Below are positions 1-29,979 of a DNA stretch of 29,979 nucleotides, piece after piece (position 1 is the first letter of the stretch; each line of letters starts with the position of its first letter). A program made the translations under genes and the position numbers. Below the pieces are notes generated by a model. It worked only from the letters and a program-made list of their open reading frames with translations. It was not told the origin of the DNA and searched no databases. This DNA comes from a virus. Taxonomy: Duplodnaviria; Caudoviricetes. The DNA is taken from positions 1 through 29,979 of the IMG/VR virus record IMGVR_UViG_3300020044_002186; one strand, given 5' to 3'.

Positions 1-121
1 ATGGATGCAATCCGGTATGGGGTTTATACCAAATACAAAAATCGTTCTGATTTTTTTGTGGTTTAATTATGTATTTTTGAGAAAAAAAAGCAATACAAAT
101 GGCATCAATCATTGATACATT
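1..121. repeat. Terminal direct repeat, copy 1 (circular assembly overlap)
   Basis: Identical to 29859-29979; contains the TerL 3' end and the portal start. Confidence 0.97.
72..79 (+). promoter_or_regulatory. Bacteroidota-type -7 promoter box upstream of portal
   Basis: TATTTTTG matches TAnnTTTG, 19 nt before ATG 99. Confidence 0.55.
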
Positions 122-1466
122 CAAACAATCCATTGCCAAAGCATTATCAAGCGGCACAAACGAGGCATACAATAAACTGATATACACGTGGCTAGGCACG
201 AATATCATAATGAATGAGGACAATGATTCCACATACATTCGTGATGGTTATCAACGCAATGCAACCATTTATTCAATCATTAACCTGATTGTTAAGGCAG
301 CCACAACAATCCCTGTTTCTGTTTACCGTGTCACAAATGAAGGCACAGCAAAGCAATACAAAGCAATGACATCAGGTGTGATGGATGGCCCTGCAATTTA
401 CAAGGCCAACATATTACGCAAAAGAGCATTTGAAGAAATAAAAGATTCGGATTTAGAGGCATTATTGATGCGACCAAACCCGGCACAATCATTTTCAGCG
501 TGGTTAGGTGAAATCGTTGCATTCGGTAAATTAACCGGAAACCGTTACATTTACGGCATCGGGCCTGATTCAGGGCCAAATCAGGGTAAATTTACGGAGT
601 TGTACAATTTACCATCACAATTGGTTGAAATCGTTTCAGGCGGTGTAATGCAACCTGTGGCAGGATACAAAATCCAATATAATTCAATGATTGAGGTTGC
701 GCCAGAATATATTTGCCACATCAAAGATTTTAATCCGGATTACGACAGCAGCGGTTCAAACCTATATGGCCAATCACCTTTGCGTGCCGGCCTACGTGTT
801 TTATCGGCCAACAATGAAGCCGTGACCACCGGATTAAAATATTTACAGAATCAAACATCACGTGGTATGTTGATTTCAAAGGATGGAAATTTGACTGAGG
901 TGCAAGCACAGGCATTAAAAGACAAATTCAGAAAAAATTATCAGGGGGCAACAAACGCAGGTGATGTGATTATCACACCAAAGGATTTGAGTTGGGTTAA
1001 TTTTGGTTTGTCAGCATCTGATTTGTCATTAATTGAGCAATACAATGGAACGGTTAAGGATTTGTGTAATTTATACAACATCCCTGTGCAGTTGCTAAAC
1101 AACACAGATGCATCCACATACAATAATATGAAGGAGGCTAAAAAGGCATTATACCAAAATGCGGTGATTCCTGAATTGATCAAAATTCGTGATGAATTAA
1201 ACAGATGGTTAGCACCTAAATTTGGCAAAGAATATTTCATTGACTTTGATTTCACGGTAATAAGTGAAATGCAAGAGGAAGTGGATAAATTGGTGTCACA
1301 ATTAGCAGCAGCGTGGTGGGTTACACCAAACGAGAAACGTGATGCAATGAATTACGCTACGGATAAAGAAAATGCATTTATGGATGACTATTTTATCCCG
1401 GCTAATTTAATGGCACAGAATCCAACAATGCCGGCATTGGAAAATCCAAAGCCATTAAACGTTTAG
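99..1466 (+). CDS. Phage portal protein (HK97 family)
   Basis: 455 aa; motifs LLMRPNP, GNRY, HIKDFNP..YGQSPL, YNIPVQLL, TPNEKR; follows TerL on the circle. Confidence 0.93.
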   Translation: MASIIDTFKQSIAKALSSGTNEAYNKLIYTWLGTNIIMNEDNDSTYIRDGYQRNATIYSIINLIVKAATTIPVSVYRVTNEGTAKQYKAMTSGVMDGPAIYKANILRKRAFEEIKDSDLEALLMRPNPAQSFSAWLGEIVAFGKLTGNRYIYGIGPDSGPNQGKFTELYNLPSQLVEIVSGGVMQPVAGYKIQYNSMIEVAPEYICHIKDFNPDYDSSGSNLYGQSPLRAGLRVLSANNEAVTTGLKYLQNQTSRGMLISKDGNLTEVQAQALKDKFRKNYQGATNAGDVIITPKDLSWVNFGLSASDLSLIEQYNGTVKDLCNLYNIPVQLLNNTDASTYNNMKEAKKALYQNAVIPELIKIRDELNRWLAPKFGKEYFIDFDFTVISEMQEEVDKLVSQLAAAWWVTPNEKRDAMNYATDKENAFMDDYFIPANLMAQNPTMPALENPKPLNV

Positions 1467-1469
1467 TTT

Positions 1470-2522
1470 ATGCCATTGCCAAATCCACAGGAAGGTGAAA
1501 GCCGGAATGATTTTATGGGCCGTTGTGTCATTGATCCTAATATTATCAATGATTTTGATACCATTGAACAGCGTGTTGCAGTTTGTAGCACGTTATTTGA
1601 TCCACAGAAAGAAACAAAGGCGCAGAAAGATTGGGAGAATGATTTTGAAAACCAATTGACCAAAGCAGAACGCACATCAGTTCGTGATTTCACGGAGTTT
1701 TACAAGGCCGAATACAATGATGCCATTGACCTTTATTTAAAGGTTAAGCAGATGACACCGGCAACAGCACAGGGCTTTTTTCAGGACAGCAAATATGTTG
1801 GAATGTATGAGCAAATGTATTCCAAAATCGGTTTGCAATTTGCAAATTGGTATTCCAGAAACGTTCAAAAATATATGCCAAAAGCCGATCCGGCTAATAT
1901 GCAATCAATTTGGGCCAACGCATTTGCATTTATGGGAAATCAAGTTGCAGGGCAACGTGTCACGTTAGTATCGGCAACAGCACAGGCAACATTGACAAAT
2001 ACAATTCGCCAATTTATGACCGATCCTGTTTTTCAATCAGCCGGTGAAGTGGTGCAATCAAAAATGTTGCGACAAAAATTTGATGGGTTGGCTGATTATC
2101 AAGCACGTAGGATTGTTCGAACGGAGGCAACAAATGCCGCCAATTATGCAACGGAACAAGCAGCAGTCAATTTGTTTGCCGGTCAGGATTTAACGAAAAC
2201 GTGGCGATCTGGATTTGATGCACGTGTTCGTGATGCACACAGGGCAGCCAATGGACAGGTTGTGCCATTTAATAGTAAATTTTCGGTTGGTGGTGAATCA
2301 TTACAAAGACCGGGCGATCCTAATGGTTCAGCAAGCAACGTAATCAATTGCCGTTGTTCAATGATTGTATTGCCGATAGAGGGAGCAAATACAATTGGCA
2401 CACCAATTACTGATTTAGGATTTGGAATTGCACAGGCAACCATAATTGATGCAATAAATAGTGCTGAAATAATAACAGGTGCAACAGGTGCAATTGTGGC
2501 TGAGGAAAATTTGGGCGGATAA
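1470..2522 (+). CDS. Head morphogenesis / minor capsid protein (SPP1 gp7 / Mu gpF-like)
   Basis: ARRIVRTE, KTW...DARVRDAH, PGDP...NVINCRC motifs; sits between portal and protease. Confidence 0.88.
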   Translation: MPLPNPQEGESRNDFMGRCVIDPNIINDFDTIEQRVAVCSTLFDPQKETKAQKDWENDFENQLTKAERTSVRDFTEFYKAEYNDAIDLYLKVKQMTPATAQGFFQDSKYVGMYEQMYSKIGLQFANWYSRNVQKYMPKADPANMQSIWANAFAFMGNQVAGQRVTLVSATAQATLTNTIRQFMTDPVFQSAGEVVQSKMLRQKFDGLADYQARRIVRTEATNAANYATEQAAVNLFAGQDLTKTWRSGFDARVRDAHRAANGQVVPFNSKFSVGGESLQRPGDPNGSASNVINCRCSMIVLPIEGANTIGTPITDLGFGIAQATIIDAINSAEIITGATGAIVAEENLGG

Positions 2523-2545
2523 AATTAATTTTTGTATTCCATTTT

Positions 2546-2571
2546 CTAATTAGCAATTTGACTAATTTTGA
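2546..2571 (+). promoter_or_regulatory. Promoter (-7 box TAATTTTG at 2563-2570) with overlapping inverted repeat
   Basis: CTAATTAG-N8-CTAATTTTGA; the same motif occurs at 18948-18973. Confidence 0.65.
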
Positions 2572-2585
2572 GCAAAAGAAAGGTT

Positions 2586-3269
2586 ATGATTTACAAACAA
2601 ACATCCATTGGGATTGATGACATAGATGAGGCAAACGGTATTGTTTCTGGATATGGTTCAATTTTCGGCAATATTGATTCAGACAATGACATCATTTTGC
2701 AAGGTGCATACACCAAAACATTATCTGAAAACGGATCACGTGTAAGATATTGCAACCAACACAGAATTGATCAGCCATTAGGTAAATTCACAGAATTACG
2801 TGAGGATGGCACAGGATTGTATTTTGTTGCGGAAGTTCCAAAAACAAGAATGGGTGAGGATATTTTGTTGTTGATGAAAAATGGTGTGATCACGGAAAAT
2901 TCCGTTGGTATTATGCCAATTGTAAAGAATTACAGACAGGATGGTGTGCGTGAATTGAAAGAGGTGAAGTTGTACGAAATTTCGTGCGTTACATTAGCCG
3001 CAAACCCAATGGCATTGATTACCGATGCAAAAGGTGAAATTGATCAAAATTTATTGGCAAAACGTTTCGATGTTTTAGCCAAAATGATAAAGAAAGAAAA
3101 CGTATCCGATGAATTAGGGTATGCAATCGAAGGTGAGTTGATGAAATTGAAATCATTGTTTATTGATGTAACCACACGGCCGGCAGAAATTGTCACCGTG
3201 CCGGAAGTTAAACAGGTGGAGATTTCCGAAATATTTTCATATTTAAACAAACAAATTAAGTCAAAATAA
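2586..3269 (+). CDS. HK97-family prohead protease
   Basis: GYGSIFGNID, NQH...PLG, SVG, LYEISCVTLAANP; ATG 2586 preferred over TTG 2568, which lies in the promoter box. Confidence 0.92.
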   Translation: MIYKQTSIGIDDIDEANGIVSGYGSIFGNIDSDNDIILQGAYTKTLSENGSRVRYCNQHRIDQPLGKFTELREDGTGLYFVAEVPKTRMGEDILLLMKNGVITENSVGIMPIVKNYRQDGVRELKEVKLYEISCVTLAANPMALITDAKGEIDQNLLAKRFDVLAKMIKKENVSDELGYAIEGELMKLKSLFIDVTTRPAEIVTVPEVKQVEISEIFSYLNKQIKSK

Positions 3270-3270
3270 G

Positions 3271-4467
3271 ATGACAGAAGAAATCAAAAATCAATTAGAT
3301 GAATTAAATTCAGCTATTGATAGCCGTATCGCAAAAGCGGAAGGCCAAGCAGTTGCATCAGCAACAGGAAAAGCGGATGAATTATTAAAATCCGAAATCA
3401 AGAATTTAGAAACTAAATTCACAGAAATCCACAGCCGTATTGATGCAGCAGAGGTTGCAGCAAAAAAAACAGCATCAGGAGCAAACGCGCAATCATTCAA
3501 ACAATCTTTGATTGATGGTATCACAAAGGGTGGTTTAGATGGTTTAGTAAATGGCAATAGCCGTTCAGCTAAATTTGAAATCAAAGCAGGTGATATGACC
3601 GTTGCAAACAATTTCACAGGTGAGGTTATCCCTGCGCAATATGTTCCGGGTATCAAATACGATCCAACGCGTCCTGTACACGTTCGTCAATTATTGCCAC
3701 AAGGTTCAACAACATCTGAGGTTGTTCGTTACGTACGTGAAACAGCATACGACAATGGTGCAGCAACACGTGCGCAAGGTTCAACATTGGGAGAATCAGA
3801 TTTTGATCTTTCAGCAATCGATGCAAACGTTCAGAAAATCGGTACTTATTTCCGTATTTCTGAGGAAATGTTAGCAGATACACCACAGCTAACATCTTAT
3901 TTAGCAGCACGTGCGCCGGGTAAATTGTTATCAGTTGAAGATACACAATTGCTTTATGGTAACGGTACTGCACCAAACATCAGCGGTATTTCTACATCAG
4001 GTGCAACAGCATTCGCAGCAGGTGCATTTGCGGACACGATTACAGCGGCAAACCAATTTGACGTTTTAACCGTAGCAATCAACCAATTGGCATTGTCTAA
4101 TTACCGTCCTGATTACATTATGTTGAACCCAACAGATTTTTCTAAAATCTTGTTATTAAAGGCAACAACAAATGAATACTTGCAAGAGCAAGCCTATATG
4201 GGATTACAGCCACAATTCTTAGGAGTTCCGGTTGTATTAAACACAGCAATCACAGCAGGAACATACCTTGTTGGAAACTTTGCATTAGGAACACAAATGT
4301 GGGTGCGTGAGAATCTTTCATTGGAATTTTTCCGTGAGGATGGAACAAACGTACGTGATGGTTTCGTGACCGTTCGTTTGGTTGAAAGAATTGCATTAAC
4401 TAACTACGCACCATTAGCAATTGTTAAGGGTGTATTTGCAACGGACATCGCTGCAATCGGAGTTTAG
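3271..4467 (+). CDS. Major capsid protein (HK97 fold)
   Basis: 398 aa; N-terminal coiled-coil delta domain, ISEEMLAD, LLYGNG, LGVPVV. Confidence 0.93.
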   Translation: MTEEIKNQLDELNSAIDSRIAKAEGQAVASATGKADELLKSEIKNLETKFTEIHSRIDAAEVAAKKTASGANAQSFKQSLIDGITKGGLDGLVNGNSRSAKFEIKAGDMTVANNFTGEVIPAQYVPGIKYDPTRPVHVRQLLPQGSTTSEVVRYVRETAYDNGAATRAQGSTLGESDFDLSAIDANVQKIGTYFRISEEMLADTPQLTSYLAARAPGKLLSVEDTQLLYGNGTAPNISGISTSGATAFAAGAFADTITAANQFDVLTVAINQLALSNYRPDYIMLNPTDFSKILLLKATTNEYLQEQAYMGLQPQFLGVPVVLNTAITAGTYLVGNFALGTQMWVRENLSLEFFREDGTNVRDGFVTVRLVERIALTNYAPLAIVKGVFATDIAAIGV

Positions 4468-4487
4468 TTTTAACGCTAATCTAAATT

Positions 4488-4526
4488 AAAAGAAAGCCAC
4501 CTAAAATTTGGGTGGCTTTTCTTTTT
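4488..4526 (+). terminator. Rho-independent terminator after capsid gene
   Basis: AAAGCCACCTA/TGGGTGGCTTT stem followed by a T-run. Confidence 0.85.
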
Positions 4527-4533
4527 ATATTTG
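4526..4533 (+). promoter_or_regulatory. -7 promoter box for the neck/lysis genes
   Basis: TATATTTG directly after the terminator, 19 nt before ATG 4553. Confidence 0.6.
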
Positions 4534-4552
4534 TTCAAAAAATAGCACAATT

Positions 4553-4813
4553 ATGGGCAAAGTTTTAATGAAAAAAACGGTATTTGATAACAAATCAGGA
4601 TACCACAAAGCCGGTGAAATTGTAACGGTTTCGGATCACGTTGAAAGACATTATTTGTCGCACAATTATGCAGTTAAACCAGAGGAAGAAACACCGATTG
4701 TTGAAATTGCAGAAACCAAAGTGGAGGCCGTAGAGGTTGAAACCAAAGAGGAAAAAATAGTTTACAAGACAAAAGGCAACAAAGCAAAAAAGGATGCGGC
4801 AGATCAAGATTAA
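4553..4813 (+). CDS. Small post-capsid hypothetical protein (86 aa)
   Basis: ATG with A-rich leader; HKAGEIVTV motif and acidic/basic tail typical of small genes after the capsid gene. Confidence 0.7.
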   Translation: MGKVLMKKTVFDNKSGYHKAGEIVTVSDHVERHYLSHNYAVKPEEETPIVEIAETKVEAVEVETKEEKIVYKTKGNKAKKDAADQD

Positions 4814-5303
4814 TGATGTAATTGGTGTTCCAATTATTTCACGTGCAGATGCAAAAAATTACATCCGTATTGATACAACGGCAGATGATACGTTGATTGA
4901 TATGATGATTGAGGCAGCGCACACAGCGGCTGAAAATTATATGAGCCGGGATATTATCGCAAAGGAACGCACATATTATTTGGATTATTCTGATTCAGGT
5001 TTTATTGATGTTCCATTTGGGCCGGTGGCATCAGTTGATGATGTAACCGTGAAAGGCATTGCCGTATCATTTACCGTTTACGGATTAGGTGATCCAATTG
5101 TCGAAATTACCCCATTGGGATCAAACATTAAAATTGATTTCACAACGGAGGGAATGAATGATGGCCTATTGAAACAAGCATTGTTGATGATGGTTTCCAC
5201 ATATTATGATAATCGTACAGATTTCGTGACAGGAATGACCGTGAATGAAGTTCCAAGCGCATCCGCTAAATTATTGGATGGCATAAAATCTGTATTTATC
5301 TAA
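4794..5303 (+). CDS. Head-tail connector (gp6-like adaptor)
   Basis: AKNYIRID..ADDTLI..MIEAA, LKQALLMMVSTYYDNR. Confidence 0.88.
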   Translation: MRQIKINDVIGVPIISRADAKNYIRIDTTADDTLIDMMIEAAHTAAENYMSRDIIAKERTYYLDYSDSGFIDVPFGPVASVDDVTVKGIAVSFTVYGLGDPIVEITPLGSNIKIDFTTEGMNDGLLKQALLMMVSTYYDNRTDFVTGMTVNEVPSASAKLLDGIKSVFI

Positions 5304-5647
5304 TGGCAACAAGCAACAACGCATCAATTTTAAAACAACGGATTCTGATTAAACGTTTATCACGCACATCAGATGGATTTGGAGGCACAACACCGGGTGG
5401 ATATGTAACCATTGACACCGTATGGTGCAGGGTGCAGGAAACCAAAGGGCCTATTGATGAAAGAATGGGAATCAGGTTGAAATCAACGGAAATTGAAATT
5501 ACGATCCGAAAGGAAACGGCAGATTTGATTGCCAATGAGGATGTTTTGCAGGTTGAGGGATTTGCGGCTAATTATAGAATCAATTCCGGATTCCAAACGT
5601 TTGAGAATTTTTGGGTTAAAATGACAGCCACCAAAATTGAGGGATAA
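5303..5647 (+). CDS. Head closure / head-tail adaptor (SPP1 gp16-like)
   Basis: LKQRI....SDGFGG...TVWCRV motif; position in neck module. Confidence 0.8.
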   Translation: MATSNNASILKQRILIKRLSRTSDGFGGTTPGGYVTIDTVWCRVQETKGPIDERMGIRLKSTEIEITIRKETADLIANEDVLQVEGFAANYRINSGFQTFENFWVKMTATKIEG

Positions 5648-6093
5648 TGGCAAAGAAAAGCGGTGTTGATTCAAAGCAATTAGCCGATTTGCAAAATAAA
5701 ATTGAACAATTGGGCAAATTATCCAAACAGGAATTGTCTAATGAATTGGTAAAAACTGCAATGTTTGCAGTTGCAGGAATGAAAACTGATGCCCGACACG
5801 ACACCGGTAATTTGATAAATCAAACCGGATTCGAAAGGCAAAATGAAAATACGGTTGTTATTTTTTCACGTGCGCCATATGCGCCATATGTGGAATTTGG
5901 CACAGGTAGATTGGTAGATTTACAGCATTTAACAAAATTAGGATTCCCGGCATCTTATGCAATGCAATTCAAGGGTAAAGGGATCAAGAAAGTAAATTTG
6001 CCGGCACAGCCTTTTTTCTTTACAAATTTGCGTAAAGAATTGGGCGATTTAACAAACAGGTTAGAAACCAAAATTAAACAATTGACAAAATAA
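5647..6093 (+). CDS. HK97 gp10-family neck protein
   Basis: DTGNL, APYAPYVEFGT, PAQPFF. Confidence 0.85.
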   Translation: MAKKSGVDSKQLADLQNKIEQLGKLSKQELSNELVKTAMFAVAGMKTDARHDTGNLINQTGFERQNENTVVIFSRAPYAPYVEFGTGRLVDLQHLTKLGFPASYAMQFKGKGIKKVNLPAQPFFFTNLRKELGDLTNRLETKIKQLTK

Positions 6094-6533
6094 TGTTAGA
6101 ACCGATACAATTCATCCGTAAGGCAATCATCACACGTTTGACAAATAATGTGGTGATTGGTGGTGTGACATTTGGTGTTTATAACCGTGTGCCATCAACG
6201 GCATCGTTTCCATACATTTTGGTGTATTCTGTTTCATCTGATGAAACCGATTTTAATCAATCATCGTATATCACAGAAACAATCACACGGATTGAAGTGG
6301 TGACACGTTTCCAATCTGATTCAGGCGGTGAAATCACAGCCAACAGCGCAATCAATAGAATTTTAGAATTAATTAGAACACGATCAAACGGATATTTTGA
6401 TTTGTCTGCGGATGGATTCAATGTATTTACGTGCGTAAAGGAGTCATCAACGTACATTGTGGATGATGAACCAGATCACACGTATTTTCGTGGTATTGTA
6501 GAAATAAGCAACAAAATCCAACAAACAATTTAA
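6093..6533 (+). CDS. Putative tail terminator/completion protein (DUF3168-like)
   Basis: VYNRVP...FPYILV motif; position after gp10. Confidence 0.72.
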   Translation: MLEPIQFIRKAIITRLTNNVVIGGVTFGVYNRVPSTASFPYILVYSVSSDETDFNQSSYITETITRIEVVTRFQSDSGGEITANSAINRILELIRTRSNGYFDLSADGFNVFTCVKESSTYIVDDEPDHTYFRGIVEISNKIQQTI

Positions 6534-6534
6534 A

Positions 6535-6822
6535 ATGGAATTAAGGGATGCCATTATTGGCCTAGCATCATCATCAGTCACGGCATTTATATCGTGGATA
6601 TTAGGGAAACGCAAAGAAAATGCGGACATCAGTACAATACAATTAGAAAATTCCCAACGTGTGATTGATATGGTTACCCAAATGAATGAAAAGTTGGAGG
6701 CAAAGGTTGATCAATTGAGCAAAAAGGTTGATGAATTAACGGTTGAAATTGAAAACCTGCGTGAAGAAAATCACAAATTAAAGCACGGAAAACCTGTAAA
6801 AAAGAAAGAGGAAAACGAATAA
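6535..6822 (+). CDS. Membrane-anchored coiled-coil protein, candidate holin
   Basis: One N-terminal hydrophobic helix plus a heptad coiled coil; overlaps the endolysin start. Confidence 0.5.
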   Translation: MELRDAIIGLASSSVTAFISWILGKRKENADISTIQLENSQRVIDMVTQMNEKLEAKVDQLSKKVDELTVEIENLREENHKLKHGKPVKKKEENE

Positions 6823-7310
6823 TGAAAGATCAAATCACATTGGACAGAATCAAATTGATGCACCCAAAATTGCGTGCGGAAGTTGCGATAATTTACGATG
6901 AAATTGTGAACGCATTAAGAGGCAAAGCATTTTGCAGATTTACGCACACATTGCGCACATTTAAGGAACAAGAGGCAATATATGCACAGGGCAGAACAAA
7001 GCCCGGCCCAATCGTTTCAAAGGCAAAACCGGGATTAAGTTTACACAATTACGGATTGGCAATTGACATCGTTTTGATTGATGGCAAATCTGTTTCGTGG
7101 GATATGAAAAAGGATTTTGATGGGGATGGCAAAGCAGATTGGATGGAGGTTGTGGCCGTGTTTAAAAAATACGGTTGGGAATGGGGTGGTGATTGGAAAA
7201 AATTTCCAGATGCGCCACATTTTCAAAAAGCATTTGGAAAAACACCATCGCAATATTTTGCAATGTGGAATGCTAAAAAAGTGGATGCAGATGGGTATGT
7301 GATTTTGTAG
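6822..7310 (+). CDS. Endolysin, M15-family (L-Ala-D-Glu-type) peptidase
   Basis: LRT..EQ..IYAQGRT, SLHNYGLAID, WGGDW..FPDAPHFQ. Confidence 0.9.
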   Translation: MKDQITLDRIKLMHPKLRAEVAIIYDEIVNALRGKAFCRFTHTLRTFKEQEAIYAQGRTKPGPIVSKAKPGLSLHNYGLAIDIVLIDGKSVSWDMKKDFDGDGKADWMEVVAVFKKYGWEWGGDWKKFPDAPHFQKAFGKTPSQYFAMWNAKKVDADGYVIL

Positions 7311-7371
7311 GTATATTTAAACGCATATAAAATCCAACAAATCATTGTAATGATATTCAAAAGCATATAAA

Positions 7372-7821
7372 ATGAAAAAATACCTAATCATTGCCATCGT
7401 TTTGTTTGCAAGTTGCAAACCATCAAAAACAATCATCAAAGAAAACACGATTGTAAAATACGACACGATCCACACATCGGATGTGATTTATAAAACAAAG
7501 GCAATCCGTGATTCAATTATCATCGAAAATCCGTGCGATTCTGCCGGCATTTTAACGACCTTTTATTCCAAATTTGTAATACCACAGGGATCAATCACTT
7601 TGCGTTCAGCACAGGGCAGAATTGAGGCTAAAATCGACATTGATTCAATCGAATCTGTGTACAAATCCAAATACCAATTGTCAAAATCGGACAATGTTCG
7701 AATTTCGAACAAAGAGGTGATCAGAAATGTTGTTCCTGCGTGGGCCATTATCACCATCTTTTTTGAATCGGTCATCATTATCGGATACGTGTTTTATAAA
7801 TTGAGGCTATTTATTTTTTAA
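7372..7821 (+). CDS. Putative unimolecular spanin (lipoprotein with C-terminal TM helix)
   Basis: Lipobox LFASC (Cys15) and C-terminal hydrophobic segment VVPAWAIITIFFESVIIIGYVFY; follows the endolysin. Confidence 0.65.
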   Translation: MKKYLIIAIVLFASCKPSKTIIKENTIVKYDTIHTSDVIYKTKAIRDSIIIENPCDSAGILTTFYSKFVIPQGSITLRSAQGRIEAKIDIDSIESVYKSKYQLSKSDNVRISNKEVIRNVVPAWAIITIFFESVIIIGYVFYKLRLFIF

Positions 7822-7847
7822 CTTGCATTAAATTAAGCAGGTAAAAA

Positions 7848-10800
7848 ATGGCATCATTAACCGGGAATTTGGTTGCGGAAACCTATAAAGCATTATTAAA
7901 AACCATTGATAATGACATCCTAACAGCAAGCGAAAAGCAAATCACAGACGGATTGGGGGGTGGATCAAATGTTTTCATTGATTCAAATGGGTTTTTAAGG
8001 GCCAACAAATACAAAGTCACAAACGGATTAGCCACGCAATTTTTAAAGGCCGATGGATCATTGGATGCAAATGCATATTTGACATCCATAACAGGTGCGC
8101 AGGTGATTACGGCATTAGGGTACACACCGGTGACAAATGCACGTACATTGACAATCAATGGCACAACGTATGATTTAACTGCAAACAGATCGTGGACGGT
8201 CGCAGGAACGGCAGCCGTGTGGGGTAATATTACCGGCACATTGTCCAATCAAACAGATTTACAAACGGCATTAAATGCCAAATTCAATAATCCAACCGGT
8301 ACAATTTCACAATACATTCGTGGCGATGGTTCATTGGCTACATTCCCAACATTACCGGGAGGTTTGCCAATAGGTGGAACAGCAGGTCAAATTTTGGCCA
8401 AAATTGATGCAACTGATTACAATACCCATTGGATTGATAATTTTGCCACACAAACCAAAAATGAGGTCAAATTAGGACAGACATTGGCCAAAGGAACAGC
8501 GGTTTACGTTTCATCAGCTAATGGAACTAATATGATTGTTTCGGCTGCATCAAATGCATCTGAAAATTTATCATCAAAAACGTTTGGTTTACTTGAAACC
8601 GGTGGTGCAACAAATGATTTCGTTAAATGCGTGACATTTGGTTTGATTGCCGGTTTGGATACATCAACAGCAACAGCCGGTGATCCGGTTTGGTTGGGTG
8701 TAAATGGAGCATTATTGTTTGGTGTTGCCAACAAACCTGTTGCGCCGGCTAATATGGTTTATATTGGGGTTGTGACACGTGTACAATCAAACAATGGTGA
8801 AATCTTTGTAAACGTTCAAAATGGTTTTGAAATTGAGGAATTGCACGATGTGTTAATTACAAGCAAAGCTAATAATCAAGGTTTATTTTATGAATCATCC
8901 ACAGGATTGTGGAAAAATAAAAGCATCGCAACGGTGTTGGGTTACACACCACAGGCGCAATTGAATGGCACAGGGTTTGTAAAGGCATCAGGTACGACAA
9001 TATCGTATGATAATTCAACGTATTTGACCACAGCGGATGCAGCAAGTACATACCAAAGATTAGACAGAATGGCCATTAACTTGCTTGCAAGTGACATTCA
9101 ATACCCTAATAACAATGCAGTAATTGCAGCATTAGCATTGAAAGCAAATGCGGCAAATCCTGTATTTACAGGTAATATGACAATTTCAGGTGCAGAACCA
9201 AAATTGTTTTTTACCGATACAGATAATAATCCAGATTACACAGTTTTCATTGATTCGGGTGTATTTTATATATACGATCAAACAGCCGGAACAACACGTT
9301 TTTCAATTAGTTCAACCGGTAATATCAGCGCAGGGGTTGGAAAATCAATTACAGCAGGATCATTTGTAAAAGAAAGCGGATTAGCAACGCAGTTTTTGAA
9401 AGCAGATGGATCAATCGATTCAAGCACATATGTGACATCAACAGCATTGGCTGATTATTTATTAATTACAACAGCGGCATCAACATATCAGCGATTAGAT
9501 AGAATTGCATCATCATTATTTGCAAGTGCAACAAATTATCCAAATAATAATGCAGTCATTGCCGGATTGGCTTTAAAAGCGGATGCCGCAAATCCTGTAT
9601 TTACAGGATCAATGAACATTCAAGGGTTGGAATCAAGAATCAATTTTTATGATGAAAACAATTTAAGAAAGTTTTTTATTGGTTATAGTTCGGGGCAATT
9701 ATCAATATATCAGGATGCAGGATCAGCAACAAGATTCCAAATAAATTCAAGCGGAAACATAACAACAGGAGTTAATAATACAATTACATCTTGGGGGTTT
9801 ATCAGATCGGGTGGAACATCAAGTCAATATTTAATGGCTGATGGATCGGTTTCAACATTGACAAATCCGGTGACAGGAACAGGAACAACAAATTATTTGC
9901 CAAAATTTACAGGTGCAAGTACAATAGGGAATAGTACAATTTTTGATAATGGAACAAGTGTTGGAATTGGAACAGCTACACCAACAGATAAATTAGATAT
10001 TAGTGGAGTATTAAGAGTAGTATTTCCAAATGATCCATTAACAGGGGCTATTACTGCAAAAATATTGTCATTTTCTCCAAATCCATATGGTTTGATTTTT
10101 AGGGGATATGCATCAGGTACGCATTCAATTCAATCGCAAAGGGAATCAAATAATGCACAATTATTTGGTTTATCATTGCAGCCGGAAGGTGGAAATGTAT
10201 TAATAGGAACATTAACCGATTCAGGTATTAAATTAGATGTAAATGGTACAGGTAGATTTAGCGGAAATTTAAGTGGAACAAGTGTTAATTTTACAAGTGG
10301 TAATTTTAGCAGCACTGTGACAACAACAAAAGTGCAAATTAATGGAGGTACAACCACCGAATTTGTTTTGGGCTTAAATTCAAATTCCACCTTTGCATTT
10401 GGATCAACAAATGGTCGTAGAGCAGCAATATTTGCACACGAAACAATTGGTGATTCAGGTTTGCAATTTGGATGGGATACAACAGACAAAACAGGAATCA
10501 TTGCAGGATCAGCAAATGTTACAGGTGCAGGAATTGATTTTTATACATTTAATGGTAGTTCGTGGGCAAATAGGGCTAGAATAACAAAAGATGGAAATTT
10601 AGGAATTGGAACAAACGCACCAACAGGAACATACGGAAAATTATCTGTTGCAGGTGGAATTAGTTTATTAAATGACAATAGCGGTAAATTAGAAATTGGT
10701 AGATATTCGCCCGGCTATTCAAATTCTTATATTAAATTAGGTTCATCCTCAAATGCTTTAAATATTACTGATAATGCAGACCAATTTGATATTTTTACTA

Positions 10801-11621
10801 TTTTAAATTCAGGATCAGTTGGAATTAATATAACTGATCCTGTTAATACTGCTTGGGGAAACGGATCAGTAACAAAACAATTATCCATTAATGCCACAAA
10901 TTATGCAGTTATAAACTTATTAGGCGGATCACGTAGATATTCGATGGGAGTTGGTGACAATAATTTTTATATGGCTTATGATAATAGTCAATCAAGACAT
11001 AATATAATTGTTTACGGAAGTGGGAATATCGGCATTAATGGAGCAGCAGATGCAGGATATAAATTAGATGTTACAGGAACAATTAGATCAACAGGAATAA
11101 ATTATGCAGCCAATTTTTATGCAGGTGGAACATATAATGCACCAAATGCGGTTGTAATTGCATCTGATTTGAATTGGACATTTGGTTGTTTTAATAGTGG
11201 CGCACAATATTGGATGCAAGTAAAATATTATGGTGTTGATGATGACAGCAGGGGTTTTAGGCTTTTAAATATGAATAATGGCACCGTTGATTTTAGAGTC
11301 AATGGATTAGGAAACGGTATTTTTAGGGGATCAGTCACAGCAACATCATTTTTTGAATCATCGGATTTTCGCCTAAAAAAATTAATTGAACACAATCCAA
11401 TTGTTGCAGGAATTGATAATTTACAGGCTAAATTATACGAAAAGAATGGCAAATTAGAATTGGGATATTTTGCACAGGATGCCGAAAAAATAATGCCGTA
11501 TGCGGTGACAAAAAATGCAGATGGATTTTTAAATTTATCATACCGTGAAGTCCACACGGCAAAAATTGCAAGATTAGAACAAAGGGTTGCAGAATTAGAA
11601 AAACAATTAAACGCAGCATAA
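7848..11621 (+). CDS. Long tail fibre with C-terminal intramolecular chaperone (peptidase S74-like)
   Basis: 1257 aa, G/T/N/S-rich; repeated GNxGIGT...KLDVxG units; C-terminal SDFRLKK...GYFAQD..IMPYAV and coiled coil. Confidence 0.85.
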   Translation: MASLTGNLVAETYKALLKTIDNDILTASEKQITDGLGGGSNVFIDSNGFLRANKYKVTNGLATQFLKADGSLDANAYLTSITGAQVITALGYTPVTNARTLTINGTTYDLTANRSWTVAGTAAVWGNITGTLSNQTDLQTALNAKFNNPTGTISQYIRGDGSLATFPTLPGGLPIGGTAGQILAKIDATDYNTHWIDNFATQTKNEVKLGQTLAKGTAVYVSSANGTNMIVSAASNASENLSSKTFGLLETGGATNDFVKCVTFGLIAGLDTSTATAGDPVWLGVNGALLFGVANKPVAPANMVYIGVVTRVQSNNGEIFVNVQNGFEIEELHDVLITSKANNQGLFYESSTGLWKNKSIATVLGYTPQAQLNGTGFVKASGTTISYDNSTYLTTADAASTYQRLDRMAINLLASDIQYPNNNAVIAALALKANAANPVFTGNMTISGAEPKLFFTDTDNNPDYTVFIDSGVFYIYDQTAGTTRFSISSTGNISAGVGKSITAGSFVKESGLATQFLKADGSIDSSTYVTSTALADYLLITTAASTYQRLDRIASSLFASATNYPNNNAVIAGLALKADAANPVFTGSMNIQGLESRINFYDENNLRKFFIGYSSGQLSIYQDAGSATRFQINSSGNITTGVNNTITSWGFIRSGGTSSQYLMADGSVSTLTNPVTGTGTTNYLPKFTGASTIGNSTIFDNGTSVGIGTATPTDKLDISGVLRVVFPNDPLTGAITAKILSFSPNPYGLIFRGYASGTHSIQSQRESNNAQLFGLSLQPEGGNVLIGTLTDSGIKLDVNGTGRFSGNLSGTSVNFTSGNFSSTVTTTKVQINGGTTTEFVLGLNSNSTFAFGSTNGRRAAIFAHETIGDSGLQFGWDTTDKTGIIAGSANVTGAGIDFYTFNGSSWANRARITKDGNLGIGTNAPTGTYGKLSVAGGISLLNDNSGKLEIGRYSPGYSNSYIKLGSSSNALNITDNADQFDIFTILNSGSVGINITDPVNTAWGNGSVTKQLSINATNYAVINLLGGSRRYSMGVGDNNFYMAYDNSQSRHNIIVYGSGNIGINGAADAGYKLDVTGTIRSTGINYAANFYAGGTYNAPNAVVIASDLNWTFGCFNSGAQYWMQVKYYGVDDDSRGFRLLNMNNGTVDFRVNGLGNGIFRGSVTATSFFESSDFRLKKLIEHNPIVAGIDNLQAKLYEKNGKLELGYFAQDAEKIMPYAVTKNADGFLNLSYREVHTAKIARLEQRVAELEKQLNAA
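9021..9860 (+). repeat. Diverged tandem duplication within the tail fibre (period 435 nt / 145 aa)
   Basis: YL....AASTYQRLDR...YPNNNAVIA.LALKA.AANPVFTG starts at 9021 and again at 9456. Confidence 0.85.
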
Positions 11622-11622
11622 T

Positions 11623-12066
11623 ATGCAATGGATAAACGTAGCATCAAACCAAACGTGTTCGTGGGATAGCTTGCAAAATGCCTGCGATAATGGGTTTTTT
11701 CTGCAATTGTTACCAATGCCACCATCTGGTGTTCCGGCAGGCCGTTGCGTTCGCAGGGAATTAATTCAATCATATATTGAAATTCAATCAGCACCATTGT
11801 CAGGAGTGCCAAACAATGAATTGGTTGTAAAAAGCCAATTGGTGGCAATTCAATACACATATTATCAATTGACACCGTGCGATGGTGGTGCAGGTGCGTG
11901 GACACGAATTTTTCCAACATTAGGATTTGGGCAACGGTATATTTTGCCCGGTTTTACTAATAGATTTTTTTATTATAATGGAATATCGCAAGGGCCACAA
12001 ACAAACATACCATCTGGATACAACGGATCAATTCAAATTGTAAGTGGTGCAACCTATTGTCCTTAA
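11623..12066 (+). CDS. Hypothetical Cys-containing protein, probably fibre-associated
   Basis: 147-aa ORF starting 1 nt after the fibre stop. Confidence 0.65.
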   Translation: MQWINVASNQTCSWDSLQNACDNGFFLQLLPMPPSGVPAGRCVRRELIQSYIEIQSAPLSGVPNNELVVKSQLVAIQYTYYQLTPCDGGAGAWTRIFPTLGFGQRYILPGFTNRFFYYNGISQGPQTNIPSGYNGSIQIVSGATYCP

Positions 12067-12070
12067 ATTG

Positions 12071-12078
12071 TATATTTG
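12071..12078 (+). promoter_or_regulatory. -7 promoter box
   Basis: TATATTTG(CA) in the intergenic gap. Confidence 0.6.
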
Positions 12079-12105
12079 CATATTAAACAACCAAATCAAT
12101 ATAAA

Positions 12106-12501
12106 ATGAAAAAGAAGTACGCAGAAATCATTGTTTTATCACGTGTATTAAGTCATTTTGCCGGCGAGCAAAAGACAAAGGCACAAAAGAAATTGGCTAA
12201 AATTAACGAAAAATTAAAGCCATATTTGGATAAATATGAGGAACAGGCTGAGGAATATCGTTTGGATAATGCATCAGTTGATAAAGATGGCAATCTAATT
12301 TTAAAAGAAAATGGAGGCTATTCGTACACAAAAGATGGATTAAAAAAATTGACTGAGAAATCAAAAGAATTAAATTTGACTGAGGTTGATTTTGAGGCAA
12401 TACAGGTAATCAATCCAGAGGGATTAGAAGAATTTGGATTCCTAAAAGATTGGATTGAAGGTGTTGAGTTCACAAACATAGAAGAAGAAATAGAATTATA
12501 A
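12106..12501 (+). CDS. Hypothetical helical protein (131 aa)
   Basis: ATG 12106 with A-rich leader; charged helical sequence. Confidence 0.7.
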   Translation: MKKKYAEIIVLSRVLSHFAGEQKTKAQKKLAKINEKLKPYLDKYEEQAEEYRLDNASVDKDGNLILKENGGYSYTKDGLKKLTEKSKELNLTEVDFEAIQVINPEGLEEFGFLKDWIEGVEFTNIEEEIEL

Positions 12502-12502
12502 T

Positions 12503-12850
12503 ATGAAAACAATCGAACCGGTTTCCATTTGGGACAATGGCAAAACATTAAGTGCAACCATTTTAAACGCATATGCGGTGAATGTAACGTTGGGGACATC
12601 TGCAACGTTTTATTATTCATTAAGTGCGCAAAATGAGGATCAGACAATTGGATCACAAGTTGCACAGGGGAATTTGTCAATGACAGGTGATGCATATGCA
12701 CAATGGTCAGTTGATTCATATGCTTGGGATTGGGTTGCAGAGCAATTAAATTTGACAATCACAGGCGATTACATTCCACCTGTGCCACCACAACCAGAAC
12801 CACAACCAGAAACACCAATTGATCCGGCAGTCGAATCACCGGCAGTTTAA
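12503..12850 (+). CDS. Hypothetical protein with Pro-rich C-terminus (possible fibre chaperone or accessory)
   Basis: 115 aa, tightly packed in the tail module. Confidence 0.65.
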   Translation: MKTIEPVSIWDNGKTLSATILNAYAVNVTLGTSATFYYSLSAQNEDQTIGSQVAQGNLSMTGDAYAQWSVDSYAWDWVAEQLNLTITGDYIPPVPPQPEPQPETPIDPAVESPAV

Positions 12851-13300
12851 ATGGCATTAGTAAACGGCACAAATGTTGTTTTGTATGAAGGCGATGTGGC
12901 ATTAGGACATTCCAAATCAGCCACGATGTCTTTACAAATGGATATGGCCGAATTTACCAATAAGGATTCGCAAGGTTGGAAAGAGGTATTAGCCGGTAAA
13001 CGATCAGCATCATTTACAGCGGAAGGGTTGGTGGATTATTCCGATCAGGTCAATTTTAACCAATTTGCAGAACGGATTATCACCAGAAAAGAGGTGCAAT
13101 GGGTATTTCAAACGGCCGGGATGTTTTATTACGGATTGGGATACATTAACAATGTGGAGCAGGTCAGCCAAATGGAAAACGTTTCCACATATTCGGTTGA
13201 TTTTACAATTTCGGGCCGGATTTATACAGATCAGCGATTGATATGGAATTTGGTGTTTACCAATTGGGAAAACTTAAATATTCAATGGCAAAATCTATAA
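12851..13300 (+). CDS. Tail tube-like protein, paralogue 1
   Basis: NGTNV, HSKSATMSL, TNKDSQGWKE..AGKRS; aligns by eye with the next gene. Confidence 0.78.
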   Translation: MALVNGTNVVLYEGDVALGHSKSATMSLQMDMAEFTNKDSQGWKEVLAGKRSASFTAEGLVDYSDQVNFNQFAERIITRKEVQWVFQTAGMFYYGLGYINNVEQVSQMENVSTYSVDFTISGRIYTDQRLIWNLVFTNWENLNIQWQNL

Positions 13301-13311
13301 TGCATTTTGAA

Positions 13312-13319
13312 TATATTTG
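13312..13319 (+). promoter_or_regulatory. -7 promoter box for the major tail tube gene
   Basis: TATATTTG(CA) upstream of ATG 13353. Confidence 0.6.
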
Positions 13320-13352
13320 CATAAAATAAGAGCATAAAAATTAAACAAAAAT

Positions 13353-13763
13353 ATGGCAACATCGGGAGTATTTAACGGCACGAACCTATTGATCAAAGTT
13401 GAAGGAACGGCCATTGCACACACAACATCGTGTTCATTGTCTATTTCACAAGACATTGCAGATGCAACAACAAAAAATTCAGGCGGTTGGTCTGAGGGAA
13501 TCAGCGGTTTACGTTCAGGTGAAATTTCATTTGATGGTTTAGTAAACTACGCATCGGCTGCAAATGCTGAGGAATTAGTTGATTTCGTTTTGAATCGCAC
13601 AATTATTACGTGTGTATTTGGTACATCAGCAACAGGTGATGTGATCTACACAGCGGAAGGATACATTGCATCTATTGAGCAATCAGCAGAAATGGAAGCA
13701 GCGGTGACATTCTCTGGTTCAATCACATTGACAGGCGCAATCGTAAAATCAACAAACGCATAA
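13353..13763 (+). CDS. Major tail tube protein
   Basis: NGTNL, HTTSCSLSI, TTKNSGGWSE.ISGLRS, FSGSITLTGA; precedes the chaperone and tape measure genes. Confidence 0.85.
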   Translation: MATSGVFNGTNLLIKVEGTAIAHTTSCSLSISQDIADATTKNSGGWSEGISGLRSGEISFDGLVNYASAANAEELVDFVLNRTIITCVFGTSATGDVIYTAEGYIASIEQSAEMEAAVTFSGSITLTGAIVKSTNA

Positions 13764-13783
13764 TTTGTTGAATTAAAATACAT

Positions 13784-13815
13784 CCCCTGCATCGGTAATA
13801 TGGTGCAGGGGTTTA
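13784..13815 (+). terminator. GC-rich hairpin after the tail tube gene (weak terminator or stabiliser)
   Basis: CCCCTGCATCG/TGGTGCAGGGG with only a short T-run. Confidence 0.6.
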
Positions 13816-13840
13816 GAGTTTATCACCTAATCAAACACAA

Positions 13841-14230
13841 ATGGAAAATCGCAAACGTGGTTATTGTCAATTAAATATTGGCGGTCAAGATCGCACACTA
13901 CATTTTTCGATGAATTTTTGGGTTGCATTTGAGGATGCAAGTGGCCACAAAATATCAGAAATCGACAAGGTTTTTTCAAACGGAATTTCATTGAACACCA
14001 TTCGTGCATTAGTTTATGCAGGATTATTGGCATATGATCAAGAAAATGGAATCAAACCTGATTACAATATTTATACCGTTGGATCGTGGATGGAGGATTT
14101 GCAGCCAGAATCATTGACATTATTAACAAACACATTAATGGAATCACGTGTTTTGGGTAATGACTTAAATGCAGGAGTTCGCAGAAACGTTGAAAAATCC
14201 ACAAAAAACCCAAAGCAGATCAACCCCTAA
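13841..14230 (+). CDS. Tail assembly chaperone (gpG-like)
   Basis: Position between tube and tape measure genes; ends just after a slippery heptamer. Confidence 0.8.
   Translation: MENRKRGYCQLNIGGQDRTLHFSMNFWVAFEDASGHKISEIDKVFSNGISLNTIRALVYAGLLAYDQENGIKPDYNIYTVGSWMEDLQPESLTLLTNTLMESRVLGNDLNAGVRRNVEKSTKNPKQINP
14203..14209 (+). other. Programmed -1 frameshift site A AAA AAC
   Basis: In-frame X XXY YYZ heptamer; the -1 frame is open (KPKADQPLTWDRMLDF...) into ORF 14242-14544. Confidence 0.8.
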
Positions 14231-14241
14231 CGTGGGACAGA

Positions 14242-14544
14242 ATGCTTGATTTTTATATAGGTCAGGCAGGTATTTCACCGGATCAGTTTTGGCGCAATAC
14301 TTGGAAAGAAAATGCGTTGTTGGGGGAGAGTTGGAGTGTGAACGTGAATTTGAATTGGGAGATGGCACGTTTCATTTCTACAATGATTGTCAATTCGAAT
14401 GCCACCAAAAAATCACAGGTGATTTCACCTGATAAATTATTCTCGTTGCCACAGGATGTGTATTTGGAGAAAGGCAAACCGAAATCAACACCGGAACAAT
14501 TCAAAGCATTTTTAGAACAAATTGAAAAAAGTCAATCCAAATAA
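14242..14544 (+). CDS. Tail assembly chaperone extension (gpT-like, probably made as a G-T fusion)
   Basis: GISPDQFW motif; lies in the -1 frame of the upstream gene. Confidence 0.78.
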   Translation: MLDFYIGQAGISPDQFWRNTWKENALLGESWSVNVNLNWEMARFISTMIVNSNATKKSQVISPDKLFSLPQDVYLEKGKPKSTPEQFKAFLEQIEKSQSK

Positions 14545-14562
14545 TGGGTTGGCTTTTTTTTT
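14525..14562 (+). terminator. Rho-independent terminator before the tape measure gene
   Basis: AAAAAAGTCAATCCA/TGGGTTGGCTTTTTT stem with a long T-run. Confidence 0.72.
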
Positions 14563-14573
14563 AACTTTACATT

Positions 14574-16880
14574 ATGGCAGAGGAACTAAAAGTACGAATA
14601 ACCGGTGACGCAACCGATTTTGATTTGGCATTATCGGATGCGCAAAAATCATTGGTTAAATTTTCAAAGCAAGCAGCAGAATTGGGCAAAACAATGTCCA
14701 CATATGTGACTGCGCCATTATTGGCGGCAGGTGCTGCATCAATTAAAATGGCATCCGATTTCAATGAATCATTGAATAAAGTTGATGTGTCATTTAAAAG
14801 CGCATCAGGATCAGTCACCGAATTTGCAAAAACATCTTTAAAATCATACGGTATTGCATCAGGTACGGCATTGGATATGGCATCCAATTTTGGGGATATG
14901 GCAACATCAATGGGATTGGGTGTTGGTGAGGCATCCAAATTGTCCACATCATTAGTTGGATTGGCCGGTGATATGGCATCCTTTAAAAATATTCGAATTG
15001 ATGTTGCACAAACAGCATTAAACGGAATTTTTACCGGTGAAACAGAATCATTGAAACGATTGGGTATTGTAATGACCGAAGCCAACGTGAAAGCATATGC
15101 GTTTTCACAGGGCATCACAAAGCAATACGATACAATGTCACAGGCAGAAAAGGTGATGTTGCGTTATCAATACGTGATGTCGGTGACAAAGAATGCACAG
15201 GGTGATTTTGCCAGAACAAACGAAAACGCAGCCAATCAGATGCGTATGTTTGGGGAAGGAATGAAACAATTGAGTGCTGAAATTGGTCAGGTTATGTTGC
15301 CGGCAGTTACATCAATTACAAAGGCAGCAAATGGAATGATTACAGGATTTTCCGGCGCAAGTGAAGGAACAAAAGGATTTGTGGTTGCATTGGGGTTAAT
15401 TGCGGCAGGAACAGGGCCATTGTTGTTTTTGGTAGGTACAATTGTTCCAAAAGTAATTGAGGGATTCAATTTAATGACAGCCGCAGCGGTTAAATTCAAT
15501 TTAACATTAAAAACAGCCGGTGGAATTGCAGGATTAGCAACATTATTGGGATTGGCCGCAACATCTGCATATGATTATGCAAAGGCAATGAATCCTGATA
15601 ATAAGCTAACAGAGCAAGAAAAAAAGGATGCAAATGCAATTCGAGAAAAAAACAAACAAATATTAGCATCCATTGAATTGCTTAAAAAGCAAAAGGCAAT
15701 GGCAGGTGGCCCGATTACCGGGATGAATACGGCACAGGGAATATCAAAAGAATCATATGATATTCAAATTGCAGCACAGCAAAAATTATTGACTCAAAAC
15801 AATGCGTTAATTGCCGGAATTGAAAAGAAATCAATTGCGGATGCAGCAGCCACAAAAATTGCTGATGCAGCGGCATTAAAAGAGCAACAAAGAATTTCGG
15901 GCGCATTAGGTGGTAAGAAAGCAAAAAAGGGAGCAAAAGCGGCAAAAGATCCAAATATCGAATTATACAAAGATGATTTCGAATTTTATCAGGATTATTC
16001 AAAGCGATTGCAAGCCGAAAAGGATAGGGTTGCGAAAGAGGATTTGGCAGCATCAGATGCAATGGCATCAAAATATTTAAGTGATCGCCAAAAAGAGGTT
16101 GAAAATTTAGCATCAACATATGATCAGCAAGTCGCAGCAAGACAGCGATTGCATCAAAGTACAACAGCGATTGATGAAAAATACCAATCAGATAGAGCAG
16201 CAATGCAAGCCAAATTCGATGAAGAAGATTTGGCCGCAATGACTGAGAAATTTGATGAAGTAAATGCAGTTATTACCAAATTTGCAGATGAAGATGCAGC
16301 CACAGCAGCGGCAAATGTTGCGGCACAAATGGAAAAAATTATGGCCGTTGGTCAAATGGTTGCCGATACAGCAGGGCAAGCATTTGGAGCATTAGGACAA
16401 TCTATTGTTGATTCAATGGGATTGGCATCAACAGGATTGGAAGGATTTGCACAAGTAATGTTGCGCACATTGGTTGATTTAGGATCAATGATTTTAAAAC
16501 AAATCATTATGAATCAGGCATCTGCAATGGCATCATCTATTGCATCTGCATCACAATCGGCAGCAGCAACAGGGCCATTGGCTGTATTTACACAACCTGC
16601 ATTTATTGCAACGGCAATTGGTGGTGTGTTATCAGCATTTGCATCAATTCCAAAATTTGCCGCAGGTGGTATTGTATCAGGCCCAACAATGGGTTTGATG
16701 GGTGAATATCCGGGCGCAAAATCAAATCCAGAGGTAATCGCACCATTAAACAAATTGCAAAATATGTTGGATACCGGTAATAATGGAGGCGGAGCAATGA
16801 CAGGTGAATTTGTATTACGTGGTCAGGATTTAGTGGTGGCATTACAAAGAGCAGAAAAGCAACGAAATAGAATTGGATAA
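14574..16880 (+). CDS. Tail tape measure protein
   Basis: 768 aa, Ala-rich and helical; GETESLKRLGI; C-terminal FAAGGIVSGPT..LMGEYPGA..NPEVIAPL. Confidence 0.92.
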   Translation: MAEELKVRITGDATDFDLALSDAQKSLVKFSKQAAELGKTMSTYVTAPLLAAGAASIKMASDFNESLNKVDVSFKSASGSVTEFAKTSLKSYGIASGTALDMASNFGDMATSMGLGVGEASKLSTSLVGLAGDMASFKNIRIDVAQTALNGIFTGETESLKRLGIVMTEANVKAYAFSQGITKQYDTMSQAEKVMLRYQYVMSVTKNAQGDFARTNENAANQMRMFGEGMKQLSAEIGQVMLPAVTSITKAANGMITGFSGASEGTKGFVVALGLIAAGTGPLLFLVGTIVPKVIEGFNLMTAAAVKFNLTLKTAGGIAGLATLLGLAATSAYDYAKAMNPDNKLTEQEKKDANAIREKNKQILASIELLKKQKAMAGGPITGMNTAQGISKESYDIQIAAQQKLLTQNNALIAGIEKKSIADAAATKIADAAALKEQQRISGALGGKKAKKGAKAAKDPNIELYKDDFEFYQDYSKRLQAEKDRVAKEDLAASDAMASKYLSDRQKEVENLASTYDQQVAARQRLHQSTTAIDEKYQSDRAAMQAKFDEEDLAAMTEKFDEVNAVITKFADEDAATAAANVAAQMEKIMAVGQMVADTAGQAFGALGQSIVDSMGLASTGLEGFAQVMLRTLVDLGSMILKQIIMNQASAMASSIASASQSAAATGPLAVFTQPAFIATAIGGVLSAFASIPKFAAGGIVSGPTMGLMGEYPGAKSNPEVIAPLNKLQNMLDTGNNGGGAMTGEFVLRGQDLVVALQRAEKQRNRIG

Positions 16881-16882
16881 TT

Positions 16883-18820
16883 ATGGCATACGGTGTAAAA
16901 TATCGTTTGGAATTTGCCGACATAAAAGGCAACAAACGAAAGGTTGAGATTTTCAAAAATGGGTACACCGGTGAGGTTTTACCAATGATTGGAACAGGTG
17001 AGCCGGTTGAAATAGAGTGGAAGGCTGAGGAGGATTTATATGAGCCATTAATTGGATCATTATGCACGTTGAATTTATTAGTAACGGATGACGTTACCTA
17101 TGATGATTTTTATCTATATGATGAACGTGAATACAAAGTGGTGGTGTATTTCGAGGCATCAGCCGGATCGTGGCAAACATATTGGTCAGGATGGGTTGTA
17201 AACGATTTATATTCACAGGCATTGGTTTCCACACCATATTCATTGTCAATCACAGCCACAGACAATTTGGGGCAATTAGATGCATTTGATACATGGATGC
17301 CGGCTGTTGGGGAATCTGATCCAACATTGTGGAAATTTATGTGGAATGCATTGTCAAATTTGCAATTGGATTATGACATTTACATCAGCAATGATTTACG
17401 AATTGCAACCGATACGGCATGGAAAAACATATTTGATCAGGTAACGATAAAAAAAGCGGCATATTATCATGATAATTATATCATAAATGATTCAAAAATG
17501 ACATTGCGTTCAATATTACTTGGATTCAATTGCCGTATATTTCAATCATTTGGCCGGTGGTATATTATAAATAATTCATCGTATGGTGATCAACGAATCA
17601 TTGCAGGAATACAAGCCGGCACATACACAGGATCGGGCATTTTAACTGCAAAGCAAGGTTTTTTAAATGGTGGAACTGAGGAAATCAAATATTGGATTTA
17701 TAATGCATCAGGTGTGGAACAATCAACGGTGACAACCAATATGTTGAAAGTAATTCCAACAAATATGTTGCCAATAGGCCAAAATTTATTTCGTACACCA
17801 CGCAGGCCGGTTAAAAAATATCAGGAAATTGTAGATATTACACAAAAGCCAATTGATTTGAATTTTAACGGATCATTTGAATTTGGCACAGAGGATTGGT
17901 CAGCTAATGTTGGATCAATTGGATCACCTGAAACAAATCCATTTGCAGGGCGAAGGGCTGGATTCTTTATTGAAAAAACAAACAATTTTGCAACGTTTAC
18001 AGCAAAAATGTTTAGCACAACAACAAATGCGTTGGTTACAATTGCAAATCAATATCAATTATTATTATCAGTATTAGTTGAAAATAATGGCACATCAAAT
18101 AAATTGCCATATTACATTAAAATTGATGATTTAAATGGCACTAATTGGTATTTTAATGGTTCATCAAATGCATCACAGGCATGGGGTACAAATTTAGTCT
18201 GGAATACGGTTACAATTAATTCAACATACAAATATCAATCATTTAAAATTACAACAGCCGCAGCCCCTGTTTCGGGCCGTATTTCAGTTCATTTAGGTAT
18301 TTTACAAACAAATGATAATATAGGTCATATTGGTACAAATGTTGATAACGTTGTAATTCGAAATATTGATACAGAACAAAACGTTTACAAACAGGCATGG
18401 TTTATTCGTGAACAATCGGGAGTGTTCAAAACTTCGGATGTGTTGGAACATTCGGATATATATCAGGCAAATATCCCATCAGGCATTTTTTGGGGTAATT
18501 TTACGGACGGCAATACGTTCAAACGTGCGCAGGATGCAAACGGTACATTATTAGAACAATTGATTACACAGCAAAGATTGAATGATTTTAGGAATTATTC
18601 GATGCAATACGAGGGTGATTTGTACAATCAGGATCAATATTCAATAATGTCAATGGCGCATAAATTGTGGGTTAAATTTAATACATTAACCGAAACAGAT
18701 TCGGCAATTGTGGATTCAATCAGGGTGCAGTTAAAATCAAACATATACACCTGTCAATTCCATATCCCAAATAATTACACGGATGTGGCAAGTTCATACC
18801 GGGTTTCATATCAAGAATAA
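16883..18820 (+). CDS. Tail tip / baseplate hub protein
   Basis: 645 aa directly after the tape measure gene; beta-rich; last structural gene. Confidence 0.65.
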   Translation: MAYGVKYRLEFADIKGNKRKVEIFKNGYTGEVLPMIGTGEPVEIEWKAEEDLYEPLIGSLCTLNLLVTDDVTYDDFYLYDEREYKVVVYFEASAGSWQTYWSGWVVNDLYSQALVSTPYSLSITATDNLGQLDAFDTWMPAVGESDPTLWKFMWNALSNLQLDYDIYISNDLRIATDTAWKNIFDQVTIKKAAYYHDNYIINDSKMTLRSILLGFNCRIFQSFGRWYIINNSSYGDQRIIAGIQAGTYTGSGILTAKQGFLNGGTEEIKYWIYNASGVEQSTVTTNMLKVIPTNMLPIGQNLFRTPRRPVKKYQEIVDITQKPIDLNFNGSFEFGTEDWSANVGSIGSPETNPFAGRRAGFFIEKTNNFATFTAKMFSTTTNALVTIANQYQLLLSVLVENNGTSNKLPYYIKIDDLNGTNWYFNGSSNASQAWGTNLVWNTVTINSTYKYQSFKITTAAAPVSGRISVHLGILQTNDNIGHIGTNVDNVVIRNIDTEQNVYKQAWFIREQSGVFKTSDVLEHSDIYQANIPSGIFWGNFTDGNTFKRAQDANGTLLEQLITQQRLNDFRNYSMQYEGDLYNQDQYSIMSMAHKLWVKFNTLTETDSAIVDSIRVQLKSNIYTCQFHIPNNYTDVASSYRVSYQE

Positions 18821-18825
18821 TTTTG
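18818..18825 (+). promoter_or_regulatory. -7 promoter box for candidate sRNA1
   Basis: TAATTTTG overlapping the TAA stop of the tail gene. Confidence 0.55.
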
Positions 18826-18829
18826 TTTT

Positions 18830-18928
18830 TCATAGGTTTAGGGTTGCGCATCCGTTCATCTTATGGGTGAATCGGATGTTGATTAGGTTGAATGCAGAAT
18901 GGTCGTGGAATTATCTACGGCCATTTTT
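18830..18928 (+). ncRNA. Candidate small RNA 1 (~100 nt)
   Basis: Promoter box, internal hairpin 18849-18878, terminator hairpin 18898-18925 with T-run; G-U pairs favour the + strand; unpaired parts are complementary to phage translation starts. Confidence 0.5.
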
Positions 18929-18934
18929 GTTTTA
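18898..18934 (+). terminator. Rho-independent terminator
   Basis: AATGGTCGTGGA/TCTACGGCCATT stem (2 G-U pairs) followed by T-runs. Confidence 0.8.
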
Positions 18935-18947
18935 TTTGCCGGTTTTA

Positions 18948-18973
18948 CTAATTAGTTAATTGGCTAATTTTGA
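18948..18973 (+). promoter_or_regulatory. Promoter (-7 box TAATTTTG at 18965-18972) with overlapping inverted repeat
   Basis: CTAATTAG-N8-CTAATTTTGA, as at 2546-2571. Confidence 0.65.
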
Positions 18974-18986
18974 AAAAAAACTACAA

Positions 18987-19970
18987 ATGGGTTTAAAACA
19001 CGATCAAATCAAGGATCATTTTTTTTCATCGCCATTGTCAATGAAACATTTTTCGGAAAAATACCACGAAACGTATGGGTATTCAGATGCAAAGCAAATG
19101 CGAAAAATGATGAGCCGTTACAATATTTTATCACGTGTAAGAGCTGAAAAGACATTGGCTGATTTACCAAAGGCACAAATCGAATCCACAACATTTTTCG
19201 AATTAGAAAATTTTGGAATTGAGGAATCAATTGGTAAGGAATACACATCAGCACGATTACCGGATCATTTAAAGAAAATTGGCATATTATCCGACATTCA
19301 CGTGCCGTTTCATTCGGTCGAAGCCGTTGTGTGTGCAATTAAGCATTTAAAGGAACAAAACATTGATTGTTTGTATCTGAATGGAGACACTTTCGACCAA
19401 TATTCAATTTCCAGACACGAACGTGATCCCGATCTTAGAGACTATCCAAAGGAAGTCGAAATGTGCCGTAATTTCCTGCAAACATTGCGTGGTATATTCC
19501 CAACGATACCGATTTATTTTAAGGCAGGGAATCACGAAAACAGGCATCAAAGATATATTAACCAACAGGCAGAAGAATTTGCGCAGTTGCACGAATTGCA
19601 ATTTGAGCAATTTTTTAGATTAGATGTGTTAGACATTAAATATGTTCCTGATTGGCAGGGAATGGAAATGGGCGATTTGTTGGTTTGTCACGGTCACGAA
19701 TTGATGGCCGGTGGAATGAATCCATCGCAAAGCACGTTCAATAAAACGTTCTGCAATACGTTAATTGGACACGTTCACAGGACAACCAACACCATTAAAA
19801 AGACAGGATTTAAACAATACATTCACACGTATTCCACAGGATGTTTGACACAATTAAGCCCAAAATACTATCCATTTGCCCAGCACAATCACGGGTTTGC
19901 ATTAGTAATGATAACCGATGGGAAGGCAAAGGTTGAAAATCTAATGATAAAAGATGGAAAAATTGTGTAG
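18987..19970 (+). CDS. Calcineurin-like metallophosphoesterase with N-terminal extension
   Basis: SDIH, NGD, GNHE, HGH and GHVH motifs; ATG 18987 preferred over TTG 18960. Confidence 0.9.
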   Translation: MGLKHDQIKDHFFSSPLSMKHFSEKYHETYGYSDAKQMRKMMSRYNILSRVRAEKTLADLPKAQIESTTFFELENFGIEESIGKEYTSARLPDHLKKIGILSDIHVPFHSVEAVVCAIKHLKEQNIDCLYLNGDTFDQYSISRHERDPDLRDYPKEVEMCRNFLQTLRGIFPTIPIYFKAGNHENRHQRYINQQAEEFAQLHELQFEQFFRLDVLDIKYVPDWQGMEMGDLLVCHGHELMAGGMNPSQSTFNKTFCNTLIGHVHRTTNTIKKTGFKQYIHTYSTGCLTQLSPKYYPFAQHNHGFALVMITDGKAKVENLMIKDGKIV

Positions 19971-19975
19971 TTTTG
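19968..19975 (+). promoter_or_regulatory. -7 promoter box for candidate sRNA2
   Basis: TAGTTTTG(CA) overlapping the TAG stop. Confidence 0.55.
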
Positions 19976-19979
19976 CATC

Positions 19980-20050
19980 GGTAGTAAAGGTTTAATGATT
20001 CATACAGTTGTTGTTTAGAAAGGGCAGATCCAATGGGTTTGCCCTTTTTT
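19980..20050 (+). ncRNA. Candidate small RNA 2 (~70 nt)
   Basis: Promoter box, unstructured G/U-rich segment complementary to three early-gene starts, then a terminator. Confidence 0.52.
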
Positions 20051-20053
20051 ATT
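20019..20053 (+). terminator. Rho-independent terminator
   Basis: AGGGCAGATCC/GGGTTTGCCCT stem followed by a T-run. Confidence 0.85.
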
Positions 20054-20111
20054 GCACAGAAACGCAATATTTTGACCGTTAAATAATTATTTGATATTTT
20101 TTTGATTATTT

Positions 20112-20153
20112 TTGTTTGAAATTGTTTGAAATCAAAATAAAAGTGTAATTTTA
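20112..20153 (+). promoter_or_regulatory. Probable early promoter
   Basis: TTTG at 20125-20128 inside tandem TTGTTTGAAA x2, and variant -7 box TAATTTTA at 20146-20153. Confidence 0.5.
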
Positions 20154-20184
20154 CATCAACAAACAACAACAAAACAATAACAAT

Positions 20185-20517
20185 ATGAAAAATTCAACAA
20201 TTGACGCACAATTTTCAATGTTCAATGAGGCACAAATTGAGGCCATCAAATTAATTATTAACAAAAATTTTTGGGGTGATTGTGATCAAGAATATGCAGA
20301 TGGTAAAACATATGATACATATGGATATTATACAAACACACAAAAAGGCAAAGAGTGGTCAGGTATGATTTCAGGCATATCAAAAAAAATCAAATCATCA
20401 AAAACAAATTTAATCAATACGTTTCCTAATTGGTGGGGTGATAATAGCGGTGATATGATCTTTTTCAATATTGATTTAATTGACAAAGATGAATTAGAAA
20501 AATGGGCATCAAAATAA
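20185..20517 (+). CDS. Hypothetical protein (first early gene)
   Basis: 110-aa ORF with A/C-rich leader. Confidence 0.75.
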   Translation: MKNSTIDAQFSMFNEAQIEAIKLIINKNFWGDCDQEYADGKTYDTYGYYTNTQKGKEWSGMISGISKKIKSSKTNLINTFPNWWGDNSGDMIFFNIDLIDKDELEKWASK

Positions 20518-20527
20518 ATTAACACCG

Positions 20528-20553
20528 TGCCGGGCGGATTCCCGGCAATTTTT
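20528..20553 (+). terminator. Terminator-like hairpin
   Basis: TGCCGGG/CCCGGCA stem followed by ATTTTT. Confidence 0.6.
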
Positions 20554-20566
20554 AAACAACAACAAT

Positions 20567-20677
20567 ATGTGGAATCTATTAAAAACAATTGACAAAAATG
20601 ACATTGCAGGTTTAGTTATCGTTTTAACAGCCGGTGCAATCTGTGTGAAACTTATGTACATCGTTGGCAACATTTAA
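20567..20677 (+). CDS. Small membrane peptide (36 aa), not in ORF track
   Basis: MWNLLKTIDKNDIAGLVIVLTAGAICVKLMYIVGNI; leader TAAACAACAACAAT-ATG; fills the gap between genes. Confidence 0.65.
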   Translation: MWNLLKTIDKNDIAGLVIVLTAGAICVKLMYIVGNI

Positions 20678-20688
20678 TCACTACGGCA

Positions 20689-20877
20689 ATGATCTACAAA
20701 ATCACATTTAAAGACAATTCCGGTTATTACACCGTGACAAAAGATTTTGCCAACACAGATGAGTTGGGCAAATACATCCAGAATGAAATGGCCAATTATG
20801 GCGGAAAAGAAATAGGCATTGAGGAATTTGAATCAATGCAGGAAATGTTAGAAAAACGATATGAGGGTAAAAATTAA
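20689..20877 (+). CDS. Hypothetical protein
   Basis: 62 aa, overlaps the next gene. Confidence 0.65.
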   Translation: MIYKITFKDNSGYYTVTKDFANTDELGKYIQNEMANYGGKEIGIEEFESMQEMLEKRYEGKN

Positions 20878-21067
20878 TCACGGTGAATTGCACCAAAAGG
20901 TGGCAGACGATTTGAACAAACGAGGGATTCTGCCACCACGCAAAGACAAATGGGAATCGCACAATGTGCAGATGGCCATTTCAAGAAAATTAAATTATCC
21001 CCTAATGTGGGAGGCAATCAATAGAATATCTAAACAAATGTATGATGAATCAGGAAAAACAAATTAA
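20861..21067 (+). CDS. Small putative DNA-binding protein resembling the serine-recombinase 'Recombinase' domain
   Basis: VADDLNKRGILPPRKDKWESHNV resembles IA..LN..G...R...W....V. Confidence 0.5.
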   Translation: MRVKINHGELHQKVADDLNKRGILPPRKDKWESHNVQMAISRKLNYPLMWEAINRISKQMYDESGKTN

Positions 21068-21656
21068 TCCATTGGCCGATATACAGGCAAAATTAAAAGC
21101 ACCCAAAGGGCAATTCAATTCATTTGGGAAATACCATTACAGATCAGCCGAAGATATTTTGGAAGCAGTCAAAAAAGTTGTGAATCCAATGGGGTTTTCA
21201 ATAATATTGACAGATCAGGTAAAAGAAATAGGCGGTCGCATTTACGTAGAATCAACAGCATCATTGTTTAATGGTGAATTAGAATACAACGCAACAGGAT
21301 TTGCACGTGAAGAAGAAACCAAAAAGGGAATGGATGGATCGCAGATCACCGGGAGTGCATCAAGTTATTCACGCAAAATTGCGTTAAACGGATTATTTGC
21401 CATCGATGATACAAAGGATTCGGATTCAACAAATGATCACGGCAAATCGCAGGAATTGAAGCCACAGGCCAAAGGTGCAATACCTGCGCCATCGCAATTT
21501 GATATTGAGTTCAAAGAATTAATTGCAGATGTTAAAAGTGTGATTGCAATTGGTGAATTAAAAGGCATCTGGGAAAAATTAACAGATGAGGCAAAAACCA
21601 ATAAAGAAATTCAGCAATTATTTAACCACAGAAAATCAGAATTATCCACCAAATAA
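21045..21656 (+). CDS. ERF-family single-strand annealing protein
   Basis: LKAPKGQFNSFGKYHYRSAEDILEAVK, AREEETKKGMDGSQITGSASSYSRK.ALNGLFAIDDTKDSD. Confidence 0.9.
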   Translation: MNQEKQINPLADIQAKLKAPKGQFNSFGKYHYRSAEDILEAVKKVVNPMGFSIILTDQVKEIGGRIYVESTASLFNGELEYNATGFAREEETKKGMDGSQITGSASSYSRKIALNGLFAIDDTKDSDSTNDHGKSQELKPQAKGAIPAPSQFDIEFKELIADVKSVIAIGELKGIWEKLTDEAKTNKEIQQLFNHRKSELSTK

Positions 21657-21667
21657 ATAAACAACCT

Positions 21668-22132
21668 ATGAAAAACGAATTGATGGCCGTTGATGGTCAA
21701 ATCCTCGAATTAAACAAAAAAGAAATCACGCAGTTGGCCGAAAACTTTATGGCCAACGCAGATTCAATCAACACCGTGAAATTGGCGGCACAATTGGCAA
21801 AATTCACGCATTTATCAGCCGAAATGGATAAGTTGTTAAAAGAACATTTATTTGTTGATTTGCGCCAAAATAAGGATGGCAAATTATCAGCATTTGGTGT
21901 GGACTTTTCAGAAATGGAGGGCGGTGTAAAATATGATTATTCAGAAACCGAATCATGGTGCAAATTGCAATTTGAAATTGATCGCCTAAAAGACAAACAA
22001 AAAGAAATTGAAGCATTTTGTAAGGCATTGAAATCAAAGGTTTCTATATTGGATGAGGAAACAGGTGAATTGGCTGATTTTTATCCACCATCGAAATCAT
22101 CCACAACCACAATCAAAAAAGTAATTAAATAA
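21668..22132 (+). CDS. Hypothetical protein (recombination module)
   Basis: 154 aa between ERF and the SSB-like gene. Confidence 0.75.
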   Translation: MKNELMAVDGQILELNKKEITQLAENFMANADSINTVKLAAQLAKFTHLSAEMDKLLKEHLFVDLRQNKDGKLSAFGVDFSEMEGGVKYDYSETESWCKLQFEIDRLKDKQKEIEAFCKALKSKVSILDEETGELADFYPPSKSSTTTIKKVIK

Positions 22133-22153
22133 ACAATCTAAATAAAAAATCAA

Positions 22154-22462
22154 ATGGCACGTTTAGTAAACATTAAAATTGACCTTTCAAAAATTGACAA
22201 ATCACGCATCTTTGAAAGCCAAAAGACAGGGGCGAAATATCTGGACATTACAGGTGTATTAACAGACACACCAGATCAATACGAAAACAATGGATTCGTA
22301 AAGCAGAACACAACAAAGGAGGAACGTGAGGCAGGATTGAAATTGCCAATTATCGGAAATTTTAAATTATTGAAAATCTTAAATGATCCGGGCGCACCTG
22401 TATCGGCACAGCCTATTCAACGTGAAGTCAATCCAATTGAAACAGATGAATTACCATTTTAG
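22154..22462 (+). CDS. Putative single-stranded DNA-binding protein
   Basis: Acidic C-terminal tip TDELPF; located near ERF. Confidence 0.62.
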   Translation: MARLVNIKIDLSKIDKSRIFESQKTGAKYLDITGVLTDTPDQYENNGFVKQNTTKEEREAGLKLPIIGNFKLLKILNDPGAPVSAQPIQREVNPIETDELPF

Positions 22463-22464
22463 CA

Positions 22465-22734
22465 ATGAGGAAAATTGTAGATAGTTACACAACACGGCAC
22501 GGTGAATTGAGGGCAATTTATTCCGTTGCAACGGCCAATTTAAAGCACAGGGATATTGAAATCGGTGCGGTATATGAATTGGAATACCGGTTGGGGAAAC
22601 AGGTTTTATTTTTGAAATCTGAATTGGATCACGTAACTGATGGAAATCGCACATTGTTTTTTAAACATCCCGATCCAGAACGCAGATTGATTGGAATCCC
22701 TATTATGTCAATCATTAGATACGTGAAAAAATGA
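22465..22734 (+). CDS. Hypothetical protein
   Basis: 89 aa, tightly packed. Confidence 0.7.
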   Translation: MRKIVDSYTTRHGELRAIYSVATANLKHRDIEIGAVYELEYRLGKQVLFLKSELDHVTDGNRTLFFKHPDPERRLIGIPIMSIIRYVKK

Positions 22735-22841
22735 GCATAGAAACAAAAATTGATTTAGTATTTTATTGGGCCATTGCACAGATGTTTTTTACGATATTAG
22801 GTGCATTAATCAATATTTATAATGAAAACAAAAACAAATAA
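22731..22841 (+). CDS. Small membrane peptide (36 aa), not in ORF track
   Basis: MSIETKIDLVFYWAIAQMFFTILGALINIYNENKNK; ATGA overlap with the upstream stop. Confidence 0.6.
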   Translation: MSIETKIDLVFYWAIAQMFFTILGALINIYNENKNK

Positions 22842-22995
22842 AACAAACGAATTGGGGTACACGTTCAATCAGGTTTGGGCGCATATCGCAAAAGAATTAG
22901 AAAATAATTTAGAAAAATTAAATAAAATTCAACCTAAACAACAAAAATATGGTAACGTTTCAGCAATATCATCAGGCCAATCCGCATCTTTATGA
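22822..22995 (+). CDS. Small hypothetical protein (57 aa), not in ORF track
   Basis: MKTKTNKTNELGYTFNQVWAHIAKELENNLEKLNKI...; fills the gap and overlaps both neighbours. Confidence 0.5.
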   Translation: MKTKTNKTNELGYTFNQVWAHIAKELENNLEKLNKIQPKQQKYGNVSAISSGQSASL

Positions 22996-23224
22996 GTTGT
23001 ACAAGGCCATTGCAATGCAGTTAATTCAGCAAAATCGCAAGGTAATTGGATCAGGATACATATTCCAAAAAATGCGTTTTGAATTTCAGTTTACCACCAA
23101 TGGTGATCCATTCAAAATCAACAACAATTTTGCGCCAATGTATGCACGTAAATTTGTTTTAGAGCATCCGCAATTTGGACACCTGTTCAAATTTAAGCAG
23201 TTAAAAGGTAGTTTATTAATGTGA
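22949..23224 (+). CDS. Phage hypothetical protein
   Basis: 91 aa; FQQYHQANPHLY...FKINNNFAPMYARKF pattern. Confidence 0.75.
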   Translation: MVTFQQYHQANPHLYELYKAIAMQLIQQNRKVIGSGYIFQKMRFEFQFTTNGDPFKINNNFAPMYARKFVLEHPQFGHLFKFKQLKGSLLM

Positions 23225-23230
23225 AACATT

Positions 23231-23238
23231 TATATTTG
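23231..23238 (+). promoter_or_regulatory. -7 promoter box for the replication operon
   Basis: TATATTTG ahead of the structured leader. Confidence 0.62.
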
Positions 23239-23243
23239 TTTCA

Positions 23244-23339
23244 TAATCAGCGGAAAGGGTAGGAGTTTTCCGGTGATTAATTGGGTTTAAGAACCACAAA
23301 GCCTGTCTGCACTCCTACGCATTCAGGCTTTATTTTTTT
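23244..23339 (+). ncRNA. Structured 5' leader with two hairpins whose loops are complementary (kissing loop / attenuator)
   Basis: Loop GTAGGAGT (23259-23266) is the exact reverse complement of loop ACTCCTAC (23311-23318); hairpin 2 is followed by a T-run. Confidence 0.68.
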
Positions 23340-23348
23340 AAAAATCTA

Positions 23349-24032
23349 ATGGACAAAGAGGCATTTTATTTTCCGCATTTCTGTAATGCAAGGCACGACC
23401 GTAAAATCCGCAGGTTGCGCAGGGAATTGGGAGTTGAAGGATATGGCATTTATTTTATGTTGTTGGAAACATTAAGAGAGCAACAAGATTTGATGTACCC
23501 AATGGATGATCTGGATTTGTTATCAGATGAATTTGGTGTATCAGAGGCAAAGATTAGGACAACGATTTGCAATTATGAATTATTTGAAGTTGATGTGGAT
23601 CAAAAATTCTTTTCACCTAAAATGTTGGTTTATTTAGAGCCATATTTTAAAATGAAAGAGCAACGCAAAATGGCCGGAAAAGCATCAGCAGAAAAACGAA
23701 TTTCAACGACCGTTCAACGACCGTTCAACAAAGGAAAGGAAAGTAAAGTAAATGAAATAAAAGAAAATGAAAATAAAGTAAATGAAATAGTGTTTAGTGA
23801 CCTATTGTCACCACACATTTTTGATCTGGGAAATGAATATGACAATTTTCTTTCTTATTGGACAGAAAAAGATAAAAAAGGCAAAGAAAGATGGCAATCA
23901 GAAAAATTCTTTGATATTAGCAGGAGGATAAATACTTGGATGGCTAACAAAAATAAATTCAACAACAATGGATCATCAGACACAAAACTTGGAACGAGTG
24001 CAGCAAGAATGGCAGCCCTTGCAAAATTTTAA
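23349..24032 (+). CDS. Replication initiator (DUF4373 / Lin1244-like N-terminus)
   Basis: YFPH..NAR.D.KI..LRRELGVEGYGIYFMLLE.L; internal iterons; C-terminal F..YW domain. Confidence 0.8.
   Translation: MDKEAFYFPHFCNARHDRKIRRLRRELGVEGYGIYFMLLETLREQQDLMYPMDDLDLLSDEFGVSEAKIRTTICNYELFEVDVDQKFFSPKMLVYLEPYFKMKEQRKMAGKASAEKRISTTVQRPFNKGKESKVNEIKENENKVNEIVFSDLLSPHIFDLGNEYDNFLSYWTEKDKKGKERWQSEKFFDISRRINTWMANKNKFNNNGSSDTKLGTSAARMAALAKF
23702..23790. repeat. Probable origin: 11-bp iterons plus 5-bp-periodic A-rich tract
   Basis: TTCAACGACCG x2 plus TTCAAC, then AAAGG AAAGG AAAGT AAAGT AAATG AAATA... Confidence 0.65.
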
Positions 24033-24714
24033 TGGCATAGCCAATACAATCATTAAGGCACAAAGCAAACCAAACATTCGCAATCGTTCTGAGGATGAAT
24101 TAAAACAGGTTTTACGTTTGGCAATGTTAATGGTTGGATTACGTGGATCAAATATGCCAACGGATGAAGAAAAATACGTATTGCTTGCATTCATCAAATC
24201 TAATTACGGAAACCAAACACCAGAGGAAATTGCCATCGCATTTGAATATGCAGTTGCAGGCAAATTAAATACTGATTGTAAATGTTATGAGAATTTTTCG
24301 TGTGAATACTTTGGCCGGATAATGAACGCATACATTGATTATGCAAGGCAGGAAACCAAATTGGTAAAACGGCCAGAAATAGAAGAAAAAAAGCCTGTGC
24401 CATCTGATGCAGAATTGAAAGAGTTGGCAATTTATAATGTCAATGCATATGTTGCTAAAATCAAATTATTAGATGCAACAGGTGGCAAATTTGATTGGCC
24501 AAAAGGATTGGCACATTTGTATGATTATTTAGTAAAATTTGGAATTTGGGTTTGCCCTGATGCGGATCGTGAACAAATCAAAACACGATTGAGTCTAAAA
24601 TTTACTGATTACAAATTATTCAATGCAGAATGCAAAGGTGAGGCATACAAATTGTTTTGCCATCAATTAGCCGAAATGGATATGACATTGGATCAAAACG
24701 GTCAGATAATATGA
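23968..24714 (+). CDS. Replication-associated protein (possible helicase loader)
   Basis: 248 aa overlapping the initiator gene; function inferred from position only. Confidence 0.5.
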   Translation: MDHQTQNLERVQQEWQPLQNFNGIANTIIKAQSKPNIRNRSEDELKQVLRLAMLMVGLRGSNMPTDEEKYVLLAFIKSNYGNQTPEEIAIAFEYAVAGKLNTDCKCYENFSCEYFGRIMNAYIDYARQETKLVKRPEIEEKKPVPSDAELKELAIYNVNAYVAKIKLLDATGGKFDWPKGLAHLYDYLVKFGIWVCPDADREQIKTRLSLKFTDYKLFNAECKGEAYKLFCHQLAEMDMTLDQNGQII

Positions 24715-25343
24715 GCATTCCTGAAAAATATCACGTGAAATCAATAATTTCAGAACAAACATATGATTGGCTATTGCACAAACATTATGCAAAACGAATC
24801 CCATCAATTTCATATGCATTTGGATTGTATCAATCAGAAATTTTAAAAGGTGTTTTAACAATTGGAAAACCTGCATCGCCATCATTATGCGATGGTGTAT
24901 GTGGCAAAGAGTTTAGCCAATATGTGTACGAATTGAATCGATTATGCGTTGATGACAATCTAGAAAAAAATGTATTATCATATTTTGTTTCACAGGCATT
25001 GAAATTTATCAAAGATGATTTGATAATTGTAAGTTATGCCGACACAATGATGTCGCACAATGGATACATTTATCAGGCAACAAATTGGATTTATACAGGT
25101 GCTACCAAAGAAAGGACAGATATTGGATTTGAAGATGGAACGCATTCAAGGCATTATAATAAAAATATTGATTATTCAATCCGAAAATTTAGAAGTTCAA
25201 AGCACAGATACATTTATTTTTTAGGCAAATTAAAAAGGACATTTGTTAAAAATTTAAAATATCAGATTGAGGAATACCCAAAAGGAGAAAACAAAAAATA
25301 CGATTCAAGTTATAAACCAAAAGTTCAATTGGATTTATTTTAA
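24711..25343 (+). CDS. Mom-like adenine modification enzyme (GNAT-like fold)
   Basis: HYAKRIPSISYAFGL, ELNRL, VSYAD...HNGYIYQATNWIYTG; ATGA-coupled start at 24711. Confidence 0.8.
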   Translation: MSIPEKYHVKSIISEQTYDWLLHKHYAKRIPSISYAFGLYQSEILKGVLTIGKPASPSLCDGVCGKEFSQYVYELNRLCVDDNLEKNVLSYFVSQALKFIKDDLIIVSYADTMMSHNGYIYQATNWIYTGATKERTDIGFEDGTHSRHYNKNIDYSIRKFRSSKHRYIYFLGKLKRTFVKNLKYQIEEYPKGENKKYDSSYKPKVQLDLF

Positions 25344-25382
25344 AATATATTTACTAAATAAACCTAAACCAATAACCGACAT

Positions 25383-25616
25383 ATGAAAAAGAATTTGATT
25401 TTAAGCGCAGTTTTAATCACGATTGGATCAATTGTATGTATTGCAATTAATCAGGTCAGAAAACAAAGGAATGGTGGCAAAAAACAAGTAATTGCAAAAC
25501 GTTCGGAATTTAGTCAGGCATTTATGATGGATACCTTTGAACCCATTGAGGATTTTGAAATGATTTATTTTGATGATCACAGGGGATTGGTTCAAATTAA
25601 ACAAAAGGCAAAATGA
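25383..25616 (+). CDS. Hypothetical membrane-anchored protein
   Basis: N-terminal hydrophobic helix. Confidence 0.65.
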   Translation: MKKNLILSAVLITIGSIVCIAINQVRKQRNGGKKQVIAKRSEFSQAFMMDTFEPIEDFEMIYFDDHRGLVQIKQKAK

Positions 25617-26038
25617 GAAACGAACACGAACACAGATTGCAAACGGTGTTGGCCAAATATCTTGATTTGAACAATTATACGTTTTTTGCCATTCCAAATG
25701 GTGGATGGAGAAACAAAGCAGTTGCAGCCAAATTAAAGGCTGAGGGAGTCAAAGCTGGTGTGGCTGATTTATTGATCCTGTTGCCAAACCAAACGTTTCA
25801 CGGCCTATTTGTTGAAGTCAAAATTGCAGGCAATTATCAACAGCCAAACCAAAAAGATTTTGAACAGAAAGCAAGGGATTGCGGATATGAATACATAATT
25901 GTGCGTTCATTGGATGAGTTGATTGAAAAGCTAAAATACTATGAGGGACAACGATTTGTGGAACAGGACAAAATTAGTGCTGCATACCGATCTGGGTACA
26001 TTGATGGGAAATTGGAAAATCAAATGACAATACGATGA
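25613..26038 (+). CDS. VRR-NUC domain nuclease
   Basis: FAIPNGG, LKAEGVKAGVADL, LFVEVK, Q.PNQK.F. Confidence 0.88.
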   Translation: MRNEHEHRLQTVLAKYLDLNNYTFFAIPNGGWRNKAVAAKLKAEGVKAGVADLLILLPNQTFHGLFVEVKIAGNYQQPNQKDFEQKARDCGYEYIIVRSLDELIEKLKYYEGQRFVEQDKISAAYRSGYIDGKLENQMTIR

Positions 26039-26262
26039 ATATTAACAGACAAAAGGCCATTGATTGGGCCAATGAAAAAATTGCTGATCCTGATTTCACA
26101 GAACAGCCAATCAAGGTGAATAAGTGGGAAATAATCCACAATCCAAAATTATTTCTGGAAACCTGTGTGGCCCGGCTAACCTACGGATCAGAAAGGGAAA
26201 AAATTGTAGTTTATAACCGTGTGCGCAATTTTAAAATGTTTTATAATGAACTTAATAAATGA
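26035..26262 (+). CDS. Hypothetical protein
   Basis: 75 aa, ATGA overlap. Confidence 0.7.
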   Translation: MNINRQKAIDWANEKIADPDFTEQPIKVNKWEIIHNPKLFLETCVARLTYGSEREKIVVYNRVRNFKMFYNELNK

Positions 26263-26440
26263 CAATGAAATATTTGTGCATGGTGACATTAAATGTTCCG
26301 ATGGATTAACCCATGAGGATGCAAGCGAATTGATTCAAGAAATACAGGAATTGATGATATTCCATAAAATTGTGAAAATTGATTTGTGTATTGATCCATA
26401 CAAATTTCCACGTGAATTGTTAGACATAGGCAAACCATAA
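26246..26440 (+). CDS. Hypothetical protein (64 aa)
   Basis: ATG 26246 (MNLINDNE...) overlapping the previous gene end. Confidence 0.6.
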   Translation: MNLINDNEIFVHGDIKCSDGLTHEDASELIQEIQELMIFHKIVKIDLCIDPYKFPRELLDIGKP

Positions 26441-26485
26441 AAATACAAGGCAATAAATGTTTAGAATTAACAAAAAAACAAACCG

Positions 26486-27211
26486 ATGAAAACTACAAAA
26501 TCAGAAATATTTAATATTGATTGTTTAGAAGGGATGAAACAATTCCCGAATAATTATTTTGATCTAGCAATTGTTGATCCTCCATATGGGATAAATGAAA
26601 GCAGTAAAAATAGAAATGGCATAACTAAAGTAAAAGATAAAAGAAATGGACGAGTTAGTTTTGTTAAAACAAATAATGAGATAAAGGATTGGGATGAATT
26701 TCCGCCAAATAAAGATTATTTTATTGAATTAAAACGAGTTTCAAAAAATCAAATAATTTTTGGGGCTAATCATTTTATTGAAAATATACCAAATGCCAAT
26801 AGTAGCAGTTGGTTTGTTTGGGATAAATGCAACGGTGATTCTGATTTTGCTGATTGCGAATTGGCATATACTAGCTTTAAATCAGCCGTAAGACAATTCA
26901 GGTATATGTGGAGTGGGATGTATCAGGGAAAACAATCTTTTAAAGATGGACACATATTTGAAGGGAATTTAAGTTTACACGAAAAAAGAATCCATAAAAC
27001 ACATAAACCCATTATTATTTATAAATGGTTATTAACAAATTATGCAAAAGAAGGGAATAAAATTTTAGACACACATTTAGGATCAGGGAGTTCAAGAATT
27101 GCAGCATATGATTTGGGATTTGATTTTACAGGATTTGAATTAGATGAGGATTATTTTATTGCATCAGATAAAAGATTTAAACAACACATAAGTCAATTGA
27201 CAATATTTTAA
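26486..27211 (+). CDS. DNA N6-adenine/N4-cytosine methyltransferase (beta class)
   Basis: Catalytic VDPPY near the N-terminus, H.T.KP, SAM-binding LDTHLGSGSS near the C-terminus. Confidence 0.92.
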   Translation: MKTTKSEIFNIDCLEGMKQFPNNYFDLAIVDPPYGINESSKNRNGITKVKDKRNGRVSFVKTNNEIKDWDEFPPNKDYFIELKRVSKNQIIFGANHFIENIPNANSSSWFVWDKCNGDSDFADCELAYTSFKSAVRQFRYMWSGMYQGKQSFKDGHIFEGNLSLHEKRIHKTHKPIIIYKWLLTNYAKEGNKILDTHLGSGSSRIAAYDLGFDFTGFELDEDYFIASDKRFKQHISQLTIF

Positions 27212-27214
27212 CCT

Positions 27215-27601
27215 ATGAAAACTACAAAAGACAAAATACGTTTATTAACATTCTTTGCATTGTGCCAAAATATGTTGGATTTCATTGATGGATCGTGGCA
27301 CGGTCATCCGGCAAACAAACAGGCAGTTAAGATGGTGACAAAGCAAATGATCAGGGAGTTGGAAAAAACAATGGCCATTTTATTCCCGGCAAACAGAAAC
27401 GATGATCCAGAATTGCCCGATGCATTGGATACATTCCAAAATGCCTGCACAGCAATGGAGTCATTTTTTATGCTTGGAATGGAAATGGATGTGATGGATC
27501 AAACAAAGAAAGATTCATTGAATACACAGATTAATATTTTGCTAAAATCATACGGAATTGATTGTTGGGAAAAGCCAATGTCAAACCTATGGAAAAATTA
27601 A
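27215..27601 (+). CDS. Hypothetical protein
   Basis: 128 aa, leader AACCT-ATG. Confidence 0.72.
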   Translation: MKTTKDKIRLLTFFALCQNMLDFIDGSWHGHPANKQAVKMVTKQMIRELEKTMAILFPANRNDDPELPDALDTFQNACTAMESFFMLGMEMDVMDQTKKDSLNTQINILLKSYGIDCWEKPMSNLWKN

Positions 27602-27673
27602 ATAAATTTACATCGCAGTTGGGTGATGAATAACTGCCGGATCAAAAGCACATATTTACCTAATCAATACAGA

Positions 27674-27892
27674 ATGACAAATGACAGCCGTGAAATGGTG
27701 GATCATCCGCAACATTATCAATCTAATGGAGGCATTGAGGCAATTGATGTGATCGAAGGATTCAACCTGAATTTTAATTTGGGGAACGCAATCAAATATA
27801 TTTTGAGAGCCGACAAAAAAGGCAACAAGAAACAGGATTTAGAAAAATCCCTGTGGTATATCAAACGAGAATTAGACAAATTTCAGGGATGA
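27674..27892 (+). CDS. DUF3310-family protein
   Basis: VDHPQHY...IEAIDVI...FNLGNAIKYILRA.KK....DLEK..WY. Confidence 0.85.
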   Translation: MTNDSREMVDHPQHYQSNGGIEAIDVIEGFNLNFNLGNAIKYILRADKKGNKKQDLEKSLWYIKRELDKFQG

Positions 27893-28401
27893 TTGAAGAA
27901 ATAAACATCAAATTGGTAATTCCACATCCAAACAATCCCAGATTGATTAAGGATGACAAATTTAAAAAATTGGTAAAGTCCATTAAGGAGTTCCCAGAAA
28001 TGCTACAATTGCGCCCAATCATCGTGGATGATAATTGTGTGGTGTTGGGTGGGAATATGAGATTGCGTGCCTGTATTGAAGCCGGATTGAAGCGTGTGCC
28101 AATTATTAAAGCATCAGCATTGACAACAGAACAACAGAAACGATTTATTATTACCGACAATGTGGGATATGGTGAGTGGGATTGGGATTTGTTGGCTAAT
28201 GATTGGGAAATGGCTGATTTAGAGGATTGGGGATTGGATTTGCCGATTTATAAGGAATTAGGTGAGGATTTGCCGGTGGATAATGAGAATGAGCCAAAAG
28301 ACAAATTTGTGATTGAGGTGTCATTTGAATCTGAGGAACAAAGGCAAATGGCATACAAACATTTCATTGAAAATGGACTAAATTGCTTTTGCAAAAAATA
28401 A
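27889..28401 (+). CDS. ParB/Srx-like N-terminal domain protein
   Basis: PNNPR.I....FKKLVKSI, RPIIVD...VLGGNMRLRA, DN...GEWD; ATG 27889 couples to the DUF3310 stop. Confidence 0.85.
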   Translation: MIEEINIKLVIPHPNNPRLIKDDKFKKLVKSIKEFPEMLQLRPIIVDDNCVVLGGNMRLRACIEAGLKRVPIIKASALTTEQQKRFIITDNVGYGEWDWDLLANDWEMADLEDWGLDLPIYKELGEDLPVDNENEPKDKFVIEVSFESEEQRQMAYKHFIENGLNCFCKK

Positions 28402-28404
28402 ATT

Positions 28405-28770
28405 ATGGCAGTTCCTAAAAGTGTAACGAAACTAAACAAAAAACGGATGTTAGAGGCCCTTGAAAAGTCATTGGGGATTGTCACATCCGCTGCAAAGATT
28501 GCAGGCATACATAGGGCGCAGCATTATGAATGGATTAACATTGATCCAGAATACAAAAAGGCAGTTGATGATTTGGCCGATATGACATTGGATTTTGCTG
28601 AATCGCAGTTGCATAAGCAAATCAAAGATGGCAACACAACAGCCACCATTTTTTATTTAAAGACCAAAGGCAAAAAGCGTGGATACATTGAACGCACGGA
28701 GGTTGTACACGAAACCGGCATAGAATCTGCCATAATAGAATGGACACCGGCACAAATCGAAAACGAATAG
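28405..28770 (+). CDS. terS: Terminase small subunit
   Basis: N-terminal HTH (LGIVTSAAKIAGIHRAQHYEW), TATIFYLKTKGKKRGY; directly upstream of TerL. Confidence 0.8.
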   Translation: MAVPKSVTKLNKKRMLEALEKSLGIVTSAAKIAGIHRAQHYEWINIDPEYKKAVDDLADMTLDFAESQLHKQIKDGNTTATIFYLKTKGKKRGYIERTEVVHETGIESAIIEWTPAQIENE

Positions 28771-29924
28771 CGCAGAAATGCAACATTCAGTTTTATCAGA
28801 CATTAAACAGCACCAAAAGAATCAAAGTTCATCAGGGCGGTACACGTTCGGGAAAAACTTATGCCCTGTGCCAATATCTAATCTACAAATTGACATCATC
28901 CAAAAAACCATTGGTGATTTCGATTGTGCGTAAAACATTGCCGGCATTGAAAGGATCGGTGATGCGTGATTTCCTTGAAATATTGGATACATTGGGCATT
29001 CTTTATGTGGGCCAACATAACAAATCCGAAAACACATACACATTTGGCAATCACGTTGTGGAATTTCTTTCAGTTGATGAGCCACAGAAAATCAGGGGTA
29101 GAAAACGAAATATTTGCTATTGCAATGAGGTCAATGAATTAGATCACGAAGATTTCAGGCAGTTATTAATGCGTACAACGGATGAAATGATTTGCGATTT
29201 TAATCCATCTGATCCGGTGCATTGGATTTATGATGAAGTAATCACACGTGATGATTGTGATACGTGGATCACAACGTATTTGGATAATAAGTTTTTACCG
29301 GCTGAATTAGTACACGAAATCGAAAGATTAAAAGCGAAAGATCCAGATTATTGGAGGGTGTACGGTGAGGGAAAACGTGCGGTGTTTAGTGATCGCCAGA
29401 TATTTCCTAATTGGCAATTCATTCCAAAGGTTGATTTTCCTGAATTTGATGATGTGTTTTATGGCCTTGATTTTGGATTTAGTCACGATCCAACGGCCAT
29501 TGTACAATTGGCAAAGGTTGGTGATAAATTGTACATACACGAAATTATGTACAAAAAGGGAATGACAAACCGGGATATTGCCGATTTCCTAAAAGAAAAA
29601 AAACTAAATGAACACATAATTTATTGCGAATCAGCAGAACCAAAATCAATTGAGGAATTGCGACAAATGGATATTTTGGCAGTTCCTGCAATTAAAGGTG
29701 AGGGATCAATAAAGGCCGGAATTAGTTTATTAAAGGAACACGAGGTGATTTGTTCATCTGAATCACAGAATTTGCATAATGAATTTCAGTTTTATTTCTG
29801 GGAGCAATTGAAAGATGGAACAATTATAAATAAGCCAATAGACAAACACAATCACCTAATGGATGCAATCCGGTATGGGGTTTATACCAAATACAAAAAT
29901 CGTTCTGATTTTTTTGTGGTTTAA
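28740..29924 (+). CDS. terL: Terminase large subunit (PBSX / Terminase_3 type)
   Basis: Walker A GGTRSGKT, Walker B region CYCNE, DFNP, nuclease GLDFGF..DP, NHLMDAIRY. Confidence 0.95.
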   Translation: MDTGTNRKRIAQKCNIQFYQTLNSTKRIKVHQGGTRSGKTYALCQYLIYKLTSSKKPLVISIVRKTLPALKGSVMRDFLEILDTLGILYVGQHNKSENTYTFGNHVVEFLSVDEPQKIRGRKRNICYCNEVNELDHEDFRQLLMRTTDEMICDFNPSDPVHWIYDEVITRDDCDTWITTYLDNKFLPAELVHEIERLKAKDPDYWRVYGEGKRAVFSDRQIFPNWQFIPKVDFPEFDDVFYGLDFGFSHDPTAIVQLAKVGDKLYIHEIMYKKGMTNRDIADFLKEKKLNEHIIYCESAEPKSIEELRQMDILAVPAIKGEGSIKAGISLLKEHEVICSSESQNLHNEFQFYFWEQLKDGTIINKPIDKHNHLMDAIRYGVYTKYKNRSDFFVV

Positions 29925-29979
29925 TTATGTATTTTTGAGAAAAAAAAGCAATACAAATGGCATCAATCATTGATACATT
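29859..29979. repeat. Terminal direct repeat, copy 2
   Basis: Identical to 1-121. Confidence 0.97.

Follow-up and report, generated by a model that had tools for sequence, protein, structure and literature searches.

What lies between the tail block of this phage, whose last gene is at 16883-18820, and the phosphoesterase gene (18987)? The interval is filled by an element in which the original prediction saw a candidate small RNA (sRNA) with two exposed segments able to pair with leaders elsewhere in the genome. The window, by which we mean the whole stretch of DNA analysed (IMGVR_UViG_3300020044_002186, 29,979 nt), is its own whole record, has a terminal repeat and represents a complete 30-kb siphophage genome of Bacteroidota type with a circular map, the main genes all lying on the + strand. 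Matches to PHROG families up to 16880 comprise portal, protease, capsid, connector, endolysin, tail and tape-measure genes; past 16880 they comprise a metallo-phosphoesterase, an Erf-like annealing protein, a replication initiator, modification enzymes and terminases. Integrase, repressor and antirepressor families are absent among the PHROG matches listed (44 proteins scanned, many of which have no assignment).

The host is very likely a member of the Bacteroidota. Several genes are preceded by TAnnTTTG boxes, and the cultured matches of the last tail gene are to phages of Flavobacterium, Cellulophaga and Salinibacter only. The 645-residue product of this gene has no PHROG or Pfam family; its N-terminus shares 25-29% identity with structural proteins of Cellulophaga and Salinibacter phages and also with a hypothetical protein of Flavobacterium phage 11b. 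A Sediminibacterium MAG holds a contig (L112) with an 89% identical capsid, possibly through an accident of binning. Genome G001 served as the putative host genome, an assignment that is tentative. The features of the locus are as follows.

16883-18820, + strand: final tail-block gene, its 645-aa product likely a virion structural protein; the stop codon of this gene opens the element
18818-18825, + strand: -7 promoter-like box TAATTTTG of Bacteroidota type, beginning on the TAA of gene 16883-18820
18825-18838, + strand: segment A, a U-rich anti-start-codon stretch, a secondary seed at best
18848-18879, + strand: internal hairpin (-16.8 kcal/mol, z -4.4), conserved in structure and not in sequence
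18879-18893, + strand: segment B, a predicted single-stranded seed complementary to the phage's own leaders, preferring those of its own clade in 5/5 clades
18896-18934, + strand: intrinsic-terminator-like hairpin (stem 18897-18927) and U-tract, z -6.7, likely the 3' end
18948-18972, + strand: promoter-like motif (CTAATTAG...GGCTAATTTTG) for the next gene, repeated at 2546-2570

Box, segments, hairpin and terminator all lie where they had been predicted, the hairpin being placed here at 18848-18879. The + strand had been favoured on account of G-U pairs, and folding of 18830-18934 agrees, giving -36.6 kcal/mol for this strand compared with -18.8 kcal/mol for the other. The core of segment B is unpaired with a probability of 0.61-0.86 that varies with the 5' end; in this phage the value is 0.84 if the RNA starts at the hairpin and 0.62 otherwise. 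In forms that include segment A, segment B is open only in part (core unpaired probability 0.37-0.80).

The close clade (clade I) contributes 52 loci, which reduce to 29 distinct versions of the element. Invariant in 20 aligned versions are TTTTCATAG (the core of segment A), TTGATTAGG (segment B) and most of the terminator, and in the same 20 versions the upper hairpin varies on both sides; conservation of the seed exceeds that of the stems. The comparison covered 80 of 441 stretches matched as relatives of the tail gene. Five phage clades, the tail proteins of which are 41-83% identical to that of the window, share one layout, which runs from the stop codon through a U/G-rich stretch, the hairpin and segment B to the terminator. 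In distant phages (tail protein 41-55% identical) segment B reads TT(GAT/GGT/GT)TAGG, the next promoter is kept, with its GnCTAA(T/C)TTTG motif, and the stem sequences differ. Beyond the five clades, locus L199 adds the same layout with different stem sequences. Clades I, II, IV and VI have support in the tree of tail proteins; clade III is defined by its RNA. A near-identical RNA element in clade III lies behind very different tail alleles (L157/L159 and L164/L190, 55% and 41% identical to that of the window, respectively), which indicates that the element stays in place when the upstream gene is swapped.

Both stems carry compensatory changes. In a 15-sequence alignment 17/25 pairs are altered on both sides, with 9/11 consensus pairs in the internal hairpin and 8/14 in the terminator stem. 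Some 97.6% of alignment cells are paired, a value reached by 0/500 shuffles and compared with 34-53% for slid structures; the consensus structure was derived from the same 15 sequences, which favours its score. A homologue model had been proposed as a check: built from this alignment it scores 85-108 bits across the training clades and the unseen locus L199. The accompanying search of Rfam returned no family, with no match at the gathering score in the window and 18 weak, chance-level hits at E <= 10 in 18700-20200. Scanning viral contigs with two motifs yielded 43 hits, and the eight that fell on contigs outside the clade proved on inspection to be due to chance; a terminator-anchored metagenome scan gave 17 hits, four of them unrelated. 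No open reading frame is conserved on either strand, the lengths in relatives running from six to 53 residues (minus) and from one to 85 (plus); a small gene on either strand is ruled out by this lack of conserved length. Judged from sequence, the conserved RNA element is real and its covariation in trans, described below, is unusually clear.

A low-GC group of phages (tail protein about 31-38% identical) has only a pyrimidine-rich stretch and a terminator at this place, with no hit by model R1. In L170-L188 the pre-terminator stretch is complementary over 8-10 nt to the beginning of the 13841 orthologue (MANKKRG); the two are partly covarying, but there are A-C oppositions and the match is unclean.

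Does the element recognize starts of the phage's own genes? We defined start regions as -30 to +15 of 45 starts, covering 6.9% of the genome. All six predicted complementarities are real. Segment A is the complement of 21663-21676 over 14 nt and of 27210-27221 over 12 nt, and segment B complements 22927-22937 (11 nt), 13825-13834 (10 nt), 27658-27667 (10 nt) and 12088-12099 (11 of 12 nt). Every perfect match of at least 10 nt falls inside a start region (2/2 for segment A, 3/3 for segment B), as do most of at least 9 nt (4/6 and 4/5, respectively). The summed length of the four best start matches is 44 for segment A compared with 29.5 in 3000 shuffles (p 0.0007) and 38 for segment B compared with 27.4 (p 0.003), p-values that are optimistic since the segments had been chosen by their matches. 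None (segment A) and about four (segment B) of 2713 native windows do as well. The hairpin arms and the terminator are not enriched for start-region matches (p 0.31, 0.94 and 0.39), and within the element the enrichment at starts that had been suggested as a check is confined to the two segments. Ranked with accessibility over 44 starts, the six genes first proposed are, between them, the leading predicted targets of the two segments.

22927-22943, + strand: best predicted segment-B target, in the leader of gene 22949 (91 aa), ranked first when accessibility is included (-11.5 kcal/mol)
13825-13834, + strand: predicted segment-B target in the leader of gene 13841, CCTAATCAA in 16/16 distinct close leaders
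12088-12102, + strand: predicted segment-B target in the short 5' UTR of gene 12106, CCAAATCAA in 15/17 leaders, rank 3
27658-27669, + strand: predicted segment-B target in the leader of gene 27674, CCTAATCAA in 15/16 leaders
21663-21676, + strand: predicted segment-A target at the start of gene 21668, CCTATGAAAAA in 24/27 leaders
27210-27221, + strand: predicted segment-A target at the start of gene 27215, poorly conserved, CCTATGA in 7/19 leaders

The predicted targets include both tail-block and non-structural genes. Gene 13841, which lies behind the major tail genes, encodes a tail protein of PHROG 2115 and by its position probably a tail assembly chaperone; gene 27674 encodes a DUF3310 protein (Pfam PF11753). 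Gene 21668 sits behind the Erf-like gene, and its start takes the top rank for segment A with either 5' end. Many other leaders of gene 27215 read AAACCGATG in place of ACCTATG. Genes 22949 and 21668 have no Pfam family, fall in unnamed atlas clusters and have no significant PDB or Foldseek match; gene 22949 belongs to a large unnamed family with 2741 representatives. Two of the leaders, 27615-27673 of the DUF3310 gene and 13770-13840 of the 13841 tail gene, are longer and conserved, and in the latter a hairpin immediately precedes the target motif.

The comparison between clades provides an independent test. It used 15 genomes from five clades, mostly partial loci of 12-23 kb with starts called mechanically. 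Segment B pairs best with the leaders of its own clade in 5/5 clades, rank 1 of the 120 permutations, and with five clades only the permutation p has a floor of 0.008. The trace is -35.0 compared with -0.2 +/- 4.6 for 25 shuffled seeds, and over 24 alternative settings (segments of at least 15 nt) the rank is 1 in 21 and 2 in three. No own-clade preference is found for segment A (rank 46), the hairpin arms (73 and 54) or the terminator (31), and the shared 12-nt core by itself reaches ranks 3-13 only. The strongest segment-B target of clade I is gene 22949, the leader of which has no match in clades II, III and VI. In clade II 20 perfect pairs run up to the Erf AUG and a second gene has 15, clade IV has 17 and 14 perfect pairs, and clade III forms a long imperfect duplex at the SSAP leader that is kept in L190, where a different-looking gene follows. 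Orthologues of 12106, 13841 and the DUF3310 gene recur across clades as weaker targets, for which the own seed is often no better than the seeds of other clades. Over the 15 genomes 17/21 perfect matches of at least 10 nt fall in start regions that cover 4-9%; 7/15 genomes, as partial loci, have no perfect match of this length. On these comparative grounds segment B would be the seed, and the proposal of a multi-target regulator that base-pairs with the phage's own leaders is well supported, chiefly through this segment.

These data bear directly on a rival explanation, in which the locus is no more than a terminator of the usual kind, with a U/G-rich tail and a further hairpin that stabilizes it, and the complementarity is a by-product of A/C-rich leaders. 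U/G-rich pre-terminator stretches are indeed common in these phages, and such an account may be largely true of segment A. For segment B it is largely refuted: composition-matched shuffles lack the own-clade signal, separate clades have perfect matches of 15-20 nt and the seed is better conserved than the stems. As an account of the whole element we consider it very improbable.

The type of mismatch and the placement of the copies are informative. Imperfect positions of the transition type are G·U in 40 cases and A·C in four. Taking one genome per clade the ratio is 19:1, compared with 71% in shuffled seeds, where one of 60 replicates was as extreme. The target copies all have one orientation and mostly end no more than 15 nt from the AUG. 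This bias towards G·U and the single orientation near the AUG favour RNA pairing over a DNA site.

Linkage within clade I is relevant to the same choice. In 28 genomes, which are not independent, seed base 18888 and leader base 22932 are combined as 12 T-A, 11 G-C, five G-A and no T-C (Fisher p 0.00025). The block 22800-23300 is linked to the seed with a median r2 of 0.34-0.41, compared with 0.07-0.12 for the DNA between, and of 1515 sites the seed site is the fourth most strongly linked to the 22949 block, although 4 kb of weakly linked DNA lie between. The stretch 22500-23300 as a whole shows long-range linkage to the allele of the seed. Two sites, 22854 and 23043, of the coding block (22822/22949) follow the seed allele in 28/28 genomes, the paired base having an r2 of 0.49, and a few unrelated sites score as high in linkage as the seed. 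Since coding sites track the seed better than the paired base does and unrelated sites equal it, shared ancestry contributes to the linkage.

Segment B and the leader motifs might alternatively be sites at which a regulator encoded by the phage, such as the 22949 product, binds double-stranded DNA, one of the copies being inverted, in which case covariation would follow the specificity of the protein. The 22949 product is confidently modelled as a small helical domain (pLDDT 89) with weak fold neighbours that are mostly helix-turn-helix or winged-helix domains (Z up to 5.9; values under 6 show no function), its coding block carries the two sites that match the seed allele throughout, and several target motifs lie directly behind TAnnTTTG boxes. 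We nevertheless regard this as unlikely in view of the excess of G·U over A·C, the shared orientation of the other copies and their ends within about 15 nt of the AUG, the location of the sole inverted copy between two covarying RNA stems, and clades II, III and VI, where the 22949 leader has no match.

Our preferred reading is an sRNA that represses multiple targets among the phage's own genes, and from the sequence evidence we place the probability of this at about 0.65. The hairpin-seed-terminator unit behind the tail genes would yield an sRNA of about 105 nt, in which segment B would be exposed and would base-pair in trans with leaders on several mRNAs of the phage itself. Pairing would span about -22 to -5 of the start codon, block initiation and lower translation, the pairing zone being the A-rich unstructured stretch on which Bacteroidota ribosomes depend. 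According to PMC7797042, which cites Baez et al., low structure and adenines at -3, -6, -12 and -13 promote initiation in Flavobacterium. That the outcome would be repression is suggested by analogy with GibS and FopS. Genes that recur as targets (12106, the tail gene 13841 and the DUF3310 gene) would be tuned through the shared core (reverse complement ACCUAA(U/C)CAA), and the variable flanks would add one or two strong clade-specific, non-structural targets: in this phage 22949, in clades II and III the Erf/SSAP leader and in clade IV the 21668 orthologue.

The same RNA might act in cis, through read-through of the tail block onto downstream leaders, or might activate or stabilize its targets instead of repressing them; both possibilities appear improbable. 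A circular map with all genes on one strand would suit read-through, as would the position of the 13841 target upstream in the same block, but terminator-like sites at 18896, about 20020 and 20528 separate the seed from downstream targets, and the targets are 3-9 kb off, on both sides. The predicted pairing covers the initiation zone itself.

How the RNA is produced, and what remains of segment A, depend on the 5' end. The box in the 29 close versions reads TAnnTTTG in 15, TAnnTTGY in 13 and neither in one; PMC9723704 places both forms at -12 to -5 in Flavobacterium. Such a box occurs on 23/176 gene stops. It is absent in clades II and VI and present in clade III and part of clade IV. From the position of the box we would predict a transcription start at about 18830-18832; a promoter of the element's own is plausible here from the sequence and is not general among the clades. 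Transcription would proceed from the box on the stop codon or yield the RNA as the 3' end of the tail mRNA, and a processed form starting at the hairpin would suit the more open core of segment B.

The original prediction carried two caveats about segment A, and both hold. A start near 18830 leaves only about 8-9 nt of the segment in the RNA, the predicted pairing with 21668 then being -9 kcal/mol for the short form compared with -18 kcal/mol for the long form. CAT commonly follows the box, at 0 to +2 in 28/29 close versions, and part of the 14-nt match is therefore probably promoter or start sequence together with the common ATG AAA AA start. CATAG is missing from segment A in 7/15 representative genomes; the segment is variable, is lost in some clades and lies largely upstream of the predicted start. 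We consider segment A an optional, weaker second seed. In nine sister loci that do not have the element, a segment-A-like stretch (TTTCATA...ATAGGTTTA) is found with a terminator, usually directly after the phosphoesterase; in four sister loci segment-A-type stretches score 0.2-2 SD over shuffles against their own starts.

Host mRNAs with similar leaders could in principle be the main targets, and most of the characterized trans-acting phage sRNAs that a 2025 review (PMC12197685) lists do target host genes. The motifs are not enriched in G001, however, with counts of 7, 4, 7 and 5 compared with 8, 13, 13 and 11 for reversed-pattern controls. The pair of 7 and 13 is that for ACCTAATCAA, a comparison limited by the tentative host assignment; of its seven contexts, in which genes were not called, a start directly behind is evident only at the tail gene of the phage contig. 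Host targeting is unlikely, and as the main role of the element highly so.

Which known RNAs does the element resemble? In the open literature searched we found no phage sRNA, nor an element such as this, for a Bacteroidota host, and in the 2025 review (PMC12197685) the strings 'Bacteroid' and 'Flavobacter' occur nowhere. The predicted mode of action is like that of GibS/FopS and of c4, and the element, which fails their defining structure or family tests, is probably a member of neither family. It does have the traits of the trans-acting sRNA class: it is non-coding, its structure is conserved and it ends in an intrinsic terminator.

GibS and FopS of Bacteroides thetaiotaomicron repress by pairing near starts (PMC7366714, PMC11697453). 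Like the element they are Bacteroidota RNAs with an AU-rich single-stranded seed, an intrinsic terminator and multiple targets, and they pair near start codons that have no Shine-Dalgarno sequence, as is predicted here. The seed of the element is likewise complementary to translation initiation regions, by predicted pairing. FopS-14 is derived from a 3' UTR, and a FopS-like sequence has been seen in one phage. In contrast to GibS and FopS the element is present in a single copy, its predicted targets are the phage's own genes and its seed turns over between clades. The FopS consensus runs from a 5' single-stranded stretch straight into the terminator, whereas here a conserved hairpin of 11-14 bp precedes the seed. 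FopS is reported to have been deposited in Rfam (PMC11697453), though it may be missing from the copy that we searched, and neither FopS nor GibS matched in the window at the gathering score or in 18700-20200 at E <= 10. Multiple copies in the host, as for FopS and GibS, were not found: model R1 gave weak 36-bit hits in 2/101 genomes of the G001 family and, with this sample of family genomes and stricter filters, none in G001 itself. The model R1 hit in L300 is without the seed.

The c4 RNA of P1/P7 (RF01695) is, like the element, phage-encoded and trans-acting, with two exposed segments between stems (PMC5320573, PMC12197685). It blocks ribosome access on a phage mRNA, as predicted here, and a variable segment gives specificity between relatives. 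The c4 RNA differs in having three stem-loops, cleavage by RNase P, a role in control of the ant operon in lysogeny and hosts among the Proteobacteria; the element has two stems, a linear seed, a terminator end and several unlinked targets, and no lysogeny genes were found. The consensus is of two stems, not three, and Rfam gave no hit to RF01695. Covariation of an exposed segment with phage leaders, as in c4, is seen for segment B and not for segment A. VpdS of VP882 and PreS of lambda are also phage-encoded trans-acting base-pairing sRNAs (bioRxiv 10.1101/2024.10.31.621285, PMC12197685), and VpdS also affects phage mRNAs. These two are Hfq-dependent and mainly host-directed, whereas the coevolving targets here are phage leaders; Bacteroides has no obvious Hfq or ProQ (PMC7366714).

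The precedent of c4 (PMC5320573) raises the possibility that the same pairing is selected against superinfecting kin or for a carrier state, the seed serving as an immunity code. Seeds are clade-specific, strong targets lie in recombination and other non-structural genes, and a box of host-sigma type would permit expression outside lytic growth. We think this quite unlikely, given that a tail gene is among the predicted targets and that the 44 proteins scanned include no integrase or repressor family among the PHROG matches listed.

Returning to a repressor of the phage's own genes, we offer a broader view only tentatively and think it less than an even chance: the element may define a self-directed sRNA regulon of freshwater-type Bacteroidota siphophages, with a clade-specific code that locks modules against recombination. 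If so, a single RNA encoded behind the tail genes would set the translation of scattered structural and recombination genes, new targets would be recruited by rewriting a few seed-flanking bases and the clade code could also silence superinfecting kin. The promoters of this small phage all look like host-sigma boxes, so that an added layer would be needed for timing and stoichiometry, and an sRNA directed at the phage's own genes would provide it. That the target block is linked to the seed suggests that RNA pairing can constrain modular phage evolution. Covariation in trans of an sRNA with shifting targets is rarely so visible in sequence data, and the natural seed-target variants of the five clades are ready-made compensatory pairs with which the mechanism is directly testable.

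Other units nearby may be mentioned. The palindrome-plus-box CTAATTAG...G(A/G)CTAATTTTG at 2546-2570 and 18948-18972 stands ahead of the protease and phosphoesterase genes and is a candidate regulated promoter. A second unit (sRNA2, 19968-20056) behind the phosphoesterase consists of a U/G-rich stretch and a terminator, and in most clades the stop codon carries a TAnnTTTG-like box. Start matches are enriched in its 3' stretch (p 0.0007), which prefers own-clade leaders (rank 3 of 120); its best targets are 23968, 20185 and Erf, and its 5' end (19975-19982, CATCGGT) complements the AAACCGATG start of gene 26486 (26480-26488). Lastly, the replication gene has a leader at 23231-23345 behind a TATATTTG box, the counterpart of which in L060 (5239-5361) folds into several stems, and this leader is a possible cis-regulatory RNA.

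Follow-up and report, generated by a model that had tools for sequence, protein, structure and literature searches.

The Bacteroidota are a phylum without Shine-Dalgarno pairing, and Bacteroidetes leaders carry translation-enhancing adenines in the -3 to -15 region. The closest described systems are small RNAs of Bacteroides thetaiotaomicron, the FopS family (RF04319) and GibS, which repress by pairing around start codons (PMC11697453, PMC7366714), and a FopS-like sequence has been noted in one phage (PMC11697453). The element analysed here lies in the window, a stretch of 29,979 nucleotides that is a full circularly permuted phage genome of 29,858 bp plus a 121-nt terminal repeat (completeness class direct terminal repeats, 100%). 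As far as the consulted sections of the two reports go, it shares with both RNAs a 5′ single-stranded seed followed by an intrinsic terminator and long AU-rich pairing over the start-codon region (PMC11697453, PMC7366714). To the canonical TAnnTTTG-type promoter of FopS corresponds here a box that is present and conserved, as a predicted promoter, and to the translational repression by GibS and FopS a predicted one. FopS occurs in 12–15 paralogous copies per genome, whereas the 29.9 kb hold one copy plus one unit with a different seed; the seeds of FopS paralogues hardly vary, whereas here seeds and targets diversify together, with at least 13 types. In the same sections, FopS is described as binding RbpB and repressing susC mRNA, while the predicted targets here are the phage's own genes. 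The RF04319 model gave no match at 19968-20053 and only 9-10 bits (cut-off 56) at the other unit, at 18823-18934. By analogy, the unit likely works like FopS and GibS but outside that family.

The C4 antisense RNA of phages P1 and P7 serves one antirepressor operon of a temperate phage as a processed, highly structured RNA, and its specificity differs between related phages (P1/P7 heteroimmunity). It is phage-encoded and pairs to control the phage's own genes (PMC8201110), as is predicted for the present element. Here, in contrast, the AUGs of several scattered genes would be covered, in a phage without integrase or known repressor, and an Rfam C4-type model found no match with E up to 1 in the window or up to 10 in ten related loci. 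T4 RegA is likewise a single phage factor, which blocks AU-rich sequence around the AUG in many of the phage's mRNAs; it is a protein, however, whereas the predicted repressor here is an RNA reading a sequence tag (PMC3014915). Lambda PreS and OOP and VpdS of a Vibrio phage are phage-encoded base-pairing RNAs as well, of which PreS is Hfq-associated and acts mainly on host mRNAs and OOP is cis-antisense to one mRNA; few phage regulatory RNAs have been described, according to the consulted part of that report (bioRxiv 10.1101/2024.10.31.621285). In the literature searched, the coverage of which is incomplete and stops short of the supplements of PMC11697453 (FopS phage copy, Supplementary Fig. 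5a), such an element was not described for any Bacteroidota phage, nor was a regulatory RNA acting on the own genes of such a phage. The Rfam search returned one chance match in the window (MicC, E 0.17, elsewhere) and six sub-threshold matches in ten related loci.

Anatomy and conservation of the candidate unit

All recognised genes of the window lie on the + strand. Genes for packaging, head, lysis and tail extend up to 18820, and behind the metallophosphoesterase (MPE) gene follows a block with the Erf recombinase (21045), a Lin1244-like replication protein (23349), VRR-NUC, methyltransferases and the terminase. From this gene content and a promoter-like site (TTTG, 17 nt, TAATTTTA) we infer that 20185-24714 is the early block. 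A tandem TTGTTTGAAA-type repeat at 20107-20131, directly 5′ of the early promoter, is kept in CAA-type phages and occurs three times in L193.

The candidate unit lies between the MPE gene and this block (Table 1). An earlier note made from the letters alone had read it as a TAnnTTTG box, about 40 unstructured nucleotides with a CAT, and a terminator. Box and CAT (20001-20003) are correctly placed, and the first three bases of the box TAGTTTTG are the TAG stop codon of MPE. The terminator also proved sound, its stem (20019-20047) with the U-run folding at about -20.6 kcal/mol (z -3.0), and is missing from the list of a simple terminator scan of the window. The segment before it is unstructured in the centroid, as claimed, but forms a weak 8-bp helix in the minimum-energy fold. 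A sigma-70 promoter scan, which is unsuited to Bacteroidota, found 83 sites in the window against 81.5 expected.

Table 1. Coordinates of the candidate unit, its surroundings and its predicted target sites in the window
Feature	Position	Strand	Remarks
Metallophosphoesterase (MPE) gene	18987..19970	+	PHROG 221 E 5.6e-40; Pfam PF00149; last gene ahead of unit
Box TAGTTTTG, Bacteroidota-type -7 TAnnTTTG, predicted sRNA promoter	19968..19975	+	Conserved in relatives
5′ seed module GATTCATA	19997..20004	+	Mirrors AUG and first codons; tracks Erf start
3′ seed module (GTTGTTG...)	20007..20018	+	Mirrors CAA-repeat leader tag common to targets
Intrinsic terminator	20019..20053	+	U-run on + strand; stem 20019-20047
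Predicted early promoter: TTTG, 17-nt spacer, TAATTTTA	20125..20153	+	From sequence; relatives have an equivalent box ahead of first gene
Predicted target site 1: leader and start of first early gene (20185-20517)	20171..20199	+	-17.9 kcal/mol
Predicted target site 2: start of 36-aa hydrophobic peptide gene (20567-20677)	20549..20581	+	-21.7 kcal/mol
Predicted target site 3: start of Erf ssDNA-annealing protein gene (21042/21045-21656)	21028..21058	+	-20.7 kcal/mol; PF04404
Predicted target site 4: start of gene 22949-23224 (PHROG 13625)	22933..22960	+	-17.1 kcal/mol
Predicted target site 5: start of gene 23968-24714, adjoining Lin1244-like replication gene	23959..23982	+	-20.3 kcal/mol

MPE matched 129 phage records, none with >60% identity or >80% of MPE length. 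The first set comprised 82 distinct MPE loci (one of the lists behind it holds 80 of 118 found). After exclusion of L037, the contig of which ends inside the gene, and of L159 and L170, which end ahead of the terminator, 79 loci and the window gave 80 scorable loci. A box-like site, a seed and a terminator were present in all 80, as 51 distinct elements. The box was exact in 59 of the 80 loci (36 of the 51 distinct elements) and in 35 of 49 loci of a second set, compared with 8 of 857 distinct stop contexts of other genes; it deviated from the consensus in 21 of the 80, 14 of these reading TAATATTG. Box positions 3-4 are variable, while position 6 is T in 51/51 and position 8 is G in 49/51 distinct elements. 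TCAT is present in 48 of the 51 and missing from three. All 51 have 6-8 T in the 8 bases from the start of the U-run, and among 29 chosen sequences 10 of 14 terminator pairs showed compensation by changes on both sides. The predicted RNA is 57-110 nt long, mostly 66-81. The seed is never closer to the box than a start site allows (5 nt in T176), and the spacer between its modules ranges from nothing to a small GNRA-type hairpin (L177, L187).

An HNH/NUMOD4 gene separates MPE from the unit in seven loci, and in 7/7 the unit lies behind it (unit offsets for L157 and L187 were placed by hand). The box is exact in five of these and TAAATTAG in two. The inserted genes have common C-terminal homology and thus do not represent seven independent events. 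HNH/NUMOD4 genes directly 3′ of MPE (L021:9350-9942, also L157, L165, L177, L178, L187, L193, L234 and L277) use the MPE stop-codon box and have a structured leader of about 100 nt with long inverted repeats. An optional insert of about 50 nt, an inverted repeat around AATAGG...CCTATT that is possibly a protein-binding site, lies between terminator and early promoter in L002, L003, L004, L007, L012, L028, L030 and L149, and in other types too (L184, L243, L255). Past the MPE stop of L258, short tandem repeats stand instead of the unit, and the contig stops 90 nt on. The unit was also found on a 2.8-kb contig in a Sediminibacterium (Chitinophagaceae) MAG, maybe a mis-binned phage piece. No RNA data set was listed among seven sequencing runs; four of the seven consist of related-phage contigs, probably DNA, and have no bearing on transcription either way.

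Searches of the window proteins (overlapping sets of 45, 17 and 6) gave no antirepressor, repressor, integrase or invertase family, nor did an HTH_3 search. The earlier description of a phage with no recognisable repressor thus fits this genome; it does not extend to the relatives, the gene calls of which include 19 small HTH_3/Cro-type genes, every one in a unit-bearing phage. Examples of these genes, which the window lacks, are L004:15774-15977 and L176:16015-16227, with a tandem pair in L176.

Predicted pairing with early-gene starts

The earlier note had drawn gap-free pairings with three early genes. All three were borne out, with 4 bp, 2 mismatches and 11 bp at 20567; 4 bp, 3 mismatches and 11 bp at 22949; and 6 bp, 2 mismatches and 10 bp including one G-U at 20185. 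The register common to them holds for this gap-free drawing, but the best duplex at 20567 is shifted by one base, which places GATTC opposite codons 2-4 and leaves the AUG incompletely paired. The AUG is completely paired in four of five targets.

Duplex energies, which are predictions for short AU-rich duplexes, were calculated for the segment 19982-20020 against 46 curated starts of the window. The five best starts all belong to the early block (20567, 21045, 23968, 20185 and 22949, in this order; energies in Table 1), and they include two that had been overlooked, Erf and 23968. The sixth-best of the 46 was a tail gene at -15.0. When the RNA's own structure was counted in, the same five led, one of them tied with 26486. 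A comparison with dinucleotide shuffles, as the earlier note had suggested, came out in favour of the element: the observed top-5 energy sum was matched by 1/1000 shuffles and the number of starts at -15 or better by 7/1000. However, 24 of 923 genomic 39-mers also matched the top-5 sum on the window starts, and the window alone is therefore suggestive and would not settle the matter. As classes, early starts were not clearly better than late starts (Mann-Whitney p = 0.07); the proposed silencing would apply to a subset of early starts and not to the whole block. A genome-wide duplex scan with the whole segment gave many coding-region sites of similar energy, and 5 of the top 25 were at starts. 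Thus, raw energy alone cannot pick out targets.

The first-early-gene slot is swappable, with 30 protein clusters over 76 loci. The 36-aa peptide encoded at the strongest target has a hydrophobic stretch (mean Kyte-Doolittle 2.3 over 19 aa) and no Pfam or PHROG match; it is a candidate exclusion or toxic membrane peptide. It is conserved in three seed types, where its gene is the first or second of the early block (55 gene calls). The gene at 20861-21067 is no target of the candidate RNA. Its 68-aa product, found in five element types (59 gene calls), has a PF07508 match below the cut-off (E 0.0024) and is a possible DNA-binding regulator.

Co-variation of the seed with target leaders

Seven seed types were defined from the element sequence alone, and first early genes were called by a script that used the early box and the first open ATG and took no account of the element; some of the relatives' start codons were called wrongly. 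Leaving out L017, L027 and L172, which end too soon, and L183, which has no ATG, we obtained 76 loci with a first gene and 66 distinct pairs. The mean energy of these pairs was -15.9 with the own leader against -12.1 ± 0.4 after permutation (0/10,000), and in 64 of 66 the own pair was better than the mean of foreign-type leaders. A perfect match of at least 8 nt was present in 52/66 pairs with the own leader and in 593/2978 pairs with foreign-type leaders. The exact matched words are type-specific, for example ACAACAAC, CATCTAAAC, ACAATTCTAAAC, TAAACCTTATCAA and TTCTAAACCAC, and related first-gene proteins bear the tag of whichever type they sit in. Weak own pairs were those of L023 (-9.6) and L149 (-10.5), and a signal within the TTCT type was not found (p 0.61).

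Since the types mostly coincide with clades (the MPE tree needs 7 changes for 7 types), the independent events number about a dozen rather than 66, and the test was redone on type means. The true assignment ranked 1/5040 for the first gene and 1/5040 for Erf (41 pairs, one fragment dropped), 1/24 for the peptide gene in loci with another gene in first place (28 pairs), 1/720 for the 23968 group (40 pairs, several wrongly called starts included) and 14/720 for the 22949 group (35 pairs), which is weak in several close relatives. Control genes ranked 566/5040, 60/120 and 518/720, and four neighbouring 40-nt control segments, on either strand, 917-4550 of 5040. The reversed, uncomplemented element reached ranks 123 and 228 of 5040 at much weaker energy; low complexity therefore contributes slightly, and the earlier warning about low-complexity leaders was apt. 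The gain of own over foreign pairing was largest for the peptide and Erf clusters among the 72 gene clusters with at least 4 distinct pairs. An endolysin cluster was seemingly type-specific and failed the permutation test (3523/10,000).

The second set consisted of 49 loci on new contigs; contigs seen before, two partial genes and 64 metagenome loci with identities of <=54% were left out. A terminator was in range in 47/49 (not in L234 and L258, the contigs of which end early), a first gene was callable in 43, and 31 had an unseen leader. These 31 paired at -17.0 with their own element against -13.4 ± 0.6 after permutation (0/10,000), with L248 (-6.8), L264 (-9.0), L254 (-9.2) and L276 (-9.4) as weak own pairs in the set. 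Six new seed types ranked 2/720, and five of them 2/120 without L249, the early box of which was accepted by a relaxed rule. For Erf the values were -17.7 and -14.4 in 26 loci, some of them near-copies of earlier loci. The co-variation with leaders that the earlier note had named as a check is thus present at the first gene, Erf and three further gene groups, with null negative controls and agreement in a set of loci fetched later.

The internal position of Erf, 350-1600 nt away, makes it the most telling target. All 22 GATTCAT elements go with an Erf start of ATGAATC (19) or the G-U-compatible ATGAGTC (3), and the 15 TTTTCAT elements with ATGAAAA (12), ATGGAAA (1) or ATGGCAA (2). In the second set, L252 and L257 combine TATTCAT with ATGAATG. 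L014 and L026, in which the CAT was lost, have an altered Erf leader that the element matches over 10 nt. Pairing of the T176 element with its own Erf start is poor (-10.1). Three ERF subfamilies occupy the Erf slot, so that the Erf genes are positional and not strict orthologues, and a quick Erf tree that mixes the three was left unused for ancestry. Two different subfamilies have the same start in CAA-type phages, and the proteins of one subfamily begin with M-N-Q or M-S-Q in seven CAA-type loci and with M-K-N in the two T176 loci. Recombination preserving the first codons could be an alternative source of this start pattern. The divergent subfamilies alternating in one slot are exemplified by 21042-21656 of the window, L003:12017-12703 and L036:2557-3066; the L003-like ERF differs from the window's protein in its N-terminal domain and matches it in the C-terminal 100 residues and the first codons.

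As in trans-encoded base-pairing sRNAs, the seed is complementary to start regions encoded elsewhere and is conserved with them. It is also predicted to pair at the start of a small hydrophobic peptide gene, as a type I antitoxin does; since it co-varies with Erf and others too, the RNA would not be dedicated to the 36-aa peptide.

Predicted mechanism and alternative readings

The locus carries a box, an exposed seed and a + strand terminator, and its complementarity to dispersed start regions is lineage-specific. On this basis, the unit is probably the gene of an sRNA of about 70 nt with a seed complementary to the starts of five of the phage's own likely early genes, which would block ribosome loading in trans. 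A host sigma factor would transcribe the sRNA from the box, and the RNA is predicted to begin about 5 bases past it and to end at the terminator. Its exposed seed may then pair with leader and start codon of the five likely early genes through two modules with a freely varying spacer, a 5′ module against the AUG and first codons, anchored on Erf, and a 3′ module against the leader tag. Such a duplex should hinder ribosome loading and repress a subset of early genes; repression is expected since both the AUG and the adenines of the -3 to -15 region would lie within the duplex, and it is by covering that region that GibS and FopS repress. The trans-acting sRNA that the earlier note had proposed gains support from the co-variation of seed and leaders and from the box, the conservation of which extends past the stop codon and which remains beside the seed where HNH genes were inserted.

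As infection proceeds, the sRNA may turn down genes of host takeover, recombination and replication. The -33 element has a weak status in Flavobacterium. At the usual -33 spacing, a TTTG is missing from the unit box and likewise from the boxes at 72, 2563, 12071, 13312 and 18965, whereas the early site has one. A role in timing is suggested because the unit box thus resembles those of the virion-gene region, and we take the missing -33 TTTG as no more than a hint; the RNA could equally be made from the outset as a damper. It is possible, though doubtful, that the RNA is the phage's repressor and that the seed-tag types (at least 13) are immunity groups, a resident phage silencing the early programme of incomers of the same type. 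Newly acquired early genes would then come under control simply by landing behind the lineage-specific leader tag, and if this were true, Bacteroidota phages would have a widespread system of immunity and timing that controls several genes by RNA alone. The findings bear on the ordering of gene expression in small Bacteroidota phages that have neither repressors nor sigma factors. The natural seed-target variants are ready-made compensatory pairs, reveal the leader positions that have to be masked for an RNA to act when the phylum lacks Shine-Dalgarno pairing, and could become orthogonal translational switches for Bacteroidota.

An RNA with the same antisense function could also arise as the 3′ tail of the late MPE mRNA or as a fragment cut from it. 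This mRNA would include the seed, since MPE has its own box at 18965 and no terminator intervenes; one FopS member derives from a 3′-UTR (PMC11697453, consulted part), and the TA of the unit box comes from the stop codon. However, TTTG is kept past the stop while box positions 3-4 vary, against the background of 8/857; the box persists behind inserted HNH genes in 5/7; and the seed keeps the distance that a start site demands, down to the 5 nt of T176. We consider this origin unlikely; it is the main rival, and the two RNA sources are compatible, not exclusive. That the pairing activates or stabilises target mRNAs, or only buffers them throughout infection, appears quite unlikely. Lambda PreS both represses and activates (bioRxiv 10.1101/2024.10.31.621285, consulted part), and the AUG is partly unpaired in the best 20567 duplex, but it is fully paired in four of five targets, and the target leaders are short and A/C-rich, with no structure that needs opening seen except a hairpin 5′ of 20567.

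Another way to explain the pairing is in cis: read-through transcripts would fold the seed onto the first early leader and silence it on late messages. Read-through RNA 19981-20200 is predicted to fold so, and the co-variation of the first gene is as strong as any. Yet Erf, 350-1600 nt downstream, and the 23968 group, 3-5 kb downstream, both co-vary, the 5′ module tracks the Erf codons rather than the variable first gene, and the terminator is strong and conserved, which makes a role confined to fold-back very unlikely. The leader tags might instead be protein-binding or recombination sites in the DNA, with the element as their inverted copy (an operator or the arm of an invertible promoter). 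Element and first leader do form an imperfect inverted repeat on either side of the early promoter, the first-gene slot is often swapped (30 clusters, 76 loci) and gene 20861 has its weak PF07508 match (E 0.0024). We hold this highly improbable: all 80 loci show one orientation, integrase and invertase families were absent from the results of the protein-family searches of the window, two modules that match different genes make up the element, and G-U-compatible changes and the GNRA-type hairpin indicate RNA. Scarcely credible is a chance pairing of the G/U-rich terminator tail with A/C-rich leaders, to which low complexity contributes according to the reversed control, or a minigene or gene remnant on the minus strand, which can be read as a leader, an ATG and a 3-codon frame. 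Matching is type-specific in two independent sets with null control segments, and the minus-strand frame varies from 2 to 48 codons without conserved length and leaves no room for a promoter after the terminator. The co-variation tests have already largely refuted this last explanation.

Besides the candidate sRNA gene, a second unit of like design lies at 18818-18930 (+), with an exact box on the stop codon of a tail gene, a 5′ seed starting with TTTTCATAGG, a hairpin and a terminator. Such a unit precedes MPE in 33 of 36 CAA-type loci and in 0 of 41 others, and its seed resembles the single seed of other types. Its best window matches are at 27215, 25383, 14242 and 21668. CAA-type phages seem to divide targets between two RNAs. 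Finally, an exact box and a structured leader (z -5.0) stand at 23231-23348 (+), ahead of the Lin1244-like replication gene. This leader, which could be attenuator-like according to its predicted folds, has a terminator-like hairpin beside the start and complementary stretches that could give alternative folds.
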